The notes under the pieces are model-generated. The model was not told the DNA's origin and made no database searches. It saw only the letters and a program-made list of their open reading frames with translations. Made by a program: the position numbers and the translations under genes. DNA of 64,000 bases from Rickettsiales bacterium UBA1997 (GTDB taxonomy: Bacteria > Pseudomonadota > Alphaproteobacteria > Rickettsiales > UBA1997): assembly GCA_964202895.1 (NCBI GenBank), contig CAXNJM010000001.1:254943-318942 (forward strand), read 5' to 3'. This document shows positions 1-64,000 of the stretch, piece by piece (the first letter of the stretch is position 1; each line of letters starts with the position of its first letter).

Positions 1-282
1 AATTTTAATAACTCAATAATTTCAACTTCTAATAATAGCGATGTTTTTGATGATATATTATTCTATAAAACTAGAAATCAATTAGTACAAGATTTTTCTG
101 CATTTAATTTAATACCTTGTCAGGCTACAACTACGACAATAAGCGGTTTTAATTGGCCATTAGCAAATCATGGGGAAATAGCTCAAGCAACTACCGGTTG
201 TTCGGTTAATGCTGTTAAACCAACTAAAAGATGTGGATTTTTTGGTATTTGGGAAGAGGGTCTGATTTCTAGCTGTCCTTAA
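1..282 (+). CDS. 3' end of a gene running in from the left edge; probably a pilin/pseudopilin-like secreted protein
   Basis: Frame 1 is open from base 1 to TAA at 280-282: ...SDVFDDILFYKTRNQLVQDF...IPC...C...KRCGFFGIWEEGLISSCP. An FDDI-x-Y motif followed by a Cys-containing tail recalls prepilin-type proteins; the N-terminus is not visible. Confidence 0.5.
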   Translation, partial: NFNNSIISTSNNSDVFDDILFYKTRNQLVQDFSAFNLIPCQATTTTISGFNWPLANHGEIAQATTGCSVNAVKPTKRCGFFGIWEEGLISSCP

Positions 283-392
283 ATTATTAAAAAATTAAAT
301 TTTAATAATTGTAAAAATTAGTTGCAGAAAAAAATCAATATTTTATTTTGTATCTTTTAATCTTAATTAACACATAAAACTTATACATTCAT

Positions 393-1316
393 ATGAATCT
401 AACTCCTCAAGTTAAAAAAATCTTATCTCATTATGAATCAGATAATCCTGGAACAAAAGCCAATTTAGCAAAATTTTTAATGAGCGGAAAATTAGCCGGA
501 ACCGGAAAAATGGTTATATTGCCAGTCGATCAGGGGTTTGAGCATGGTCCAGCTAGAAGCTTTGCGATTAATCCCGATTCTTACGATCCTTATTATCATT
601 TTCAACTCGCAATTGATGCTGGCTTAAATGGTTACGCTGCTCCCTTAGGTATGATAGAATGCGGAGCAAATAATTTTGCTGGCACTATTCCATTAATTTT
701 AAAAATTAATAGCTCTAATTCTCTTTATAATGGAGGAACGGCTCCACATCAAGCAACAACAGCATCGGTAAAAGATGCCCTACGACTTGGTTGTTCTGCA
801 ATCGGCTACACTATATACCCAGCTTCCGATGCTGCTTTTGATATGATAGAAGAATTAAGAGAACTAACTCTTGAAGCTAAATCGCATGGTCTTGCGGTTG
901 TTGTGTGGTCTTATCCTCGTGGAGGAGATTTATCAAAAATAGGTGAAACTGCAGTCGATATTTGTGCATATGCCGCTCATATTGCCGCTTTAACAGGTGC
1001 TCATATAATTAAAGTTAAGCCACCGACTCAAGCTCTTGAAAATCTTGATGCAATTAAAGTTTACGAAAAAACTAAAATTCCTATTGAAACCCTAGAGCAA
1101 AGAGTTAGGCACATCATGCAAACTACTTTTAACGGAAAAAGAATAGTTATATTCTCTGGCGGTAGCTCTAAAAATGAAGAAGAAATATACAGTGAAATAT
1201 CTGAAATACATAAAGGCGGTGGAAACGGTTCAATCATTGGTAGAAACACATTTCAAAGACCAAGAGCAGAGGCTCTAAAATTGCTTGAAAATATTATCAA
1301 AATTTATCAGCAATAA
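393..1316 (+). CDS. fbaB: Class I fructose-bisphosphate aldolase (DhnA/FbaB family)
   Basis: ILPVDQGFEHGP, VVWSYPRG, HIIKVK (Schiff-base Lys) and GSIIGRN motifs. Confidence 0.92.
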   Translation: MNLTPQVKKILSHYESDNPGTKANLAKFLMSGKLAGTGKMVILPVDQGFEHGPARSFAINPDSYDPYYHFQLAIDAGLNGYAAPLGMIECGANNFAGTIPLILKINSSNSLYNGGTAPHQATTASVKDALRLGCSAIGYTIYPASDAAFDMIEELRELTLEAKSHGLAVVVWSYPRGGDLSKIGETAVDICAYAAHIAALTGAHIIKVKPPTQALENLDAIKVYEKTKIPIETLEQRVRHIMQTTFNGKRIVIFSGGSSKNEEEIYSEISEIHKGGGNGSIIGRNTFQRPRAEALKLLENIIKIYQQ

Positions 1317-1324
1317 ATTTAATA

Positions 1325-2086
1325 ATGAAAAACAAGTCAGCAATAAAATCTATTATTCTTTCGATGGCTATTTTAGGCTTGTCATCTTGTGCTAAAAACT
1401 GGAGCTACGAAGGTTCTTCATCTCCAGAATTTTGGCACAAGATTAATAAAGAATATAAATTTTGTAAAATTGGCTACAATCAATCGCCAATTGATATCGT
1501 TAATCAAAAGTTTAATAAAATTGATTTTGAAATTATTAATAATAAAGATATTGCTGTTAAGGCAAATCAAGAGCATAATTTTATCAAATTCAATATTGAA
1601 GATAGCTCGGAAATAAAATTTCGTAATAAAATTTATAAAGCTAAGCATATTATATTTCGTCATCCTAGCGAGCATTTTGTAAATAGCGAACAGCATTCTA
1701 TTGAAATGCAAATATCATATAAAAGTGAAGATGATCAATATTTTCAATTGGCTATCTTTCTAGAATTAGATAAAAAAAATCATGAAATTGATAATAAAAA
1801 TCTAGAGCCGATAATTAATCTGCCAGCAATCAATTTGATTGAGAAGCAAGAAAAACAATTAAACGAATATAAAATAAATTTAGGCAATTTTATTAATTTA
1901 AAAGACAAAGTATTTGCTTATGAAGGCTCTCTTACAAACCCTCCCTGCACTGAAAGTGTAAAATGGAGAATATTTAAAAAGCCAATAATAATCTCTAAAA
2001 GTCAAATGAATAAAATAATTAAATTGGCTCTTTTTAATAAATCGAATAACCGTCCATTGCAAAAATTTAATCCTTCGCAATACTAA
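1325..2086 (+). CDS. Alpha-carbonic anhydrase-like lipoprotein, probably catalytically inactive
   Basis: Lipobox LSSC; alpha-CA motifs WSY-G, C..G..QSPIDI, PSEH, YEGSLTNPPC.E.V.W and N.RPLQ; Zn-binding His positions substituted. Confidence 0.85.
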   Translation: MKNKSAIKSIILSMAILGLSSCAKNWSYEGSSSPEFWHKINKEYKFCKIGYNQSPIDIVNQKFNKIDFEIINNKDIAVKANQEHNFIKFNIEDSSEIKFRNKIYKAKHIIFRHPSEHFVNSEQHSIEMQISYKSEDDQYFQLAIFLELDKKNHEIDNKNLEPIINLPAINLIEKQEKQLNEYKINLGNFINLKDKVFAYEGSLTNPPCTESVKWRIFKKPIIISKSQMNKIIKLALFNKSNNRPLQKFNPSQY

Positions 2087-2418
2087 TTATAATTAATTGG
2101 TTTATTATAAATAATCTCCACCTCCTTCTTGTTAAATGAAAAGCTGAACCGCTAGATTTTTCCTCTTCCGCCAGCAATAAATCAACTAACTTTTGACAGC
2201 TAGTGATTTCTACTCCATGCCTATTGCCAGAAGCATTAGAAATATTATTTTTTTGTACTTAATTAAATTTGATTAAAATTTTTCTTGATTTATTAAAAAA
2301 ATAATTTAGATAGATTAACTTTAATTATAAAGCTGATTTTTACTAGAAATTAATAAATTTGAATAAAATATCTTAAAACCGCTTGTTAATTTATAATTAA
2401 TCAATAAAAACATTTTAA

Positions 2419-3875
<1,457 letters not shown>

Positions 3876-3876
<1 letters not shown>

Positions 3877-4127
3877 TGTCAATAAACATTGAAATTACAA
3901 CCCCTAAAGAGATATCTTTTAAAGGCTCTTGTTATCTCGTAATATTGCCAACAATTAGCGGTGAAGTTGGAATTATGCAAGGTCATGAATCTTTTGTTTC
4001 AAGGCTTTGCGAAGGAGAAATAAAACTATACAATCAATCAGAAGAAATAGTGGAAATTTTTAAAATAACTGGTGGTTTTTGCAAGATAAATGATTACAAT
4101 AATCTATCAATATTAACCGACGAATAA
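3876..4127 (+). CDS. atpC: ATP synthase epsilon subunit, N-terminal beta domain only
   Basis: EITTP, LPTISGEVGIMQGH and ITGGF motifs; overlaps the atpD stop (TAATG). Confidence 0.9.
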
Positions 4128-4201
4128 AGGCTTTTTAATTGTTTGGCAATATTTAAAATCGCTAAACAATTAAAAATAGCATAATTTACTACAAAATAAA
4201 A

Positions 4202-5209
4202 ATGCAAAAAGAAGCAAATCTACCATTTAATAAATCAATAGCACCTCTTCTAAATGATATTCTTGAAGTTGTAGAGCAGGCATCAATATCCTGTTATGAT
4301 TGGATAGGTAAAGGAGATAATCACCTTGCAGATCAAGCTGCGGTCAACTCAATGAGGTTAAGTTTAAATAAAATGCCAATTAGTGGTAGAATAGTAATTG
4401 GCGAAGGAGAAAGAGACGAAGCCCCAATGCTTTATATTGGAGAAAAAGTAGGTCTTTACAAAGAAAACCCTAATCAAAGCCCGTTTCCTGAAATAGATAT
4501 TGCTCTTGATCCTCTTGAAGGAACAACAATTTGTGCTAATAATGCCCCAAATTCATTAGCAGTATGTGCATTTACAACAAGAGGCTCTTTTCTTCATGCT
4601 CCAGATGTATACATGGAAAAAATTGCAATTGGTCCAAATTTACCAGAGGGAGTGATTGATCTTGATAATTCTGTTTTTAATAATCTAAAAAATCTTGCAT
4701 TGGCTAAAAAATGCAACATAAGCGATTTAACCGCGATAATCCTAGAGAGATCTCGTCATAAAGAGTTAATAGCAAAGGTTCGTGAAGCGGGAGCAAGGAT
4801 TAGTCTAATTGGTGATGGTGATATTGCTGGAGTTATATCTTGTGCCAATAAAGATGCAAACGGTGACATATATCTTGGTAGTGGTGGTGCTCCAGAAGGA
4901 GTTCTGGGTGCATCTGCATTAAGAATAATGGGCGGACAAATTTTTGGTAGATTAATATTCGGCGGAGATTTAAAGCAAATTAATAGAGCCAAAAATATGG
5001 GTATTTCTGATGTTAACAAAAAATATGATATCTTTGATATGACTGGTGGAAAAGAAAATAATCAAATTATCTTTGCTTGCTCTGGAGTTACAAATGGCGA
5101 TATGGTTGATGGAGTAATAAAATGCAAAAATTTTATCAAAGTAAATTCTTTAATTATGAATCTTGAAAAAAAGCAAATTCATAATATTGAAACTAAGTTT
5201 TTAATATAA
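4202..5209 (+). CDS. glpX: Class II fructose-1,6-bisphosphatase
   Basis: VIGEGERDEAPML, DPLEGT, DGD and GGAPEGV motifs. Confidence 0.96.
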   Translation: MQKEANLPFNKSIAPLLNDILEVVEQASISCYDWIGKGDNHLADQAAVNSMRLSLNKMPISGRIVIGEGERDEAPMLYIGEKVGLYKENPNQSPFPEIDIALDPLEGTTICANNAPNSLAVCAFTTRGSFLHAPDVYMEKIAIGPNLPEGVIDLDNSVFNNLKNLALAKKCNISDLTAIILERSRHKELIAKVREAGARISLIGDGDIAGVISCANKDANGDIYLGSGGAPEGVLGASALRIMGGQIFGRLIFGGDLKQINRAKNMGISDVNKKYDIFDMTGGKENNQIIFACSGVTNGDMVDGVIKCKNFIKVNSLIMNLEKKQIHNIETKFLI

Positions 5210-5238
5210 CGGCAAACTAAAATCATAAAAGGAGAAAA

Positions 5239-5730
5239 ATGAGCTCTATAAGCATAATAAATCAATATATAAAAGATTTATCAATTGAACTGCCACATTC
5301 ACCGCAAATATTCTTAAAACAATACGGAAAGCCAAATATTAACATTTCTATCGATATAGATGCTAAAAAATTAATTAACGACGAAAATAAAGAAGAAGAT
5401 AAAAAAATTTTTGAGGTTATACTTAAAATATCAGCAGAAGCTACTATAGCATCTGAATCCAAAGATAATTCAAAAAAAGAAGAAAAATTATTTATTCTTG
5501 AAATATCTTATGCAGGATTATTCCAAATTAACGAAGAAAATTCAGAAATAATTGAGCAAATATTATTAATTTATTGCCCCAATTTATTATTTCCATTCTT
5601 AAGAAGAATAGCTTCCAATGTTGTTGGAGATGCTGGATTGCCTCCTTTGATGCTAGAGCCAATTGATTTTAATGATTTATATAATCGCAGAGTAAAACAA
5701 AACAAAGAAGAAGATAAGCAAATCAATTAA
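5239..5730 (+). CDS. secB: Protein export chaperone SecB
   Basis: QYIKDLS.E.P, YAGLF, CPNLLFPF.R and PPLML.PIDF motifs. Confidence 0.95.
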   Translation: MSSISIINQYIKDLSIELPHSPQIFLKQYGKPNINISIDIDAKKLINDENKEEDKKIFEVILKISAEATIASESKDNSKKEEKLFILEISYAGLFQINEENSEIIEQILLIYCPNLLFPFLRRIASNVVGDAGLPPLMLEPIDFNDLYNRRVKQNKEEDKQIN

Positions 5731-5805
5731 AATTTATATTTTTATTTATAATCAAAAAATATAAATTCATAAAGAATAATTTTTTACGACATTTACAATT
5801 AAATT

Positions 5806-6969
5806 ATGAAAAAAATTAATCTCCCTTTGTTATTTTTATTGTTATTGCTACCTAACTTATTGAGTGCTAAAGAGTATTATAAATTTGACAAAAATCATAC
5901 TAGCATAACTTGGCAAGTTAGTCATTTCGGATTCTCTAGCCCATCTGGAAAATTTGTTGATGTTGACGGAGGTTTTTTTATAAACAAAGCAAAATTACAA
6001 GAGAGTTGGGTTAATATAAATATAAATATCAATAACATATCAACAGGAATCGCAAAATTTGATGAGCATTTAAAAGGAATAGATTTTTTTGATGCAAAAC
6101 ATTTTCCAAATGCTAATTTTCAAAGCACTAAGATTGAAAATATTAATAAAAATTCAGCAAAAATAATTGGCAACTTAACTATAAAAAACGTCATTAAAGA
6201 AGTAACTTTAAATATAAAACTTAACAAAATTGGAATTAACCCATTTACTCAAAAGAAAACCGCAGGATTTAGCGGGGAAACATCCTTCAAAAGAAGCGAT
6301 TTCGGTATTAATTTTGCCATTCCGGGAGTTTCAGATACAGTAAAAATTTATATTGAAGCAGAGGGTAATTTATCAGAAACACCAAAAGATATATCAAAAA
6401 TAAAAAATTATAAACAAAAAGAAGAGCTTTCCAATCAAGAAAAAGTTGCTAAAAAAATGAAGATAAAAGAATGGAATATCATTGATTCAAAAAGCTCAAT
6501 TGAAATTTTAACAAATCAAAATAAAAGTTCAATTAATGGAAATTTTAAAAAATTTTCAGGCAAAATATTCTTTGATCAGCTATTTCCGACATATAGCTTT
6601 ATTGAATTTGAGGTTGATACTAATTCTATTGAATTAAGCTTCGAAGAAGCGGTAGAAGCTGTTAAAAATAATATTTGGCTTGATAGCATTAAATTTCCTA
6701 AGGCACTTTTTCGCTCTACCTCAATAGCAAAAATTAGTGATAAAAAATTTTTACTATCAGGAGTATTGACAATTAAAGGCATTTCCAGAAATATCAGCAC
6801 AACATTTAATTTACAAGAGATTAACTCCAGAGAATTAATTGCAGAGGGAGATTTTACTATTAATCGTCTAGATTTTGGCATCGGAAACAATAAAGATAAT
6901 CAGTCAAAATCTATAGATCAATTAGTTGTAATAAAATTCAGAATTGCCGGAGAAAATATATTATTTTAA
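5806..6969 (+). CDS. Secreted protein with two tandem YceI (polyisoprenoid-binding) domains
   Basis: Signal peptide; domain 1 has HFGFS..G.F, D.HL...DFFD, GNLTIK and RSDFG; domain 2 has GNF..FSG, WLD..KFP, GVLTIKG and RLDFGIG. Confidence 0.88.
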   Translation: MKKINLPLLFLLLLLPNLLSAKEYYKFDKNHTSITWQVSHFGFSSPSGKFVDVDGGFFINKAKLQESWVNINININNISTGIAKFDEHLKGIDFFDAKHFPNANFQSTKIENINKNSAKIIGNLTIKNVIKEVTLNIKLNKIGINPFTQKKTAGFSGETSFKRSDFGINFAIPGVSDTVKIYIEAEGNLSETPKDISKIKNYKQKEELSNQEKVAKKMKIKEWNIIDSKSSIEILTNQNKSSINGNFKKFSGKIFFDQLFPTYSFIEFEVDTNSIELSFEEAVEAVKNNIWLDSIKFPKALFRSTSIAKISDKKFLLSGVLTIKGISRNISTTFNLQEINSRELIAEGDFTINRLDFGIGNNKDNQSKSIDQLVVIKFRIAGENILF

Positions 6970-7036
6970 TTTTTTCTCAATCAAATGGTTATATCGCAAC
7001 ACAATCATTACTTATCGCATTAAATTATATTTTAAA

Positions 7037-9778
7037 ATGAATAAAAATAACCAAGAAAATACAGAAATAATGATCGAAAAAAAGAATCAACTTTCAGAAA
7101 AATATAATCATCAAGAAATCGAGCCGAAATGGCAAAAATACTGGCTTGATAATGAAATATATCATTGGAAGAATGATAAAAATAAAGATGAAACTTTTGT
7201 GATAGACACTCCTCCTCCAACAGTTTCTGGAATGTTGCATATGGGGCATATTTTTTCTTATAGTCAAGCCGATTTTGTGGCAAGATTTCAAAGAATGTTA
7301 GGTAAAGATGTTTTTTATCCAATTGGCTTTGATGATAACGGCTTGCCAACAGAAAGATTAGTTGAAAAAGTAATTAATCAAAAAGCCAATATTTTTGAAC
7401 AAGAAAATGGTCGCGGATCCTTTGTAAGAAAGTGTCAAGAAGTTGTTGTTGATGCAGAGAAAGAATTTGAAGAATTGTTCAACACCATCGCCCTTTCAGT
7501 TGATTGGAGGCAAAAATATCAAACCATTTCGCCAGAATCGCAAAAAATTTCACAAGCAAGTTTTGTTGATTTGTTCAATAAAAAATTTGTTGAGAGAAGA
7601 TTTGCCCCCGTGCTTTGGGATTGCGTGGATAGAACCGCCTTGTCGCAAGCAGATTTGGTTGACCGCGAAATGCCAAGCGCAATGCATGAAATTATTTTTG
7701 AGGTTGAAGGAAGTGATCAGCCAATCACCATCGCTACAACAAGGCCAGAGCTTCTGCCTGCTTGTGTTGCCGTTATGGTTAATAATAATGATCAAAGTTA
7801 TAAACATTTGTTCAAAGATATCGAATTTGGTCAACAGGGTTTCACAGGTCATTATGCCATCACCGCCTTATTTGGCGTTAAAGTACGAATCATCGCAGAT
7901 GATTTGGTGCAGACGGAAAAAGGAACGGGAGCAGTTATGTGTTGCACCTTTGGTGATGAAACAGATATTAAATGGTGGCAGAAACATAAATTAGAAACAC
8001 GAGTTATTTTAGGTGGGGATGGAAAAATGACTGAATCATTTCACGCTCCCAAGCCAGAAGAAAACAAAGAAAAAAATAATATTTTATTTTGGCATGGCGG
8101 ATTTATTAAGGATGAGCAATGTTTAAATTTGGATAATTTTGAAAAATTGTATGAACAAATTATTTCTGGCAAAAAAATCAAAGAAGCTCGTGATGAAATC
8201 ATCAAAAACCTATCCGAAAAAAAACTCCTGATAAAATCAACTCCAATAACTCACTCGGTCAAATGTGGAGAACGATCTGGCGCGCCAATTGAAATTTTAA
8301 CAATGCCGCAATGGTTCATCAAAATCCTTGATAAAAAAGAAGCGCTCAAAGCCAAAGCGAATCAATGCAGTTGGTTTCCTGAATATATGAAAATAAGGCT
8401 TGAGCAATGGATTGATGGCTTGGCTTGGGATTGGTGCATTTCTCGTCAAAGGTTTTTTGGGGTAAAATTTCCAGTATGGTATTCCAAAAGAAAAGGGGAA
8501 GAAGGAAGAATCTTGATTGCTGATTATAGAAAATTACCAGTTGACCCTTTGATTGATTTGCCAGAAGGATATTCTCGTGATGAAGTGGTTGCCGAAACCG
8601 ATATTATGGATACTTGGGCAACCTCATCAATTTCTCCACAGCTTTCTAGTAAGGGAATAAGCAAGGAAATTGTTTTTGACGAATCTAGACACAATAAATT
8701 GTTTCCCGCTGATTTAAGGCCACAAGCGCACGAGATTATACGCACTTGGGCGTTTTATACTATTGCCAAAGCTTATTTGCATAGCTTGCCAAATAAAAAT
8801 GACCCCTCCCAGCAATCACAGATTGCTACCCTCCCTCAAGGTGAGGGTGATAAGAGTGTGCCTTGGAAAAATTTGATGATTTCTGGTTGGTGCCTTGCTT
8901 CCGATAAAACTAAAATGAGTAAGTCAAAAGGCAATATTATAACCCCCACAAGCTTAATAAAAGAAAAAGGTTCTGATGTTGTAAGATATTGGGCTTCCGC
9001 TTCCAATCTTGGCGCTGATATTGCTTATAGCGAAGAAGTCTTTAAAATCGGGCAAAAATTAATTACAAAATTATTCAACTCTGCTAAATTTTGCTCAATG
9101 AATTTTCATCTTCTAAAGGATGATGCGGAAATTTGCGAAGGCTTTGATCACTGGATTCTAGGAAAATTAAATCAAGCTATAGAAAATTCAAAAAAAGAAT
9201 TTTTAAAATTTGAATATGCTAAAGCAAGAGAAATTATCGAAGAATTTTTTTGGCACTATTTTTGCGATAATTATCTCGAAATTTGCAAAGTTCGTTCTTA
9301 CGGATTAAATGCTGAAAAAATCGCAAATAACGACTTAAATGAAGCGGAAAAGGAACTAATTGTAAAAAAGCAACAAAGTGCAATTAAAACCCTTCAAATT
9401 TGCCTTAATGCCATTCTAAAGCTTTTTGCACCCTTTATTCCTCATATTTGCGAAGAAATTTATTCAATAGTTTTTGAGAAAGAATTTATTGATAAAAAAT
9501 CAATTCACTCTAGAGGAAATATTGCTTTGATTGAAGAAAATATTGCCATTGAAACTAATTTTATATCATTAGGAGATAAGGCTCTGGAGATAATTTTTGA
9601 AGTTAGAAAATGGAAATCAGAAAGAAATTTATCAATGAAAACCACTATTAATAATTTAACCATTATAAATAATCAAAATATTTATCCAATAGAGGTAGAT
9701 GTAGCAAATGTTTGTAATGCATTAAATGTTGATTATAAAAATGATGAAAATAACCATTTAATTGAAATAAATAATTAA
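7037..9778 (+). CDS. valS: Valine--tRNA ligase (archaeal-type/type 2, as in Rickettsiales)
   Basis: IDTPPPTVSG.LHMGH, DWCISRQRFFG, LRPQAHEIIRTW and KMSKS; ATG at 7037 preferred over the upstream TTG, which overlaps the YceI gene. Confidence 0.97.
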   Translation: MNKNNQENTEIMIEKKNQLSEKYNHQEIEPKWQKYWLDNEIYHWKNDKNKDETFVIDTPPPTVSGMLHMGHIFSYSQADFVARFQRMLGKDVFYPIGFDDNGLPTERLVEKVINQKANIFEQENGRGSFVRKCQEVVVDAEKEFEELFNTIALSVDWRQKYQTISPESQKISQASFVDLFNKKFVERRFAPVLWDCVDRTALSQADLVDREMPSAMHEIIFEVEGSDQPITIATTRPELLPACVAVMVNNNDQSYKHLFKDIEFGQQGFTGHYAITALFGVKVRIIADDLVQTEKGTGAVMCCTFGDETDIKWWQKHKLETRVILGGDGKMTESFHAPKPEENKEKNNILFWHGGFIKDEQCLNLDNFEKLYEQIISGKKIKEARDEIIKNLSEKKLLIKSTPITHSVKCGERSGAPIEILTMPQWFIKILDKKEALKAKANQCSWFPEYMKIRLEQWIDGLAWDWCISRQRFFGVKFPVWYSKRKGEEGRILIADYRKLPVDPLIDLPEGYSRDEVVAETDIMDTWATSSISPQLSSKGISKEIVFDESRHNKLFPADLRPQAHEIIRTWAFYTIAKAYLHSLPNKNDPSQQSQIATLPQGEGDKSVPWKNLMISGWCLASDKTKMSKSKGNIITPTSLIKEKGSDVVRYWASASNLGADIAYSEEVFKIGQKLITKLFNSAKFCSMNFHLLKDDAEICEGFDHWILGKLNQAIENSKKEFLKFEYAKAREIIEEFFWHYFCDNYLEICKVRSYGLNAEKIANNDLNEAEKELIVKKQQSAIKTLQICLNAILKLFAPFIPHICEEIYSIVFEKEFIDKKSIHSRGNIALIEENIAIETNFISLGDKALEIIFEVRKWKSERNLSMKTTINNLTIINNQNIYPIEVDVANVCNALNVDYKNDENNHLIEINN
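8802..8850 (+). repeat. REP/RPE-like palindromic element inserted in frame in valS
   Basis: acccctccc-AGCAATC aca GATTGCT-ACCCTC cctcaaggt GAGGGT: two hairpins, GC-rich against the background; encodes extra peptide PSQQSQIATLPQGEG. Confidence 0.65.
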
Positions 9779-9946
9779 AAATTTCATTATAAATTGCTTG
9801 ATTTTCAAAGGCGGGATACTTAGAATTCATTGTATTTTCATAATTTTCAAGTAGATAATACCAAATCCAATCTTTAAAGTTTTAAAAAATATTAAAGTTG
9901 AGATTTTGTATAAAATCATCTTTAACAACATAAAAATTAATCAATA

Positions 9947-10438
9947 ATGCCAAGCTTTGATATTGTTTCCAAAATCAATTTACAAGAAGTTGATAATGCA
10001 GTAAATTCAGTGCTCAGAGAGCTCACTAATCGTTACGATTTTAAAGGAGCAAAATTTTCCATTGAATTGAAAAATAAAGAAAATGAAATTATTATTAATG
10101 CAGAAGATGAATATAAATTAAATCAAATCAATGATTCATTAAAAGTTTTTGCAACTAAAAGAGGTGTGGATGTTAAATCTCTTGACTTTCAAAAAGCAGA
10201 ATCTGCAACTGGTAATTCATTTAGACAAACAGTGAAACTCAAAAATGGCATAGATCAAGATAATGCTAAAAAAATAATCAAAGAAATAAAAGATAAGAAA
10301 ATGAAGGTTCAGGCATCGATTCGTGGCGAAGAAGTTAGGGTTGAAGGAAAAAAAAGAGACGAACTGCAAGAGGCGATGGAAATTATTCGTTCCAGTAATT
10401 TCGATTTAGCTATACAATTCATTAATTTTCGCGATTAG
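9947..10438 (+). CDS. yajQ: YajQ family nucleotide/c-di-GMP-binding protein
   Basis: MPSFDIVS, RYDFKG, GKKRD.LQ and QF.NFRD motifs. Confidence 0.96.
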   Translation: MPSFDIVSKINLQEVDNAVNSVLRELTNRYDFKGAKFSIELKNKENEIIINAEDEYKLNQINDSLKVFATKRGVDVKSLDFQKAESATGNSFRQTVKLKNGIDQDNAKKIIKEIKDKKMKVQASIRGEEVRVEGKKRDELQEAMEIIRSSNFDLAIQFINFRD

Positions 10439-10446
10439 TTAAATAA

Positions 10447-11058
10447 ATGCTTACCCTTGAAAATATATCATATAATCGTCAATTTATATCGATTTTTAAA
10501 GATATTGGATTTTCAATTGGGTGCGGTTCAGGATTAATAATCAAAGGTAGTAATGGAATTGGCAAAACAACTTTATTGCAAATTATCGCGGGGCTAATTC
10601 AACAAGATGAAGGTAAAATACTGTGGCAACAAGAAGAAGTTAAGTATTTTCGTGAGTATTTTAACGGCGATATGCAATTTATAACTTGCCAAAATTTCCT
10701 AAAACCACAATTATCAATTCGTAGCAATCTTCAATTTTATGCTAAATTATCAGCAACCTTTGAAGCAGTAGAATCGGCAATTAATTTTTTTAAACTCACT
10801 GATTTTGCTGAAACTCCAGTAAAATATTTATCTTCTGGAGTTAAGCAAAGAGCTAAATTAGCTAAATTACTCGCCTGCCCCGCTACATTATGGCTATTAG
10901 ATGAGCCTTCTAATCATCTCGATGAAGAAGGTGCTAATTTGCTAAAAAGCCTTATTCTGACTAGAATAAAAGAAAATGGCATTGTAATAGTAGCTACACA
11001 TGATAAATTTTTATTTGATATTGGTCCAAATATAAATTTACAAGATTTTAAACATTAA
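10447..11058 (+). CDS. ccmA: Heme ABC exporter ATP-binding protein CcmA
   Basis: GSNGIGKTTLL, LSSG..QR, LWLLDEP and VATH; about 200 aa. Confidence 0.85.
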   Translation: MLTLENISYNRQFISIFKDIGFSIGCGSGLIIKGSNGIGKTTLLQIIAGLIQQDEGKILWQQEEVKYFREYFNGDMQFITCQNFLKPQLSIRSNLQFYAKLSATFEAVESAINFFKLTDFAETPVKYLSSGVKQRAKLAKLLACPATLWLLDEPSNHLDEEGANLLKSLILTRIKENGIVIVATHDKFLFDIGPNINLQDFKH

Positions 11059-11065
11059 GAACCTT

Positions 11066-11566
11066 ATGTTAACTGCAAAATATATTTTTAAAAATTTAAT
11101 TTTTTATATAATCGCAATAATTTTTACAAGTTTTAATATTTGTACTATTAAAATAGCTGGCTTGCAATCAGTAATTGCATCATTTGATGTTGTTTCTATA
11201 TTTTATTTTGCAGTATTTAAAAATCTTTTTGGGCTTTGGTTTATTTTTTTATTAGGAATCTGGGGAGATGCCTTATCAAATAATGCCATAGGAATATCTT
11301 CTCTTAGCTATATTGTTATGGTAAAATTTTTTCAAGTAGCCAACAATAAGCTAATTATAAAAGAGAATTTCTATCAAATCTGGAAGCAATTTAGTCTATT
11401 TTTTGCCTTTATTTTAATCATAAAATGGCTACTCCTATCAATGATTGCAAGTAATTTTTATCCCGTCTATAAATTATTAATGCAGTTAATATTAACAGTT
11501 AGTTTTTATCCAATCATTCATAAATTTCTTGATTTTTTTAGCAAAAAAATTACAGGAGAAAATTAA
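11066..11566 (+). CDS. mreD: Rod shape-determining protein MreD
   Basis: Multi-TM protein with F.LGIWGDAL...IG motif, directly upstream of mrdA. Confidence 0.75.
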   Translation: MLTAKYIFKNLIFYIIAIIFTSFNICTIKIAGLQSVIASFDVVSIFYFAVFKNLFGLWFIFLLGIWGDALSNNAIGISSLSYIVMVKFFQVANNKLIIKENFYQIWKQFSLFFAFILIIKWLLLSMIASNFYPVYKLLMQLILTVSFYPIIHKFLDFFSKKITGEN

Positions 11567-11569
11567 TCA

Positions 11570-13375
11570 ATGCTAAGAGATATCAGAAAAAGTAAATTAT
11601 TTAATCGCCGAACTCTTTTTATTGGAGCTTCACAGGGAGTCCTTGGTTCTGCATTGATTGCAAGGCTTAGCTATCTCCAACTTATAAAACATCAAGAATA
11701 TTCTATTCAATCTGATAGCAATAGAATAAAACAGATTATCTCTCCTGCACCAAGAGGGGCAATAGTTGATCGCTTCGGTTTTAATATGGTGAGCAATGAA
11801 AGTAGCTATAGATTATTCCTTTATCTTAGCAATCGCAAAATTAATCTAAAATCAGTCGATAAGTTGGTTGAAATCCTCAATCTTAATCAAGAGCAAAAAG
11901 ATGTTTTTCTTGCAAAAATAAAAAATGCACGAAGAAAAAATGTAATATCTTTAATTGATAATCTTACTTGGAAAGATTTAACAAAAATAGAAAGTAATTA
12001 TCATCTACTTTCTGGATTATCTATCGAAACAGGAGTCATGAGAAGCTATCCATACCCCAATGAAACCGCTCATTTTATTGGTTATGTCTCGCTTCCATCA
12101 GACAAAGAAACTAACAATAATGAACAAAATTTATTTATGCATCCAGATTTTAGAATTGGTAAATCTGGTATTGAAAGAAGTTTTGATGAATCTTTAAGAG
12201 GTAATTATGGAGTAAAATATGTTGAAGTCAATGTTCATGAGGTGCCGATAAGAAATCTTTCCAGTAAGCAGGCAATTGAAGGTTCAAGAGTTCATTTAAC
12301 CATTGATTTTCGACTACAAAAATTTGCTACAGAAAGAATAAAAAATGATATTGCATCAGTAATTTTAATGGATGTTGAAAGCGGAGAAATACTAGTCTAT
12401 GCCTCGTCTCCCGCATTCGACCCAAATCGCTTCGTTGAAGGGGTAACTCATAGCTACTGGAAGGAGCTAAATTCAGATATTAGAAAGCCACTTACCAATA
12501 AGCCAATTTCTGCATTATACCCCCCTGGTTCAACCTTCAAACTAATGACGGCAATTGCGGGGCTTGAAAATGGCATAAATCCGCAAACGAAAGTTAATTG
12601 TAATGGCTATTATAAATTTGGCAGAAGAGCCTTTCACTGCTGGAAAGAAGGCGGACACGGTTCATTAAATTTAGTTGATGCAATAATGCATTCTTGCAAT
12701 ACATATTTTTTTACTATTGCCAATCAAATCGGGGCGGAAAGAATCGCTGAAGTCTCAAAAAGATTCGGCTATGCAGAAAAACCAGATATAAGTCTTCACG
12801 GAGCAAAAACAGGAGTTGCACCAAATGATGAGTGGAAAAGAAAAGTCTTAAAGCAGCAATGGTTTGGTGGAGACACATTAAATACTGCAATTGGTCAAGG
12901 ATTTGTTTTAGCGAGTCCACTGCAAATGGCTGTAATTACCTCAAGAATTGCTAATGGCGGAGTTCCTATAAAGCCTTATCTAGTAAGAAATCAACATATA
13001 TTTACACAATTCGATCAATTAAAATCAAAGAGAGTGGTAAGTGAAGAGCATTTAAGGTTAATTAAAGAGGGGATGAATCGTGTAATGAACACTCCGGGTG
13101 GAACCGCTTTTGCGAAAAGAATTGAAATAAAAGGTTTTGAAATGGCTGGAAAAACCGGAACATCACAAGTAATTTCAAAGAGAGAAGATGAAATGACTGC
13201 AAGTGAGAATGCACTAAAAGCCAATCAAAACCATGCTATATTTGTTGGTTTTGCACCAGTTTCTAAGCCTCGTTATGCAATTTCAGTTGTGGTTGAGCAT
13301 GGAAAAAGTGGTTCACAAGCAGCCGCTCCAATTGGTCGAGATATACTACTCGAAGCTCAAAAAATACAATTATAA
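11570..13375 (+). CDS. mrdA: Penicillin-binding protein 2
   Basis: APRG.I.DR, PGSTFK (SxxK), SCN (SxN) and KTGT motifs. Confidence 0.96.
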   Translation: MLRDIRKSKLFNRRTLFIGASQGVLGSALIARLSYLQLIKHQEYSIQSDSNRIKQIISPAPRGAIVDRFGFNMVSNESSYRLFLYLSNRKINLKSVDKLVEILNLNQEQKDVFLAKIKNARRKNVISLIDNLTWKDLTKIESNYHLLSGLSIETGVMRSYPYPNETAHFIGYVSLPSDKETNNNEQNLFMHPDFRIGKSGIERSFDESLRGNYGVKYVEVNVHEVPIRNLSSKQAIEGSRVHLTIDFRLQKFATERIKNDIASVILMDVESGEILVYASSPAFDPNRFVEGVTHSYWKELNSDIRKPLTNKPISALYPPGSTFKLMTAIAGLENGINPQTKVNCNGYYKFGRRAFHCWKEGGHGSLNLVDAIMHSCNTYFFTIANQIGAERIAEVSKRFGYAEKPDISLHGAKTGVAPNDEWKRKVLKQQWFGGDTLNTAIGQGFVLASPLQMAVITSRIANGGVPIKPYLVRNQHIFTQFDQLKSKRVVSEEHLRLIKEGMNRVMNTPGGTAFAKRIEIKGFEMAGKTGTSQVISKREDEMTASENALKANQNHAIFVGFAPVSKPRYAISVVVEHGKSGSQAAAPIGRDILLEAQKIQL

Positions 13376-13380
13376 AGCAA

Positions 13381-14115
13381 TTAAACAGCAGATAAAGAGC
13401 CGTCTTTTATAGAAAGAATACGATTAGCCTTTTTAGCAAGCTCATTATTATGAGTTACCATTAAACAACCAATTTTATATTCACCTGTAAGATTTTTTAA
13501 TAATTCAAATACTTTAAGAGATATACTGGAATCAAGGTTCCCCGTTGGTTCATCGGCAAGAATAATTGATGGCTTTGAAATTACGGCTCTTGCAATTGCA
13601 ACTCTTTGTTGTTGCCCACCTGACAATTGAGAAATTCTATAATCTACTCTATCCAATAAATCAACTTCTGTCAAAATTTGCTTAGCTTCTTTAAATGCAT
13701 ATTTTTTATCGCAACCCTTAATTAAAAGAGGCATTGCAACATTTTCAAGAGCAGAAAATTCTGGCATTAAATGATGAAATTGATAAATAAAGCCAATATT
13801 ATTTTTTCTTGTTTCGGTTCTTAATTTATCGCAAGACGATGATTCTATTTTTATATTATCAACAATTACTAATCCGGAATCTTTGTCGCAAACATCTAAT
13901 AAACCAGCCACCTGCAGTAAAGTTGTTTTTCCGGAACCGGAAGGTCCTATCAAAGCAACAATCTCGCCCTTTGCAACTTGCAGAGAGATGTTTTTTAATA
14001 TAGCAACCCTGATGTCTGTATTTTTATTGTTTTTTGATTTATGGTCGTCAATTTTAACGGAAAAAGACTTATTTACAGAAATAAGCTCAAGAGCTGTATT
14101 ATTGCTTATAATCAT
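13381..14115 (-). CDS. lolD: Lipoprotein-releasing ABC transporter ATPase LolD
   Basis: GPSGSGKTT, GFIYQFHHL.PEFSALENV, LSGGQQQRV and ADEPTGNLD motifs. Confidence 0.9.
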   Translation of the reverse strand: MIISNNTALELISVNKSFSVKIDDHKSKNNKNTDIRVAILKNISLQVAKGEIVALIGPSGSGKTTLLQVAGLLDVCDKDSGLVIVDNIKIESSSCDKLRTETRKNNIGFIYQFHHLMPEFSALENVAMPLLIKGCDKKYAFKEAKQILTEVDLLDRVDYRISQLSGGQQQRVAIARAVISKPSIILADEPTGNLDSSISLKVFELLKNLTGEYKIGCLMVTHNNELAKKANRILSIKDGSLSAV

Positions 14116-14117
14116 AA

Positions 14118-15359
14118 TTAGTCATCTTTATCGTTAAAATCTTCATCATCGAAGGTTCCGTAGTCTTCATCTTCGCTTTCAAAATCTCCATCCTCCTCCT
14201 CTTCATCCTCGTCTTCTTCTTCGTAGGAATCTTCATCTTCATCATCTTCAAGATCTTTGTTTTTTAGAAGGCTTTTATTTTTTTCAAAGTCATCAAAATC
14301 AAAATCATCAAACTCATTGACTTTTTTTCTATCCTTAATGTCGCTTTCTATTTTATCTCTAGCGGTTAGAATAATTTTGTCTCTTGCTTCTTCAAAAGCA
14401 ATTTTGTAAATTGCAGAATATTCAGTTGCAAGTCTATATATTGCTGTTTCGTATATTATTCTTTCACTGTAAGATCTTTCCGTATCATCAATATCTCTGG
14501 TTAAATCCCTTAAAACTTCTGCAAGCATTATTATGTCGCCAGAATTAATCTTTGTTTCATATTCTTGAGCTCTACGACTCCACATTCCCTTCATTTTTTT
14601 AACACCGCTTCTTAGTATTCCTAGAACTTCATCCATTTTAGCCTTTGAAACCAAAGCTCTCAAGCCAGATTTTTCAGACCCAATAACCGGAACCCTAATG
14701 CTAAGCTTTTCTTTCTCGAAATATAGCAAATAACAACCTACTTCTATATTTTGAATGTTTATAATTTCTATTTGAGTTAGTATACCAACTCCATGAGCAG
14801 GATAAATTAATTTATCACCGACGACAAATTGACTGTTTTTTACTTCTTTTTTAACGACTTCACTTTTTTTAGCTTCATCAACAACTACTTCTTTTTTATT
14901 ATTTTCAATATTTTTTGATTGCATATCTTTACTATTAAATAGATGAAAAGATGCTTTAATATCAAGGTTTTTAGATAATTTTTCTTGAGTTTCTATTGGT
15001 GGTTTAGACTTTTTATCGCTTATTTTATCATAATTAGCCTTTTTTAATTTTTGTTTTTCATCTTTTTTTGCAGTATTTTTATCTTTTGCGACATTAGTAG
15101 ATTTTTTAGATTGTTTTTTGTTAGCAGAATTAGAATCTTCTTTCTTGTTTTTATAATCATTAACCACAGTATTACTAACTTTATCTTTAGGTTTTTTTGA
15201 AGAGCTTTTTTGGGTATTTTTTAAATCTTTAAGACTTTCTTTTGTGTCTTTAGTTTTATTATTTTTTATTATAGTTTTTTTATGCAAGTCTTTTTTGCCA
15301 AGCTCTACTTTTTTTATTTTTTTTAGAGCTTTTTTATTATTCTTTTTTGCTTTAGTCAT
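14118..15359 (-). CDS. carD: CarD/CdnL family RNA polymerase-binding regulator with Lys-rich N-terminal and acidic C-terminal extensions
   Basis: F.VGD..IYPAHGVG, WSRRAQEYETKINSG and SYSER.IYE core; low-complexity flanks. Confidence 0.9.
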   Translation of the reverse strand: MTKAKKNNKKALKKIKKVELGKKDLHKKTIIKNNKTKDTKESLKDLKNTQKSSSKKPKDKVSNTVVNDYKNKKEDSNSANKKQSKKSTNVAKDKNTAKKDEKQKLKKANYDKISDKKSKPPIETQEKLSKNLDIKASFHLFNSKDMQSKNIENNKKEVVVDEAKKSEVVKKEVKNSQFVVGDKLIYPAHGVGILTQIEIINIQNIEVGCYLLYFEKEKLSIRVPVIGSEKSGLRALVSKAKMDEVLGILRSGVKKMKGMWSRRAQEYETKINSGDIIMLAEVLRDLTRDIDDTERSYSERIIYETAIYRLATEYSAIYKIAFEEARDKIILTARDKIESDIKDRKKVNEFDDFDFDDFEKNKSLLKNKDLEDDEDEDSYEEEDEDEEEEDGDFESEDEDYGTFDDEDFNDKDD

Positions 15360-15370
15360 TTTAACTGAAA

Positions 15371-15934
15371 TTAATCGTTGCTATTATTTAGTTTGTACTC
15401 ATTTGCTAGTTCAAGATAATTTTCCGCGGATGTTTTGATATATCCAACTTCTTCTTCTGTCATTTTGCGAAAAAACTTTGCAGGATTGCCGGCCCAAATT
15501 TCATAAGATTTGACTATTTTTTTAGGGGTAAGAACTGCACCAGCAGCTAACATGCCGTATTTTTCAACTTTTGCAAGGTCCATGATAATCGCACCCATAC
15601 CTATAAATGCAAAATCTTCAATGGTGCAAGCATGAATTATTGCATTATGGCCAATTGTAACAAAACTGCCAATTGAAACAGGAGCACCAGCATCGCCAGT
15701 TTTATTCTGTAAATGATTAGGACGAGTTCCGTGGACTATTGTTCCATCTTGTATGTTAGTATGCTCACCGACAGAAATTTTTGTGACATCGCCTCTTAAA
15801 ACGCAATTATACCAAATTCCTGAGCCCTTACCTATTTTAACATCTCCAGATATAATTGCATTACTAGCAATAAATGCACTATTATCAATATTCGGACGGA
15901 TATTACGATAGGTTATAATATTTTTATTGTTCAT
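15371..15934 (-). CDS. Gamma carbonic anhydrase family protein
   Basis: Hexapeptide repeats; LRGDV, TNIQDG..VH and TIGH..IIHAC with all three His ligands intact. Confidence 0.93.
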   Translation of the reverse strand: MNNKNIITYRNIRPNIDNSAFIASNAIISGDVKIGKGSGIWYNCVLRGDVTKISVGEHTNIQDGTIVHGTRPNHLQNKTGDAGAPVSIGSFVTIGHNAIIHACTIEDFAFIGMGAIIMDLAKVEKYGMLAAGAVLTPKKIVKSYEIWAGNPAKFFRKMTEEEVGYIKTSAENYLELANEYKLNNSND

Positions 15935-15937
15935 TTT

Positions 15938-16861
15938 TTAAGAAATCATTGTTCCTATTCCCATTTCGGTAAATAGCTCCATCAGGAGTATATTTTCAAT
16001 GTTACCATTAAGAATGTGGGCACAGCTTACTCCCGCCTCAATTGCATTAAGACAAGTTTCAACTTTAGGAATCATTCCGCCAGTAATTTTACCTTGACTA
16101 ATCATTTGTTTAGCAGTATTGGCATTGAGTTGACCAACTAACTCCCCGCTTGGCAATAAGACACCATTAACATCAGAAAGAATGATTAATTTTAGAGCCT
16201 GCAAAGAAGAGGCAATTGCACCGGCAAAGGTATCAGCATTGATATTAAAAGTTTCACCGTTATCTCCGACTCCAATAGGTGCAATAACAGGAACTATATC
16301 GGAATCTTCAAATAAACCCAAAACTTCAGAATCAACTCTATATGGCTCACCAACAAAACCAAGATTTAGTATTTTTTCAATATTTGAATCTGGATCTTTT
16401 TTTGTTCTAGTTAGTTTTTTGGCCTTTACCAAATTGGCATCTTTTCCAGAAATACCAATTGCCTTACCGCCGCAATTGGCAATTTCAGTTACTATCATTT
16501 TATTTATTGATCCAGAAAGAACCATCTCTACGATGCTTACTGTATCTGAATCTGTAACTCTAAGACCATCAACAAAAGATGATTTCATATTAAGTTTTTC
16601 AAGCATAGCACCAATTTGGGGGCCACCACCATGAACCACAATTGGATTAATTCCAACCTGTTTTAGTAAAACTATATTTTTAGCAAAATTTTTAAGATTT
16701 TTATCTCCACCCATAGCACTACCACCAAACTTTATAACAAAGGTTTCTCCTGCAAAGCGACGCATATAAGGCAAAGCTTCGCATAATATATTGGCTTTTT
16801 TATTTAATTCTTCGTCGTTAATATTTGTTTGTATAGAAATGTTATCGCTTTTATCTGACAT
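15938..16861 (-). CDS. argB: Acetylglutamate kinase
   Basis: VIKFGG, VHGGGPQI, GLRVTD, NINAD and GGMIPK motifs. Confidence 0.97.
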   Translation of the reverse strand: MSDKSDNISIQTNINDEELNKKANILCEALPYMRRFAGETFVIKFGGSAMGGDKNLKNFAKNIVLLKQVGINPIVVHGGGPQIGAMLEKLNMKSSFVDGLRVTDSDTVSIVEMVLSGSINKMIVTEIANCGGKAIGISGKDANLVKAKKLTRTKKDPDSNIEKILNLGFVGEPYRVDSEVLGLFEDSDIVPVIAPIGVGDNGETFNINADTFAGAIASSLQALKLIILSDVNGVLLPSGELVGQLNANTAKQMISQGKITGGMIPKVETCLNAIEAGVSCAHILNGNIENILLMELFTEMGIGTMIS

Positions 16862-16961
16862 AATAAACCCTTAATTTTGTTGGTTGAATCTCTATTTTAA
16901 CTGTAAATGTTAAATTATAAATTAGAAAATTGTTAGAAAGTTGATTGCAAAAAATATAAAT

Positions 16962-17642
16962 TTAAAATTTTATATCAAGAAAATCTTTTAAAAAACTACC
17001 GTAATTTGCAAAAACTTTTTGATTACTAAAATTGCTAATTATATCAATAAATTCTAAATCTTCGATTCCAGAATTGCAATCAATCATTGGAGAATTATTT
17101 AAAATTACTCCAGCAATTTTAATGTTGTAAAAATCAATTGCTTTTAAAGCGGTCAAAGTATGGCTAATTGAGCCTAAATAATTGCTGGTTATTAAGATAA
17201 TCGGAATTTTTAAAGCTTTCGCTAAATCCAAAAAATTTTTATCTTCATTGATTGGGGTCATTACACCTCCGGCACCTTCAATTAGCAATATTTGATTGTT
17301 AATTTCCGATTGAGTAATTTTGCTTTGACAGAAAATAACTAAATCATTAAAAACAATTTTAGAATTATTTTTTTTTGCAGCAATATTTGGGGATACAGCC
17401 TCGGCAAAATGATACGGTGTAATATTTTCAATATTTTCGCGACTAACTTCAAAACCCAAAGATTCTAATATTTTTGCACTATCACTATTTTTATCTTCAA
17501 ATAAAAAACCGCTCGCAATCGGCTTTATTGCATTAATTGCGATATTTTTAGAAATAATCTCTTTTGTAATTTGTTGAATAATATGTGTTTTACCTATATC
17601 CGTACCAATTGCAAAAACAAAATAGGCTTTTTTATTAAACAT
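16962..17642 (-). CDS. bioD: Dethiobiotin synthase
   Basis: GTDIGKT, KPIASG, IEGAGG and YLGSISHT motifs. Confidence 0.93.
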   Translation of the reverse strand: MFNKKAYFVFAIGTDIGKTHIIQQITKEIISKNIAINAIKPIASGFLFEDKNSDSAKILESLGFEVSRENIENITPYHFAEAVSPNIAAKKNNSKIVFNDLVIFCQSKITQSEINNQILLIEGAGGVMTPINEDKNFLDLAKALKIPIILITSNYLGSISHTLTALKAIDFYNIKIAGVILNNSPMIDCNSGIEDLEFIDIISNFSNQKVFANYGSFLKDFLDIKF

Positions 17643-17645
17643 AAA

Positions 17646-18476
17646 TTAATTATTGCAACATAATTGATTGTAAATATCTTCTAAAATTAATTGAGAGCTG
17701 TAATACCAGTATCCTGAAGCATTTTGATTTTCAATCAAAAACTTACTTATGTTAAATCTACGATTAAAAACTATTGATAAATTAAGCATTTCTTCATCAA
17801 AAACATTATTAAAATTTGTTACTAAATAGCCAATTTGATGTAATTTTATTTTTATATCAACAAGATCTGCCTTTTTAATATCATTATTTTTGCCTTTAAC
17901 GGTGCTATCTAAAGCAAAAAAAACTATATCTGGTTGTTTTTTTAAATATTCTGCTATGTATTTTATGGTTGCATTACTTTGATAAAAAGACAAATTATTG
18001 TTTTTTAGAAAATTCCAAACAAATAATTGCGATGGATCTTGTTTTCGGTTTAAAAACTTAGTTTCTTTATGGTATGCAACATCAGAATGACCAACAATAT
18101 TTCGATTTAAAATATTATATTTACTTTTTAAATCTTTTATTAGCCATATTAAAGACTTCATTTGCCTTCTGCTGAAATTCTTTTTAAATGGCGACGGATT
18201 AACTAATTCAATGCCGATTGAAGATTGATTAAGACCATCACAGCCATTCCAGTAACTAATACCAGAATGATAAGCAATGTTGCAATCATCAACCAATTGG
18301 AATATATCTCCCGAGTAATCAATTAAATAATGGGCACTAACTTGATGTTCTTTTAATAAATTTAATGCTATCTCAAAATTTTTTGCTTCAATATGATGAA
18401 GCACTAAATTGGTAATTTCTCTTTTATTTGTTTTGGTAAAAAAATCATCAAATTTTTTTGTAAAATCAATTCTCAT
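17646..18476 (-). CDS. N-acetylmuramoyl-L-alanine amidase (AmiD/AmpD family)
   Basis: VLHH, VSAHY, AYHSG.S.W, N..SIGIE, VGHSDVA and RKQDP motifs. Confidence 0.88.
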   Translation of the reverse strand: MRIDFTKKFDDFFTKTNKREITNLVLHHIEAKNFEIALNLLKEHQVSAHYLIDYSGDIFQLVDDCNIAYHSGISYWNGCDGLNQSSIGIELVNPSPFKKNFSRRQMKSLIWLIKDLKSKYNILNRNIVGHSDVAYHKETKFLNRKQDPSQLFVWNFLKNNNLSFYQSNATIKYIAEYLKKQPDIVFFALDSTVKGKNNDIKKADLVDIKIKLHQIGYLVTNFNNVFDEEMLNLSIVFNRRFNISKFLIENQNASGYWYYSSQLILEDIYNQLCCNN

Positions 18477-18478
18477 AT

Positions 18479-19120
18479 TTAAGAAGATTTAAGATTAAAT
18501 TCCAGCTCTTCTAATGCTTTTTTTACACCAGAAGAATGTTCCCAAACAAAGGAGATAACAGCTATCAAATCAATATTATTTTTTGCAAAAATTCCACAAT
18601 TATTAGCATTAATACCACCAATTGCAACTACTGGTAAATTAAGAATTTCTGAAGCCCAATTAATAATTGAAATATCTGGCTTACCTTTAGATATTTTGGT
18701 TTTGCTTTCAAAAAAAGCTCCAAATGATAAATAATCAAAACCCATTTCTGCAGATTCCATTGCTAAATGTTTTGAATCATAGCAACTAGAACCCATCAAG
18801 AAATTTTTTGGGAAATTTTTTGGGAAATTTTTTGGCTTGTTTTTGATGATATTTTTATTGATATCGTCAGCTCCAAGATGCACTCCGTCGCAACCTAAAT
18901 TTAAAGCAAGCTCAAAATTATCATTTAATATGAATAAACAATTATTATCGCGACAAATTTTTATTAATTCTTTTGTATAAACTTCTATATCTTTATCGCT
19001 ATAATCTTTCAATCGCAACTGAAATATTGGCACCAACTTGGTTTGAAGGGCTTTATTTAACTGAGTAGAAAAACTTTTAAGATCAATTTTAGGGGGGCTA
19101 ATGAGATATATTTTAGTCAT
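18479..19120 (-). CDS. thiE: Thiamine phosphate synthase
   Basis: QLRLK, ILND, DGVHLG, G.SC, F.SKTK and VAIGGI motifs. Confidence 0.93.
   Translation of the reverse strand: MTKIYLISPPKIDLKSFSTQLNKALQTKLVPIFQLRLKDYSDKDIEVYTKELIKICRDNNCLFILNDNFELALNLGCDGVHLGADDINKNIIKNKPKNFPKNFPKNFLMGSSCYDSKHLAMESAEMGFDYLSFGAFFESKTKISKGKPDISIINWASEILNLPVVAIGGINANNCGIFAKNNIDLIAVISFVWEHSSGVKKALEELEFNLKSS
18800..18835. repeat. Three exact 12-bp tandem copies (GAAATTTTTTGG) inside thiE
   Basis: gaaattttttgg x3; encodes PKNF PKNF PKNF on the minus strand. Confidence 0.92.
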
Positions 19121-19131
19121 AAACTTATTTT

Positions 19132-20319
19132 TTAATTCCGAGAATTTAATTTTATTGCCAGTAAATTGTCAGTAAATTGATTTGGAATCATATTTATACT
19201 AGTTGCACTAAAAAAACTTTGCAACTTAGAATCGTGTATTTCATGAAATAAATCAATTTTTCTTTTTTCGTCAAGATGTGAAACAACTTCATCAAAAACT
19301 AAAATTGTAGGATTATTTTTATAAAGACTAGAAATTTTTGCTCTAGCCAAAGTAATCGATATCATCATTGCTTTTTGTTCTCCGGTTGAACATTTTGTTG
19401 CCTCGATGTTTTTTTCCCGCAATATTGCCATAAAATCACTTCGATGAACTCCGAAATTAGTTTTAAAATTTAATGTGTCAATTTGACGATTATTTTCTAA
19501 TTTCTCTTTGTAATTAGCCTCAAGGACAACTGAATTTTTTTGATTTAAAATATCCTGCTCAACATCACCAATTATTAGTAATTTTGGCTTAGGAAAATTT
19601 GAAATAAATCCATCTATTGCTTTATTAAAAAAATTAACCGCCTCAACCCTTGAAGATGATATCACAACTCCTAACTCAACAATTTGATTCTCAATGATAT
19701 CAAGCCATTTTTTTTGATTAGCAGAATTATTGGATTTTTGTAAAATTGAAATTCTTTCTTTGGTTAATTTTTGATAATTATTTAGTCTTTGCGAATGATT
19801 TATATCTATATCGGCAACTATTTTATCTAGATAAGACCTTCTTTCGCTTTTACCAAGGATAAATAATTGCTCTAATTGAGGGGTTAAAAAAATTATATTT
19901 GGTAAATATCTTTTAAAATCAGAAAATTTTTTGACACTTAGCGATTCTTGATTAATAAAATTCTGCTTTTTATTGGCAAAATAATCAAAGCTAAATGCTA
20001 TGGAGTCTATGTAATTATTATTGTGAAAAAGACTGTGAATTGATAATCTACCTCTATCTAAAACAGCAATTTTATCTTTAAATTCAAGAGAGGCTTTATC
20101 TGCAAGGTTATTATCAGAAGAAATACTGTTAATATTAACGATCTGATTGAGATCTGCACCACGAATTGAATCAGACCTGCCAACCATTGTTATAGCTTCT
20201 AGAACAGAAGTTTTTCCAACTCCGTTATCACCGTAAATAAGGTTTAATTCTGAACCAAAAGTAAATTTAGAATTAGTAAAATTACGAAAATTATTTAGTT
20301 GAATCTGAGATATTTGCAC
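19132..20319 (-). CDS. recF: DNA replication/repair protein RecF
   Basis: NFRN, GDNGVGKTS.LEAI, G.HRSD, STGEQK and DEV.SHLD; follows dnaN. Confidence 0.93.
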   Translation of the reverse strand: MQISQIQLNNFRNFTNSKFTFGSELNLIYGDNGVGKTSVLEAITMVGRSDSIRGADLNQIVNINSISSDNNLADKASLEFKDKIAVLDRGRLSIHSLFHNNNYIDSIAFSFDYFANKKQNFINQESLSVKKFSDFKRYLPNIIFLTPQLEQLFILGKSERRSYLDKIVADIDINHSQRLNNYQKLTKERISILQKSNNSANQKKWLDIIENQIVELGVVISSSRVEAVNFFNKAIDGFISNFPKPKLLIIGDVEQDILNQKNSVVLEANYKEKLENNRQIDTLNFKTNFGVHRSDFMAILREKNIEATKCSTGEQKAMMISITLARAKISSLYKNNPTILVFDEVVSHLDEKRKIDLFHEIHDSKLQSFFSATSINMIPNQFTDNLLAIKLNSRN

Positions 20320-20362
20320 ATCTAAATAAAATTCTATCGATCATATATTCATTTACTGTCAA

Positions 20363-21502
20363 TTAGACGCGAATCGGCATTATTACAAATAAAGAAGAAA
20401 GCTCCTTTGCCTCAATGATAGCGGGAGACAATCCATCTTTAAAGCGAATCATTAACTCTTCTTTATCGATTTGATTAATTATATCAAGTAAATATCTAGC
20501 ATTAAAGCCTGTTTCAATTGGTTCTCCAGAATATGATATGTCTATCTCCTCGTAAGCAAAGCCGGATTCATTTGAAGTGGCTTGTAAAACTAATTTGTTA
20601 TTTTCAAAATTTAATTTAATTGAACGATGTTTATCAGTGGCAATTGTGGCAACTCTATCAACCGAATCGAAAAGCGATTTTTTATTAACAATTACAATTT
20701 GATTGTTGTTTTTAGGAACCACCTTATCATAAGGCGGGAAATCGCCATCTATAAGCTTTGAAATAATTGTTGTGTCTCCGCAAATCAATTTTATTTTAAT
20801 ATCGGAAACTGAAATTATTACATTATCAACACCTTCAACTACCCTTCTAATTTCTGCAACAGTTTTTTTAGGAATTATCACACCAAAAGGAATTTTACAA
20901 TCAATTTCAAGAAAAGATAAAGATAAGCGGTGACCGTCGGTTGCAACAGTTCTTAACTCAAGAGATTTACCTTCAGCTTCATTGGCCTTTTCTGGATTAT
21001 TAAATAATTGCAGATATATACCGTTTAAATGGTAACGAGTTTCATCATTTGAAATTGCAAAACGAGTTTTATCTATCATTCTTGCAAGACTTGAGCCGGC
21101 AATTGATATTTGTTCACCTAGCTCACCTTCTGATATATCTGGAAATTCGGTAGGATCTATACAAGGAAGATTAAATTTAGACTTTCCATAACGAATTTGT
21201 AAAATATTTGGAGAATCTTGCATGATAACAATTTCAGTGTTTTCTGGCACCTTTCTTACTATATCAAAAAACATTTGAGCGGATACAGTTGTGGAACCAC
21301 TTCTTACAATATCAGCCTTAAATTTTGAGGTTATAAGAACATCCATATCAGTTGCAGAAAGCGATACCACAGGTTCTGTTATTTGATTATTGACATCAAT
21401 TCTTATATTTTGCAGAACAGGAATGGTGTTTTTCTTTTCGACAGCACCATTGACATTTGATATTGCTTTAAGCAATGTGTTTTTTGAAACTTCAAATTGC
21501 AT
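20363..21502 (-). CDS. dnaN: DNA polymerase III beta clamp
   Basis: TIPVL.N, ATD.D, ATDGHRL, GFNARY and VIMP.R motifs. Confidence 0.97.
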   Translation of the reverse strand: MQFEVSKNTLLKAISNVNGAVEKKNTIPVLQNIRIDVNNQITEPVVSLSATDMDVLITSKFKADIVRSGSTTVSAQMFFDIVRKVPENTEIVIMQDSPNILQIRYGKSKFNLPCIDPTEFPDISEGELGEQISIAGSSLARMIDKTRFAISNDETRYHLNGIYLQLFNNPEKANEAEGKSLELRTVATDGHRLSLSFLEIDCKIPFGVIIPKKTVAEIRRVVEGVDNVIISVSDIKIKLICGDTTIISKLIDGDFPPYDKVVPKNNNQIVIVNKKSLFDSVDRVATIATDKHRSIKLNFENNKLVLQATSNESGFAYEEIDISYSGEPIETGFNARYLLDIINQIDKEELMIRFKDGLSPAIIEAKELSSLFVIMPIRV

Positions 21503-21746
21503 ATTTAATAAGGTATTTTAAGTGAAATCTTTTAGTAATAGAAAATGTTTGCAAAATAACCAACATATCAAAAAATTTTATATGTTATGTAAATTTTGGT
21601 TATATATGATTTACAAGTAAACTAAAATGTTAAAATTATTTTGCAATTAGATAATTTAAATTGCAACTAAAAAAAATCTGTTAAAATAATTTTTTTAAAA
21701 TAGATTTGCAAATAGCTTATAAATTAATCTTTAAAATCAACTAAAA

Positions 21747-22688
21747 ATGGCACTTAATCAACAGCAATTACTAGAAATAGAAGAGCTAACAAAACAAAAC
21801 AATCAAACTAAACGACCAGTTTCTTCGGAATTAGAAGAAATATTATATCAGCCATTTTATGCTTTGGATCACGGATTCATCAGGGTGATTGATTATATGG
21901 GCAACGATAATGCAATAGTACAATCAGCAAGGGTTTCTTACGGCTCAGGAACAAAAAAAATAAATGCCGATAAAAGCTTAATAAACTATCTGATGGCTCA
22001 TCGACACACAACACCATTTGAAATGTGCGAAATTAAATTTCATATAAAGTTACCAATCTTTATTGCTAGGCAATGGATAAGACATCGCACCGCCTCAGTA
22101 AATGAATATTCTGCTCGCTATTCAATTATGGAAGATGAATTTTACTTACCTCAACCACAAAATTTATCATCTCAATCAAAAATTAATCATCAAGGAAGAG
22201 ATGAAAACAAAGTTTTAAGCTATGAAGAACAAAAAAGAATATTAGAAATTTTGAAAAATGATGCCAATAATAACTATAAAAATTATCTTGAAATGATAAA
22301 TCAAGATCAAAATGGCAATGTTATCGATGAAAATAAAGAAGGTTTAGCTAGAGAATTAGCCAGAATGAATCTTACAATCAACTGCTATACTCAATGGTAC
22401 TGGAAAATAGATCTTCACAACCTCTTGCATTTCTTGCATCTTAGGGCGGATAAACATGCTCAATATGAAATTAGAATATATGCCGAAATAATGTTGGATA
22501 TAGTTAAAAAATGGGTTCCTCATTGCTTTGAAGCTTTTATTCGCAACCGTAAGAATGCTAAAGAATTTTCAGAGCCTGCACTAAATGCAATAAAAAAGAT
22601 GGTAAAAGGTGAAGATATAAAGCAAGAAAATAGTGATTTAAGCATTAGAGAATGGAATGAATTAAAAGAAATTTTAGAAATAAAATAA
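21747..22688 (+). CDS. thyX: FAD-dependent thymidylate synthase
   Basis: ARVSY, H.TPFE, RQWIRHR...NEYSARY and HAQYEIR motifs. Confidence 0.97.
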
Positions 22689-23258
22689 ATGAACCAATTA
22701 ATTGATATAAAAAGTCAAAATCTTGACATTATATTTGATATAAGATATGCCAGTGCAAACAATGTTTGCAACATAAAGCTATATAACCAACCATTTTGTT
22801 ATCTACATCAAGATTGTTTTGAGAAATTAAAAATAGCCATTAAAATAGCACAAGAACTAGATTTAAAAATAAAAATATTTGACTCTTATCGTCCAGTCGA
22901 AGTTCAGCAATTTATGTATAATAAATTTATTGATAAAGAAGGGTTTATTTCTAACCCGCAAGGCGGTGTAATTCCTCATTGTCGAGGTGTTGCAATAGAC
23001 CTAACATTAACAGAAAATAATGAAAAAGAGTTGGAAATGGGTAGTGATTTTGACGAATTTTCAGATTTAGCCTTCCATAGTTGCGATAAAATTTCAAAAG
23101 AAGCAAGAAAAAATCGCTTAATTCTTCTTGGGATTATGACAAATGCTGGTTTTGATTTTTATCAACAAGAATGGTGGCATTATCAATTATTTAATTCTCG
23201 TCAATATCCAATCATTGAAGCAGATTCTAAAATGATACCAAATCTCAACTTTAAATAA
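22689..23258 (+). CDS. ddpX: D-Ala-D-Ala dipeptidase (M15D)
   Basis: DSYRP, H.RG.AIDLTL and EWWHY motifs. Confidence 0.9.
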   Translation: MNQLIDIKSQNLDIIFDIRYASANNVCNIKLYNQPFCYLHQDCFEKLKIAIKIAQELDLKIKIFDSYRPVEVQQFMYNKFIDKEGFISNPQGGVIPHCRGVAIDLTLTENNEKELEMGSDFDEFSDLAFHSCDKISKEARKNRLILLGIMTNAGFDFYQQEWWHYQLFNSRQYPIIEADSKMIPNLNFK

Positions 23259-23410
23259 AATTATAACAAAATAGGTTTTTACAATAAAAATCTTTAAAAA
23301 ATGAAGCTGTATATCCATATAGCTAAGTCTTTTTAGGGATTTTTAGCCAAAAATATGAAGTTAGAATTTTAATATTTTTCAAAACTTTAAAGATGGGATT
23401 TGGTATGAGT

Positions 23411-24370
23411 CTAGTCTAAAAGCTTTATCTTTAAAGAATCGTCTATAATTGGTAGCTCTTGATTTATTGCCTGCATTTCATTTAAATTTCCGTTGCAATG
23501 CAAGATAATATCGCAACCTGCTTGTAATGCCATTTTAGTTCTTTCCGAAAAACTGCCTTTAAGAGCCTTCATTGATAAATCGTCAGTCATTAAAATATTT
23601 TTAAAGCCAATTTGATTTCTAATTAAATCAATAGCAACTCTAGAAATTGTCGCACAATTAACTTTATCAATTGCAGTGTATAAAATATGAGCAGTCATGG
23701 CAAATTTTTGTTGTCTTAAAGCAACAAAAGGAGCAAAATCAATCTTTTGCAATTCCTCTAAACTAGCATTAACGATAGGAAGTTCATGATGACTATCTGA
23801 CATGCCTCTGCCATGCCCTGGAATATGTTTAATTACAGGATAAACATTTTTTGATAACAAAGCTTCGCAAACCTTTTGAGCTAAAGTAATAATTTGCAGA
23901 GGGTCTTCTCCAAGAGCTCTATCCCCAATTACTTGATGAGTAATATCGCAGGCCACATCAAGCAGTGGAGCGCAATTAACATTGATGCCCATGTCAACCA
24001 AATCATCAGCAATTTTTTGAAAATTAGAAAAAATTTCATTCATTGCTAAAGTTGGATTATTTTGATATAAATTTGCAAAATATGAACCGCTAGGATACTC
24101 AAACCAGTGCGGAGGTTGCATTCTGGAAACCCTTCCACCTTCTTGATCTATTAATATCAAAACCTCGCCTTCCATCAACTCCCTTAAATCGCTGGTAAGT
24201 TTTTTTAATTGTTGTGGACTATCAATATTTCTTGCAAATAAAATAAAGCCTAAAGCTCCGTTTTTACTAAAAAACATCCTTTCTTCTGCGGTAATAAATG
24301 TCGAAGAAATGCCATATATTACTGGCTTACAAGCCTTACGATTATTAGCGATTTCGTTTAAAATATTCAT
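23411..24370 (-). CDS. nagZ: Beta-N-acetylhexosaminidase (GH3)
   Basis: DQEGGRV.R, KHIPGHG...DSH and TDDLSM motifs. Confidence 0.95.
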   Translation of the reverse strand: MNILNEIANNRKACKPVIYGISSTFITAEERMFFSKNGALGFILFARNIDSPQQLKKLTSDLRELMEGEVLILIDQEGGRVSRMQPPHWFEYPSGSYFANLYQNNPTLAMNEIFSNFQKIADDLVDMGINVNCAPLLDVACDITHQVIGDRALGEDPLQIITLAQKVCEALLSKNVYPVIKHIPGHGRGMSDSHHELPIVNASLEELQKIDFAPFVALRQQKFAMTAHILYTAIDKVNCATISRVAIDLIRNQIGFKNILMTDDLSMKALKGSFSERTKMALQAGCDIILHCNGNLNEMQAINQELPIIDDSLKIKLLD

Positions 24371-25647
24371 AAATTATACGGTTTTAACATTTGATAAATA
24401 GCATCAACTAACTTTTTAAGCTCTGATTTTTTAATAATAAGAGGAGGCATTAAATAAATACAATTAGCAAAAGGCCTAAGAAAAACTCCTAACTCAATAG
24501 CTTTTTTCCTCATTGATAAAATTTCTAACCATGAAATTTCAACAAATTCTATAACTGCTATTAGGCCAAGAACCCTAACTTCTTTTATATTGTTATAATC
24601 TACTAAATTTTGTAAAGATTTTTTTAGAAATTTCTCATTTTCATTAATTTTCTTTTCATAATCAAAATTTTCAAACAAGTCAAGTGAGGCATTGGCGGCC
24701 GAGCAAGCCAAAGGATTGCCCATAAAAGTAGGGCCGTGCATCAAAGCTTTATTTAAACCAGTTTCAAGGCAATCGCTTTTAAAGCTATCAAAAACTTTTT
24801 TGGTGGTGAGAGTGGCGGCTAAAGGTAACATTCCTCCTGTTAATGCTTTACCAAGCACCATGATATCTGGCTTTATGTTGGTATGGCTAATTGCAAATTT
24901 TTTACCTGTGCGATAAAAACCTGTAGCACATTCATCAACAACTAATAAAATATTATTTTCACTAGCAATTGAAGCGATTTTTTCTAAAATTTGTGGATTG
25001 TGAAACTTCATTCCGCCAGCACATTGCACTAAAGGTTCAATAAATATTCCCGCTATTTCTTGATGTTTTTTAGCAATAAAATTTTCAAAATCTGCAATAT
25101 TATTCAAATTTGGCAAAGATAAATTGTAATTATCTATCAATAAGTCATCAAATTTACGATGCATTCCACTCGATAAATCGGCAAGAGACATTGCTCCAGT
25201 TGTATCGCCATGATAACTATTGGCAAACGATAAAAATTTCTTTTTTTCTTTTTGATTATTATTGATAAAAAACTGCCATGCCATCTTCATTGCAACTTCA
25301 ATTGCCGTAGAACCAGAATCGGAAAAAAATACATGGTCCATTTTAGCAAAATTGCACAACCTACTCGCTAGCTTGTAGGTTGTTTCCACCGCAAAGCCAG
25401 CAATTGCGATATGACTTAAATTATTAAGCTGTTTATTAATTGCTTGAATTAAATATTTATTTTGATAACCATGAGCAACGGACCACCAAGAAGCAACTCC
25501 ATCAATTAACACTCTGCCATCTTCTAAGAAAATTTTTGAACCTTTCGCTCGCTTAACTAAAAGCTGAGGAAGGTGGTTACTCATCTGGGTATAAGGCAAC
25601 CATAAATGATCTTGATTAATCTCGATAGAATCATTGTGATTTAGCAT
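24367..25647 (-). CDS. bioA: Adenosylmethionine-8-amino-7-oxononanoate aminotransferase
   Basis: W.PYTQM, SWW..HG, YHGDT, GKALTGG and HGPTFMGNP motifs. Confidence 0.96.
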   Translation of the reverse strand: MLNHNDSIEINQDHLWLPYTQMSNHLPQLLVKRAKGSKIFLEDGRVLIDGVASWWSVAHGYQNKYLIQAINKQLNNLSHIAIAGFAVETTYKLASRLCNFAKMDHVFFSDSGSTAIEVAMKMAWQFFINNNQKEKKKFLSFANSYHGDTTGAMSLADLSSGMHRKFDDLLIDNYNLSLPNLNNIADFENFIAKKHQEIAGIFIEPLVQCAGGMKFHNPQILEKIASIASENNILLVVDECATGFYRTGKKFAISHTNIKPDIMVLGKALTGGMLPLAATLTTKKVFDSFKSDCLETGLNKALMHGPTFMGNPLACSAANASLDLFENFDYEKKINENEKFLKKSLQNLVDYNNIKEVRVLGLIAVIEFVEISWLEILSMRKKAIELGVFLRPFANCIYLMPPLIIKKSELKKLVDAIYQMLKPYNL

Positions 25648-25656
25648 TATTTTTAA

Positions 25657-26361
25657 CTATATGTTCTTGGATTTTTCTTGACTAGCTTCTTGATTTTCAA
25701 CTTTTGTAGTATGTTTTGAATTGTTAGCTTCGCCAAGGCATTTTGCAGAAGTTGGAGTGGGTTGATTTTTAGGATTCACTTCTTCTTTTACCAAATCAAC
25801 TGCAGATTTAAATCCAGTAATTAATGATGGAGCAAGAGTTTCATCATAACCATTATTATTAACAGCTAAAACAATTTCATTAAGAGCTTTTATAATTGGG
25901 GTTGTAATTTTATCCGGATTAAAACTTCTTGAGTCCCCAATTACACCACCAGGTTGAATACCCAGCTTTTCGCAAGCAAGTGAAGCTAAAGCAAAGCCAA
26001 TTGGACCACCAAGAGCAGTTGAAGCAACCAGCACAAAAAAGAAATAGTCGCTTTTTTCTTTAACTGGAATTTCGGCAAGCTTTTTTAATTGATTTTCTTT
26101 TAAACCCTCCTTTTTCATATCTTCTAAGAAATTTTCTTTTTTTTTCTTCAATTCTTCTTCTGAATCATCTTTCTCTAGAGTCTTATTTTCAAATTGATTG
26201 CCAAAAACAACATCAGGAGAGCAATTATTTTTGCTACCAAAAATAACATCAGGACTCTGTGATTGATTGTTTTGAGAATCTAGCTTATTATCTTGATTTT
26301 GCTGAATAGTATTTATCGGCTGTTGCTTTCCAGTTAAAATTTGATTGTTGTTTTCTGCCAT
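25657..26361 (-). CDS. Hypothetical protein: Q/N-rich disordered ends, one hydrophobic hairpin-like segment
   Basis: 234-aa ORF co-oriented with its neighbours; duplicated SPDV(I/V)FG motif; FFFVLVASTALGGPIGFALASLA. Confidence 0.7.
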   Translation of the reverse strand: MAENNNQILTGKQQPINTIQQNQDNKLDSQNNQSQSPDVIFGSKNNCSPDVVFGNQFENKTLEKDDSEEELKKKKENFLEDMKKEGLKENQLKKLAEIPVKEKSDYFFFVLVASTALGGPIGFALASLACEKLGIQPGGVIGDSRSFNPDKITTPIIKALNEIVLAVNNNGYDETLAPSLITGFKSAVDLVKEEVNPKNQPTPTSAKCLGEANNSKHTTKVENQEASQEKSKNI

Positions 26362-26449
26362 TTGATTTTAAATAATTAGTTTGATAAATATTATTCTAAT
26401 AACTGTAAATTTTATTTTTAAGTAGTCAATATTAACAAATAATCTAATT

Positions 26450-28294
26450 TTAAATTAACGATTTAAAAGCTTCTATTGCTTGACTGATATTTTTTTCATT
26501 ATTGCCACCACCCATAGCAAAATCTGGTTTTCCACCGCCATTTTTGCCTCCAATAATTGTGATTATTGAATTTAATAAATTTATAGCATTATATTTATTC
26601 TGCAAATCAGAACTTAGGGCAATAATTACACTTACTTTATCTTCAAATACTGAAAACAATAGAAATAAAGTATTGTTTTTAAATTGCTCTTTTTTCTTGA
26701 ATTCATTAGCAATTTCTCGTAAATCTTTTGCTTCACAATTTTTAAAAATATTAATTACCAATTCTAGACCGAAAAAATTTACCGACTTAATATTATCAAT
26801 ATCGGAAAGAGTAATTTGCTTTTTTAAGTTGTTAATTTCCTTGTCTGAATTTTTAAGATCTTGTTGTAGACCATTAATTGTTTTTTCTAAATTAATTTGT
26901 TGATTTCGCAAATATTCAATAGCAAAATTTGCAGTTTTTGCTTCTATTCTACGAATTCCAGAAGCAACACTTTTTTCTGAAATTATTTTAAATAAACCAA
27001 TATCTCCGCTTGCACTCACATGAGTTCCTCCACATAATTCAATTGAAGAACCTATTTTAACCACCCTAACCTCTGCATCATATTTTTCACCAAATAATGC
27101 TTCAGCACCGCTATTTTTAGCATCTTCTATCTTCATTAATTTTGTATCAGCACTTTGATTAGCAATAATTTTTTTATTAACGATATCTTCAATAGTTAGA
27201 GCTTCCAACTCAGTAAGCGATCGATTAAAATTAAAATCAAATGTAAAGCTCTCAACATCGACATTTGAACCTTTTTGCATTATTGAATTACCTAAAACTT
27301 CTTTCAAAGTTTTGTGCAATAAATGAGTTGCGGAGTGATTCCTTGCTCTACTACCACGATTTTCTGCATTGATTTTTGTAATGATTTTTTGATTATTGGT
27401 TAATAATTTATTATCCAATGTTTTTGATTCTGGCTTTATTTTAATGTCAATAACATCAATAAAATGAACAATTAAGTCGTTTATTTTTTTCGCTTCAAAA
27501 ATCTTAAATTCATTACCTCTATCATCAAGCAACCAGCCATCATCGCCTTTTTGACCGCCAGAAGTGCCATAGAAAGGTGTTTTATCAAGAATTACAGCTA
27601 AATTTTTATAGTCTTGCTGTTGATGGTGCTCAAAAAATGGTATTGAGTCAATAATTTCATTATCAAGAATTATTGCTAAAATAACAGCTTCGCCTTGTTT
27701 TTGCTCATAACCAATAAATTTCGTCGCTCCGAACTCCTGTTTGATTTTAAAAAATATTTTATCAAGAGATTGCTCTCCGCTACCAACCCAATTTTCTTTT
27801 GCTTTTTGTTTTTGAGCCTGCATTTCAAAATCGAACTCTTCAAGATTAACTGTTAAAGCATGATCCTTAAGAATGTCTTGAGTTAAATCAAGCGGGAACC
27901 CAAATGTGTCATAAAGCTTGAAGGCTAAAGCACCGCTAAACTGATTGGATTTTTGATTTTTAATTTTTGACAACTCTTCGTTTAGTATTTTTAAGCCCCT
28001 ATCAAGAGTATCGCGGAATTTTTCTTCTTCATTTGATAAATTTTCAATAATATTTTCTCTTGCTTTTTTTAATTCAGGATAAACATCTTTAAATTCATTA
28101 ATTAAATCATCGACCAATTTGTGCATTATTGATTCTTTGGCATCAAGTTTATGAAGCTGTAGCATCGCCCTTCTCATTATTCTTCTTAAGACATATCCTC
28201 TACCCTCATTGCTTGGCAACACACCATCAGCAATTAAGAAGCAAGAGGAGCGAAGATGATCGGCAATAATTTTTAATTCTGGTTTAATTTTCAT
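26450..28294 (-). CDS. alaS: Alanine--tRNA ligase C-terminal chain (tRNA-recognition, editing and C-Ala domains); aminoacylation domain absent
   Basis: Starts at IIADHLRS..FLIADGVLPSNEGRGYVLRRIMRRA; FKLYDTFGFP, TPFY..SGGQ.GD, NHSATHLLH, ELCGGTH, GIRRIEA and GGGKPDFA.GG; no class II motifs 1-3. Confidence 0.92.
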   Translation of the reverse strand: MKIKPELKIIADHLRSSCFLIADGVLPSNEGRGYVLRRIMRRAMLQLHKLDAKESIMHKLVDDLINEFKDVYPELKKARENIIENLSNEEEKFRDTLDRGLKILNEELSKIKNQKSNQFSGALAFKLYDTFGFPLDLTQDILKDHALTVNLEEFDFEMQAQKQKAKENWVGSGEQSLDKIFFKIKQEFGATKFIGYEQKQGEAVILAIILDNEIIDSIPFFEHHQQQDYKNLAVILDKTPFYGTSGGQKGDDGWLLDDRGNEFKIFEAKKINDLIVHFIDVIDIKIKPESKTLDNKLLTNNQKIITKINAENRGSRARNHSATHLLHKTLKEVLGNSIMQKGSNVDVESFTFDFNFNRSLTELEALTIEDIVNKKIIANQSADTKLMKIEDAKNSGAEALFGEKYDAEVRVVKIGSSIELCGGTHVSASGDIGLFKIISEKSVASGIRRIEAKTANFAIEYLRNQQINLEKTINGLQQDLKNSDKEINNLKKQITLSDIDNIKSVNFFGLELVINIFKNCEAKDLREIANEFKKKEQFKNNTLFLLFSVFEDKVSVIIALSSDLQNKYNAINLLNSIITIIGGKNGGGKPDFAMGGGNNEKNISQAIEAFKSLI

Positions 28295-28320
28295 GATTAT
28301 TAATATTTTTAATATCTAAA

Positions 28321-29094
28321 CTAAAAGAATAATCCCGTAATAACATAATTCGATAATAATATTATTATCGAAGAGCAGACAACGGCATTAGTGGTTGCAA
28401 TTCCGACTCCCTCAGCACCGCCTTTAGAATTATAGCCAAAATAACAGCTTATTACTGCGATTATCAAACCAAAGACTCCCGCTTTTACAATCCCTAAAAC
28501 AACATCAATTTTTTCTAAAAATTTAAAACTATTGATAATGTAGTTTTCGGGAGAAAATCCTAAAACATAAACACTTACTAGATACCCACCCAAAACACCA
28601 ATGATATCTGCTATCAAAACTAAAATAGGCATCGTAATAACGCAAGCCCATACTCTTGGTGCAACAAGATATTTAAAAGGGTTTGTTGATAAGGTTTTTA
28701 AGGCATCAATCTGCTCAGTTACTTTCATTGTGCCAATTTCGGCAGCAATTGAGGCCCCTACCCTGCCTGCAACCATTAATCCAGCTAAAACAGGGCCCAA
28801 TTCACGAGTAATAGAGAGAACAACAACGGTAGCAATTGTGCTTTCTGCATTAAAACGAGAAAAACCAGAATAACTTTGTAAAGCCAAAACCGCCCCCGAA
28901 AATATTGCTGTTAAACCTACAACTGGCAATGAATAATAACCGATTTGTAAAAATTTTTTTAGAATCATTTTAAAATAAAATGGAGCAACAAAGCAGTTTT
29001 TAATACTACTGCCCGCAAATATTGCAATTGAACCAATTTGACCAAGGTTAAACAACGAAAATTTACCTAACATCTCAATTAATTTAATAATCAT
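28321..29094 (-). CDS. mlaE: MlaE family lipid ABC transporter permease
   Basis: RELGPVL.GL.VAGRVG..IAAEIGTMKVTEQIDAL and GAEGVG.ATT motifs. Confidence 0.95.
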   Translation of the reverse strand: MIIKLIEMLGKFSLFNLGQIGSIAIFAGSSIKNCFVAPFYFKMILKKFLQIGYYSLPVVGLTAIFSGAVLALQSYSGFSRFNAESTIATVVVLSITRELGPVLAGLMVAGRVGASIAAEIGTMKVTEQIDALKTLSTNPFKYLVAPRVWACVITMPILVLIADIIGVLGGYLVSVYVLGFSPENYIINSFKFLEKIDVVLGIVKAGVFGLIIAVISCYFGYNSKGGAEGVGIATTNAVVCSSIIILLSNYVITGLFF

Positions 29095-29128
29095 TTTTAA
29101 AGTTTATTTAGATATAAAATTATAAATT

Positions 29129-29158
29129 AAGGCTTTTTAGTTTTAATTAAAAAGCCTT
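29129..29158. terminator. Perfect 11-bp inverted repeat downstream of tRNA-Glu; possible terminator
   Basis: AAGGCTTTTTA-gttttaat-TAAAAAGCCTT. Confidence 0.45.
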
Positions 29159-29369
29159 GGGGGAAATAAATCAACATTAACTTAAAATTTAAAAGCCTAG
29201 AAGTCAATTCTAAATTTAATTTCTTGCAACTTGTTCAACACTTAACTTCTTAGAGCTGACATTGATGTTGCTAATTTGATTATAAGGTAAGTATCTCCAT
29301 TAGATTTTTTATCATCAAAAGTTGACTGATTATATTGTTGATGTTTGCTTGAGTTAGCATGGTGATTAA

Positions 29370-29444
29370 TGGTGACCCCTACGGAATTCGAATCCGTATC
29401 GCCACCGTGAAAGGGTGGCGTCCTAACCGTTAGACGAAGGGGCC
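29370..29444 (-). tRNA. tRNA-Glu(TTC)
   Basis: Reverse complement GGCCCCTTCGTCTAACGGTTAGGACGCCACCCTTTCACGGTGGCGATACGGATTCGAATTCCGTAGGGGTCACCA: cloverleaf, anticodon TTC, encoded CCA. Confidence 0.97.
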
Positions 29445-29587
29445 TAAAAATATAATGAAATATTATTTATAAAATATACTTAAAAAAGATTGCAACAATC
29501 TAAATTATGTATTTTAATATTGCAACAATTTTTTTAAAAAAGTTAATTTTTAATAAAATCAACAAAATCAAGACCTCTCGCAATTAA

Positions 29588-31009
29588 ATGATTATTAATA
29601 AATATTTTTCTCCCAAAAAAAGAACCTATCCTCAATCAGTTAAAGGAAGGTTTCGTAAATTAAAATGGATTCTGAATGGCGTTTTTATGCTAATCTACTT
29701 TGCAACTCCTTTAATTAGATTTAATCGTGGCGAAGGGCTTCCCAATCAAGGAATTTTAATTGATATGACTGCCGGAAAAATATATTATTTTATAATAGAA
29801 ATATGGCCAAAAGAAACTTATTACTTAGCATCAATTCTTGTAATTAGTGCTTTAATGCTGTTTTTCGTTACTTCCTTATTTGGAAGAATATGGTGCGGAT
29901 ATGCCTGTTTTCAAACAGTGTGGACAGATATATTTATCGCAATAGAAAAAATATTTCAAGGAGAAAGAAATGAAAGAATTATTCTCGATAGAAAAAAATC
30001 TTTAGAAAAATTTTTCAAGAAATTTTTAACTCATTTCAGTTGGATAGTTGTTTCTCTAGTTACAGGATTCGGTTTTGTGAGTTATTTTAATGATATCTAT
30101 TGGTTATTTGATAATTTATTTAAAGCCCCAATTAATTATAATATTTGGGGATGGATTATCGGCATTGCATCAGCAACTTATATAATGGCAGGATTCGCTA
30201 GAGAACATGTTTGTATTTATATGTGTCCTTATGCAAAATTTCAATCAGCGATGTTTGATAAAGATACCTTAATAATAACCTACGATAAAAACAGAGGAGA
30301 GCCAAGAGAAAAAGGCAATAAGAATCTAGATTTTAGTAATCGTGGGCATTGCATTGACTGCAAACAATGTGTAGTGGTTTGCCCCCAAGATATTGATATC
30401 AGAAACGGTCTACAAATGGAATGCATAGCTTGCGGATTATGTATAGATGCTTGCGACAATGTAATGGAAAAAGTTGGATTGCCAAAAGGGTTAATTCGTT
30501 ATGACACAGAAAACAATCTTGAAAATAAAAATTCTAAAAATAGTTTTAAAATTTTTCGAGCCAGAACCTATTACTACTTAATTATTTTAATCACCGTAAC
30601 TGGAATCACACTATTCTCATTAATCAATAAAAGCAATCTAGAAATAGATATAATTAGCGATAGAAACCCTGTAACAGTAAAGTTAAGCAATGGCTCAACT
30701 AGAAACGGCTATTTATTAAAAATCTTTAACAAAACCCATGAAAACAAAAAATTTATACTAACCTTAAATGCAAGTGAAGGAATTGAAATTAAGAAATCTG
30801 ATGATGCTAATTATAATTTTATCGATAAAAACAATATTGAATTGATAACAGCGAAGAGCTCGCAATCTTCGTTTCGTTTATTTATAGTTGCATCTGAAGA
30901 ATTTTGTAAACAACACAGTCAACAAAATTATTTGAACTTATTTTTTACCATTAAAGATGCTGAAAATAATGAAACCCAAAACTTTGAAGCTATATTTGTT
31001 ATAAAATAA
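29588..31009 (+). CDS. ccoG: Cytochrome c oxidase accessory ferredoxin-like protein CcoG/FixG
   Basis: GR.WCGYAC.QTVWT, C.YMCPY, CIDC..CV.VCP and ECIACGLCIDAC motifs. Confidence 0.94.
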   Translation: MIINKYFSPKKRTYPQSVKGRFRKLKWILNGVFMLIYFATPLIRFNRGEGLPNQGILIDMTAGKIYYFIIEIWPKETYYLASILVISALMLFFVTSLFGRIWCGYACFQTVWTDIFIAIEKIFQGERNERIILDRKKSLEKFFKKFLTHFSWIVVSLVTGFGFVSYFNDIYWLFDNLFKAPINYNIWGWIIGIASATYIMAGFAREHVCIYMCPYAKFQSAMFDKDTLIITYDKNRGEPREKGNKNLDFSNRGHCIDCKQCVVVCPQDIDIRNGLQMECIACGLCIDACDNVMEKVGLPKGLIRYDTENNLENKNSKNSFKIFRARTYYYLIILITVTGITLFSLINKSNLEIDIISDRNPVTVKLSNGSTRNGYLLKIFNKTHENKKFILTLNASEGIEIKKSDDANYNFIDKNNIELITAKSSQSSFRLFIVASEEFCKQHSQQNYLNLFFTIKDAENNETQNFEAIFVIK

Positions 31010-31045
31010 ATTTCTAAATATTCTTATTAAGTTTATAAATGATAT

Positions 31046-33802
31046 TTACAAACTTCTTTTTTGTTCGGTTATTTCATAGCATTCAATGATATCTTTTTCT
31101 TTAATATCATCGTAACCATCTATTGAAAAACCGCATTCAAAACCATTTTTAACCTCTTTTACATCGTCTTTAAATCGTTTTAAAGTTTTTAATGTACCAT
31201 CATGAACTATTACATTATCTCTTAACAGTCTAATTTTGCCATTCTTTTTTACGATACCATCAATTACTGATCCGCCAGCTATTTTTCCTGATCCAGATAT
31301 CTTAAATATTTGACGAATTTCTGCCTTGCCAAGATATTGTTCATTTTTAGTTGGATTCAACATTCCAGAGAGAAGCATTTTTAGATCATCAACGACATTA
31401 TAAATTATTGAATAATAGCGAATATCTATTGACTTATTTTCCGCAAGCTCTTTAGCATCATTGTTAGCTCTAACATTAAAACCAATAATAATTGCATTAG
31501 AAACCACTGCTAAATTAACATCGCTTTGTGTAATTCCACCTGTAGCGCCATGAATAACTTTAATCGCAACTTCTTCGTTATTTAATTTTAATATACTGCC
31601 GTGCAATGCTTCTACAGAACCATGAGCATCGCCTTTTATTAATACATTAAGATATTTTAGACTGCCTTTTCCTGATTCTTTAAAAACATCAGCAAAGCTC
31701 CTTGCTGAATTTTTCATTGATTTCTCTTCCTTTAGTTTGCGGAATCTATAAGAAGATATCTCTCTAGCATCTTTTTCTTCATTAACTTCAACAAAATTAT
31801 CTCCAGAACTTGGAGCACTATCTAAACCCAGCAATTCAACTGGCATAGAAGGTGTAGCGGTTTTTATATTCTTACCTTTATCGTCAGTCATTTTTCTTAC
31901 TCTGCCAAAAGCAGTACCTGCAACCACTATATCACCTACATCAAGAGTTCCTTTCTGAACTAAAACCGTTACAACAACACCTTTATTGTTATCAACTCTA
32001 GACTCAATCACTACACCACTTGATTTTCCTTGGTAACGACTTTTTAAATCAAGCATTTCAGCCTGCAACAATATGGCTTCTTCAAGTTTATCAAGATTAA
32101 TTTTTTGCTTTGCAGAAACCTCTACGAACATTGATTCTCCACCCAATTCTTCTGCAATGATACTGTGAGAAAGTAATTCATTTTTAACTCTACTTGGATC
32201 GCAACCAGGCTTATCAATTTTATTAACCGCAACTATAACGGGAACATTAGCCGCTTTTGCATGATTTATAGCCTCAATTGTTTGCTCTTTAACACCGTCA
32301 TCAGCAGCAACAACTAGTATAACTATATCAGTAACATTTGCACCCCTTGACCTCATTTCAGTAAAAGCTTCGTGACCAGGTGTATCAAGAAATGTTATAA
32401 ATTTTCCGCTATTGGTTTTTATTCTTGATGCACCAATATGCTGAGTGATTCCCCCGTGCTCACCTTGAACTACGTTAGTTTCTCTTAAGGCATCGAGAAG
32501 AGAGGTTTTCCCGTGATCGACATGTCCCATAATTGTAACAACTGGAGCTCTAGATAATTTCTCAAACTCCATTTCATCTTCTTCTAAAACATTTTCAACA
32601 TCAGCAAAAGCTACTCTTTTAGCAATATGACCAAATTCTGATATTACTATTTCCGCAGTATCGACATCAATTACTTGATTGCTTGTTGCAATAGTGCCCA
32701 TTGCAAATAGTTTTTTTACAACATCTCCAACTTTTTCAGCCATTCTCTCTGAAAGATCGGCGACAGTTATTAATTCTGGCAAACTAACTTCTCTAATAAT
32801 TTTCTTGTAATCTTTATTGTCTTTTAACTCGATCTTTTTTTGCTTTCTTCTTCTGCGGGAAAAATCTTCATCTTCATCTTGACCGCTACCGATAAAATAT
32901 GTTAATCTTCTGCTGTTGATTTTTTCGTCTTTTACATTTCTTTTTTTACCTTTTGAATCTAAGTCTTCGACTTCAGCATAGCTAGGCTTAGCTTTTGATT
33001 TCCTTTCTTTTTCAATTACAGCTTTTTCGTTTGTTATTTTTTGCTGAACCACTTTTTGTTTATCTATTTTTTCTAACTCTAATCTCTTTTTTTCTTGAGT
33101 GAATTTTTCTTTTTCCTCCTTCTCCCTGTTGCTATTTTCAATACTCTGCTTAATTTTATTTCTTACATCAAAATTGTCGATAACAAAAACTTTTTTCTTA
33201 ATCAAAGTATGGTTTTTATTTTCAATTTTTTCTTCTCTGTTGTTTTTATCCTCAACATTATCCAAACTCAATTTTGAATTATTTTTATTATCGATAAAAC
33301 TTAATTCTACAGAAGTATTGCTAGCATTATTTTTTTCAGAAATTATTTCTGAAGGTGCAATTTTGTCGCTCTCTAATGTTGGCTCTAAGCTTATTTCAAT
33401 ATCTTTGCTTTCAGAATTATCTATTAAAATACTTTCTTGCTCCTTCTCTTTATTTAATTTAATTAATTCAGAATTCTTTTTATTTACCGCGATTTTTTCC
33501 AAAACATTTAATTTATCGTTAATTTTTATCTCATTAACAAAAGAATCTTTAGAATTTTTTGATATAGCTCTAGCTCTCGCTTCAAATTCTCTAACATCAA
33601 GACTTGATTGAAATTCACCAACCGTGGAAGATGAGTCTTTTTTTCGACCTTTTATTGTAACTTGAACGGCCGATCTATTAAATTTAACATCTTCAAAACC
33701 TTTAGATTTACCAACTAAAGATTTTGTATCAACATTAGCTGGCATTTTTAACTTCAAAGTAAGTTTGGAACGACCAGAATCGCCATCTTTATTGTTTTGC
33801 AT
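31046..33802 (-). CDS. infB: Translation initiation factor IF-2
   Basis: GHVDHGKT, GGITQHIGA, DTPGHEAF, NKID and LKRFKDD motifs. Confidence 0.98.
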   Translation of the reverse strand: MQNNKDGDSGRSKLTLKLKMPANVDTKSLVGKSKGFEDVKFNRSAVQVTIKGRKKDSSSTVGEFQSSLDVREFEARARAISKNSKDSFVNEIKINDKLNVLEKIAVNKKNSELIKLNKEKEQESILIDNSESKDIEISLEPTLESDKIAPSEIISEKNNASNTSVELSFIDNKNNSKLSLDNVEDKNNREEKIENKNHTLIKKKVFVIDNFDVRNKIKQSIENSNREKEEKEKFTQEKKRLELEKIDKQKVVQQKITNEKAVIEKERKSKAKPSYAEVEDLDSKGKKRNVKDEKINSRRLTYFIGSGQDEDEDFSRRRRKQKKIELKDNKDYKKIIREVSLPELITVADLSERMAEKVGDVVKKLFAMGTIATSNQVIDVDTAEIVISEFGHIAKRVAFADVENVLEEDEMEFEKLSRAPVVTIMGHVDHGKTSLLDALRETNVVQGEHGGITQHIGASRIKTNSGKFITFLDTPGHEAFTEMRSRGANVTDIVILVVAADDGVKEQTIEAINHAKAANVPVIVAVNKIDKPGCDPSRVKNELLSHSIIAEELGGESMFVEVSAKQKINLDKLEEAILLQAEMLDLKSRYQGKSSGVVIESRVDNNKGVVVTVLVQKGTLDVGDIVVAGTAFGRVRKMTDDKGKNIKTATPSMPVELLGLDSAPSSGDNFVEVNEEKDAREISSYRFRKLKEEKSMKNSARSFADVFKESGKGSLKYLNVLIKGDAHGSVEALHGSILKLNNEEVAIKVIHGATGGITQSDVNLAVVSNAIIIGFNVRANNDAKELAENKSIDIRYYSIIYNVVDDLKMLLSGMLNPTKNEQYLGKAEIRQIFKISGSGKIAGGSVIDGIVKKNGKIRLLRDNVIVHDGTLKTLKRFKDDVKEVKNGFECGFSIDGYDDIKEKDIIECYEITEQKRSL

Positions 33803-33880
33803 ATTTATAATCTTATTTGTGGCAAAGCCATTAATTTATGTTCAATTTTATAAAAGATATAAAATGACAGGTTAAGAATT

Positions 33881-35170
33881 TTAAGAAATTTTTTGCAAAT
33901 ATTCTTCTGCTCTTTTCTTAATTTCTTTAGCTAAATCTTCATCAAAACCTTCAATTGATTGAATTTCAGAAATTTCTGCAGAAGCAAGATCTTCGACTGA
34001 TAAAAAGCCTTCCGAAGCTAATAAATTAGCTATCATATCTTCAACATCAAGAGCTTCAACAAACAAAGAAGATGCTTGATTAAATTCAGCAGTTCTACGA
34101 ACAGATTCTTGATCGTCGGTAATAACATCAATTTTATAACCAATTAAACGAGATGCTAATTTTACATTCTGACCACCTCTTCCAATAGCTAGACTTAATT
34201 GATCTTCCTTTACCACCACTTCAATTAACTTGTTTTCTTCATCAACGATAACTTTATTTATTTTAGCTGGAGTAAGTGAATTTATCGCCATTTCTGCAAT
34301 ATTGGATGAATATTTGATAATATCAATTTTTTCACCCTTCAATTCTGAACTTACCGACTGAACTCTACTGCCTCTAATTCCAATAAAAGAGCCAATTGTA
34401 TCGATATCTTCTCTTCTGGAATAAATTGCAATTTTAGCTCTAGATCCAGCATCTCTAGCAACCGCTTTAACTTCGATATTTCCATCATAAAGCTCTGGAA
34501 CCTCTTGCTCGAATAGTTTTATTAAAAAATTAGAGTGAGTTCTTGATAAAAATATTTGGGCACCACTTTCTTCTCTTCTAACATCTTCAATATAAACTCT
34601 AACTCTGTCCCCAACTTTAAAGTTTTCTTTTGGTATTAGGCCCGTTTCATGAATTACAGCTTCATAACCATCAACTTCCATAACGATATTTTTTAGACCA
34701 ACTTTTTTGACTGAAGCACTTACTATTTCTCCAATTTTGCCTTTAAATTCATTATATTCCTTATTTTTTTCTGCATCTCTTATTTTTTTAATTATTTCGT
34801 TTCTAGCAACTTGAGCAACAACGCGATTGAGATCGATAGGAGGTAATTCTCTGGCGATAAAATCTCCGATTTCAGCTTCCAACTCTTCTTGCTTAGCATC
34901 TTGCAATGATATATGAGTTCTAGAGTCAAAACCTTCAATTTCGTCGCTAGAAACAACTTCAAGATTATTAAATAACTTAATTGAGCCTGTTTTACGATCA
35001 ATTTTACAATCAATAATCAAATGATTGCCATATTTTTTTTTGGCAGCCAGTTTAATTCCTTCTTCCATTGCAAAAACAACTTCTTGCGGAGATATTCCTT
35101 TTTCGTGCGCTATATTTTCAGCAACTAATAGTATCTCTTTATTACCCATTACAGTAAGATTGCTTCCCAT
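33881..35170 (-). CDS. nusA: Transcription termination factor NusA
   Basis: LSRT, QEVPE, AR.AG.RAK, G.RG.RV and LSLAIGRGGQNV.LA motifs. Confidence 0.97.
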   Translation of the reverse strand: MGSNLTVMGNKEILLVAENIAHEKGISPQEVVFAMEEGIKLAAKKKYGNHLIIDCKIDRKTGSIKLFNNLEVVSSDEIEGFDSRTHISLQDAKQEELEAEIGDFIARELPPIDLNRVVAQVARNEIIKKIRDAEKNKEYNEFKGKIGEIVSASVKKVGLKNIVMEVDGYEAVIHETGLIPKENFKVGDRVRVYIEDVRREESGAQIFLSRTHSNFLIKLFEQEVPELYDGNIEVKAVARDAGSRAKIAIYSRREDIDTIGSFIGIRGSRVQSVSSELKGEKIDIIKYSSNIAEMAINSLTPAKINKVIVDEENKLIEVVVKEDQLSLAIGRGGQNVKLASRLIGYKIDVITDDQESVRRTAEFNQASSLFVEALDVEDMIANLLASEGFLSVEDLASAEISEIQSIEGFDEDLAKEIKKRAEEYLQKIS

Positions 35171-35389
35171 TTATTAAAATAAGTTTAATTATTGATAAAA
35201 TCTAAAGTTAAAATAACTTTAATACTATTGACGACTCCTAAAATTTGAGCCCTTAAATTTACTAGATTACACTAATTACAAGTTTTAATTCTGCAACTAA
35301 AATTAAGTAAGAGAAAATAAAAACCGAAATTTAACTATAAAACTTTTTAAATCAAGCCCTGCTTTCTAATTTTATTGATTTTCACCATT

Positions 35390-35677
35390 TTATTTATTTA
35401 TTTTGCGAGATTTTTTAAAAACACGATCGCTACTAGACTTAGAAAACATGAGCTTTAATAAGTTTTTAGAAAAAAATAGAAAACCAAACAAAAGGCCGGC
35501 AGTAAAAAATAACATCATTATTATAAAAAGCCTAGTCTCAATTTCAAAAGGAAAAGGCCAGCTATTTATAATCACAGCTTGACGATTGTTAACCATAAAA
35601 ATAGTTAACAATGTTAGTAATAAAAATAATATTATCTTCTTTAAAAAATTGATAATTTTAAAAATAACTTTAATCAT
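35390..35677 (-). CDS. LapA (lipopolysaccharide assembly protein A) family small membrane protein
   Basis: TM1-F.V.N...V....WP-TM2 with F..G.L.G pattern and basic tail. Confidence 0.7.
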   Translation of the reverse strand: MIKVIFKIINFLKKIILFLLLTLLTIFMVNNRQAVIINSWPFPFEIETRLFIIMMLFFTAGLLFGFLFFSKNLLKLMFSKSSSDRVFKKSRKINK

Positions 35678-35729
35678 TGATTAATAATTTAATGCTTTAC
35701 TGAATAAAAACCCTAATTTTGATTTTAGT

Positions 35730-36587
35730 CTATAATTTCGCAAGTAAAATATCGTTTAATTTTTGGTTAAAAACTTCTTTTACTCCAAACCACATCTCAA
35801 AGCCTACTAAAGCCTGATTTATTAACATACCTATTCCAGTTACTATTGGATTATTTTGAGATTGAGCCCGCGACAATAAATCAGTGAATAGTGGCTTATA
35901 AACTATATCCGCGACAATTGAGTCTTTTGGTAGGTTTGATATATCAATTTTTAAAGGATCTTGATTTATCATGCCTAAAGATGTTGTATTTACTAAGAAA
36001 TCACACTCTTTAATTCTGAACTGAAATTCTTTAAAATCAATATATTCAATCAAGCAATTATTACTTAATGCAAGATTATAAAAATTATCAACCACTTTTA
36101 ATGCTTTTTCCTTGTTACGATTGGTAATTATTATTTTTTTTACTCCTTGCATAATAAAAGAATAAATTATTGCCCTTGAAGCACCTCCTGCACCAATTAT
36201 AAATATTGTTTTATCCTTCAAAGATAACTTAGGATGATGCCACAAAACATTATCCATAAAACCCTGAGCATCAGAATTTTCGCCATATAAGCTTCCATCT
36301 TTTTTAATTAAAACAGTATTAACAGCCTTTGTTAATTTTGCTACCTCGCTAACATTTTGACACATTTTAAAAACTTCTTCTTTATGAGGTATTGTAACAT
36401 TAAAACCAGCAAAACCTTTATCAATTAATGTTTTCACTTCTTGTTGCAAATCTTCTTTGGCAACTAAAAGTGATTGATAATAACCTGAAATATTATTTTT
36501 TTTTAAATAAAAATTATGAATCATTGGAGATAAAGAATGAGATATTGGATCTCCTATTACTCCAGCAAAAATTGAGTTGCTTTGCAT
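35730..36587 (-). CDS. aroE: Shikimate dehydrogenase
   Basis: G.PISHSLSP, GFNVTIPHK, AVNT, GAGGA, NTTSLGM and DIVY.P motifs. Confidence 0.96.
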   Translation of the reverse strand: MQSNSIFAGVIGDPISHSLSPMIHNFYLKKNNISGYYQSLLVAKEDLQQEVKTLIDKGFAGFNVTIPHKEEVFKMCQNVSEVAKLTKAVNTVLIKKDGSLYGENSDAQGFMDNVLWHHPKLSLKDKTIFIIGAGGASRAIIYSFIMQGVKKIIITNRNKEKALKVVDNFYNLALSNNCLIEYIDFKEFQFRIKECDFLVNTTSLGMINQDPLKIDISNLPKDSIVADIVYKPLFTDLLSRAQSQNNPIVTGIGMLINQALVGFEMWFGVKEVFNQKLNDILLAKL

Positions 36588-36633
36588 TTTATATTCTTTA
36601 AGTTTAGATGAATAAGATTTTACAGCGATTATG

Positions 36634-36708
36634 TGGAGGCCGGGGTCGGAATCGAACCGACGAATGAAAGCTTTGCAGGCTCTTGCATTACCACTTTGCT
36701 ACCCAGCC
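36634..36708 (-). tRNA. tRNA-Cys(GCA)
   Basis: Reverse complement GGCTGGGTAGCAAAGTGGTAATGCAAGAGCCTGCAAAGCTTTCATTCGTCGGTTCGATTCCGACCCCGGCCTCCA: anticodon GCA, U73 discriminator, CCA. Confidence 0.96.
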
Positions 36709-36852
36709 AATAAATTAGACTTGCACTAATAATTTTTATGACTTTTGATTAAATTTGATAAAAAATTAAAAAATATTTGCAAAAATAAAAATTTTCATCA
36801 ATTTAAAAAAACTATTATTTAAATAGCAAGCTTTTTTAATAAAATTATAATT

Positions 36853-38106
36853 ATGAAACTTTACCAACATAAATTTATCAATCTTGAAAAGGAAGACTTT
36901 AAAAATTTAGAATCTTTAAATTTAAAAAATAACCACAACAAAGATTTGGATTTAAGTGCATCTCTTAATCATCATTATAAATTGATGAAAGACGAAATAT
37001 CAAAAAATCAGATTGCAGAAATTTCAATGATTTATGATGAAGAAAATTTTAACAACTCAATATACCTATTTCAAAAACTCAAAGATTTTGAAAATATTAT
37101 CGTTTTGGCAACTGGCGGGTCAAGCCTTGGCGGTAAAAGCTTTGCCTCACTAAATAATGAAAATAAATTGATTTTCATTGAATCAATTGATCCTGAAACA
37201 ATAAATTATCAACTTAAAAATGTAAATTTTCAAAAAACCGCTTTTTTAGTGATTAGTAAATCTGGCGAAACAATTGAAACAATATGTCAAACCTTGATAA
37301 TTATCAATATTTTACAAGAATTGAACTTAAAACCCGTTAATCATTTATTTTTTATTAGCAACTCTACCGAAAATACCATCGCTAAAATTGCCAAAGAAAT
37401 AGGCTCAGAAATTCACCATCATCCATCAATTAGCGGAAGATATTCTTGTTTTTCAATAGTTGGATTAGTTCCTGCATTGATAGCTGGGCTTGATATTAAA
37501 AAAATTCATCAAGGAGCGCAATTAGCAATTTCTGAATTTATCAATGACGAAAACATAAAAAATGCCTGCTTTAATCAATTGAAGTTATATAGCATAGGCT
37601 TTAGAAATAGTGTTTTTATGCCTTATATCGATAACTTAAAAAACTTTAATGATTGGTATAGGCAAATTTGTGCCGAATCTTTGGGGAAAAATAATTTTGG
37701 AATAACTCCAATCAATTCAATGGGAACAATTGATCAACATAGCCAATTGCAACTGTATTTAGATGGTCCAAATGATAAATTTTTTACTTTCATTATTGCA
37801 GATAATTATAAAAAAGACTTTATCATCAAAGGCACAAATCAAAATAAAACAATTTTTGATAACTATAAAATTAGTGAAATATTAAAAATTGAGTTTAAAG
37901 CAACAATTGCAACACTTAAGAACCATAATTTACCTATTAGGATTTTTGAAATAGAAAATCTCAACGAAGAATCTCTAGGAAAAATAATGATGCAAATGAT
38001 GTTAGAAATTATATTGATTGCTAAAGTGCAAGGATTCAGCCCATTCGATCAACCAGCAATTGAAATGAGAAAGATTTTGGCAAAAGAATTTTTAAAAAAT
38101 AATTAG
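36853..38106 (+). CDS. pgi: Glucose-6-phosphate isomerase (short form)
   Basis: GGSSLG, ISKSG.T.ET, GRYS, AESLGK, G..DQHSQLQ and PFDQP..E..K motifs. Confidence 0.9.
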   Translation: MKLYQHKFINLEKEDFKNLESLNLKNNHNKDLDLSASLNHHYKLMKDEISKNQIAEISMIYDEENFNNSIYLFQKLKDFENIIVLATGGSSLGGKSFASLNNENKLIFIESIDPETINYQLKNVNFQKTAFLVISKSGETIETICQTLIIINILQELNLKPVNHLFFISNSTENTIAKIAKEIGSEIHHHPSISGRYSCFSIVGLVPALIAGLDIKKIHQGAQLAISEFINDENIKNACFNQLKLYSIGFRNSVFMPYIDNLKNFNDWYRQICAESLGKNNFGITPINSMGTIDQHSQLQLYLDGPNDKFFTFIIADNYKKDFIIKGTNQNKTIFDNYKISEILKIEFKATIATLKNHNLPIRIFEIENLNEESLGKIMMQMMLEIILIAKVQGFSPFDQPAIEMRKILAKEFLKNN

Positions 38107-38116
38107 ATAAATAAAA

Positions 38117-38635
38117 ATGACTATCAAAAAAATTATTCAGATATCTTTTAAACAATTAATGGCATTAACCATATTTTATTCAATATCGCCATTAATAATT
38201 GCCTATATCAGCGAATATTATTTCGATTATAAGCCTTGCAAACTATGTATTTATCAGCGATTAATATATTTTATAATGATAATTTTTTGCTTTTTATCAA
38301 TTAAATTTATTAAACATCAAAAAAAACAAAAAATATCAATATTTCTTCTTGCGACAATAACTTTTTTTGAATTTTTGGTCGCTGGTTATCATAGCGGAAT
38401 TGAGGCGAAGATTTTCTCATTACCAAGTGGATGCAAAAGCAATAATTCAATAGATTACAATCAAACTACAGAATCTCTTGCTCAAATACTTAAAGATAAT
38501 TCATTTGCAAGTTGCGATGTTCCAACGGCATTTTTTCTTGGTATGTCTATGGCAAGTTGGAATGCAATATATTCATTATTTTTATTGATTTCAATAATCG
38601 CATCTTATTCTTATGTAAATTTTAAAAAATTATAA
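38117..38635 (+). CDS. dsbB: Disulfide bond formation protein DsbB family
   Basis: PCKLCIYQR, four TM segments, YH.G.E, second Cys pair and LG.SMA.WN. Confidence 0.88.
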   Translation: MTIKKIIQISFKQLMALTIFYSISPLIIAYISEYYFDYKPCKLCIYQRLIYFIMIIFCFLSIKFIKHQKKQKISIFLLATITFFEFLVAGYHSGIEAKIFSLPSGCKSNNSIDYNQTTESLAQILKDNSFASCDVPTAFFLGMSMASWNAIYSLFLLISIIASYSYVNFKKL

Positions 38636-39325
38636 ATGTTCACAATCAACCCCACCTTAGCTGAAGATAGCTTATTTATTGATAAGTTATCAATATCTCA
38701 AGTTAGAATAATCAAAGACTCAAATTATCCTTGGATAATACTGGTTCCAGAAATAATAAATAGTAAAAATCAAACAATAGCAGAAATAATCGATTTGAAT
38801 TGGGATCAACAATTAGAACTGTTAAAAGAAATAAATTTTATCTCTCAATTTTTGCAGAAAAATTACAGGCCAGCTAAACTTAATGTTGCCAATTTAGGGA
38901 ATATTGTTTCGCAATTACACATTCATTTAATTGCAAGATTTGAGAATGATAAATCCTTTCCAAGCCCAGTTTGGGGCTTTACACCAAAAGAAAAATATAC
39001 AGATGAAGATTTGTTAAAAATGACTGAAAAATTAAAAAACTTTATAACTAATTATAAGTGGTTTTTTAATGAAAATCACAATATTATCAATAAGTTGATT
39101 TATCGCTCTAATTATAGAGGTTGTAAAGAAACTGATTTTTTAATTGGAAATTTTGCCAAAGAAATGTTAATAAAAATGAGTGCCGTAGAATTATTAAATT
39201 TTGATTTATTTCTTAACGAGGAAGATGTCGAAATATATGATTGGGTGCTAGGAAAATCAGCCTCACCAAAACATTATAGCGAATTAATAGAAAAAATATC
39301 TTCTTTCTATAATCTTAATAAATAA
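38636..39325 (+). CDS. Fusion of a HIT-family domain and SdhE (succinate dehydrogenase flavinylation factor)
   Basis: N-terminal YPW.ILVP, KLNVANLGNIV.QLHIH..AR and P.PVWG (HIT); C-terminal KLIYRS.YRGCKE.D..IG.FA...D..IYDW (SdhE RGxxE). Confidence 0.85.
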   Translation: MFTINPTLAEDSLFIDKLSISQVRIIKDSNYPWIILVPEIINSKNQTIAEIIDLNWDQQLELLKEINFISQFLQKNYRPAKLNVANLGNIVSQLHIHLIARFENDKSFPSPVWGFTPKEKYTDEDLLKMTEKLKNFITNYKWFFNENHNIINKLIYRSNYRGCKETDFLIGNFAKEMLIKMSAVELLNFDLFLNEEDVEIYDWVLGKSASPKHYSELIEKISSFYNLNK

Positions 39326-39327
39326 AT

Positions 39328-40212
39328 TTAATTCTTTTTTAAAAAAATTTGATAAGTTCGATGAAAATGATAATTAAATTCAGCCCCCAAAATGAATATC
39401 AAGGCCATTAAGTAAAAAAACATTAATGCACTAATAACTCCAGCAAGAGAGCCATAAACAATATTAAATTGATTAAAATTAGTCACATAAAATACAAATA
39501 TTTTAAACAAAACAATTGAAAGAACAGAAACTAAAAGAGACCCCGGAATAGTTTGAGTAATTTTTTGTCTAGAACTAGGAATGAAAAAATATAACAGCGA
39601 ATTTGCGAAAAATAATAATGCAAAAATTAAAAAATAGCGAAAATGCAGAAATCTTACATTAAAATCAAAATTCAATAAAAATTTTTTTTCAATAAAATTT
39701 AAAATATCCGGAATGATAATAAAAATAAACATCCCAACAATCATTAAAAAAACTACAATGAAGAACTCCACAATACTCAGCAACCTTCTTAAAATGTAAG
39801 GCGGGGGGAAGTGAACCCTATAAGCTCTATTTAAAATAGTCCGACAGCCCTCAACCGAGGAAGATGCGGTCCAGATAATGCCAATAATCGCAATAGTTAA
39901 GAATTGTTGCGGAGGGCCAGATATTATCTCCATAATTCTAGGCTTTAAAAACCCTAACATATCTTTTGGCAATGCTTCTAGTAATATTTCAATGATTTCT
40001 AGTCCGGCATTTGATGCACCGATATATCCAGCAATTGAAATCAAAAAAATTAAAAAGGGAAATAAAGATAAAAAACTTAAAAATGCTAGATAGCCAGCAT
40101 GCTCTACTCCATCTTGCCTAATGACATCTATTAAAGAAATACGAAGTATTTTTAAGGGAATAAAAAAATATTTACGAAAATAATAGGAAGATTTTGATCT
40201 TTGTTTTTTCAT
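39328..40212 (-). CDS. YihY/BrkB family membrane protein
   Basis: AG.LAF..FLSLFP, LNRAY, YGSLA and LGAEFN motifs. Confidence 0.9.
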   Translation of the reverse strand: MKKQRSKSSYYFRKYFFIPLKILRISLIDVIRQDGVEHAGYLAFLSFLSLFPFLIFLISIAGYIGASNAGLEIIEILLEALPKDMLGFLKPRIMEIISGPPQQFLTIAIIGIIWTASSSVEGCRTILNRAYRVHFPPPYILRRLLSIVEFFIVVFLMIVGMFIFIIIPDILNFIEKKFLLNFDFNVRFLHFRYFLIFALLFFANSLLYFFIPSSRQKITQTIPGSLLVSVLSIVLFKIFVFYVTNFNQFNIVYGSLAGVISALMFFYLMALIFILGAEFNYHFHRTYQIFLKKN

Positions 40213-40266
40213 GTCAATAAATTAGAAACTCGATGATTACAAAGAAATTAAAAATAACACTATATT

Positions 40267-40800
40267 TTATGGACAAATCTCTCTCATCCTTGCATAGCCT
40301 TTTGCAAAACCTTTTAAATTATATTCATCAATTGAATATTTGCCAATTGATGAATCAGACCTTGAGATAAGGGTATTGCTACCTATAATTTTTTGGATTA
40401 TTTTTGGATTATCGTTTTCGTTAATAGGCCATGCAACATTATCATTGGCTATAAAATCGTAATTTTTATTGTCTATTAAAACCAAAACAATTGATTTAAA
40501 CTTATATTCAAAACCTGCAGATAAAGAAACCTCCTCTACTCTTGTTTTAGTAGAGCGAGAAATCATTAGGAAAGGCTGTTCTCTTTTTGTGTAGTCAGTT
40601 TCTCCGAGGGTTGATTTATTAACCAAATAGCACAATTTTTCATATTCCGAAATTTCTTTTTCGAATAATGTCCAGTTGCCAAAACGACTATCTATGGTTT
40701 GTGACAAGGCATTATAATTAAAAAATAAAATGATAAAAATTTGAAATTTAAAAAACCTAATTAAATTTTTTAATAAATTAAGAAATTCTTTGAAAAGCAT
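40267..40800 (-). CDS. Invasion-associated locus B (IalB)-family exported protein
   Basis: Signal-like N-terminus; FG.W, K.CY, AW and D.Y.L.GF..Y......C motifs. Confidence 0.75.
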   Translation of the reverse strand: MLFKEFLNLLKNLIRFFKFQIFIILFFNYNALSQTIDSRFGNWTLFEKEISEYEKLCYLVNKSTLGETDYTKREQPFLMISRSTKTRVEEVSLSAGFEYKFKSIVLVLIDNKNYDFIANDNVAWPINENDNPKIIQKIIGSNTLISRSDSSIGKYSIDEYNLKGFAKGYARMREICP

Positions 40801-41797
40801 AGATTAAAATTTGTTTTAAGTGTTCTTTTGCGGTTGAATCTTGAAATACCGCTAAGGAATTTATAGCTTTCTGATAATGCTGATTTGCTATATCTAAAGA
40901 TTTTTCAATTGATTTATACTTTTTAACCAGTTCTAGAATTAATTCAAAATCTTTAGCATCTTTATTGCTAGAGGATAAATTTTTAAGAAATATTTCTTTG
41001 ATTAAAGCGATATCTTGAGAATTGTTGATTTTGTTGGCTTCTATTATTGTAATTATTATTGGCAGAGTAATTTTTCCTTCAAAAAAATCATCACCCAATT
41101 GCTTGCCAATTGAATTTTCATCTCCGATATAATCAAGAATATCGTCAACTATTTGAAAAATAATACCTAAATTTTTGCCAAATATTTTCAAAGAATCAAT
41201 TTCTTCGCAACTTCCTACATTTATAATCCCAGCAACTTCTGTAGAGGCAGAAAATAAAACTGCAGTTTTTGAATTGATTATTTCTAAATATTTTTCAATT
41301 GTTAAGTTTATTTCTGCAAAATTTTCTAGTTGCATTACTTCGCCATCAGCTATCTCGCTTGAAACTTTTGAAAGCAATGCTAGAGCTTCAAGGTTTTTTG
41401 TCTTAACCATCAACTGAAATGCAATAGAAAAAAGATAATCACCAACTAAAATGCTTGATTTATTATCCCACATTGAATTAGCGGTTCTTTTCCCTCTTCG
41501 CACCTCGCTATTATCAACCACATCATCATGAAGTAATGTTGCGGTGTGTATCATTTCAATGGCGGAAGCTAGATAATAAACATTATCGCTTAATAAGTTT
41601 TTAGAGTTATTGCGGTTAAATAAATTGTTTGCAATCATTAATAGCAAAGGCCTAATTCTCTTGCCTCCAGAATTAACTAAGTGACTCGATATCTCCTTAA
41701 TTAGATGAGATTTTCCGCTTGCAAAATTGATTATAATTTCATTTACTTTTTCAATATCTTTAGCGAAATAATCGATAATTTTTTTAATATCAGCCAT
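40778..41797 (-). CDS. ispB: Polyprenyl (octaprenyl/decaprenyl) diphosphate synthase
   Basis: GGKRIRP, LLHDDVVD...RRG, KTA and FQIVDDILD motifs. Confidence 0.93.
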   Translation of the reverse strand: MADIKKIIDYFAKDIEKVNEIIINFASGKSHLIKEISSHLVNSGGKRIRPLLLMIANNLFNRNNSKNLLSDNVYYLASAIEMIHTATLLHDDVVDNSEVRRGKRTANSMWDNKSSILVGDYLFSIAFQLMVKTKNLEALALLSKVSSEIADGEVMQLENFAEINLTIEKYLEIINSKTAVLFSASTEVAGIINVGSCEEIDSLKIFGKNLGIIFQIVDDILDYIGDENSIGKQLGDDFFEGKITLPIIITIIEANKINNSQDIALIKEIFLKNLSSSNKDAKDFELILELVKKYKSIEKSLDIANQHYQKAINSLAVFQDSTAKEHLKQILIYAFQRIS

Positions 41798-41811
41798 CTT
41801 TATTTTAATTT

Positions 41812-42114
41812 TTAAGAGTATAATTGCAAAGTTTTTGTTTTACATTCTTCTATTTTTACAGCAATATCATTAAGAATTGCTCTAACGACTTCAATAGTCT
41901 TTTGAGATTCTCCAGTTTTAATGTATTCTATATAATGAGCAGTAAGTTTATCCGCGCATTCCTCAAGATGCAAAACAATTTCCTCGATCACTAAAAATTG
42001 ATTGACATTTGAATTTTCTTCATTTTCAGCATCAATTCCCTCGATTAATTTATCTGCATAATTATAATATTCCAATATTTCATTATATAATTTTTCTTGC
42101 TTTGAGGTTGCCAT
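41812..42114 (-). CDS. Hypothetical acidic helical protein
   Basis: 100-aa ORF with ATG start, co-oriented and 14 bp upstream of ispB. Confidence 0.7.
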   Translation of the reverse strand: MATSKQEKLYNEILEYYNYADKLIEGIDAENEENSNVNQFLVIEEIVLHLEECADKLTAHYIEYIKTGESQKTIEVVRAILNDIAVKIEECKTKTLQLYS

Positions 42115-42362
42115 TTTATTGGTTTTTATGATTAAAATTTTAATAAAAAAATAAAGTTTTATAAATTGACTCTAATTTTTAGTCTAAAATTGAGAAAAGC
42201 AACAATTTTATCTTTTTTTTTAAAAAAGTTTATATTACAATAATATTTATTCATTTTTTTTGAATTAAAAATACGAAGCAATATTATATCAATTTTTTAA
42301 TATAATCAACATAAATTAGGTAATAATTTTCTTAAAAGAAGAATTTAATCGCTAAATAAAAA

Positions 42363-43622
42363 ATGAAAGATATAAAAACAAAAGTAGAAAAAATCTGCAT
42401 TGATGCTAAAAAAGCAACTGAATCAATTGCCAATCTCGATACATCAATAAAAAATAAGATATTAAACGAAGCAATAAAATTACTCAAGAAAAATACTCAA
42501 AAAATTATTAAATCTAATCAAAAAGATCTAAGAAATGCAAAAGAAAATAATTTATCACTTGCGAAAATCGATAGACTAACTCTTGACGAAACAAGAATTA
42601 GCGCAATAATAAATTCCATAAAAGAAATAATCAAACTTCCCGATCCGGTAGGGAAAATTTTACAAGAAACCTCTCGCGATAACGGACTAAACATCAAGAG
42701 AGTATCTACTCCAATAGGTTCTTTGCTTGCAATATTTGAAGCTAGACCAAATGTCGCAAGCGACATTGCTGCATTAGCAATAAAGTCTGGAAATGTTTCA
42801 ATTTTAAGATGCGGTTCTGATTGTATAAATTCAGCTAAAATTATTGCCGAAATATATCGTGAAGCCCTAGAAATATGCGATGTAAACAAGAATGCAGTAA
42901 TTATTGTTCCAGAAATTGAAAGAGAATATGTGATTGAACTCTTAAAAATGGATCATTATATTGATGTAGTAGTGCCTCGTGGTGGTAAATCATTAATTAA
43001 AGCGGTTATTGAGAATACAAGAATTCCTGTTTTTAAACATCTAGACGGAAACTGCCACACTTATATTCATGAAAAATGCGATTTTGACAAAGCGAGAAAA
43101 ATTGTTCTTAATGCCAAAATGAGGAGAACTGGAATCTGCAGTGCCACAGAATCTTTGCTGATTGACAAAAAAATCTCTAAAAGAATTCTGCCTCTTATAA
43201 CAAGAGATCTAACCTCATCTGGTTGCGAAATTCGTGGCGACAAGGAGTCTTGTGAAATTGACAAAAAAATTAAACTTGCTGACGAGCAAGATTTTTATAC
43301 TGAATTTCTTGATAAAATAATATCAGTCAAAATAGTTAAAGACTTGGATGAAGCAATTAAACATATTGCTATTTATGGATCATCTCATACCGAAAGCATA
43401 ATTACCGAAGACAAAAAATCTGCTACAGAATTTTTACAAAGAGTAAATTCAGCAATTGTAATGCATAACACTTCAACACAATTTGCAGATGGCGGAGAAT
43501 TTGGACTTGGGGCGGAAGTAGGAATTTCAACAGGCAAAATTCATGCTCGCGGTCCCGTAGGCCTAGAGCAGTTAACCACTTATAAATATATAGTTGAATC
43601 AAATTGCGGATTAAGAAAATAA
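42363..43622 (+). CDS. proA: Gamma-glutamyl phosphate reductase
   Basis: EARPNV, PRGG, G.C.A.E, N.ST.FADG.EFG.GAE.GIST and HARGPVGL motifs. Confidence 0.97.
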   Translation: MKDIKTKVEKICIDAKKATESIANLDTSIKNKILNEAIKLLKKNTQKIIKSNQKDLRNAKENNLSLAKIDRLTLDETRISAIINSIKEIIKLPDPVGKILQETSRDNGLNIKRVSTPIGSLLAIFEARPNVASDIAALAIKSGNVSILRCGSDCINSAKIIAEIYREALEICDVNKNAVIIVPEIEREYVIELLKMDHYIDVVVPRGGKSLIKAVIENTRIPVFKHLDGNCHTYIHEKCDFDKARKIVLNAKMRRTGICSATESLLIDKKISKRILPLITRDLTSSGCEIRGDKESCEIDKKIKLADEQDFYTEFLDKIISVKIVKDLDEAIKHIAIYGSSHTESIITEDKKSATEFLQRVNSAIVMHNTSTQFADGGEFGLGAEVGISTGKIHARGPVGLEQLTTYKYIVESNCGLRK

Positions 43623-43814
43623 CTCACGATTGTAAATATTAAAAAAAATAGTTGATTTTTATTTTTCAAAAATTAATTTTACTTCGTTTTTTAGAGACTA
43701 TAAGTTTATTACTCAAAATTAATTATCTTTATAGCAATTATTTGTTTGAAAAAATCATTAATTAGCAGATAAATTAACTAAATTCATATTTAATCTGTAT
43801 TAGTAAAATTAAAA

Positions 43815-44363
43815 ATGCCAAAAGTTTCCATTGTTGCAAAAAATTACGCCAAAGCACTTTTTAACAGTGCAAAAAAGCATAGCGTTCTTGAGTCAGTTTT
43901 TAAAGAACTAGAATCATTTCGCGATAATTTTAATAACAGTTTTGCCAATGAGCTTAAAAACCCTGTTATTTCAAGACAAGATATCGAAAAAATAATGACA
44001 GAGATATCGCAAAAATTTAACTTCAGTAAAATTACAACTGAATTTTTTGTTACCTTATCAAAGAATCATCGATTAAATCTTTTTCCAGAAATATACCAAG
44101 AATTTAATCGTTTAATAAAAAATCAATCAAAAATAATTTCTGCAGAGCTAATATCTGCCGAAAAAATGATTGATGAACAAATAGAGCAAATAAAATCAAT
44201 CATTTCCAAGAAATATCCCGATAAAACAATAGAAATTATTGAAAAAATTAATAAAAACCTGATTGGCGGGTTTCAAATCAAAATAGATTCCGTTATTATT
44301 GATGCAAGCACTAAAAACGAAATCTCTTTAATCAACGAAAAACTACTTAAAACATTAAATTAA
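43815..44363 (+). CDS. atpH: ATP synthase delta subunit
   Basis: [10 protein letters not shown] and LIGG...I...IDAS; directly upstream of atpA. Confidence 0.92.
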
Positions 44364-44371
44364 CTAAAAAT

Positions 44372-45937
44372 ATGAACTTTAAAGCTTCAGAATTCTCACA
44401 AATTTTACAAAAAACAATCAACAATTTTCAAAGTTCCGCTCAATTAAAAGAAGTTGGAGAAGTAATAAAAGTAGGAGACGGCATAGCCACAGTATACGGA
44501 TTAGACAACATACAAGCTGGTGAATTAGTTGAGTTTGAGGCAATTAATGATAACGGAGTAAATGAACCAGTTAAAGGAATTGCACTTAATTTAGAGTCAG
44601 AAAGCGTTGGTATAGTTATCTTTGGAGATTCTCAAAAAATTAAAGAAGGCTCTAATGTTAAAAGAACCGGTAAAATTATTGAAGTTCCAGTAGGAATGGG
44701 AATGCTTGGCAGGGTTGTTGATGCTCTTGGAAACCCAATAGATTGCAAAGGGCCCCTACAAAATGTTGAATATAAAAGATTGGAAGTAAAAGCCCCTGGT
44801 ATAGTTGCAAGAAAATCAGTCGGTGAACCTATGCAAACTGGCATTAAATCGATTGATTCGCTTATACCAATTGGCAGAGGTCAAAGAGAGTTGATAATTG
44901 GCGATCGCCAAACTGGAAAAACTGCAATAGTTATCGATAGCTTTATAAATCAAGTAAAAACTAACCAAAATGCAAAAAGCGACAAAGAAAAATTATTTTG
45001 TATTTATGTCGCAATAGGTCAAAAAAGATCAACAGTTGCCCAAATGGTAAAAACCCTTGAAGAGGCTGGAGCCCTAGAATATTCAATAATTGTCTCAGCA
45101 ACTGCATCAGAAGCATCGGCCTTACAATTTTTTGCCCCTTATACAGGTTGTGCAATTGGAGAATTCTTCCGCGATAACTCAATGCATGCAGTAATTGCAT
45201 ATGATGACCTTAGTAAACATGCGGTTGCATACCGCGAAATGTCTCTATTGCTTCGTCGCCCACCAGGAAGAGAGGCATATCCCGGAGATGTATTTTATGT
45301 ACACTCTCGTTTATTAGAAAGAGCCGCAAAAATGTCTGATGCTCTAGGAGGAGGATCTCTAACCGCACTACCAATAATTGAAACACAAGCAGGAGACGTG
45401 TCTGCCTATATCCCAACCAATGTAATATCGATTACTGATGGACAAATATTTTTAGAAACAGAATTGTTTTACAAAGGTATTAAACCTGCAGTAAATGTTG
45501 GCTTATCGGTTTCTAGAGTTGGTTCAGCTGCCCAAATTAAAGCAATGAAGCAGGTAGCTGGAACAATAAAGCTAGATCTAGCACAATTTCGTGAATTAGA
45601 AGCATTTGCACAATTCGGTTCAGATCTTGATCCAGCAACTCAAAAACTTCTTGATAAAGGAAAAAAGCTAACTGAATTATTAAAACAAGAACAATATAAA
45701 CCAATTGCGGTTGAAGAACAGGTTGTGACCATCTACACTGGAGTTAAAGGCTATCTTGACAAAGTCAACTTAAAAGATGTTAATAGATTTGAAAAAGAAT
45801 TTATTAGAAAAATCAAAATTTCTCAACCGGATATTTTAGAAAAAATAAAAGAGGAGCAAAAAATATCAGACTCCGTTGAGTTAAGGTTAAAATCTTTTTT
45901 AGAAGAATTCTTAGAAATATTCCTTAACCAAAACTAG
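44372..45937 (+). CDS. atpA: ATP synthase alpha subunit
   Basis: GDRQTGKT and [15 protein letters not shown] motifs. Confidence 0.99.
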
Positions 45938-45950
45938 TAATATTTTTAAA

Positions 45951-46844
45951 ATGGCAAACCTTAAATCTCTAAAAACTAGAATTAAATCAGTGAAATCTAC
46001 TCAAAAGATGACAAAAGCCATGAAAATGGTTGCAGCATCTCGTCTTAGAAAAGCAAGAACTGCCGTTGAATCTTCTCGTCCCTATATTAATAAAATTAGC
46101 GAAATGCTAAATGATATTGCTGGCAATATTATTTTAGAAGGTTCGGAATCAGAATTTCCATTACTAACAGGCAATAAAGAGTCAAAAACTCATTTATTAA
46201 TAGTTTTGTCATCGGATAGAGGTTTGTGTGGTGGTCTCAATGGCTCTACCGCCAAATTGGTAAAATCTCGTATTTCCAAATTAAAATCAGAAAATAAAGA
46301 TATCAAAGTTTTATTTGTTGGTAAAAAAGCTTATGAACTACTAAAGACAACCCATAAAGAACATATAATAAAAACAATAAACGGTGCATTTCGTAGTGCG
46401 GTGCAATTTAATCAAGCTCAAGAAATTGCAAATGAAGTAATTCAAATGTTTACAGAAAGTCAATTTGATGTTTGCGAAATTATTTACAGCGAATTTAAGT
46501 CTGCAATCAATCAAGAGCAAAAGTATCAACAGTTGATACCACTAGAAATAAATCTAAACAAAAAAACTGAAGATAAAGAAGAAGATTTTTCCCCAATATG
46601 TTATGAACCTAATCAAGAAGTAATTTTAAATGAATTATTGCCAAAAAATATTGCTATTCAAATTTACAGTAGAATGTTAGAAAACTTTGCCTCCGAACAA
46701 GGAGCAAGAATGTCTGCCATGGAATCTGCAACAAACAATGCTGGAAAAATGATAAAAAATCTTACATTAGTTTATAATCGTACCCGTCAAGCAAATATCA
46801 CGAAGGAACTAATCGACATTATTTCTGGTGCTAATTCTGTATAA
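45951..46844 (+). CDS. atpG: ATP synthase gamma subunit
   Basis: TKAMKMVAA, SDRGLCG, SEQGARM.AM and RQA.IT.EL motifs. Confidence 0.98.
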   Translation: MANLKSLKTRIKSVKSTQKMTKAMKMVAASRLRKARTAVESSRPYINKISEMLNDIAGNIILEGSESEFPLLTGNKESKTHLLIVLSSDRGLCGGLNGSTAKLVKSRISKLKSENKDIKVLFVGKKAYELLKTTHKEHIIKTINGAFRSAVQFNQAQEIANEVIQMFTESQFDVCEIIYSEFKSAINQEQKYQQLIPLEINLNKKTEDKEEDFSPICYEPNQEVILNELLPKNIAIQIYSRMLENFASEQGARMSAMESATNNAGKMIKNLTLVYNRTRQANITKELIDIISGANSV

Positions 46845-46874
46845 TACCCAAATATCAGACAATTAAACCATCGA

Positions 46875-47450
46875 ATGATTTTACTAATCGATAATTACGA
46901 CAGCTTTACTTTTAATCTTTATCACTATGCTTTAGAAGTTGGTAATCAAGAGGTGTTAGTCAAAAGAAATGACAAAATATCAATTGCCGAAATATCAGAA
47001 ATTAATCCGGAATCAATAATTCTATCTCCAGGCCCTTGCACTCCAAACGAAGCTGGAATATGTCTTGATGTTATTAGGAATTTTAAAGATAAAATACCTA
47101 TTTTAGGGGTTTGTCTTGGGCACCAATCAATAGGACAAGCATTTGGTGGCAAAATCATCAAAACACATCCTATGCACGGAAAAGTGAGTAAAATTAACCA
47201 TAATCAAAAAGGTTTATTTAAAGATATACCGTCTCCCTTCGAAGCAACCCGTTATCACTCATTAATTATTGAAAAATCAACCTGCCCTACAGAAATTGAA
47301 ATTACAGCAACAACTGAAGATGGAACAATAATGGCAATAGAACATAAAAAACATAAAATATTTGGAGTTCAATTTCATCCAGAGTCAATATTATCAGAAT
47401 TTGGGCACCAAATAATAAAAAACTTTTTCACCATTTCAAAAACTAAATAA
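46875..47450 (+). CDS. Anthranilate/aminodeoxychorismate synthase component II (TrpG/PabA glutaminase)
   Basis: IDNYDSFT.NL, SPGPC, GVCLGHQ, TRYHSL and QFHPES motifs. Confidence 0.93.
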   Translation: MILLIDNYDSFTFNLYHYALEVGNQEVLVKRNDKISIAEISEINPESIILSPGPCTPNEAGICLDVIRNFKDKIPILGVCLGHQSIGQAFGGKIIKTHPMHGKVSKINHNQKGLFKDIPSPFEATRYHSLIIEKSTCPTEIEITATTEDGTIMAIEHKKHKIFGVQFHPESILSEFGHQIIKNFFTISKTK

Positions 47451-47610
47451 TAAAATAGTTTTTATTTTATGTTATTAATGCTTATTTTTACAGCTTAATT
47501 TGGTAAGGTTTTTTTAAGTTTTTTATGAATTTTGGTTGTAGTTTTTGTGTTTTAGGCAACCGCGGAATCAGACATCCCTAACTCTTTCTCATTGTTATTA
47601 TTTTTAGCTC

Positions 47611-47677
47611 CGTCATCCCGACGGAAAGTCGGGATCCAGCTTTCTTTTTCTGGGTGCCGTTTTGCAACGGCATGACG
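47611..47677. repeat. GC-rich RPE/REP-like palindromic element between convergent genes
   Basis: CGTCAT-CCCGAC ggaaa GTCGGG-atCCAG...CTGGgt-GCCGTT ttgc AACGGC-ATGACG: nested hairpins closed by CGTCAT/ATGACG. Confidence 0.8.
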
Positions 47678-47766
47678 AGTGTTTTAGGTGGTCGTGGGAT
47701 TGGCATTGACGGGTCCCTTTCCCCCCAGTTTATTTGTTCATTATTTCTTGAAAAACCCCTGAAAAA

Positions 47767-48423
47767 CTATGGAGATAAAGGGTTTGGAGCTGGATTTTTA
47801 GAGGTTATATTACTAATCTCGACAATATAACTAACATTAGAAGTTATGCTTTGATGAAGAATATAATCAAAGTTAAATATTTTTTTAGCATCTTGCAGCT
47901 CTGATTCAAAATTTTTTCCCTTTAAAAAAAGGCAATAACCATCTTTATTTAATAATTTAAGACTATATTCAAGTAATTTTTCTAAAGATGCCAAAGCACG
48001 AGAAATTATACAATCAAACGGAAATTGATTTATTTCTTCGATTTTACGATTATGAACTGTTATTTTGTTCTTCGATATTTTTCTTGCCAACCTTAAAAAT
48101 TCACATTTACGAAATGATTTTTCGATTAGATGAATCTCTTTTATTCCTGCTATTGATAAAACCAAACCCGGCAAACCAGCGCCACATCCAAGATCTGCAA
48201 ATTTATGATTTTCGCTTTTTATAAATTTAAATAACTGTATAGAATCAACAATATGGCGATTCCATATATCTTCAGTAGTTGATTTTCCAATTAAATTGAC
48301 TTTTTTATTTTCTTCAATTAATAAATCAACAAACTCTTCAAGATAATTTTTACTTGATTCGTCAATGATTTTAAATTTTTCTATCTCGGCAAATGCCTGC
48401 TCTTTTTTTGTAATAATATTCAT
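47767..48423 (-). CDS. rsmG: 16S rRNA m7G527 methyltransferase
   Basis: NLIG, W.RHI.DS, DLG.GAGLPG, SRA and LKG motifs. Confidence 0.94.
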   Translation of the reverse strand: MNIITKKEQAFAEIEKFKIIDESSKNYLEEFVDLLIEENKKVNLIGKSTTEDIWNRHIVDSIQLFKFIKSENHKFADLGCGAGLPGLVLSIAGIKEIHLIEKSFRKCEFLRLARKISKNKITVHNRKIEEINQFPFDCIISRALASLEKLLEYSLKLLNKDGYCLFLKGKNFESELQDAKKIFNFDYILHQSITSNVSYIVEISNITSKNPAPNPLSP

Positions 48424-48425
48424 TT

Positions 48426-49715
48426 TTAATATGATATTTTAATATCCGCACCGCAAGAAATAAGTTTTTCTGCTAATCTTTCATAGCCTCTCTCTAAATG
48501 ATGAAGTTGAGTAATTGTTGTTTCGCCATTAGCAACAAGAGCGGCAAGAACCAAACAAACCGATGCCCTTAAGTCAGTTGCCATAACTTCAGCGCCATTA
48601 AGATTCTTAACCCCTTTAACTATAGCAATTTTACCTCTAATTTCGATATCAGCCCCCATTCTTGCTAGTTCAGAGATATGCATAAAACGATTTTCAAAAA
48701 TATTTTCTTCAATTACAGATGTTCCATCAGCAACAGCCATTAGAGCCATAAATTGAGCTTGCATGTCAGTAGGAAAGCCTGGGAAAGGACTAGTAGAAAT
48801 ATTGATTGATTTAATTTTTGAAGAAACTCTTTTTACCTCAATTTCATCTTTAGAAATTTGAGTTAATAAACCACCAGAAGCTTCTAAATCTTCTTTTAAA
48901 CCACTAAATAGCCACGGCTCAATATTTTGCAATATAATTTTACCATTAGTAATTAAAGATGCAATTGCATAGGTTCCCGCCTCAATTCTATCTGCAATCA
49001 CTTTATGTTTGGTTCCGCTTAATTTATCGACTCCGACTATTTTTATTTGAGGAGTTCCTGCTCCAACTATTTTTGCACCCATTGCATTAAGGCATTTTGC
49101 CAAATCGATAATTTCTGGTTCACAGGCTGCATTATTGATTACGGTTTCACCTACCGCAAGCGAAGCCGCCATTATTGTATTTTCAGTTGCTCCTACTGAT
49201 ATTTTTTCAAAATGAATTTCTGCTCCTTTAAGCCTACCGTTAACAGATGCTTCTATATAACCACCCACTAATTCTATTTTTGCACCTAATTTTTCCATTG
49301 CTTTAAGATGCAAATCAACGGGCCTAGTTCCAATAGCGCAACCCCCCGGAAGAGAAACCCTAGCTTTACCAACTCTAGCTAGCAATGGCCCCAGAATAAA
49401 TATTGAGGCTCGCATTTTGCAAACTAGATCGTATGAAGCAACAGGATTATTTATTTCAATTGCCTGTAATTTCATAACTCTGCCTTGATGACCTTCATCA
49501 GATTCAGAGCCATCTAAAAAAACTTCTACCCCTATTGAACCAAGTAAGGTAGCCATGTTCGCTATATCGGAAACTTGAGGAATATTGGTTAAGATTAAAG
49601 GTTCTTCGGTTAATATCGAAGCAACCATCAATGGCAACGTTGCATTTTTTGCTCCCGCAATTGCAATTTTACCAAATAGGCCTTTATTGTTGCCAGTAAT
49701 TATTAATTTTTTCAT
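48426..49715 (-). CDS. murA: UDP-N-acetylglucosamine 1-carboxyvinyltransferase
   Basis: GAKNA, MRAS, LPGGCAIG.RP, DRIEAGT and PGFPTD.Q motifs. Confidence 0.98.
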   Translation of the reverse strand: MKKLIITGNNKGLFGKIAIAGAKNATLPLMVASILTEEPLILTNIPQVSDIANMATLLGSIGVEVFLDGSESDEGHQGRVMKLQAIEINNPVASYDLVCKMRASIFILGPLLARVGKARVSLPGGCAIGTRPVDLHLKAMEKLGAKIELVGGYIEASVNGRLKGAEIHFEKISVGATENTIMAASLAVGETVINNAACEPEIIDLAKCLNAMGAKIVGAGTPQIKIVGVDKLSGTKHKVIADRIEAGTYAIASLITNGKIILQNIEPWLFSGLKEDLEASGGLLTQISKDEIEVKRVSSKIKSINISTSPFPGFPTDMQAQFMALMAVADGTSVIEENIFENRFMHISELARMGADIEIRGKIAIVKGVKNLNGAEVMATDLRASVCLVLAALVANGETTITQLHHLERGYERLAEKLISCGADIKISY

Positions 49716-49719
49716 TCAT

Positions 49720-51192
49720 CTATTCGTAGTTGTCGACAATAAATTGGTTTAAGAGTCGCAATCCAAAACCAGTTGCTCCTTTAATAGCAAAACTATCACC
49801 CTTACCTTTCCAAGCTACTCCAGCTATATCTAGATGAGCCCACTTTGTTTCATTCTTTGTTTCATTTTCTTTATCAACAATGAATCTTTTCAGAAATTGG
49901 GCGGCGGTTATACTTCCTGCGCCTCTGCCACTGCCAACATTTTTCATATCCGCAATATCAGAATTTATCATCTCGTCGTAGGCATCGCCAAGAGGCATTC
50001 TCCAGAGGTTTTCTTCTGTTTTTAAACCAGCACTTATAAGCTGTTTAGAGAGATTATCATCGTTAGAAAACATTCCCCCGTAAATATCTGACAAAGATAC
50101 AACTATTGCACCAGTTAAGGTGGCTAAATCGACAATTAATTCAGGATTAAATTTAGTTTTAGTGTAATATAAGGCATCGGCAAGAACTAATCTACCTTCT
50201 GCATCGGTATTGATTATCTCAATAGTTTGACCAGACATTGATTTTACGACATCCCCCGGTCTTTGAGCATTGCCAGAAGGCATATTTTCAACCAAACCAA
50301 CTACTCCAATAGCATTTACTTTTGCCTTTCTTTGAGCGAGAAGACGAAGCAAACCAACAACTACAGCGGAACCAGCCATATCAGTTTTCATATCCTCCAT
50401 ATTGTTTGCTGGTTTTAGAGATATTCCTCCTGTATCGAAAGTTACTCCCTTACCAACGAAAGCAAGTGGAGCACTGCCTTTTTTTCCGCCATTCCATTTT
50501 AAAACTATCAATTGTGATTTTTTGTCACTACCTTGACCAACTCCTAGCAATGCATTCATACCTAGTTTTGCCATCTGCTTTTCATCGAGAATTTCTACCT
50601 CTAGACCTTCTTGCTCTAATTCTTTGCATATTTCAGCATAAGATTCTGGATGAAGCTTGTTAGCAGGCTCAGAAACAAGATCCCTAACAAAAAAGACATT
50701 ATTAGCAATAGTTTCAAATGATTTAAAGCTTGATTTTGCAGAAACGACATTATCAACGATAATATTTACGACTTCAACTTTTAGTTCTTTATCTGTTTTT
50801 TTACTAGAAAAATATTGATTAAATCTGTAGCTTTGTAATTTTATACCAAAAACAATATTCATAATTTGAATTTCAGTAAAACTACAATCGTTATTTATAT
50901 CAAGAACACTGAATTTATTACTATTTGCAAAGGAAAAAATTTTCGCTCCTAATTTTTGCAACGATAAATCGGTTATTTTTTTATCCGAACCAGCTCCAGC
51001 AATGGCTGTAATATTTTCTTCATTTGGGATGAAGTTCATTTGACCAAATTTAGCAGTAAAATTAAAATTATCTTTTGCATTTTTTACAAGTTTATTCTTA
51101 CTCTTAGCTATATTTTCTTCGCTTACGATTAGTAATTTTATAGTGTTTTTAGAGTTTTTCGATATTTTATCTTTAATAAAATTGATTTTCAT
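49720..51192 (-). CDS. pepA: Leucyl aminopeptidase (M17)
   Basis: GKGVTFDTGG, MK.DM.G, NTDAEGRL and ATLTGA motifs. Confidence 0.97.
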   Translation of the reverse strand: MKINFIKDKISKNSKNTIKLLIVSEENIAKSKNKLVKNAKDNFNFTAKFGQMNFIPNEENITAIAGAGSDKKITDLSLQKLGAKIFSFANSNKFSVLDINNDCSFTEIQIMNIVFGIKLQSYRFNQYFSSKKTDKELKVEVVNIIVDNVVSAKSSFKSFETIANNVFFVRDLVSEPANKLHPESYAEICKELEQEGLEVEILDEKQMAKLGMNALLGVGQGSDKKSQLIVLKWNGGKKGSAPLAFVGKGVTFDTGGISLKPANNMEDMKTDMAGSAVVVGLLRLLAQRKAKVNAIGVVGLVENMPSGNAQRPGDVVKSMSGQTIEIINTDAEGRLVLADALYYTKTKFNPELIVDLATLTGAIVVSLSDIYGGMFSNDDNLSKQLISAGLKTEENLWRMPLGDAYDEMINSDIADMKNVGSGRGAGSITAAQFLKRFIVDKENETKNETKWAHLDIAGVAWKGKGDSFAIKGATGFGLRLLNQFIVDNYE

Positions 51193-51351
51193 TTTAGTAA
51201 AATTTTAATTTGATTAATTAGAAAGGGCTTAAAGCGGTAGAAATTTAATCTAATAATTTTAAAAACAAAGTAATTTATTGACTTTTTTAGAATTAAATTA
51301 AAATGTCCCTTACATAATGTCTTTATATTTTACAATTTTATTAAAAACAAA

Positions 51352-52866
51352 ATGCAAGAGCTAAAAGAAAAATCTTTGATAATACTTGATTGCGACCTAA
51401 GAATAAACGATAATCCAGCTTTATTCAATGGCATCAAAAATCATCAAGAAGCGATAATATTATTTATTCTTGATGAAAAAAATAAAAGAGAAATTGGCTC
51501 GGCTAGCAAGTGGTTCTTGCATCACTCGTTATTAAAAATACAAAAAGAATTAAAGAATCATTCTCTCGATTTATGGTTCGCTAAAGGAGATTCATTAACG
51601 ATAATTAATGGCATTACAGATAAATATCAAGTCTCAAACATTTACTTCAATCAACATTTAGAGCCATACAACCTAAAGCTAGGTGAGAAATTAATTAATT
51701 TTGCTAAAGAAAATAACATCAAAATTTATAATTTTCATCATCAAACAATTTTTGAAAAAGATTTAATTAAAAATAAATCAGGAGAATATTTCAAAGTATT
51801 TACTCCTTTTTGGAAAAATTGCCTAGAAAATATTGATAAAATAAATACACTAACTCCTTGCATTAGTAAGATTGAACATAAAGCAAAAAATGCCATTTTT
51901 AAAAACACAACCCCTGAAATAATTGATAAAAATATCGATTATTTAGATCTATTACCAAAAAAAGAATGGGCAAATAATTTCGTTGATTACTGGAAATTTT
52001 CATCAGAAGAAATTAACACAGATTTTGATAAATTTTTAAAAGAAAAATCTTTTTCTTACGATCAAAATAGAAATTTACCCTTTATTGATGGAACCTCAAA
52101 ATTATCTCCCCATCTACATTTTGGAACTATTTCACCTTTAGAAATATTCATTAAGGCAATTAAATATAAGAAAGAAAAAAATTCACTCGACAATAAGGGT
52201 ATAGATTGCTTTATTAGCGAAATAGGATGGCGTGAATTTTCCTATTATTTACTACAAAATTTTCCAGATCTCCACCAAAAACCTTTTAAAGATAATTTTA
52301 ATAATTTTCCGTGGCTTGAAAATCAAGAGCAAAAAAATATTTTATTAAAAAAATGGCAAAAAGGTCAAACGGGGTTTCCAATAATTGATGCTGGCATGAT
52401 GGAACTATGGAAAACTGGCTGGATGCACAATAGAGTTAGAATGATAGTGGCATCATTTTTGATAAAAGATCTATTGATAAATTGGCTAGATGGCGAAAAA
52501 TGGTTTTGGGATTGTCTAGTTGATGCAGATCTGGCAAGCAATTCTGCTAGTTGGCAATGGGTAGCAGGCTGTGGGGCTGATGCGGCACCATATTTTAGAA
52601 TATTCAACCCAACATTACAAGGTGAAAAATTTGACCCCAATGGTGATTATGTTAAAAAATGGCTACCGCAATTAAAATCATTACCGAATCATTTAATTCA
52701 CAAACCTTGGAGTGCAACCAAAATTGAATTAGCTCTTTATAATTTAACACTAGGAAAGGACTACCCGCTACCAATAGTTGATCACGACAAAGCAAGAAAA
52801 ATAGCTTTAGAAGCAATAAAAAAGTTAACAATATCAACAAAACAAATCACGGATATTGTTAAGTGA
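51352..52866 (+). CDS. phrB: Deoxyribodipyrimidine photolyase
   Basis: DLR..DN.AL, TSKLSPHLHFG, WREF, GWMHNR.RM, WQWVAG.G.DAAPYFRIFNP motifs. Confidence 0.94.
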   Translation: MQELKEKSLIILDCDLRINDNPALFNGIKNHQEAIILFILDEKNKREIGSASKWFLHHSLLKIQKELKNHSLDLWFAKGDSLTIINGITDKYQVSNIYFNQHLEPYNLKLGEKLINFAKENNIKIYNFHHQTIFEKDLIKNKSGEYFKVFTPFWKNCLENIDKINTLTPCISKIEHKAKNAIFKNTTPEIIDKNIDYLDLLPKKEWANNFVDYWKFSSEEINTDFDKFLKEKSFSYDQNRNLPFIDGTSKLSPHLHFGTISPLEIFIKAIKYKKEKNSLDNKGIDCFISEIGWREFSYYLLQNFPDLHQKPFKDNFNNFPWLENQEQKNILLKKWQKGQTGFPIIDAGMMELWKTGWMHNRVRMIVASFLIKDLLINWLDGEKWFWDCLVDADLASNSASWQWVAGCGADAAPYFRIFNPTLQGEKFDPNGDYVKKWLPQLKSLPNHLIHKPWSATKIELALYNLTLGKDYPLPIVDHDKARKIALEAIKKLTISTKQITDIVK

Positions 52867-53019
52867 TCATTCAATAATAATTCCCATTCTGAAGCAGAAA
52901 ATTTATTTAGAATAGTTTTGTATCATTAATTGTTGTTTATATTTTTATTATTATATTGTAATTTTATGACTTTTATAAGCTGACTTGTACTCATCTTAAT
53001 TAAATTTTTTGTAAAAAAC

Positions 53020-55366
53020 ATGCAAAACAAAACCTCCAAACCATCGGCCCCTAAACCATCAGCATTTTCTTTAATTGAGTTATCTATAGTATTGATTATC
53101 ATTGGTTTGTTAGCAGGTGGTATTGTAGTAGGAAGTAGTCTAGTTAAAAGAGCAAGAATAGAATCAGCTAAATCTCTTACTAATAGATCTCCAATTAAAG
53201 CAACAGAAGATCTAGTAATGTGGTTTGAAGGTAGTTTATTAGATAGTTTTGCTAATGGTCAATCAACTAATGGCACATCTATTAGTAGTGGGTGGAATAA
53301 TATTTGGTGGGGTTAATAATATATCATCAGCAACTGTCGATGGCACTGCTCCAATCTATGCTAATAGTATCAACAGCATTCCTGCGGTAAAGTTTGAAGG
53401 TAATAATGCTTTAAAAGTAGGAGTTGACTCAATTAACAACTCTGATTATACTATAATGATAACAGAGCAAAGAGAAAGCAATAAAGCAGATAATTATCTT
53501 TTAGGAGATCCCTCAATTACAGGAACTAATCAAAATTTATTAATTGGTTATAAAACTGATGGCACAATTGTTCATAGTCAGGGGGGAGCAACTACCAGCT
53601 ACACCTCAGCAATTAATGGCTATGCTTCTTATGCAGGTCCAAGAGTAATTATCGTTACTCACTCCGCTAGTGAAGGTAATAAAACCTATGTTAATGGTAT
53701 ATTGGCTGGTAAGCTAACTACTAATACAGCAAAAGAACCTATTGCAGATTTAGCTAATCTCTCTATAGGTAAAAATTATATTGGTCAAATTGGTGAATTA
53801 GCAGTTTTTAAAAGAGCATTATCTGATACCGAAATTACTGATATATCTGATTATATGAGTAATAAATGGCGAATTAAAGTTGATACTAAAAACACAGATT
53901 GTTCTGCTGGTATTGTTACTGATAATGGTTGCGATGCATCTTCTTGCCCAATAAGCATTGCAGGTATCTCTAAAACCTCAGTTGATGGCACTGCCTCTAC
54001 CTCTACTTTAAGTTGTGATAAAACAGGCTATACTGGTTCTATTACTTATAGCTGTATCAATAAAACCTTTGCTACTACTCCTGCCAATGCAAGCTGTTCT
54101 TGTGCTACTGGTTATACTCTTGTCTCTGGCTCTTGTATTCCCTCTTGTAATGTTCCAACTACTAACGGTATTACCACTACTCAAGTTACAGGTAATAATG
54201 GCACTCTTAACTGCACCACTACTGGCTATACTGGCTCAGTTGCTTATAGCTGTGCTTCTCAAGGGTCTAATGCCACCATTACCGGAAGTTGTAGCTGTGC
54301 TACTGGTTATAGTTTAGTAAGTGGAGCTTGTGTACCAATAAACTGCCCAGTTAGTGTTACAGGAATATCTTCTCCATCATCAGTATCTTATACCTCAACT
54401 TCTACCCCTCTTACTTGTAATGCTACTGGCTATACTGGAACTGTTAATTATACTTGCACTACAGGAACATTAACTGCAACAGGGAGCTGTTCTTGTGCTA
54501 CTGGTTATAGTTTAGTAAGTGGAGTTTGTACTCCAATTACTTGTAGTATAACTAGTGTTACGGGAATAAACAACAAAACCGGACTAGCTTATGCATCTTC
54601 TGCTACAGCCATTCCAAACAGCCCAACTTCAGCCTGTGCATCAGGATATTCTGGTTCTCCTACTTATACTTGTAATGCAACTGGAGCTGCGACAATTGTG
54701 AGTAATAGTTGTAGTGCAGCTTGTGCACCAGGTTCTCAAACTTTTAATTTTACAGGAGGACCGCAATCTTTTACAGTGCCTAATAGTTGTACTAGTATTA
54801 CTATTAACGCTTATGGTGCACAGGGAACTGCAGGAACTCAGTCATCTGGTCTAGGTGGTCGTGCTCAGGGTGTTGCTACTGTAACATCCGGACAATCACT
54901 TACTATCTATGTTGGTGGACAAGGTGGGTATAATGGCGGTGGTAGTGGTGGCAATGGAAAACATGGTGGCGGTATGTCTAGTGTTTATATCGCCGGAACC
55001 TTATCTCTTGTTGCTGGTGGTGGTGGAAATGGTCATGGATTTGCTGGATATGCTGGAGGATTTAATGGTGGAGGCGGTCAAGTATCTACTCATGGAGGAG
55101 GAGGCGCTGGTGGTGGATTAAATATTGGTGGAGCTGGTGCAACATCAAATGGTTATGGCATTTATACAGCAGGAATTGGCAGTTATATGGCAGGAGGAAA
55201 TGGTTATGCATATTATTGTCCAGAGGGTGTAGCTGGTGGTGGTGGATATTATGGTGGTGGGGGACAAGGTGGCGGTGGATCATCTTGGACGGGGTCACTT
55301 GCTAGCCCAGTATTTCAAGGCGGAGTTCGCTCAGGAAATGGACAAGTCATTATTAGTTGGCAGTAG
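53020..55366 (+). pseudogene. Type IV pilin-like (prepilin N-methylation) adhesin: LamG-like domain, Cys/Thr-rich repeats and Gly-rich C-terminal domain; +1 frameshift near 53302-53312
   Basis: ORF 53020-53316 has A|FSLIELSIVLIIIGLL and L.MWFE..W; the ORF in the +1 frame continues with LamG-like P..KF.G, YVNG and G.IGELAVF.RALS, repeated SCSCATGY.LVSG.C, and an F.FTG..Q.FTVP...GAQG Gly-rich domain. Pseudogene status is uncertain (phase variation or assembly indel possible). Confidence 0.7.
53946..54720 (+). repeat. About 3.5 tandem copies of a ~60-65 aa Cys-rich repeat in the pilin-like adhesin
   Basis: tgtgctactggttata recurs near 54101, 54296 and 54494; the last two share tgtgctactggttatagtttagtaagtggag; protein pattern C..TGYTG...Y.C...SCSCATGY.LVSG.C. 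Confidence 0.85.
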
Positions 55367-55374
55367 TTTTATTA

Positions 55375-55403
55375 AATTGAATTCATTTTATTTGAATTCA
55401 ATT
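55375..55403. terminator. Inverted repeat between the convergent adhesin and purB genes; possible bidirectional terminator
   Basis: AATTGAATTCA-ttttatt-TGAATTCAATT. Confidence 0.5.
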
Positions 55404-55408
55404 AAATA

Positions 55409-56734
55409 TTAATTGCCAAAAACTTTAGAAAATATGTAGTCAACCGCCTTTAGATGATAAGAAATATCAAAAATTTTAGCGATTTTTTCAGCATTAAAAT
55501 CAGCATTAAAATGCTTTTTAACCTCTTCATCTTCTTGTAGTAATTTACAGAAATCCGCACCGCTTTGCCACACTATCATTGCATTTTTTTGCACTATTTT
55601 ATAAGCATCTTCTCGTGAAATTTTTAAATCATCAATTAAGGTAAGTAATACTCTTTGAGAAAACACTAAGCCGTTAAGCTTTTCAAGATTCTTCTGCATT
55701 TGCTCTGGATATATCAATAAATTTTCTAACAAGCTAGTTAATCTATTAATTGCAAAATCAAGAGTAATGGTTGTGTCTGGAGCTATCATTCTCTCAACCG
55801 CAGAGTGAGAGATATCTCGCTCATGCCATAAAGCAACATTCTCAAGAGCAGGAACTACTGCAGATCTAACCATTCTTGCTAAACCGGTTAAATTCTCACT
55901 AAGAACAGGGTTTCTTTTGTGAGGCATTGCAGAACTGCCTTTTTGACCTTTGGAAAAAAATTCTTCCACCTCTAAGACTTCAGTTCTCTGTAGATGACGA
56001 ATTTCAGTTGCAACATTCTCAATTGAAGAAGCAATAACTGCAAGTGTTGCAAAGAAAAAAGCATAGCGATCTCTAGGAATAACTTGACTAGAAATAACCT
56101 CTTCTTCCAAACCTAATTTTTCAGCAACATATTTTTGAACATAAGGGTCAACATTGGCGAAGGTTCCAACCGCACCAGAAATAGCACAAACCGCTATTTC
56201 TTTTTTAGCATTTTTTAATCTAGCAAGATTGCGAGAAAATTCTGCATAAAATCTTGCTAATTTTAGGCCAAATGTCGTTGGTTCGGCATGAATTCCGTGG
56301 GAACGACCAACACAAATTGTTTCTTTATGCTCAAATGCTCTTTCTTTAATTACGGCTAACAGCTTCTCTAGACGAGAAATTAAAATATCGCTAGCCTGAC
56401 TAAGTTGCAAAGAAAGAGTGGTATCCAAAACATCAGAGCTTGTCATTCCGAGATGTATAAAACGAGAATTTTCCCCCGTTAATTCAGCAAGATGAGTTAA
56501 AAAAGCAACGACATCATGTTTAGTAACAGACTCAATTTCATCAATTCTTGCAGGATTAAACTCACCTCCGGATTTAATAAAATTTTCTCTAATCCTTTTT
56601 GCTGTATCTTCTGGTGCAATGCCAATATTTTCTAGAGCTTCTAGAGCAAATATTTCAATATCAAACCAAATTTTATATTTGTTTTCTTGCGACCAAATTT
56701 CAACCATTTCTTTGAGAGAATAACGAGGAATCAT
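55409..56734 (-). CDS. purB: Adenylosuccinate lyase
   Basis: MIPRY, T.HDV.AF, GR.HG.HAEPTT and GSSAMPHKRNP motifs. Confidence 0.98.
   Translation of the reverse strand: MIPRYSLKEMVEIWSQENKYKIWFDIEIFALEALENIGIAPEDTAKRIRENFIKSGGEFNPARIDEIESVTKHDVVAFLTHLAELTGENSRFIHLGMTSSDVLDTTLSLQLSQASDILISRLEKLLAVIKERAFEHKETICVGRSHGIHAEPTTFGLKLARFYAEFSRNLARLKNAKKEIAVCAISGAVGTFANVDPYVQKYVAEKLGLEEEVISSQVIPRDRYAFFFATLAVIASSIENVATEIRHLQRTEVLEVEEFFSKGQKGSSAMPHKRNPVLSENLTGLARMVRSAVVPALENVALWHERDISHSAVERMIAPDTTITLDFAINRLTSLLENLLIYPEQMQKNLEKLNGLVFSQRVLLTLIDDLKISREDAYKIVQKNAMIVWQSGADFCKLLQEDEEVKKHFNADFNAEKIAKIFDISYHLKAVDYIFSKVFGN
55488..55512. repeat. 12-bp in-frame tandem duplication (TCAGCATTAAAA x2) in the purB 3' end
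   Basis: tcagcattaaaa tcagcattaaaa t; encodes FNADFNAE. Confidence 0.85.
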
Positions 56735-56762
56735 ATTTTTTTAAATTAATTTTAATATTTTG

Positions 56763-58133
56763 CTATAAGATGAATTTCGACAAATCATTGTTAACATTGA
56801 TTAAATCGCCAAGATGTTGATTAACATATTTTTTATCAATATTTACTTTTATTGAATTATCTAGATTAGATGCTTCAAAGCTAACTTCTTCAAGAATTTT
56901 CTCTAATAAAGTGTGCAATCTTCTAGCCCCAATATTCTCAACTTCATTATTAACTTGAAATGCAATCTTAGCGATTTGAGCGATTCCTGAGTCGGTAAAA
57001 TTAAGAATTGCTCCGTCAACCGCTAATAATGCTTGATACTGCCTTACTAAGCTTGATTCTGGTTCTTGCAAAATTCTTGTTAAATCATTTTCGCTTAAAG
57101 GCTTTAACTGCACTCTAATGGGGAATCTTCCCTGTAATTCTGGAAGAAGATCTGCTGGTTTAGCAATATGAAAAGCTCCAGAAGCAATAAATAAAATATG
57201 ATCCGTTTTTATCATTCCGTATTTAGTGGAAACCGTTGTTCCCTCAACGAGTGGTAATAGATCTCTTTGCACCCCTTCGCGAGAAACATCCCCCCCTTTA
57301 GCATTAGATGCCCTATTGCATATTTTATCGATTTCATCAATAAATACAATTCCGTCATTTTCAACTAATTTTACTGCATCTTTAATTATTTTATCTTCAT
57401 CTATCATTTTTTCTGCTTCTTGCTCAGTCAAGATTTGCATAGCTTCTGCGATTGTAGTTTTAACTTTTTTAGTTTTTTCGCTTCCAAATGCCTTTCCTAT
57501 AATATCGCTAATATTTATCATCCCTATTTGAGCACCGGGAATATCAAAAGTTGAGGCATTATTAGATGCTTCAACAACATCAATTTCTATTTCTTTATTA
57601 TCTAGCTCTTTATTATCGAGCATTTTAGAAAATTTTTCTTTAGTTTCTAATGAAGATTCTTCGCCAATAATTTTTTTAAGAATAATTTTTTTTGCTTTTT
57701 CGCCAGCCCTAACTGCAATATTTTTCTTGTTTTCTTGTTTTAAATTTTTAACTGAAATTTCAATTAAATCTCGTATTATCGATTCAATATCTCTACCAAC
57801 ATAACCAACTTCAGTAAATTTTGTTGCTTCAACTTTTATGAATGGAGCATTAGCAAGCTTAGCGAGCCTTCTTGCGATTTCAGTTTTACCAACACCAGTT
57901 GGCCCAACCATTAAAATATTTTTTGGCAATATTTCTTCTGCCAAAGGTGAAGCAACAAGCTTTCTGCGATAACGATTTCTCAATGCTATTGCCACCATCT
58001 TTTTTGCATCATTTTGACCTATAATATAACGATCTAATTCATTAACTATCTCCTTGGGCGAAAGACTAAATGCTAAACTTAGATTTTTATTAACTTCCGA
58101 GTTTTCTATCAAATTATTTTGTTTCTTTTTCAT
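56763..58133 (-). CDS. hslU: ATP-dependent protease ATPase subunit HslU
   Basis: [31 protein letters not shown] and ENIGARRL; start at 58133 or 58148. Confidence 0.97.
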
Positions 58134-58251
58134 TTTTATTTTTACCATTTTTTACTTGATTAATATCGCCATTAAAAGTTGAAAAATTAAGCATCATTAC
58201 CAATATCAGAATTATTATAGTGGTAATTATTATAATTGCGATTGCCTTCAT
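58114..58251 (-). CDS. Small (45 aa) single-pass membrane protein, absent from the ORF track
   Basis: ATG at 58251, TAA at 58114-58116: [45 protein letters not shown]; fills the engB-hslU gap on the same strand. Confidence 0.55.
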
Positions 58252-58264
58252 TTTTGCTTTGCTT

Positions 58265-58894
58265 TTAAAATGTTAAAATTTCAATAATAGCACTCTGCAA
58301 TTCTGATATACCATCACCCCTAAGGGCACTAGTTTTAAGAATTTTTGGATATAAAGAGGCAAAATTTGCAACCTGTTTATTGATTTTTGCTTCAGAAATA
58401 GCAAGCTCTTCTCTTGTCGCTTTGTCAATCTTTGTTAAGATAATTTGGAATGAAGCTCCAACCGCACTCAAACTATTGAATAATTCGAAATCGCTTTCTT
58501 TCAAGCCCCTAATTGGGTCAACTAACACAAAAACTCTTTTTAAATTTATGCGGTTCGTTAAATATTCGATTGCAACTTTTTGCCAATGGCTAATTGATTT
58601 CTTGCTAGCTTTGGCATAACCATAACCGGGCATATCAACGATTATTAACTGATTTGGATCTTCTGAATCAATTGAAAAAAAGTTTAATTGCTGAGTTCTA
58701 CCCGGTGTAGATGAAGTCACGGCAATTTTTTGCCCCACCAACCTATTTATAATTGTTGATTTTCCTGCATTAGAAGCCCCTATAAAAGCAACTTCAGGGT
58801 TTCTTTTTGGAGGAATTTGATTAATATTTCCAACTCCAGCAAAGAAATTCCATTTTTTTTCAAAAATATTTTTAGTAATTGCCATAATTTTCAA
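58265..58894 (-). CDS. engB: Ribosome biogenesis GTPase YihA/EngB
   Basis: EVAF.G.SN.GKS, S.TPGRT, D.PGYGYA and TK.DK motifs. Confidence 0.95.
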   Translation of the reverse strand: MKIMAITKNIFEKKWNFFAGVGNINQIPPKRNPEVAFIGASNAGKSTIINRLVGQKIAVTSSTPGRTQQLNFFSIDSEDPNQLIIVDMPGYGYAKASKKSISHWQKVAIEYLTNRINLKRVFVLVDPIRGLKESDFELFNSLSAVGASFQIILTKIDKATREELAISEAKINKQVANFASLYPKILKTSALRGDGISELQSAIIEILTF

Positions 58895-59822
58895 TATATT
58901 TTATTATTAAATCTGCTATATCAACACCCGTAGCATCTTCTATTCCCTCTAAGCCGGGAGAAGAGTTAATTTCGATTATCTTACTTCCCTCGCTAGAACG
59001 AACCATATCAACACCAGCAATCTCAAGACCTATAACTTTAGCAACAGCAATTGCTAACTCCTCTTCTTGTTTTGAAATTTCTACCGCCTTTGCCTTTGCC
59101 CCTAAATGAATATTTGCTCTAAATTCTCCCTCCTCTGCTTCTCTCTCCATAGAAGCAACCACTTTATCTCCTATCACAAAACATCTGAGATCTTTGCCAC
59201 GATATAGCTTTGAAGGCTCTTTCAATGTATCTTTAATATAATTTTGCACTAAAATATCAGCATCCACACTACGAAAAGCATTGATAATGCTTAATGCCGT
59301 TTTATCGGTTTCTGCAAGCATAACACCAACACCTTTGGTTCCTTGTAATAATTTTATAATTAATGGCGATTTATTTACTATTTCAATTAAATGCTTAGTA
59401 TCATAAGAAGAATTAGCAAATGCAGTAGTTGGAATTGGCAAATGGTTTTCTGCCAATATTTGCATTGTGTGTAGTTTGTCTCTTGATTTTAAGATTGCTT
59501 GGGAGCCATTAAAGCATTTAATTTTCATTGCTTCAAATTGCCTAATGATTGCTACCCCATAAGAAGTCATTGCAGGTTTGATTCTTGGAATTATGCAATT
59601 AAAATTTGGCACTTCTTTGCCTTTATCATAAAAAATTTGCAGATCGTGCGGAGAAATTTTTAAATAACATTTGCCGACATTTAAAAATTCAATTAAATGA
59701 CCTTTTTTTAAAGCAGATTCAATGATTCTTTGATTGGAATAAAGCTTTGGGTTAGAAGCAAGTAAAGCAATTCTCAAAGCAGATTTTTCAGCTATGTTTG
59801 ATATTTTTATTGACGAATTCAT
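58872..59822 (-). CDS. rimK: RimK family alpha-L-glutamate ligase
   Basis: IPRI, SRDKL...Q.L, G..G.GV, D.RCFV.G, FRAN.H.G and E.NSSPGLEGIE motifs. Confidence 0.93.
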   Translation of the reverse strand: MNSSIKISNIAEKSALRIALLASNPKLYSNQRIIESALKKGHLIEFLNVGKCYLKISPHDLQIFYDKGKEVPNFNCIIPRIKPAMTSYGVAIIRQFEAMKIKCFNGSQAILKSRDKLHTMQILAENHLPIPTTAFANSSYDTKHLIEIVNKSPLIIKLLQGTKGVGVMLAETDKTALSIINAFRSVDADILVQNYIKDTLKEPSKLYRGKDLRCFVIGDKVVASMEREAEEGEFRANIHLGAKAKAVEISKQEEELAIAVAKVIGLEIAGVDMVRSSEGSKIIEINSSPGLEGIEDATGVDIADLIIKYIENYGNY

Positions 59823-59929
59823 GAAGTAGATTTTTGGCTAATTTATTTTATAAATATTTTTGTAAAAACAACAATTATAAGGCTAAAATGAAGAGATTTA
59901 ACAATCGAGAATATCTAAAAGCAAGTAAT

Positions 59930-60694
59930 TTATTTAAAAATAAAGCCATTATCAATAAAAATTTTTTTTGCTACATCGCTTTTTAAAAATTTTAAAAACC
60001 CTCTTGCGATTTGCATATTTTCACCAGCTATAGCAAGAGCTTGATAATTAACTTCAAAATCACTAGTTGCAACAATTTTAAGATTTTTTTTATTAATAGC
60101 CTGACTAAAAAGCATAACCCCATATTGCTCTTTATTTTTGCGAATTAAATTAGCCATAGAATCTCTATCTTCATTAATTTTAACAATAATTTGTAAATCG
60201 CTCAAGTTTAAATTTTTAATTATTTCGTCAATTAAAACCCCAGAAGCATTGCCACCATTATCGATAACTAATGTTGATTTATTTGTATCTAAAAATTTTA
60301 AAGCACTATTAAAATCTAAAGATTTGTTAAAATCTTTCAAGTTAGGATTATCTATCGAAGTAGCAATTACTAAACGATCGGATGCAATATTGCTATTATT
60401 ATAAAAATCTATCAAGCCCTTTTGCTTTAAAGAATCAACAATAGTGTGATGAGCGGAAATAAAGACATCTGCGGGCTCGCCTTCTTCAATATTACTTACC
60501 AATTGAGCTGAAGAGCCAAAATTTATGGCTGTAGCAATGTTATTTTTTTGCGAATATAATCTAGCAATTTTTGTTAAACTAAATATCATTGACTGCTCTG
60601 CTAAAATCGTTAAATTACGAGTTTGATTAGCAAAAACCTTGCTACTACCGCACATTAAGGCAAATAAAAAGACAAAAACTTTTAATAATTTCAT
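59930..60694 (-). CDS. modA: ModA-like molybdate/oxyanion ABC substrate-binding protein (divergent)
   Basis: Signal peptide; FGSS.QL...IE.G.PADVFISA; C-terminal A..FL.FL.S..A..IF...GF. Confidence 0.7.
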   Translation of the reverse strand: MKLLKVFVFLFALMCGSSKVFANQTRNLTILAEQSMIFSLTKIARLYSQKNNIATAINFGSSAQLVSNIEEGEPADVFISAHHTIVDSLKQKGLIDFYNNSNIASDRLVIATSIDNPNLKDFNKSLDFNSALKFLDTNKSTLVIDNGGNASGVLIDEIIKNLNLSDLQIIVKINEDRDSMANLIRKNKEQYGVMLFSQAINKKNLKIVATSDFEVNYQALAIAGENMQIARGFLKFLKSDVAKKIFIDNGFIFK

Positions 60695-60924
60695 TAATTT
60701 TGATTATTTTGATAATTTAATAAAAGTGGCATTTTTAACATAGATTTATTTATGAAATAAATTCTAGCTTTAATAAAAATTTGTGAATTATTGCTATAAA
60801 CACGAGTCAAAATTATTTACAAAATTTAATTGTTTTTTTAAAAACAAACTCTATTTTCAATGCTCTAATTTTATTTTCCATTTTTTAAAAATGCAAAATC
60901 TTTATTAAAAAATAACAAAAAGAG

Positions 60925-61470
60925 ATGAATAATAACAACAATAATTCAACAGAAAACTCTCCAATTAACAATAATCGCAGAAAATTCATCACTTCAACCG
61001 CTTATACAACCGCTGGAATCGGTCTTGCTTGTGCAGTTTTGCCTTTTGTCGATAGTATGAACCCTTCTAGCGATGTTCAAGCTCTTGCCTCAATTGAAGT
61101 CGATATCAGCAATATCAAAGAAGGTGAAGAAAAAAAAATTATGTGGCGAGGTAAGCCAATATTCATCAAACACCGCACCGCAGAAGAAATATCATCAGCA
61201 CAAAATGTTAGTTTATCCGAATTAAAAGACCCCGAAGAAGATTCAAAAAGAATAAAACTTGGCAAAGAAAAATGGCTTATCACCATCGGAATCTGCACTC
61301 ACTTGGGCTGTGTTCCAATTGGCGGTCAGGGAGATTACAAAGGCTGGTTTTGCCCTTGTCACGGCTCACAATACGACACCTCTGGCAGAATCAGAAAAGG
61401 CCCAGCCCCTAAAAACCTTGAGGTCCCACCGTATGAATTTATCAGCGAAAATCTTATCAAAATCGGCTAA
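60925..61470 (+). CDS. petA: Ubiquinol-cytochrome c reductase Rieske Fe-S subunit
   Basis: Tat-like RR.F, CTHLGC, CPCHGS.Y and GPAP.NL motifs. Confidence 0.98.
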
Positions 61471-61503
61471 ATCACTAAAATCGCAAAAATAAAAAACAAA
61501 ATT

Positions 61504-62769
61504 ATGAATAACAACAAAAATCATATTGAGAACGATCTTCCAAAATCAATTACTGAAAGCTCAAAAGTCGCAAAATGGATCGATGACAGGCTCCCATTAA
61601 TTTCAGCCCTTGAAAGCACTCTGTTAAAACACCCATACCCTAAAAATCTTAGCTATATGTGGAACCTCGGCTCAATTGCCGGAATCGCCCTTGTCGTACA
61701 AATAATTAGCGGGCTATTCTTAGCAATGCATTATGTTCCTAACACCGCAATGGCATTTGATTCAGTTGAACACATTATGCGGGATGTTCGCTACGGTTGG
61801 CTTATTCGCTACATTCATGCCGTTGGAGCCTCAATGTTTTTCGTTACCGTTTACACCCATATCTCTAGAGGGCTCTATTATGGCTCTTACAAGGCACCTA
61901 GAGAAATTCTCTGGTGGATAGGCATCATCATTTTCTTACTAATGATGGCAACTGCCTTTATGGGTTATGTTCTGCCTTGGGGGCAAATGAGTTTTTGGGG
62001 AGCAACCGTTATCACCAACCTATTTTCAGCAATACCAGTGGTTGGCAAAGCGATAGTTACATGGCTATGGGGTGGATATTCAGTCGACAACCCTACTCTT
62101 AACCGTTTTTTTGCTCTGCATTTTTTAATGCCCTTTCTTATTGTTGCTGTAGTAATGCTACACCTAACTGCACTAAATAAATCTGGCTCCAATAACCCAT
62201 CAGGGGTTGAAATTAAAAGCAAAAAAGACATCATCCCTTTTCACCCCTATTTTACAATCAAAGATATGGTTGGATTCGTATTCTTCTTTATCATTTTTGG
62301 CTATTTTCTGTTTTTTTATCCAAACTCACTAGGGCACCCAGATAATTATATTCCCGCTAACCCTTTAGTAACACCAGCTCACATTGTTCCAGAATGGTAT
62401 TTCCTGCCATTTTATGCAATTTTAAGGGCAATACCCGATAAATTAGGCGGTGTTCTTATGATGTTTGGGGCAATCGCAATTCTCTTTGCTCTACCTTGGC
62501 TAGATAAAAGCAAAGTAAAATCAGGTGCTTATCGCCCTATTTTCCAAAAATTTTACTGGCTCTTTATTCTTAACTTTGCTTTTCTCGGCTGGCTAGGGAA
62601 AGCACCTGCCGAAGGCTGGTATGTCTGGGCTTCTCGCCTTTCAACCCTTTATTATTATGCATATTTTTTAATAATCCTACCTAATTTACCAAAATTTGAA
62701 AAAACTCTACCTCTACCAGAATCAATTGATGAGCATTACCAAAAGCATCATAAAAATGAAAATCATTAA
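61504..62769 (+). CDS. petB: Cytochrome b
   Basis: [28 protein letters not shown] and [10 protein letters not shown] motifs. Confidence 0.99.
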
Positions 62770-62798
62770 TAATAAATCATAAATTACTATTTACTAAA

Positions 62799-63614
62799 AT
62801 GAAAAATTCATTAACAAATTCAATATTTGCAATATTCACCAACTTTATTATCATTAATTTTCTATTTTGCAATTTTGTTTCTGCAAACACAGAAAACCAT
62901 AATCCAGAAATAATTTCCACTAATGCCCTACATCCAAAACAACTAAAATGGAGCTTTGACGGCATTTTTGGCACTATCGACAGGCAATCTGCTCAAAGAG
63001 GCTTTCAAATCTATAAAGAGGTTTGTTCTTCTTGCCATGGTCTAAAATTAGCATCTTACCGCAATCTTGCAGAAATTGGCTTCACAGAAGCAGAAATTAA
63101 ACAGATTGCTAGCGAATATCAAATTACCGACGGCCCAAACGAAGATGGCGATATGTTTGAAAGACCGGCCCTTCCTTCCGACAAATTTGCTTTACCCTAC
63201 CCTAACGAAAATTCGGCTAGGTCTGCTAACGGAGGGGCATTACCGCCAGATCTCTCTCTAATAGTTAAGGCTCGTCACGATGGAGCAAACTATATCTACT
63301 CAATTCTTACTAGCTACGAAGATGCTCCCGACAACTTCCCCCTAACTCAAGGCAAATATTATAACTCTTATTTTGAAGGTAGGCAAATCTCGATGCCAGC
63401 CCCAATAAACGATGACAACCAAATTGAATATAAAGATTTAACATTTGCCAGTAAAGAGCAAATGGTAGTTGATATTGTCAATTTCTTGCAATTTATCTCC
63501 GAGCCAGAAATGGAGCATCGCAAAAAAATGGGAATTAGAACAATGATATTCTTATCAATTCTTTTTGTCCTTATGTTAATTGCTAAAAAAATTGTCTGGA
63601 AGCAAGTAAAATAA
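62799..63614 (+). CDS. petC: Cytochrome c1
   Basis: RGFQIYKEVCSSCH (CxxCH), PPDLS, I.MP and a C-terminal TM. Confidence 0.97.
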   Translation: MKNSLTNSIFAIFTNFIIINFLFCNFVSANTENHNPEIISTNALHPKQLKWSFDGIFGTIDRQSAQRGFQIYKEVCSSCHGLKLASYRNLAEIGFTEAEIKQIASEYQITDGPNEDGDMFERPALPSDKFALPYPNENSARSANGGALPPDLSLIVKARHDGANYIYSILTSYEDAPDNFPLTQGKYYNSYFEGRQISMPAPINDDNQIEYKDLTFASKEQMVVDIVNFLQFISEPEMEHRKKMGIRTMIFLSILFVLMLIAKKIVWKQVK

Positions 63615-63647
63615 GCAATCGCAAATAATTAAAATCAATAAAATAAT

Positions 63648-64000
63648 ATGAGTTTCGTTTTTAGCCCTGAAAATCAAAAAACCGTTGCTGAAATTTTAGC
63701 AAAATATCCTGAAACTAGAAAAAAATCCGCTGTAATGCCCCTTCTAGATCTCGCTCAAAGACAAAATAACAATTGGGTCTCAAAAGAAATAATCCTTACT
63801 ATTTCAACAATTCTTGAAATACCAGAAATTAGGGTTTACGAAGTTGCTAGCTTCTACACAATGTATAACCTACAACCAGTTGGCAAATATCTCCTCCAAT
63901 TTTGCAAAACAACCCCCTGTATGCTTAGAGGGGCAGATGAACTTCTTAAAGCCTGCGAAAATAAACTTGGCATTAAACTTAACCAAACCACTGAAGATAA
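63648..64000 (+). CDS. nuoE: NADH-quinone oxidoreductase subunit E (5' part, runs off the window)
   Basis: MSFVFSPEN...KYP..RKKSAVMPLLDLAQRQ...EVASFYTMYNL.PVGKY..QFCKTTPCMLRG. Confidence 0.93.
   Translation, partial: MSFVFSPENQKTVAEILAKYPETRKKSAVMPLLDLAQRQNNNWVSKEIILTISTILEIPEIRVYEVASFYTMYNLQPVGKYLLQFCKTTPCMLRGADELLKACENKLGIKLNQTTED

Follow-up and report, generated by a model that had tools for sequence, protein, structure and literature searches.

Gene content of the locus

The window (the whole stretch of DNA that was analysed, 64,000 nucleotides in length) carries a gene related to alanyl-tRNA synthetase (AlaRS) that lacks the catalytic core and follows mlaE in the same orientation (Table 1). 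An earlier note had described an intact ORF of 614 aa with its own ATG 26 nt past the mlaE TAG stop. This was borne out, with zero internal stops; its coordinates were correct as well, and the strand, which it did not give, is the minus strand. The estimated start at about 270-280 residues into AlaRS agrees with the Pfam match, which sets in at model position 267, and with the NCBIfam alaS model (TIGR00344; curated equivalog cut-off 457.05 bits), which the product matches with 484.0 bits over positions 268-847 of 847. Motifs 1-3 of the class II core are absent from the product (the PF01411 match begins at model position 267). The open frame comprises 621 aa and continues for only seven codons beyond the ATG on the upstream side, so that no N-terminal domain is hidden there and no class II motif remnant precedes the gene, as had been noted.

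Table 1. Coordinates of the putative AlaRS chain genes, their motifs and domains, and the mlaE junction.
Feature	Position	Strand	Details
Putative AlaRS beta-chain gene (614 aa)	26450..28294	minus	without catalytic core; TIGR00344 match
C-terminal half of Pfam tRNA-synt_2c, residues 2-288	27431..28291	minus	model 267-540 of 552; helical tRNA-recognition domain, then barrel
Asn29 of beta (PSNE)	28208-28210	minus	motif read directly
Asp129 of beta (YDT)	27908-27910	minus	motif read directly
Editing-site HxxxH, H320-S-A-T-H324	27323..27337	minus	motif read directly
tRNA_SAD, residues 409-451	26942..27070	minus	Pfam 4.7e-18
CxxxH as C-G-G-T-H, C421-H425, inside tRNA_SAD	27020-27034	minus	motif read directly
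C-Ala (DHHA1), residues 513-613	26456..26758	minus	Pfam 3.2e-12
Spacer, mlaE stop to beta start, 26 nt	28295..28320	minus	A+T-rich
mlaE, upstream co-oriented gene	28321..29094	minus	Pfam 3.7e-80
Putative AlaRS alpha-chain gene (262 aa)	contig C1, about 664682-665470	minus	PF01411 model 1-259, motifs 1-3

All parts of AlaRS that the earlier note had listed as retained were recovered, namely the Asn and Asp that read G3:U70, the HxxxH and CxxxH zinc motifs of the editing site, and the C-Ala domain. Residues 6-167 of the product align to 279-437 of the solved 441-residue fragment 3hxu, and through this offset, together with a statement in the accessible part of PMC11392972, Asn29 and Asp129 are equated with Asn303 and Asp400 of the Escherichia coli enzyme. 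Both residues, and likewise the HxxxH and CxxxH columns, are invariant in 14/14 beta chains of the kind found here (type A, see below).

The spacer contains neither a Shine-Dalgarno-like run nor a terminator, and promoter-like sites were not above chance (24 versus 19.1 +/- 3.9 in shuffles). mlaE and the beta gene are adjacent in three of the four genomes of the window's genus and are probably co-transcribed. In the one metatranscriptome with the stretch, four short contigs lie on parts of beta (26322-27633), where carry-over of DNA is possible.

A separate catalytic chain

The genome of the window (1.42 Mb, 97.9% complete, six contigs) contains exactly two matches to PF01411, one in each of the two putative chain genes of Table 1, at model positions 1-259 in alpha and 267-539 in beta, and this search found no full-length alaS. 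A separate ORF of about 250-270 aa for the AlaRS N-terminus, which the earlier note had proposed to look for, is present outside the window with 262 aa (open frame 267 aa). It lies on the same contig as beta, about 381 kb apart, and is bounded inside the contig by a fadB-like gene upstream and an esterase gene that overlaps its stop by 8 nt; no Rfam match was found around it. The four modules of AlaRS are thus not on one polypeptide but on two ORFs. Together the chains measure 876 aa, compared with 864-912 aa in unsplit relatives, and in an alignment to a whole relative of 912 aa alpha covers 5-258 and beta 273-908. An intein or other joining device was considered and rejected, since alpha and beta add up to the length of the whole enzyme and their ends add only 5-9 residues in most genomes.

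Two tRNAAla genes (UGC, GGC) are present, both with G3:U70. Outside beta, the tRNA_SAD domain was detected only in one 649-aa frame taken to be ThrRS, and this search revealed no other AlaRS-type editor in the genome. The earlier note had left the choice between a split AlaRS and a trans-editing protein accompanying a full alaS. With one catalytic-core ORF and no full-length alaS, the gene pair points to a two-gene AlaRS. As far as this genome is complete (97.9%), the alternative of a trans-editor that accompanies a whole alaS is excluded.

Position of the break and comparison with known enzymes

In the window's genome, the break maps to the interval from residue 268 to residue 279 of 3hxu, which leaves alpha without the tRNA-recognition domain and places both G3:U70-reading residues on beta. 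Two unlinked AlaRS genes are also known from Nanoarchaeum equitans (NEQ547/NEQ211), and splits have been estimated in other Nanoarchaeota; there, too, the core is on alpha, and editing and C-Ala are on beta. Whereas N. equitans is an archaeal hyperthermophile, the organism of the window is bacterial and belongs to the lake plankton. The site of the break differs as well, contrary to the earlier note, which had placed the N. equitans split at about the same boundary. According to PMC11392972, N. equitans alpha is equivalent to roughly residues 1-368 of the E. coli enzyme, so that its break lies inside the recognition domain, while the alpha chain described here ends near 268 and leaves both Asn and Asp to beta. 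The same text reports strong G3:U70-specific alanylation by N. equitans alpha and beta together and weak, G3:U70-independent alanylation by alpha alone (PMC11392972). As far as the accessible text of a 2023 paper goes, AlaRS keeps its prototype architecture apart from the N. equitans split (PMC10036535). We found no earlier report of the type A break site in the literature searched. Split AlaRS as such is already known; the bacterial split uses a new site, at the boundary of catalysis and recognition.

Free-standing AlaX proteins resemble beta in having an editing domain of the AlaRS type, including HxxxH and CxxxH. Against AlaXM (NF040865), beta gives a weak match of 97.2 bits, far under the cut-off of 300, and it adds the whole helical tRNA-recognition domain and C-Ala. 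While AlaX proteins sit beside a whole AlaRS, the genome encoding beta is without one. The mini-AlaRS of a giant virus, described in PMC10036535, is naturally shortened and lacks editing and C-Ala; alpha, in contrast, consists of nothing but the catalytic core, and another gene of the genome encodes what it lacks.

The division of labour between 262 and 614 aa is closely paralleled by glycyl-tRNA synthetase (GlyRS). Two-gene synthetases of bacteria include this alpha2-beta2 enzyme, whose genes are usually adjacent, and the two-subunit LeuRS of Aquifex aeolicus. GlyRS combines a class II catalytic alpha chain of about 300 aa, related to the AlaRS core, with a tRNA-binding beta chain of about 690 aa. 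Both are other families of different origins, and no homology of the beta chains is claimed.

A probable two-subunit alanyl-tRNA synthetase

We consider it very probable that the ORF of the window encodes the beta subunit of a two-gene bacterial AlaRS. In the working that we propose, alpha would be the class II catalytic core that activates alanine and holds the transfer site. Beta would contribute the helical recognition domain with both G3:U70 readers, C-Ala, and an editing domain that would clear Ser- or Gly-tRNAAla. The break lies in the variable linker between the two domains, with nothing lost or added and no intein or zipper. The chains would assemble without a covalent link, via the catalytic/recognition interface of the one-chain enzyme, with the C-terminal helix of alpha against the first helices of beta, and C-Ala would probably join them into an (alpha-beta)2 enzyme. 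Gene anatomy, the lack of another alaS, conservation, purifying selection and tRNAAla with G3:U70 are observations, and physical association, stoichiometry and activity are inferred.

The modelling of alpha and beta as a complex, as suggested in the earlier note, gave a confident placement when alpha was paired with the first 190 residues of beta (three runs, ipSAE 0.91-0.92; 0.00 as best of 3 in the controls). The models contain 108-111 contacts, at least 91% of them shared between runs, at a partner pLDDT of 79-80; the same mark was reached by 58/80 solved complexes and 2/110 mismatched pairs. The two halves of any split gene should be expected to score in this way, and the result may reflect the model's memory of one-chain AlaRS structures (3hxu, 3wqy), so that it speaks for likeness, not for binding.

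It is improbable that the two chains instead work apart, with alpha as a minimal AlaRS that would charge tRNAAla largely or wholly unaided, beta as a free tRNAAla-specific trans-editor comparable to an AlaX that has gained C-Ala and a G3:U70 reader, and no stable complex between them. Such an arrangement would fit the activity of N. equitans alpha alone, as given in the accessible part of PMC11392972, the complete editing site and tRNA-binding parts of beta, and the unlinked genes. The bacterial alpha, however, is shorter than that of N. equitans and has zero tRNA-recognition residues, and an essential enzyme without G3:U70 specificity would mischarge. E. coli AlaRS fragments of similar length form the adenylate but are not known to aminoacylate tRNA, which also counts against separate action. 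Moreover, the native interdomain surface is kept on both chains, and the model places both confidently.

Distribution, phylogeny and selection

The two-subunit reading gains from its spread in the family. The same fission, which the earlier note had suggested looking for in sister genomes, is present in 15 of 25 family genomes (the window's own and 24 relatives) and covers ten genera. The remaining genomes comprise four with a second break, four with a whole gene, one broken by a contig end and one without a match. In a scan of 126 family genomes, 84 rows matched the model from position 1 to no further than 255-269, and three more were cut rows. The 14 type A rows group together without exception as a single clade (SH-aLRT 100), as do the five type A rows of a second AlaRS tree (100/100), which suggests one origin of the type A fission. 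In the sister clade (type B), the break lies about 110 residues further on, with alpha chains of 375-382 aa, near the N. equitans site as compared via published residue positions, not aligned sequence. Type B occurs on three separate branches of the AlaRS tree, which may reflect three independent fissions or a single one with later re-fusions; an insert of roughly 25 residues in G077 may be a former spacer that is now read through.

Gene neighbourhoods were compared by clustering the ORFs that flank 52 loci. In other families, 6/12 loci have the whole alaS directly after recA, and recA is kept beside neither half. In four genera, type A beta has RNase J on one side and a phosphoglucomutase-family gene on the other, and in the window's genus it comes after mlaE, and the neighbours of alpha vary by genus. 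With the two genes 381 kb apart and neighbours differing between genera, gene order does not tie alpha to beta. The fission may have come about either by duplication with complementary loss or by rearrangement.

Both chains are under purifying selection, with dN/dS (NG86, seven pairs) of 0.024-0.080 in alpha and 0.127-0.197 in beta. In this comparison, which covers split chains only, the rate of beta is three to five times that of alpha, and constraint on beta may have been relaxed after the split. Alpha is 72-99% identical across 34 sequences, and its motif 2 and 3 columns are invariant.

These values, well below 1 in both chains, make it highly improbable that the ORFs are decaying pseudogene pieces, with alanine charging left to a host or to an alaS hidden in the 2% of the genome that is missing from the assembly. 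The idea draws on the incomplete assembly (six contigs, 97.9%) and the small genomes of the family (0.7-1.9 Mb). Both chains are, however, intact in 13/15 type A genomes, the exceptions being G018, in which contig ends interrupt alpha, and G008, whose beta has one in-frame stop. A whole alaS of the family's own kind was found in none of the type A genera; a whole-length-like match in G044, on a 2-kb contig, is about 60% identical to AlaRS of other families. The earlier note had allowed for a full alaS with relaxed selection on the window copy, which is at odds with the lack of a full alaS in this genome. The gene content of the window also looks free-living, with genes for biotin, arginine, proline and tryptophan synthesis, a photolyase, the bc1 complex and ATP synthase. 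The organism is present in lake metagenomes of many studies. The ATP/ADP translocase (PF03219) had no match in the genome, nor in the control genomes, so that this result carries no weight.

Outside the family, a survey of about 800 further genomes sampled from the class and phylum brought up no true AlaRS split; it left unopened G566, G656, G830 and several class-level genomes (E-values 1e-155 to 1e-190). Candidates were rejected as contig-end breaks (G483, G419, G264, G379, G640, G669), as adjacent frameshifts in A or G runs (G507, G734), as single 605-753-aa frames covering model 1 to about 450 (G369, G329, G408, G439, G290, G185, G201), or as single long frames (G414, G158, G170, G826, G883).

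Contig-end breaks do mimic splits (G483, G419, G264, G379, G018, G014), but that a whole alaS was cut here by misassembly or binning and its halves joined to foreign flanks is barely conceivable, as both ORFs lie inside a long contig with real starts, stops and flanking genes, 15 genomes from ten genera have identical boundaries, and the mlaE/beta junction is spanned by lake-metagenome contigs from two further runs, each of a different study. The contig of run X1 (2311 nt) spans 26341-28651 with 17 differences and no gaps, and that of run X2 (585 nt), which could be the source sample, spans 27900-28484 with 0 differences. Both cross positions 28294-28321, the span that the earlier note wished to see covered, and the assembly chimera it had considered for this junction is excluded.

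Significance of the split

Alpha falls under the alaS equivalog cut-off (387.1 bits against 457.05), and annotation pipelines may therefore call alaS truncated or the catalytic half a hypothetical protein, a name that one public alpha-like protein does carry. Completeness or essential-gene checks could misjudge type A genomes in the same way.

The split is bacterial and fixed in ten genera, with an alpha-only match in 84/126 species genomes of the family. It cuts exactly between the core and the G3:U70-reading module and so offers a natural, evolution-tested pair with which one can ask if the core suffices for charging tRNA, by what means a second chain confers specificity in trans, and what couples editing to synthesis.

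As a tentative proposal, which we regard as possible rather than likely, AlaRS, regarded as the one synthetase of constant architecture across life, may have been broken repeatedly in this one aquatic family with small genomes: once between catalysis and recognition, at an unprecedented site that ten genera now share as a fixed trait, and, by a Nanoarchaeum-like loop break, on three or more branches. In type A, one subunit would then carry catalysis and the other, expressed separately, all of the tRNA specificity; free beta could double as a tRNAAla-specific trans-editor, and the ratio of alpha to beta could tune charging against proofreading. If true, the family would provide a natural test of whether the G3:U70 reader and the catalytic core are modules that can be taken apart.

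A probable two-chain alanyl-tRNA synthetase

According to our analysis, the AlaRS-like ORF of the window (beta) is part of a predicted heteromeric bacterial alanyl-tRNA synthetase (AlaRS), whose catalytic core (alpha) is encoded elsewhere in the same genome. The earlier note had seen in beta either one half of a split AlaRS or a trans-editing factor accompanying a full-length alaS. The former proved right: the genome (1,424,960 bases, 6 contigs, 97.9% complete) holds exactly two PF01411 matches, at model positions 1-259 and 267-539, the second being beta and the first a separate, complementary ORF, matching a split. Aligned with a 912-aa whole AlaRS from a related family, alpha corresponds to residues 5-258 and beta to residues 273-908; together the two ORFs amount to a complete enzyme in which about 14 linker residues have been replaced. 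A tRNA_SAD search of this genome returned beta and a single 649-aa frame, which we take to be ThrRS, and no free AlaX. The genome has 35 tRNA genes, of which two are for tRNAAla (UGC and GGC), each with G3:U70.

Features of the split AlaRS and its surroundings
Feature	Position	Strand	Remarks
AlaRS beta ORF	26450-28294	-	614 aa, ATG start, 0 internal stops
tRNA_SAD	beta residues 409-451		Pfam
DHHA1 (C-Ala)	beta residues 513-613		Pfam
mlaE	28321-29094	-	precedes beta, co-oriented; Pfam MlaE 3.7e-80
PF01411 positions 1-259	C1:664691-665458	-	profile match in the window's genome (contig C1)
AlaRS alpha ORF	locus L001, 1492-2280		262 aa, clean; bears motif 2 and motif 3 regions

The beta frame stays open for only 7 codons upstream of its ATG (621-aa open frame), and 26 nt separate this ATG from the TAG stop of mlaE. 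Residues 2-288 match positions 267-540 of the 552-position Pfam AlaRS model, and beta scores 484 bits against a cut-off of 457 for NCBIfam alaS, over positions 268-847 of 847. The motifs PSNE, YDT, H-S-A-T-H and C-G-G-T-H are readable. The earlier description of the gene is correct in its stated features (length, start codon, uninterrupted frame, spacing from mlaE, PSNE and YDT, HxxxH and CxxxH, C-Ala), the sole omission being the minus strand. No terminator-like site was found between mlaE and beta, promoter-like sites were not more frequent than by chance, and co-transcription of the pair is predicted as likely. Four short contigs from one RNA library lie on beta, at most a hint of its transcription. 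The alpha gene shares contig and strand with beta at a distance of about 381 kb; it is preceded by a fadB-like gene, and at its TGA stop it shares an 8-nt overlap with an esterase gene.

Assembly and environmental occurrence

A chimeric mlaE/beta junction, raised by the earlier note as an assembly artefact, is ruled out, since contigs from two metagenome runs bridge it (X1, 2311 nt, spanning 26341-28651; X2, 585 nt, spanning 27900-28484). All or part of the stretch occurs in lake and freshwater metagenomes, in 20 runs from 11 studies. The nearest named public record, CAMDGT010000042.1 (locus L015), encodes a beta chain 94% identical to that of the window and is titled 'MAG: Rickettsia typhi', a label that looks wrong, given the lake habitat and the biosynthetic genes of the window.

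Position of the break

In alignments to 3hxu, a solved fragment of 441 residues, alpha residues 3-257 pair with its residues 4-268 and beta residues 6-167 with its residues 279-437. With split and whole enzymes aligned, the break (type A) falls in a variable linker that joins the final catalytic-domain helix to the conserved IADHLRS helix, a new place for a cut in AlaRS. In most genomes the new ends extend only 5-9 residues past the conserved helices on either side, too few to accommodate an intein or an extra piece for dimerisation. Asp400 and Asn303 (E. coli numbering) read G3 and U70, as stated in a passage of PMC11392972. The equivalent residues, D129 and N29 of beta, are unchanged in all 14 beta chains; alpha is therefore devoid of any part of the recognition module.

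Conservation within the family

We compared 25 genomes of the family, namely 24 relatives and the genome of the window. The identical fission occurs in 15 of them, across ten genera (G000-G003, G006, G008, G010, G012, G013, G015, G017, G018, G019, G021, G024), with alpha of 260-293 aa and beta of 606-677 aa; in G018, contig ends cut alpha. The beta of G008 has one in-frame stop, located at the conserved NWVGSG stretch of an otherwise intact 674-aa frame (L048, G008:C5); sequencing error, polymorphism and recent decay are all possible explanations. Four further genomes carry a second type of break (type B) and four a whole gene; in G014 the gene is broken by contig ends, and G004 (90% complete) gave no AlaRS match. 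Sixteen other families of the order, sampled with one genome each, all have a whole gene.

A full scan of the family (126 genomes, 17 genera) yielded, among the matches listed, at least 84 rows restricted to model positions 1 to 255-269, 3 additional rows that are cut, at least 10 type B alpha rows and at least 14 whole-length rows. One whole-length row, in G044 from a type A genus, sits on a 2,070-nt contig and shares about 60% identity with AlaRS from other families; we read it as a stray contig (bin contamination 3%). Alpha-length relatives are abundant in public databases: each of the 8000 scored candidates (144-459 aa) matched, a length range that does not separate true alpha chains from fragments; the best 120 of these 8000 measure 253-294 aa and are 73-99% identical.

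Concatenated chains (34 rows, 871 columns) gave a tree in which the 14 type A rows are a single clade (SH-aLRT 100), and in a careful tree the five type A rows included grouped together (100/100), suggesting that the gene was split once, in a common ancestor.

A second break in the sister clade

In type B, found in genera g3, g5 and g14 (L034-L037, L053-L056, L064-L066, L070-L075), alpha measures 375-382 aa and beta 527-561 aa, the two lie on different contigs, and the cut falls about 110 residues further on, in the loop immediately before the Asp-bearing helix. A passage of PMC11392972 equates the alpha chain of Nanoarchaeum equitans with E. coli 368N, which would place the end of that chain near the type B cut. 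Whole genes also occur inside each type B genus: the unsplit gene of G077 (g3) encodes 947 aa, with an excess of about 25 residues at the type B loop, and others are found in G089 (g14) and in G007 and G095 (g5). Whole enzymes with insertions in this loop were also seen in two unrelated genomes (G826, G883).

The AlaRS tree follows the genera (G016 with G089, 100/100; G077 with G005 and G020, 100/98; G022 with G007, 96/98), and the type B splits sit on three branches beside whole genes. Forcing the four split rows together was rejected (p-AU 6e-13), as was forcing together the three of g3 and g14 (p-AU 4e-10), with groups named post hoc from the tree already seen. The alpha tail ...EKYY... was present in 10 of 10 type B chains examined (...DKYY... 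in one) and absent from the unsplit genes of those genera. The alternatives are three separate cuts in the loop with convergent ends, or an old split followed by several re-fusions, and the neighbouring genes do not discriminate between the two.

Search beyond the family

PF01411 scans of 400 genomes of the class (at least 90% complete) and 400 of the phylum (at least 95% complete), two partly overlapping samples, revealed no separated AlaRS split outside the family, with detailed inspection of the 20 genomes whose matches were weakest or doubled. Each of the 20 is explained by a contig-end break, a homopolymer frameshift, a single long frame or a shorter one-chain AlaRS type. The frameshifts include one base in an A run near model position 140 (L081, G507:C1) and one base in a G run at the type B loop of a one-contig genome (L082, G734:C1), both in unrelated genomes. 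In seven genomes of the class sample (G369, G329, G408, G439, G290, G185, G201) AlaRS is a single frame of 605-753 aa; such frames cover PF01411 positions 1 to about 450, occur in several families of the class and are a shorter one-chain form, not a split. Three unpublished genomes in the samples (G173, G348, G809) each gave one ordinary whole-length match and contribute to no other result.

In searches of full texts, mainly from outside the subscription journals, we found no report of a bacterial split AlaRS. A passage of PMC10036535 describes the prototype AlaRS structure as kept throughout biology, N. equitans excepted, and one in PMC11392972 lists further split AlaRS for Nanoarchaeota only.

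Other features of the window

The usual single operon of the F1 ATP synthase genes is broken in the window, with atpD-atpC at 2428-4127 and atpH-atpA-atpG at 43815-46844, about 40 kb apart. The valS product (6944-9778) best matches NCBIfam NF009687 (957 bits) and falls below the cut-offs of TIGR00422 and NF004349, two common bacterial valS models. A 387-aa protein (5806-6969) matches the 191-position YceI model in two stretches and is apparently a tandem YceI. The ORFs at 25657-26361 (234 aa), 53249-55366 (705 aa) and 14118-15359 (413 aa) are without an NCBIfam match at 1e-10, and the first, directly downstream of beta, has no Pfam match either.

Proposed working of the split enzyme

Alpha together with beta residues 1-190 was modelled as a complex in three runs with three controls. 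The runs scored 0.92, 0.92 and 0.91 (best control 0.00), with 108-111 contacts, a partner pLDDT of 79-80 and at least 91% of contacts shared between runs; of 80 solved complexes 58 attain the mark applied, as do 2 of the 110 mismatched pairs. Modelled contacts join alpha 241-262, 24-28 and 63-88 to beta 1-25 and 31-72. The model supports the predicted binding of alpha to beta; since solved AlaRS hold both domains in one chain, its score speaks for likeness to the known one-chain fold, not for binding.

Most probably, alpha would form alanyl-adenylate and hold the transfer site, and beta would dock on it via the native interdomain surface, present the acceptor stem and check G3:U70. Beta would also edit mischarged tRNA, with C-Ala binding the tRNA elbow and probably pairing two alpha-beta units as well, a role known from one-chain AlaRS. 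Over seven pairs, NG86 dN/dS ranges from 0.024 to 0.080 in alpha and from 0.127 to 0.197 in beta; the split AlaRS is conserved and under selection.
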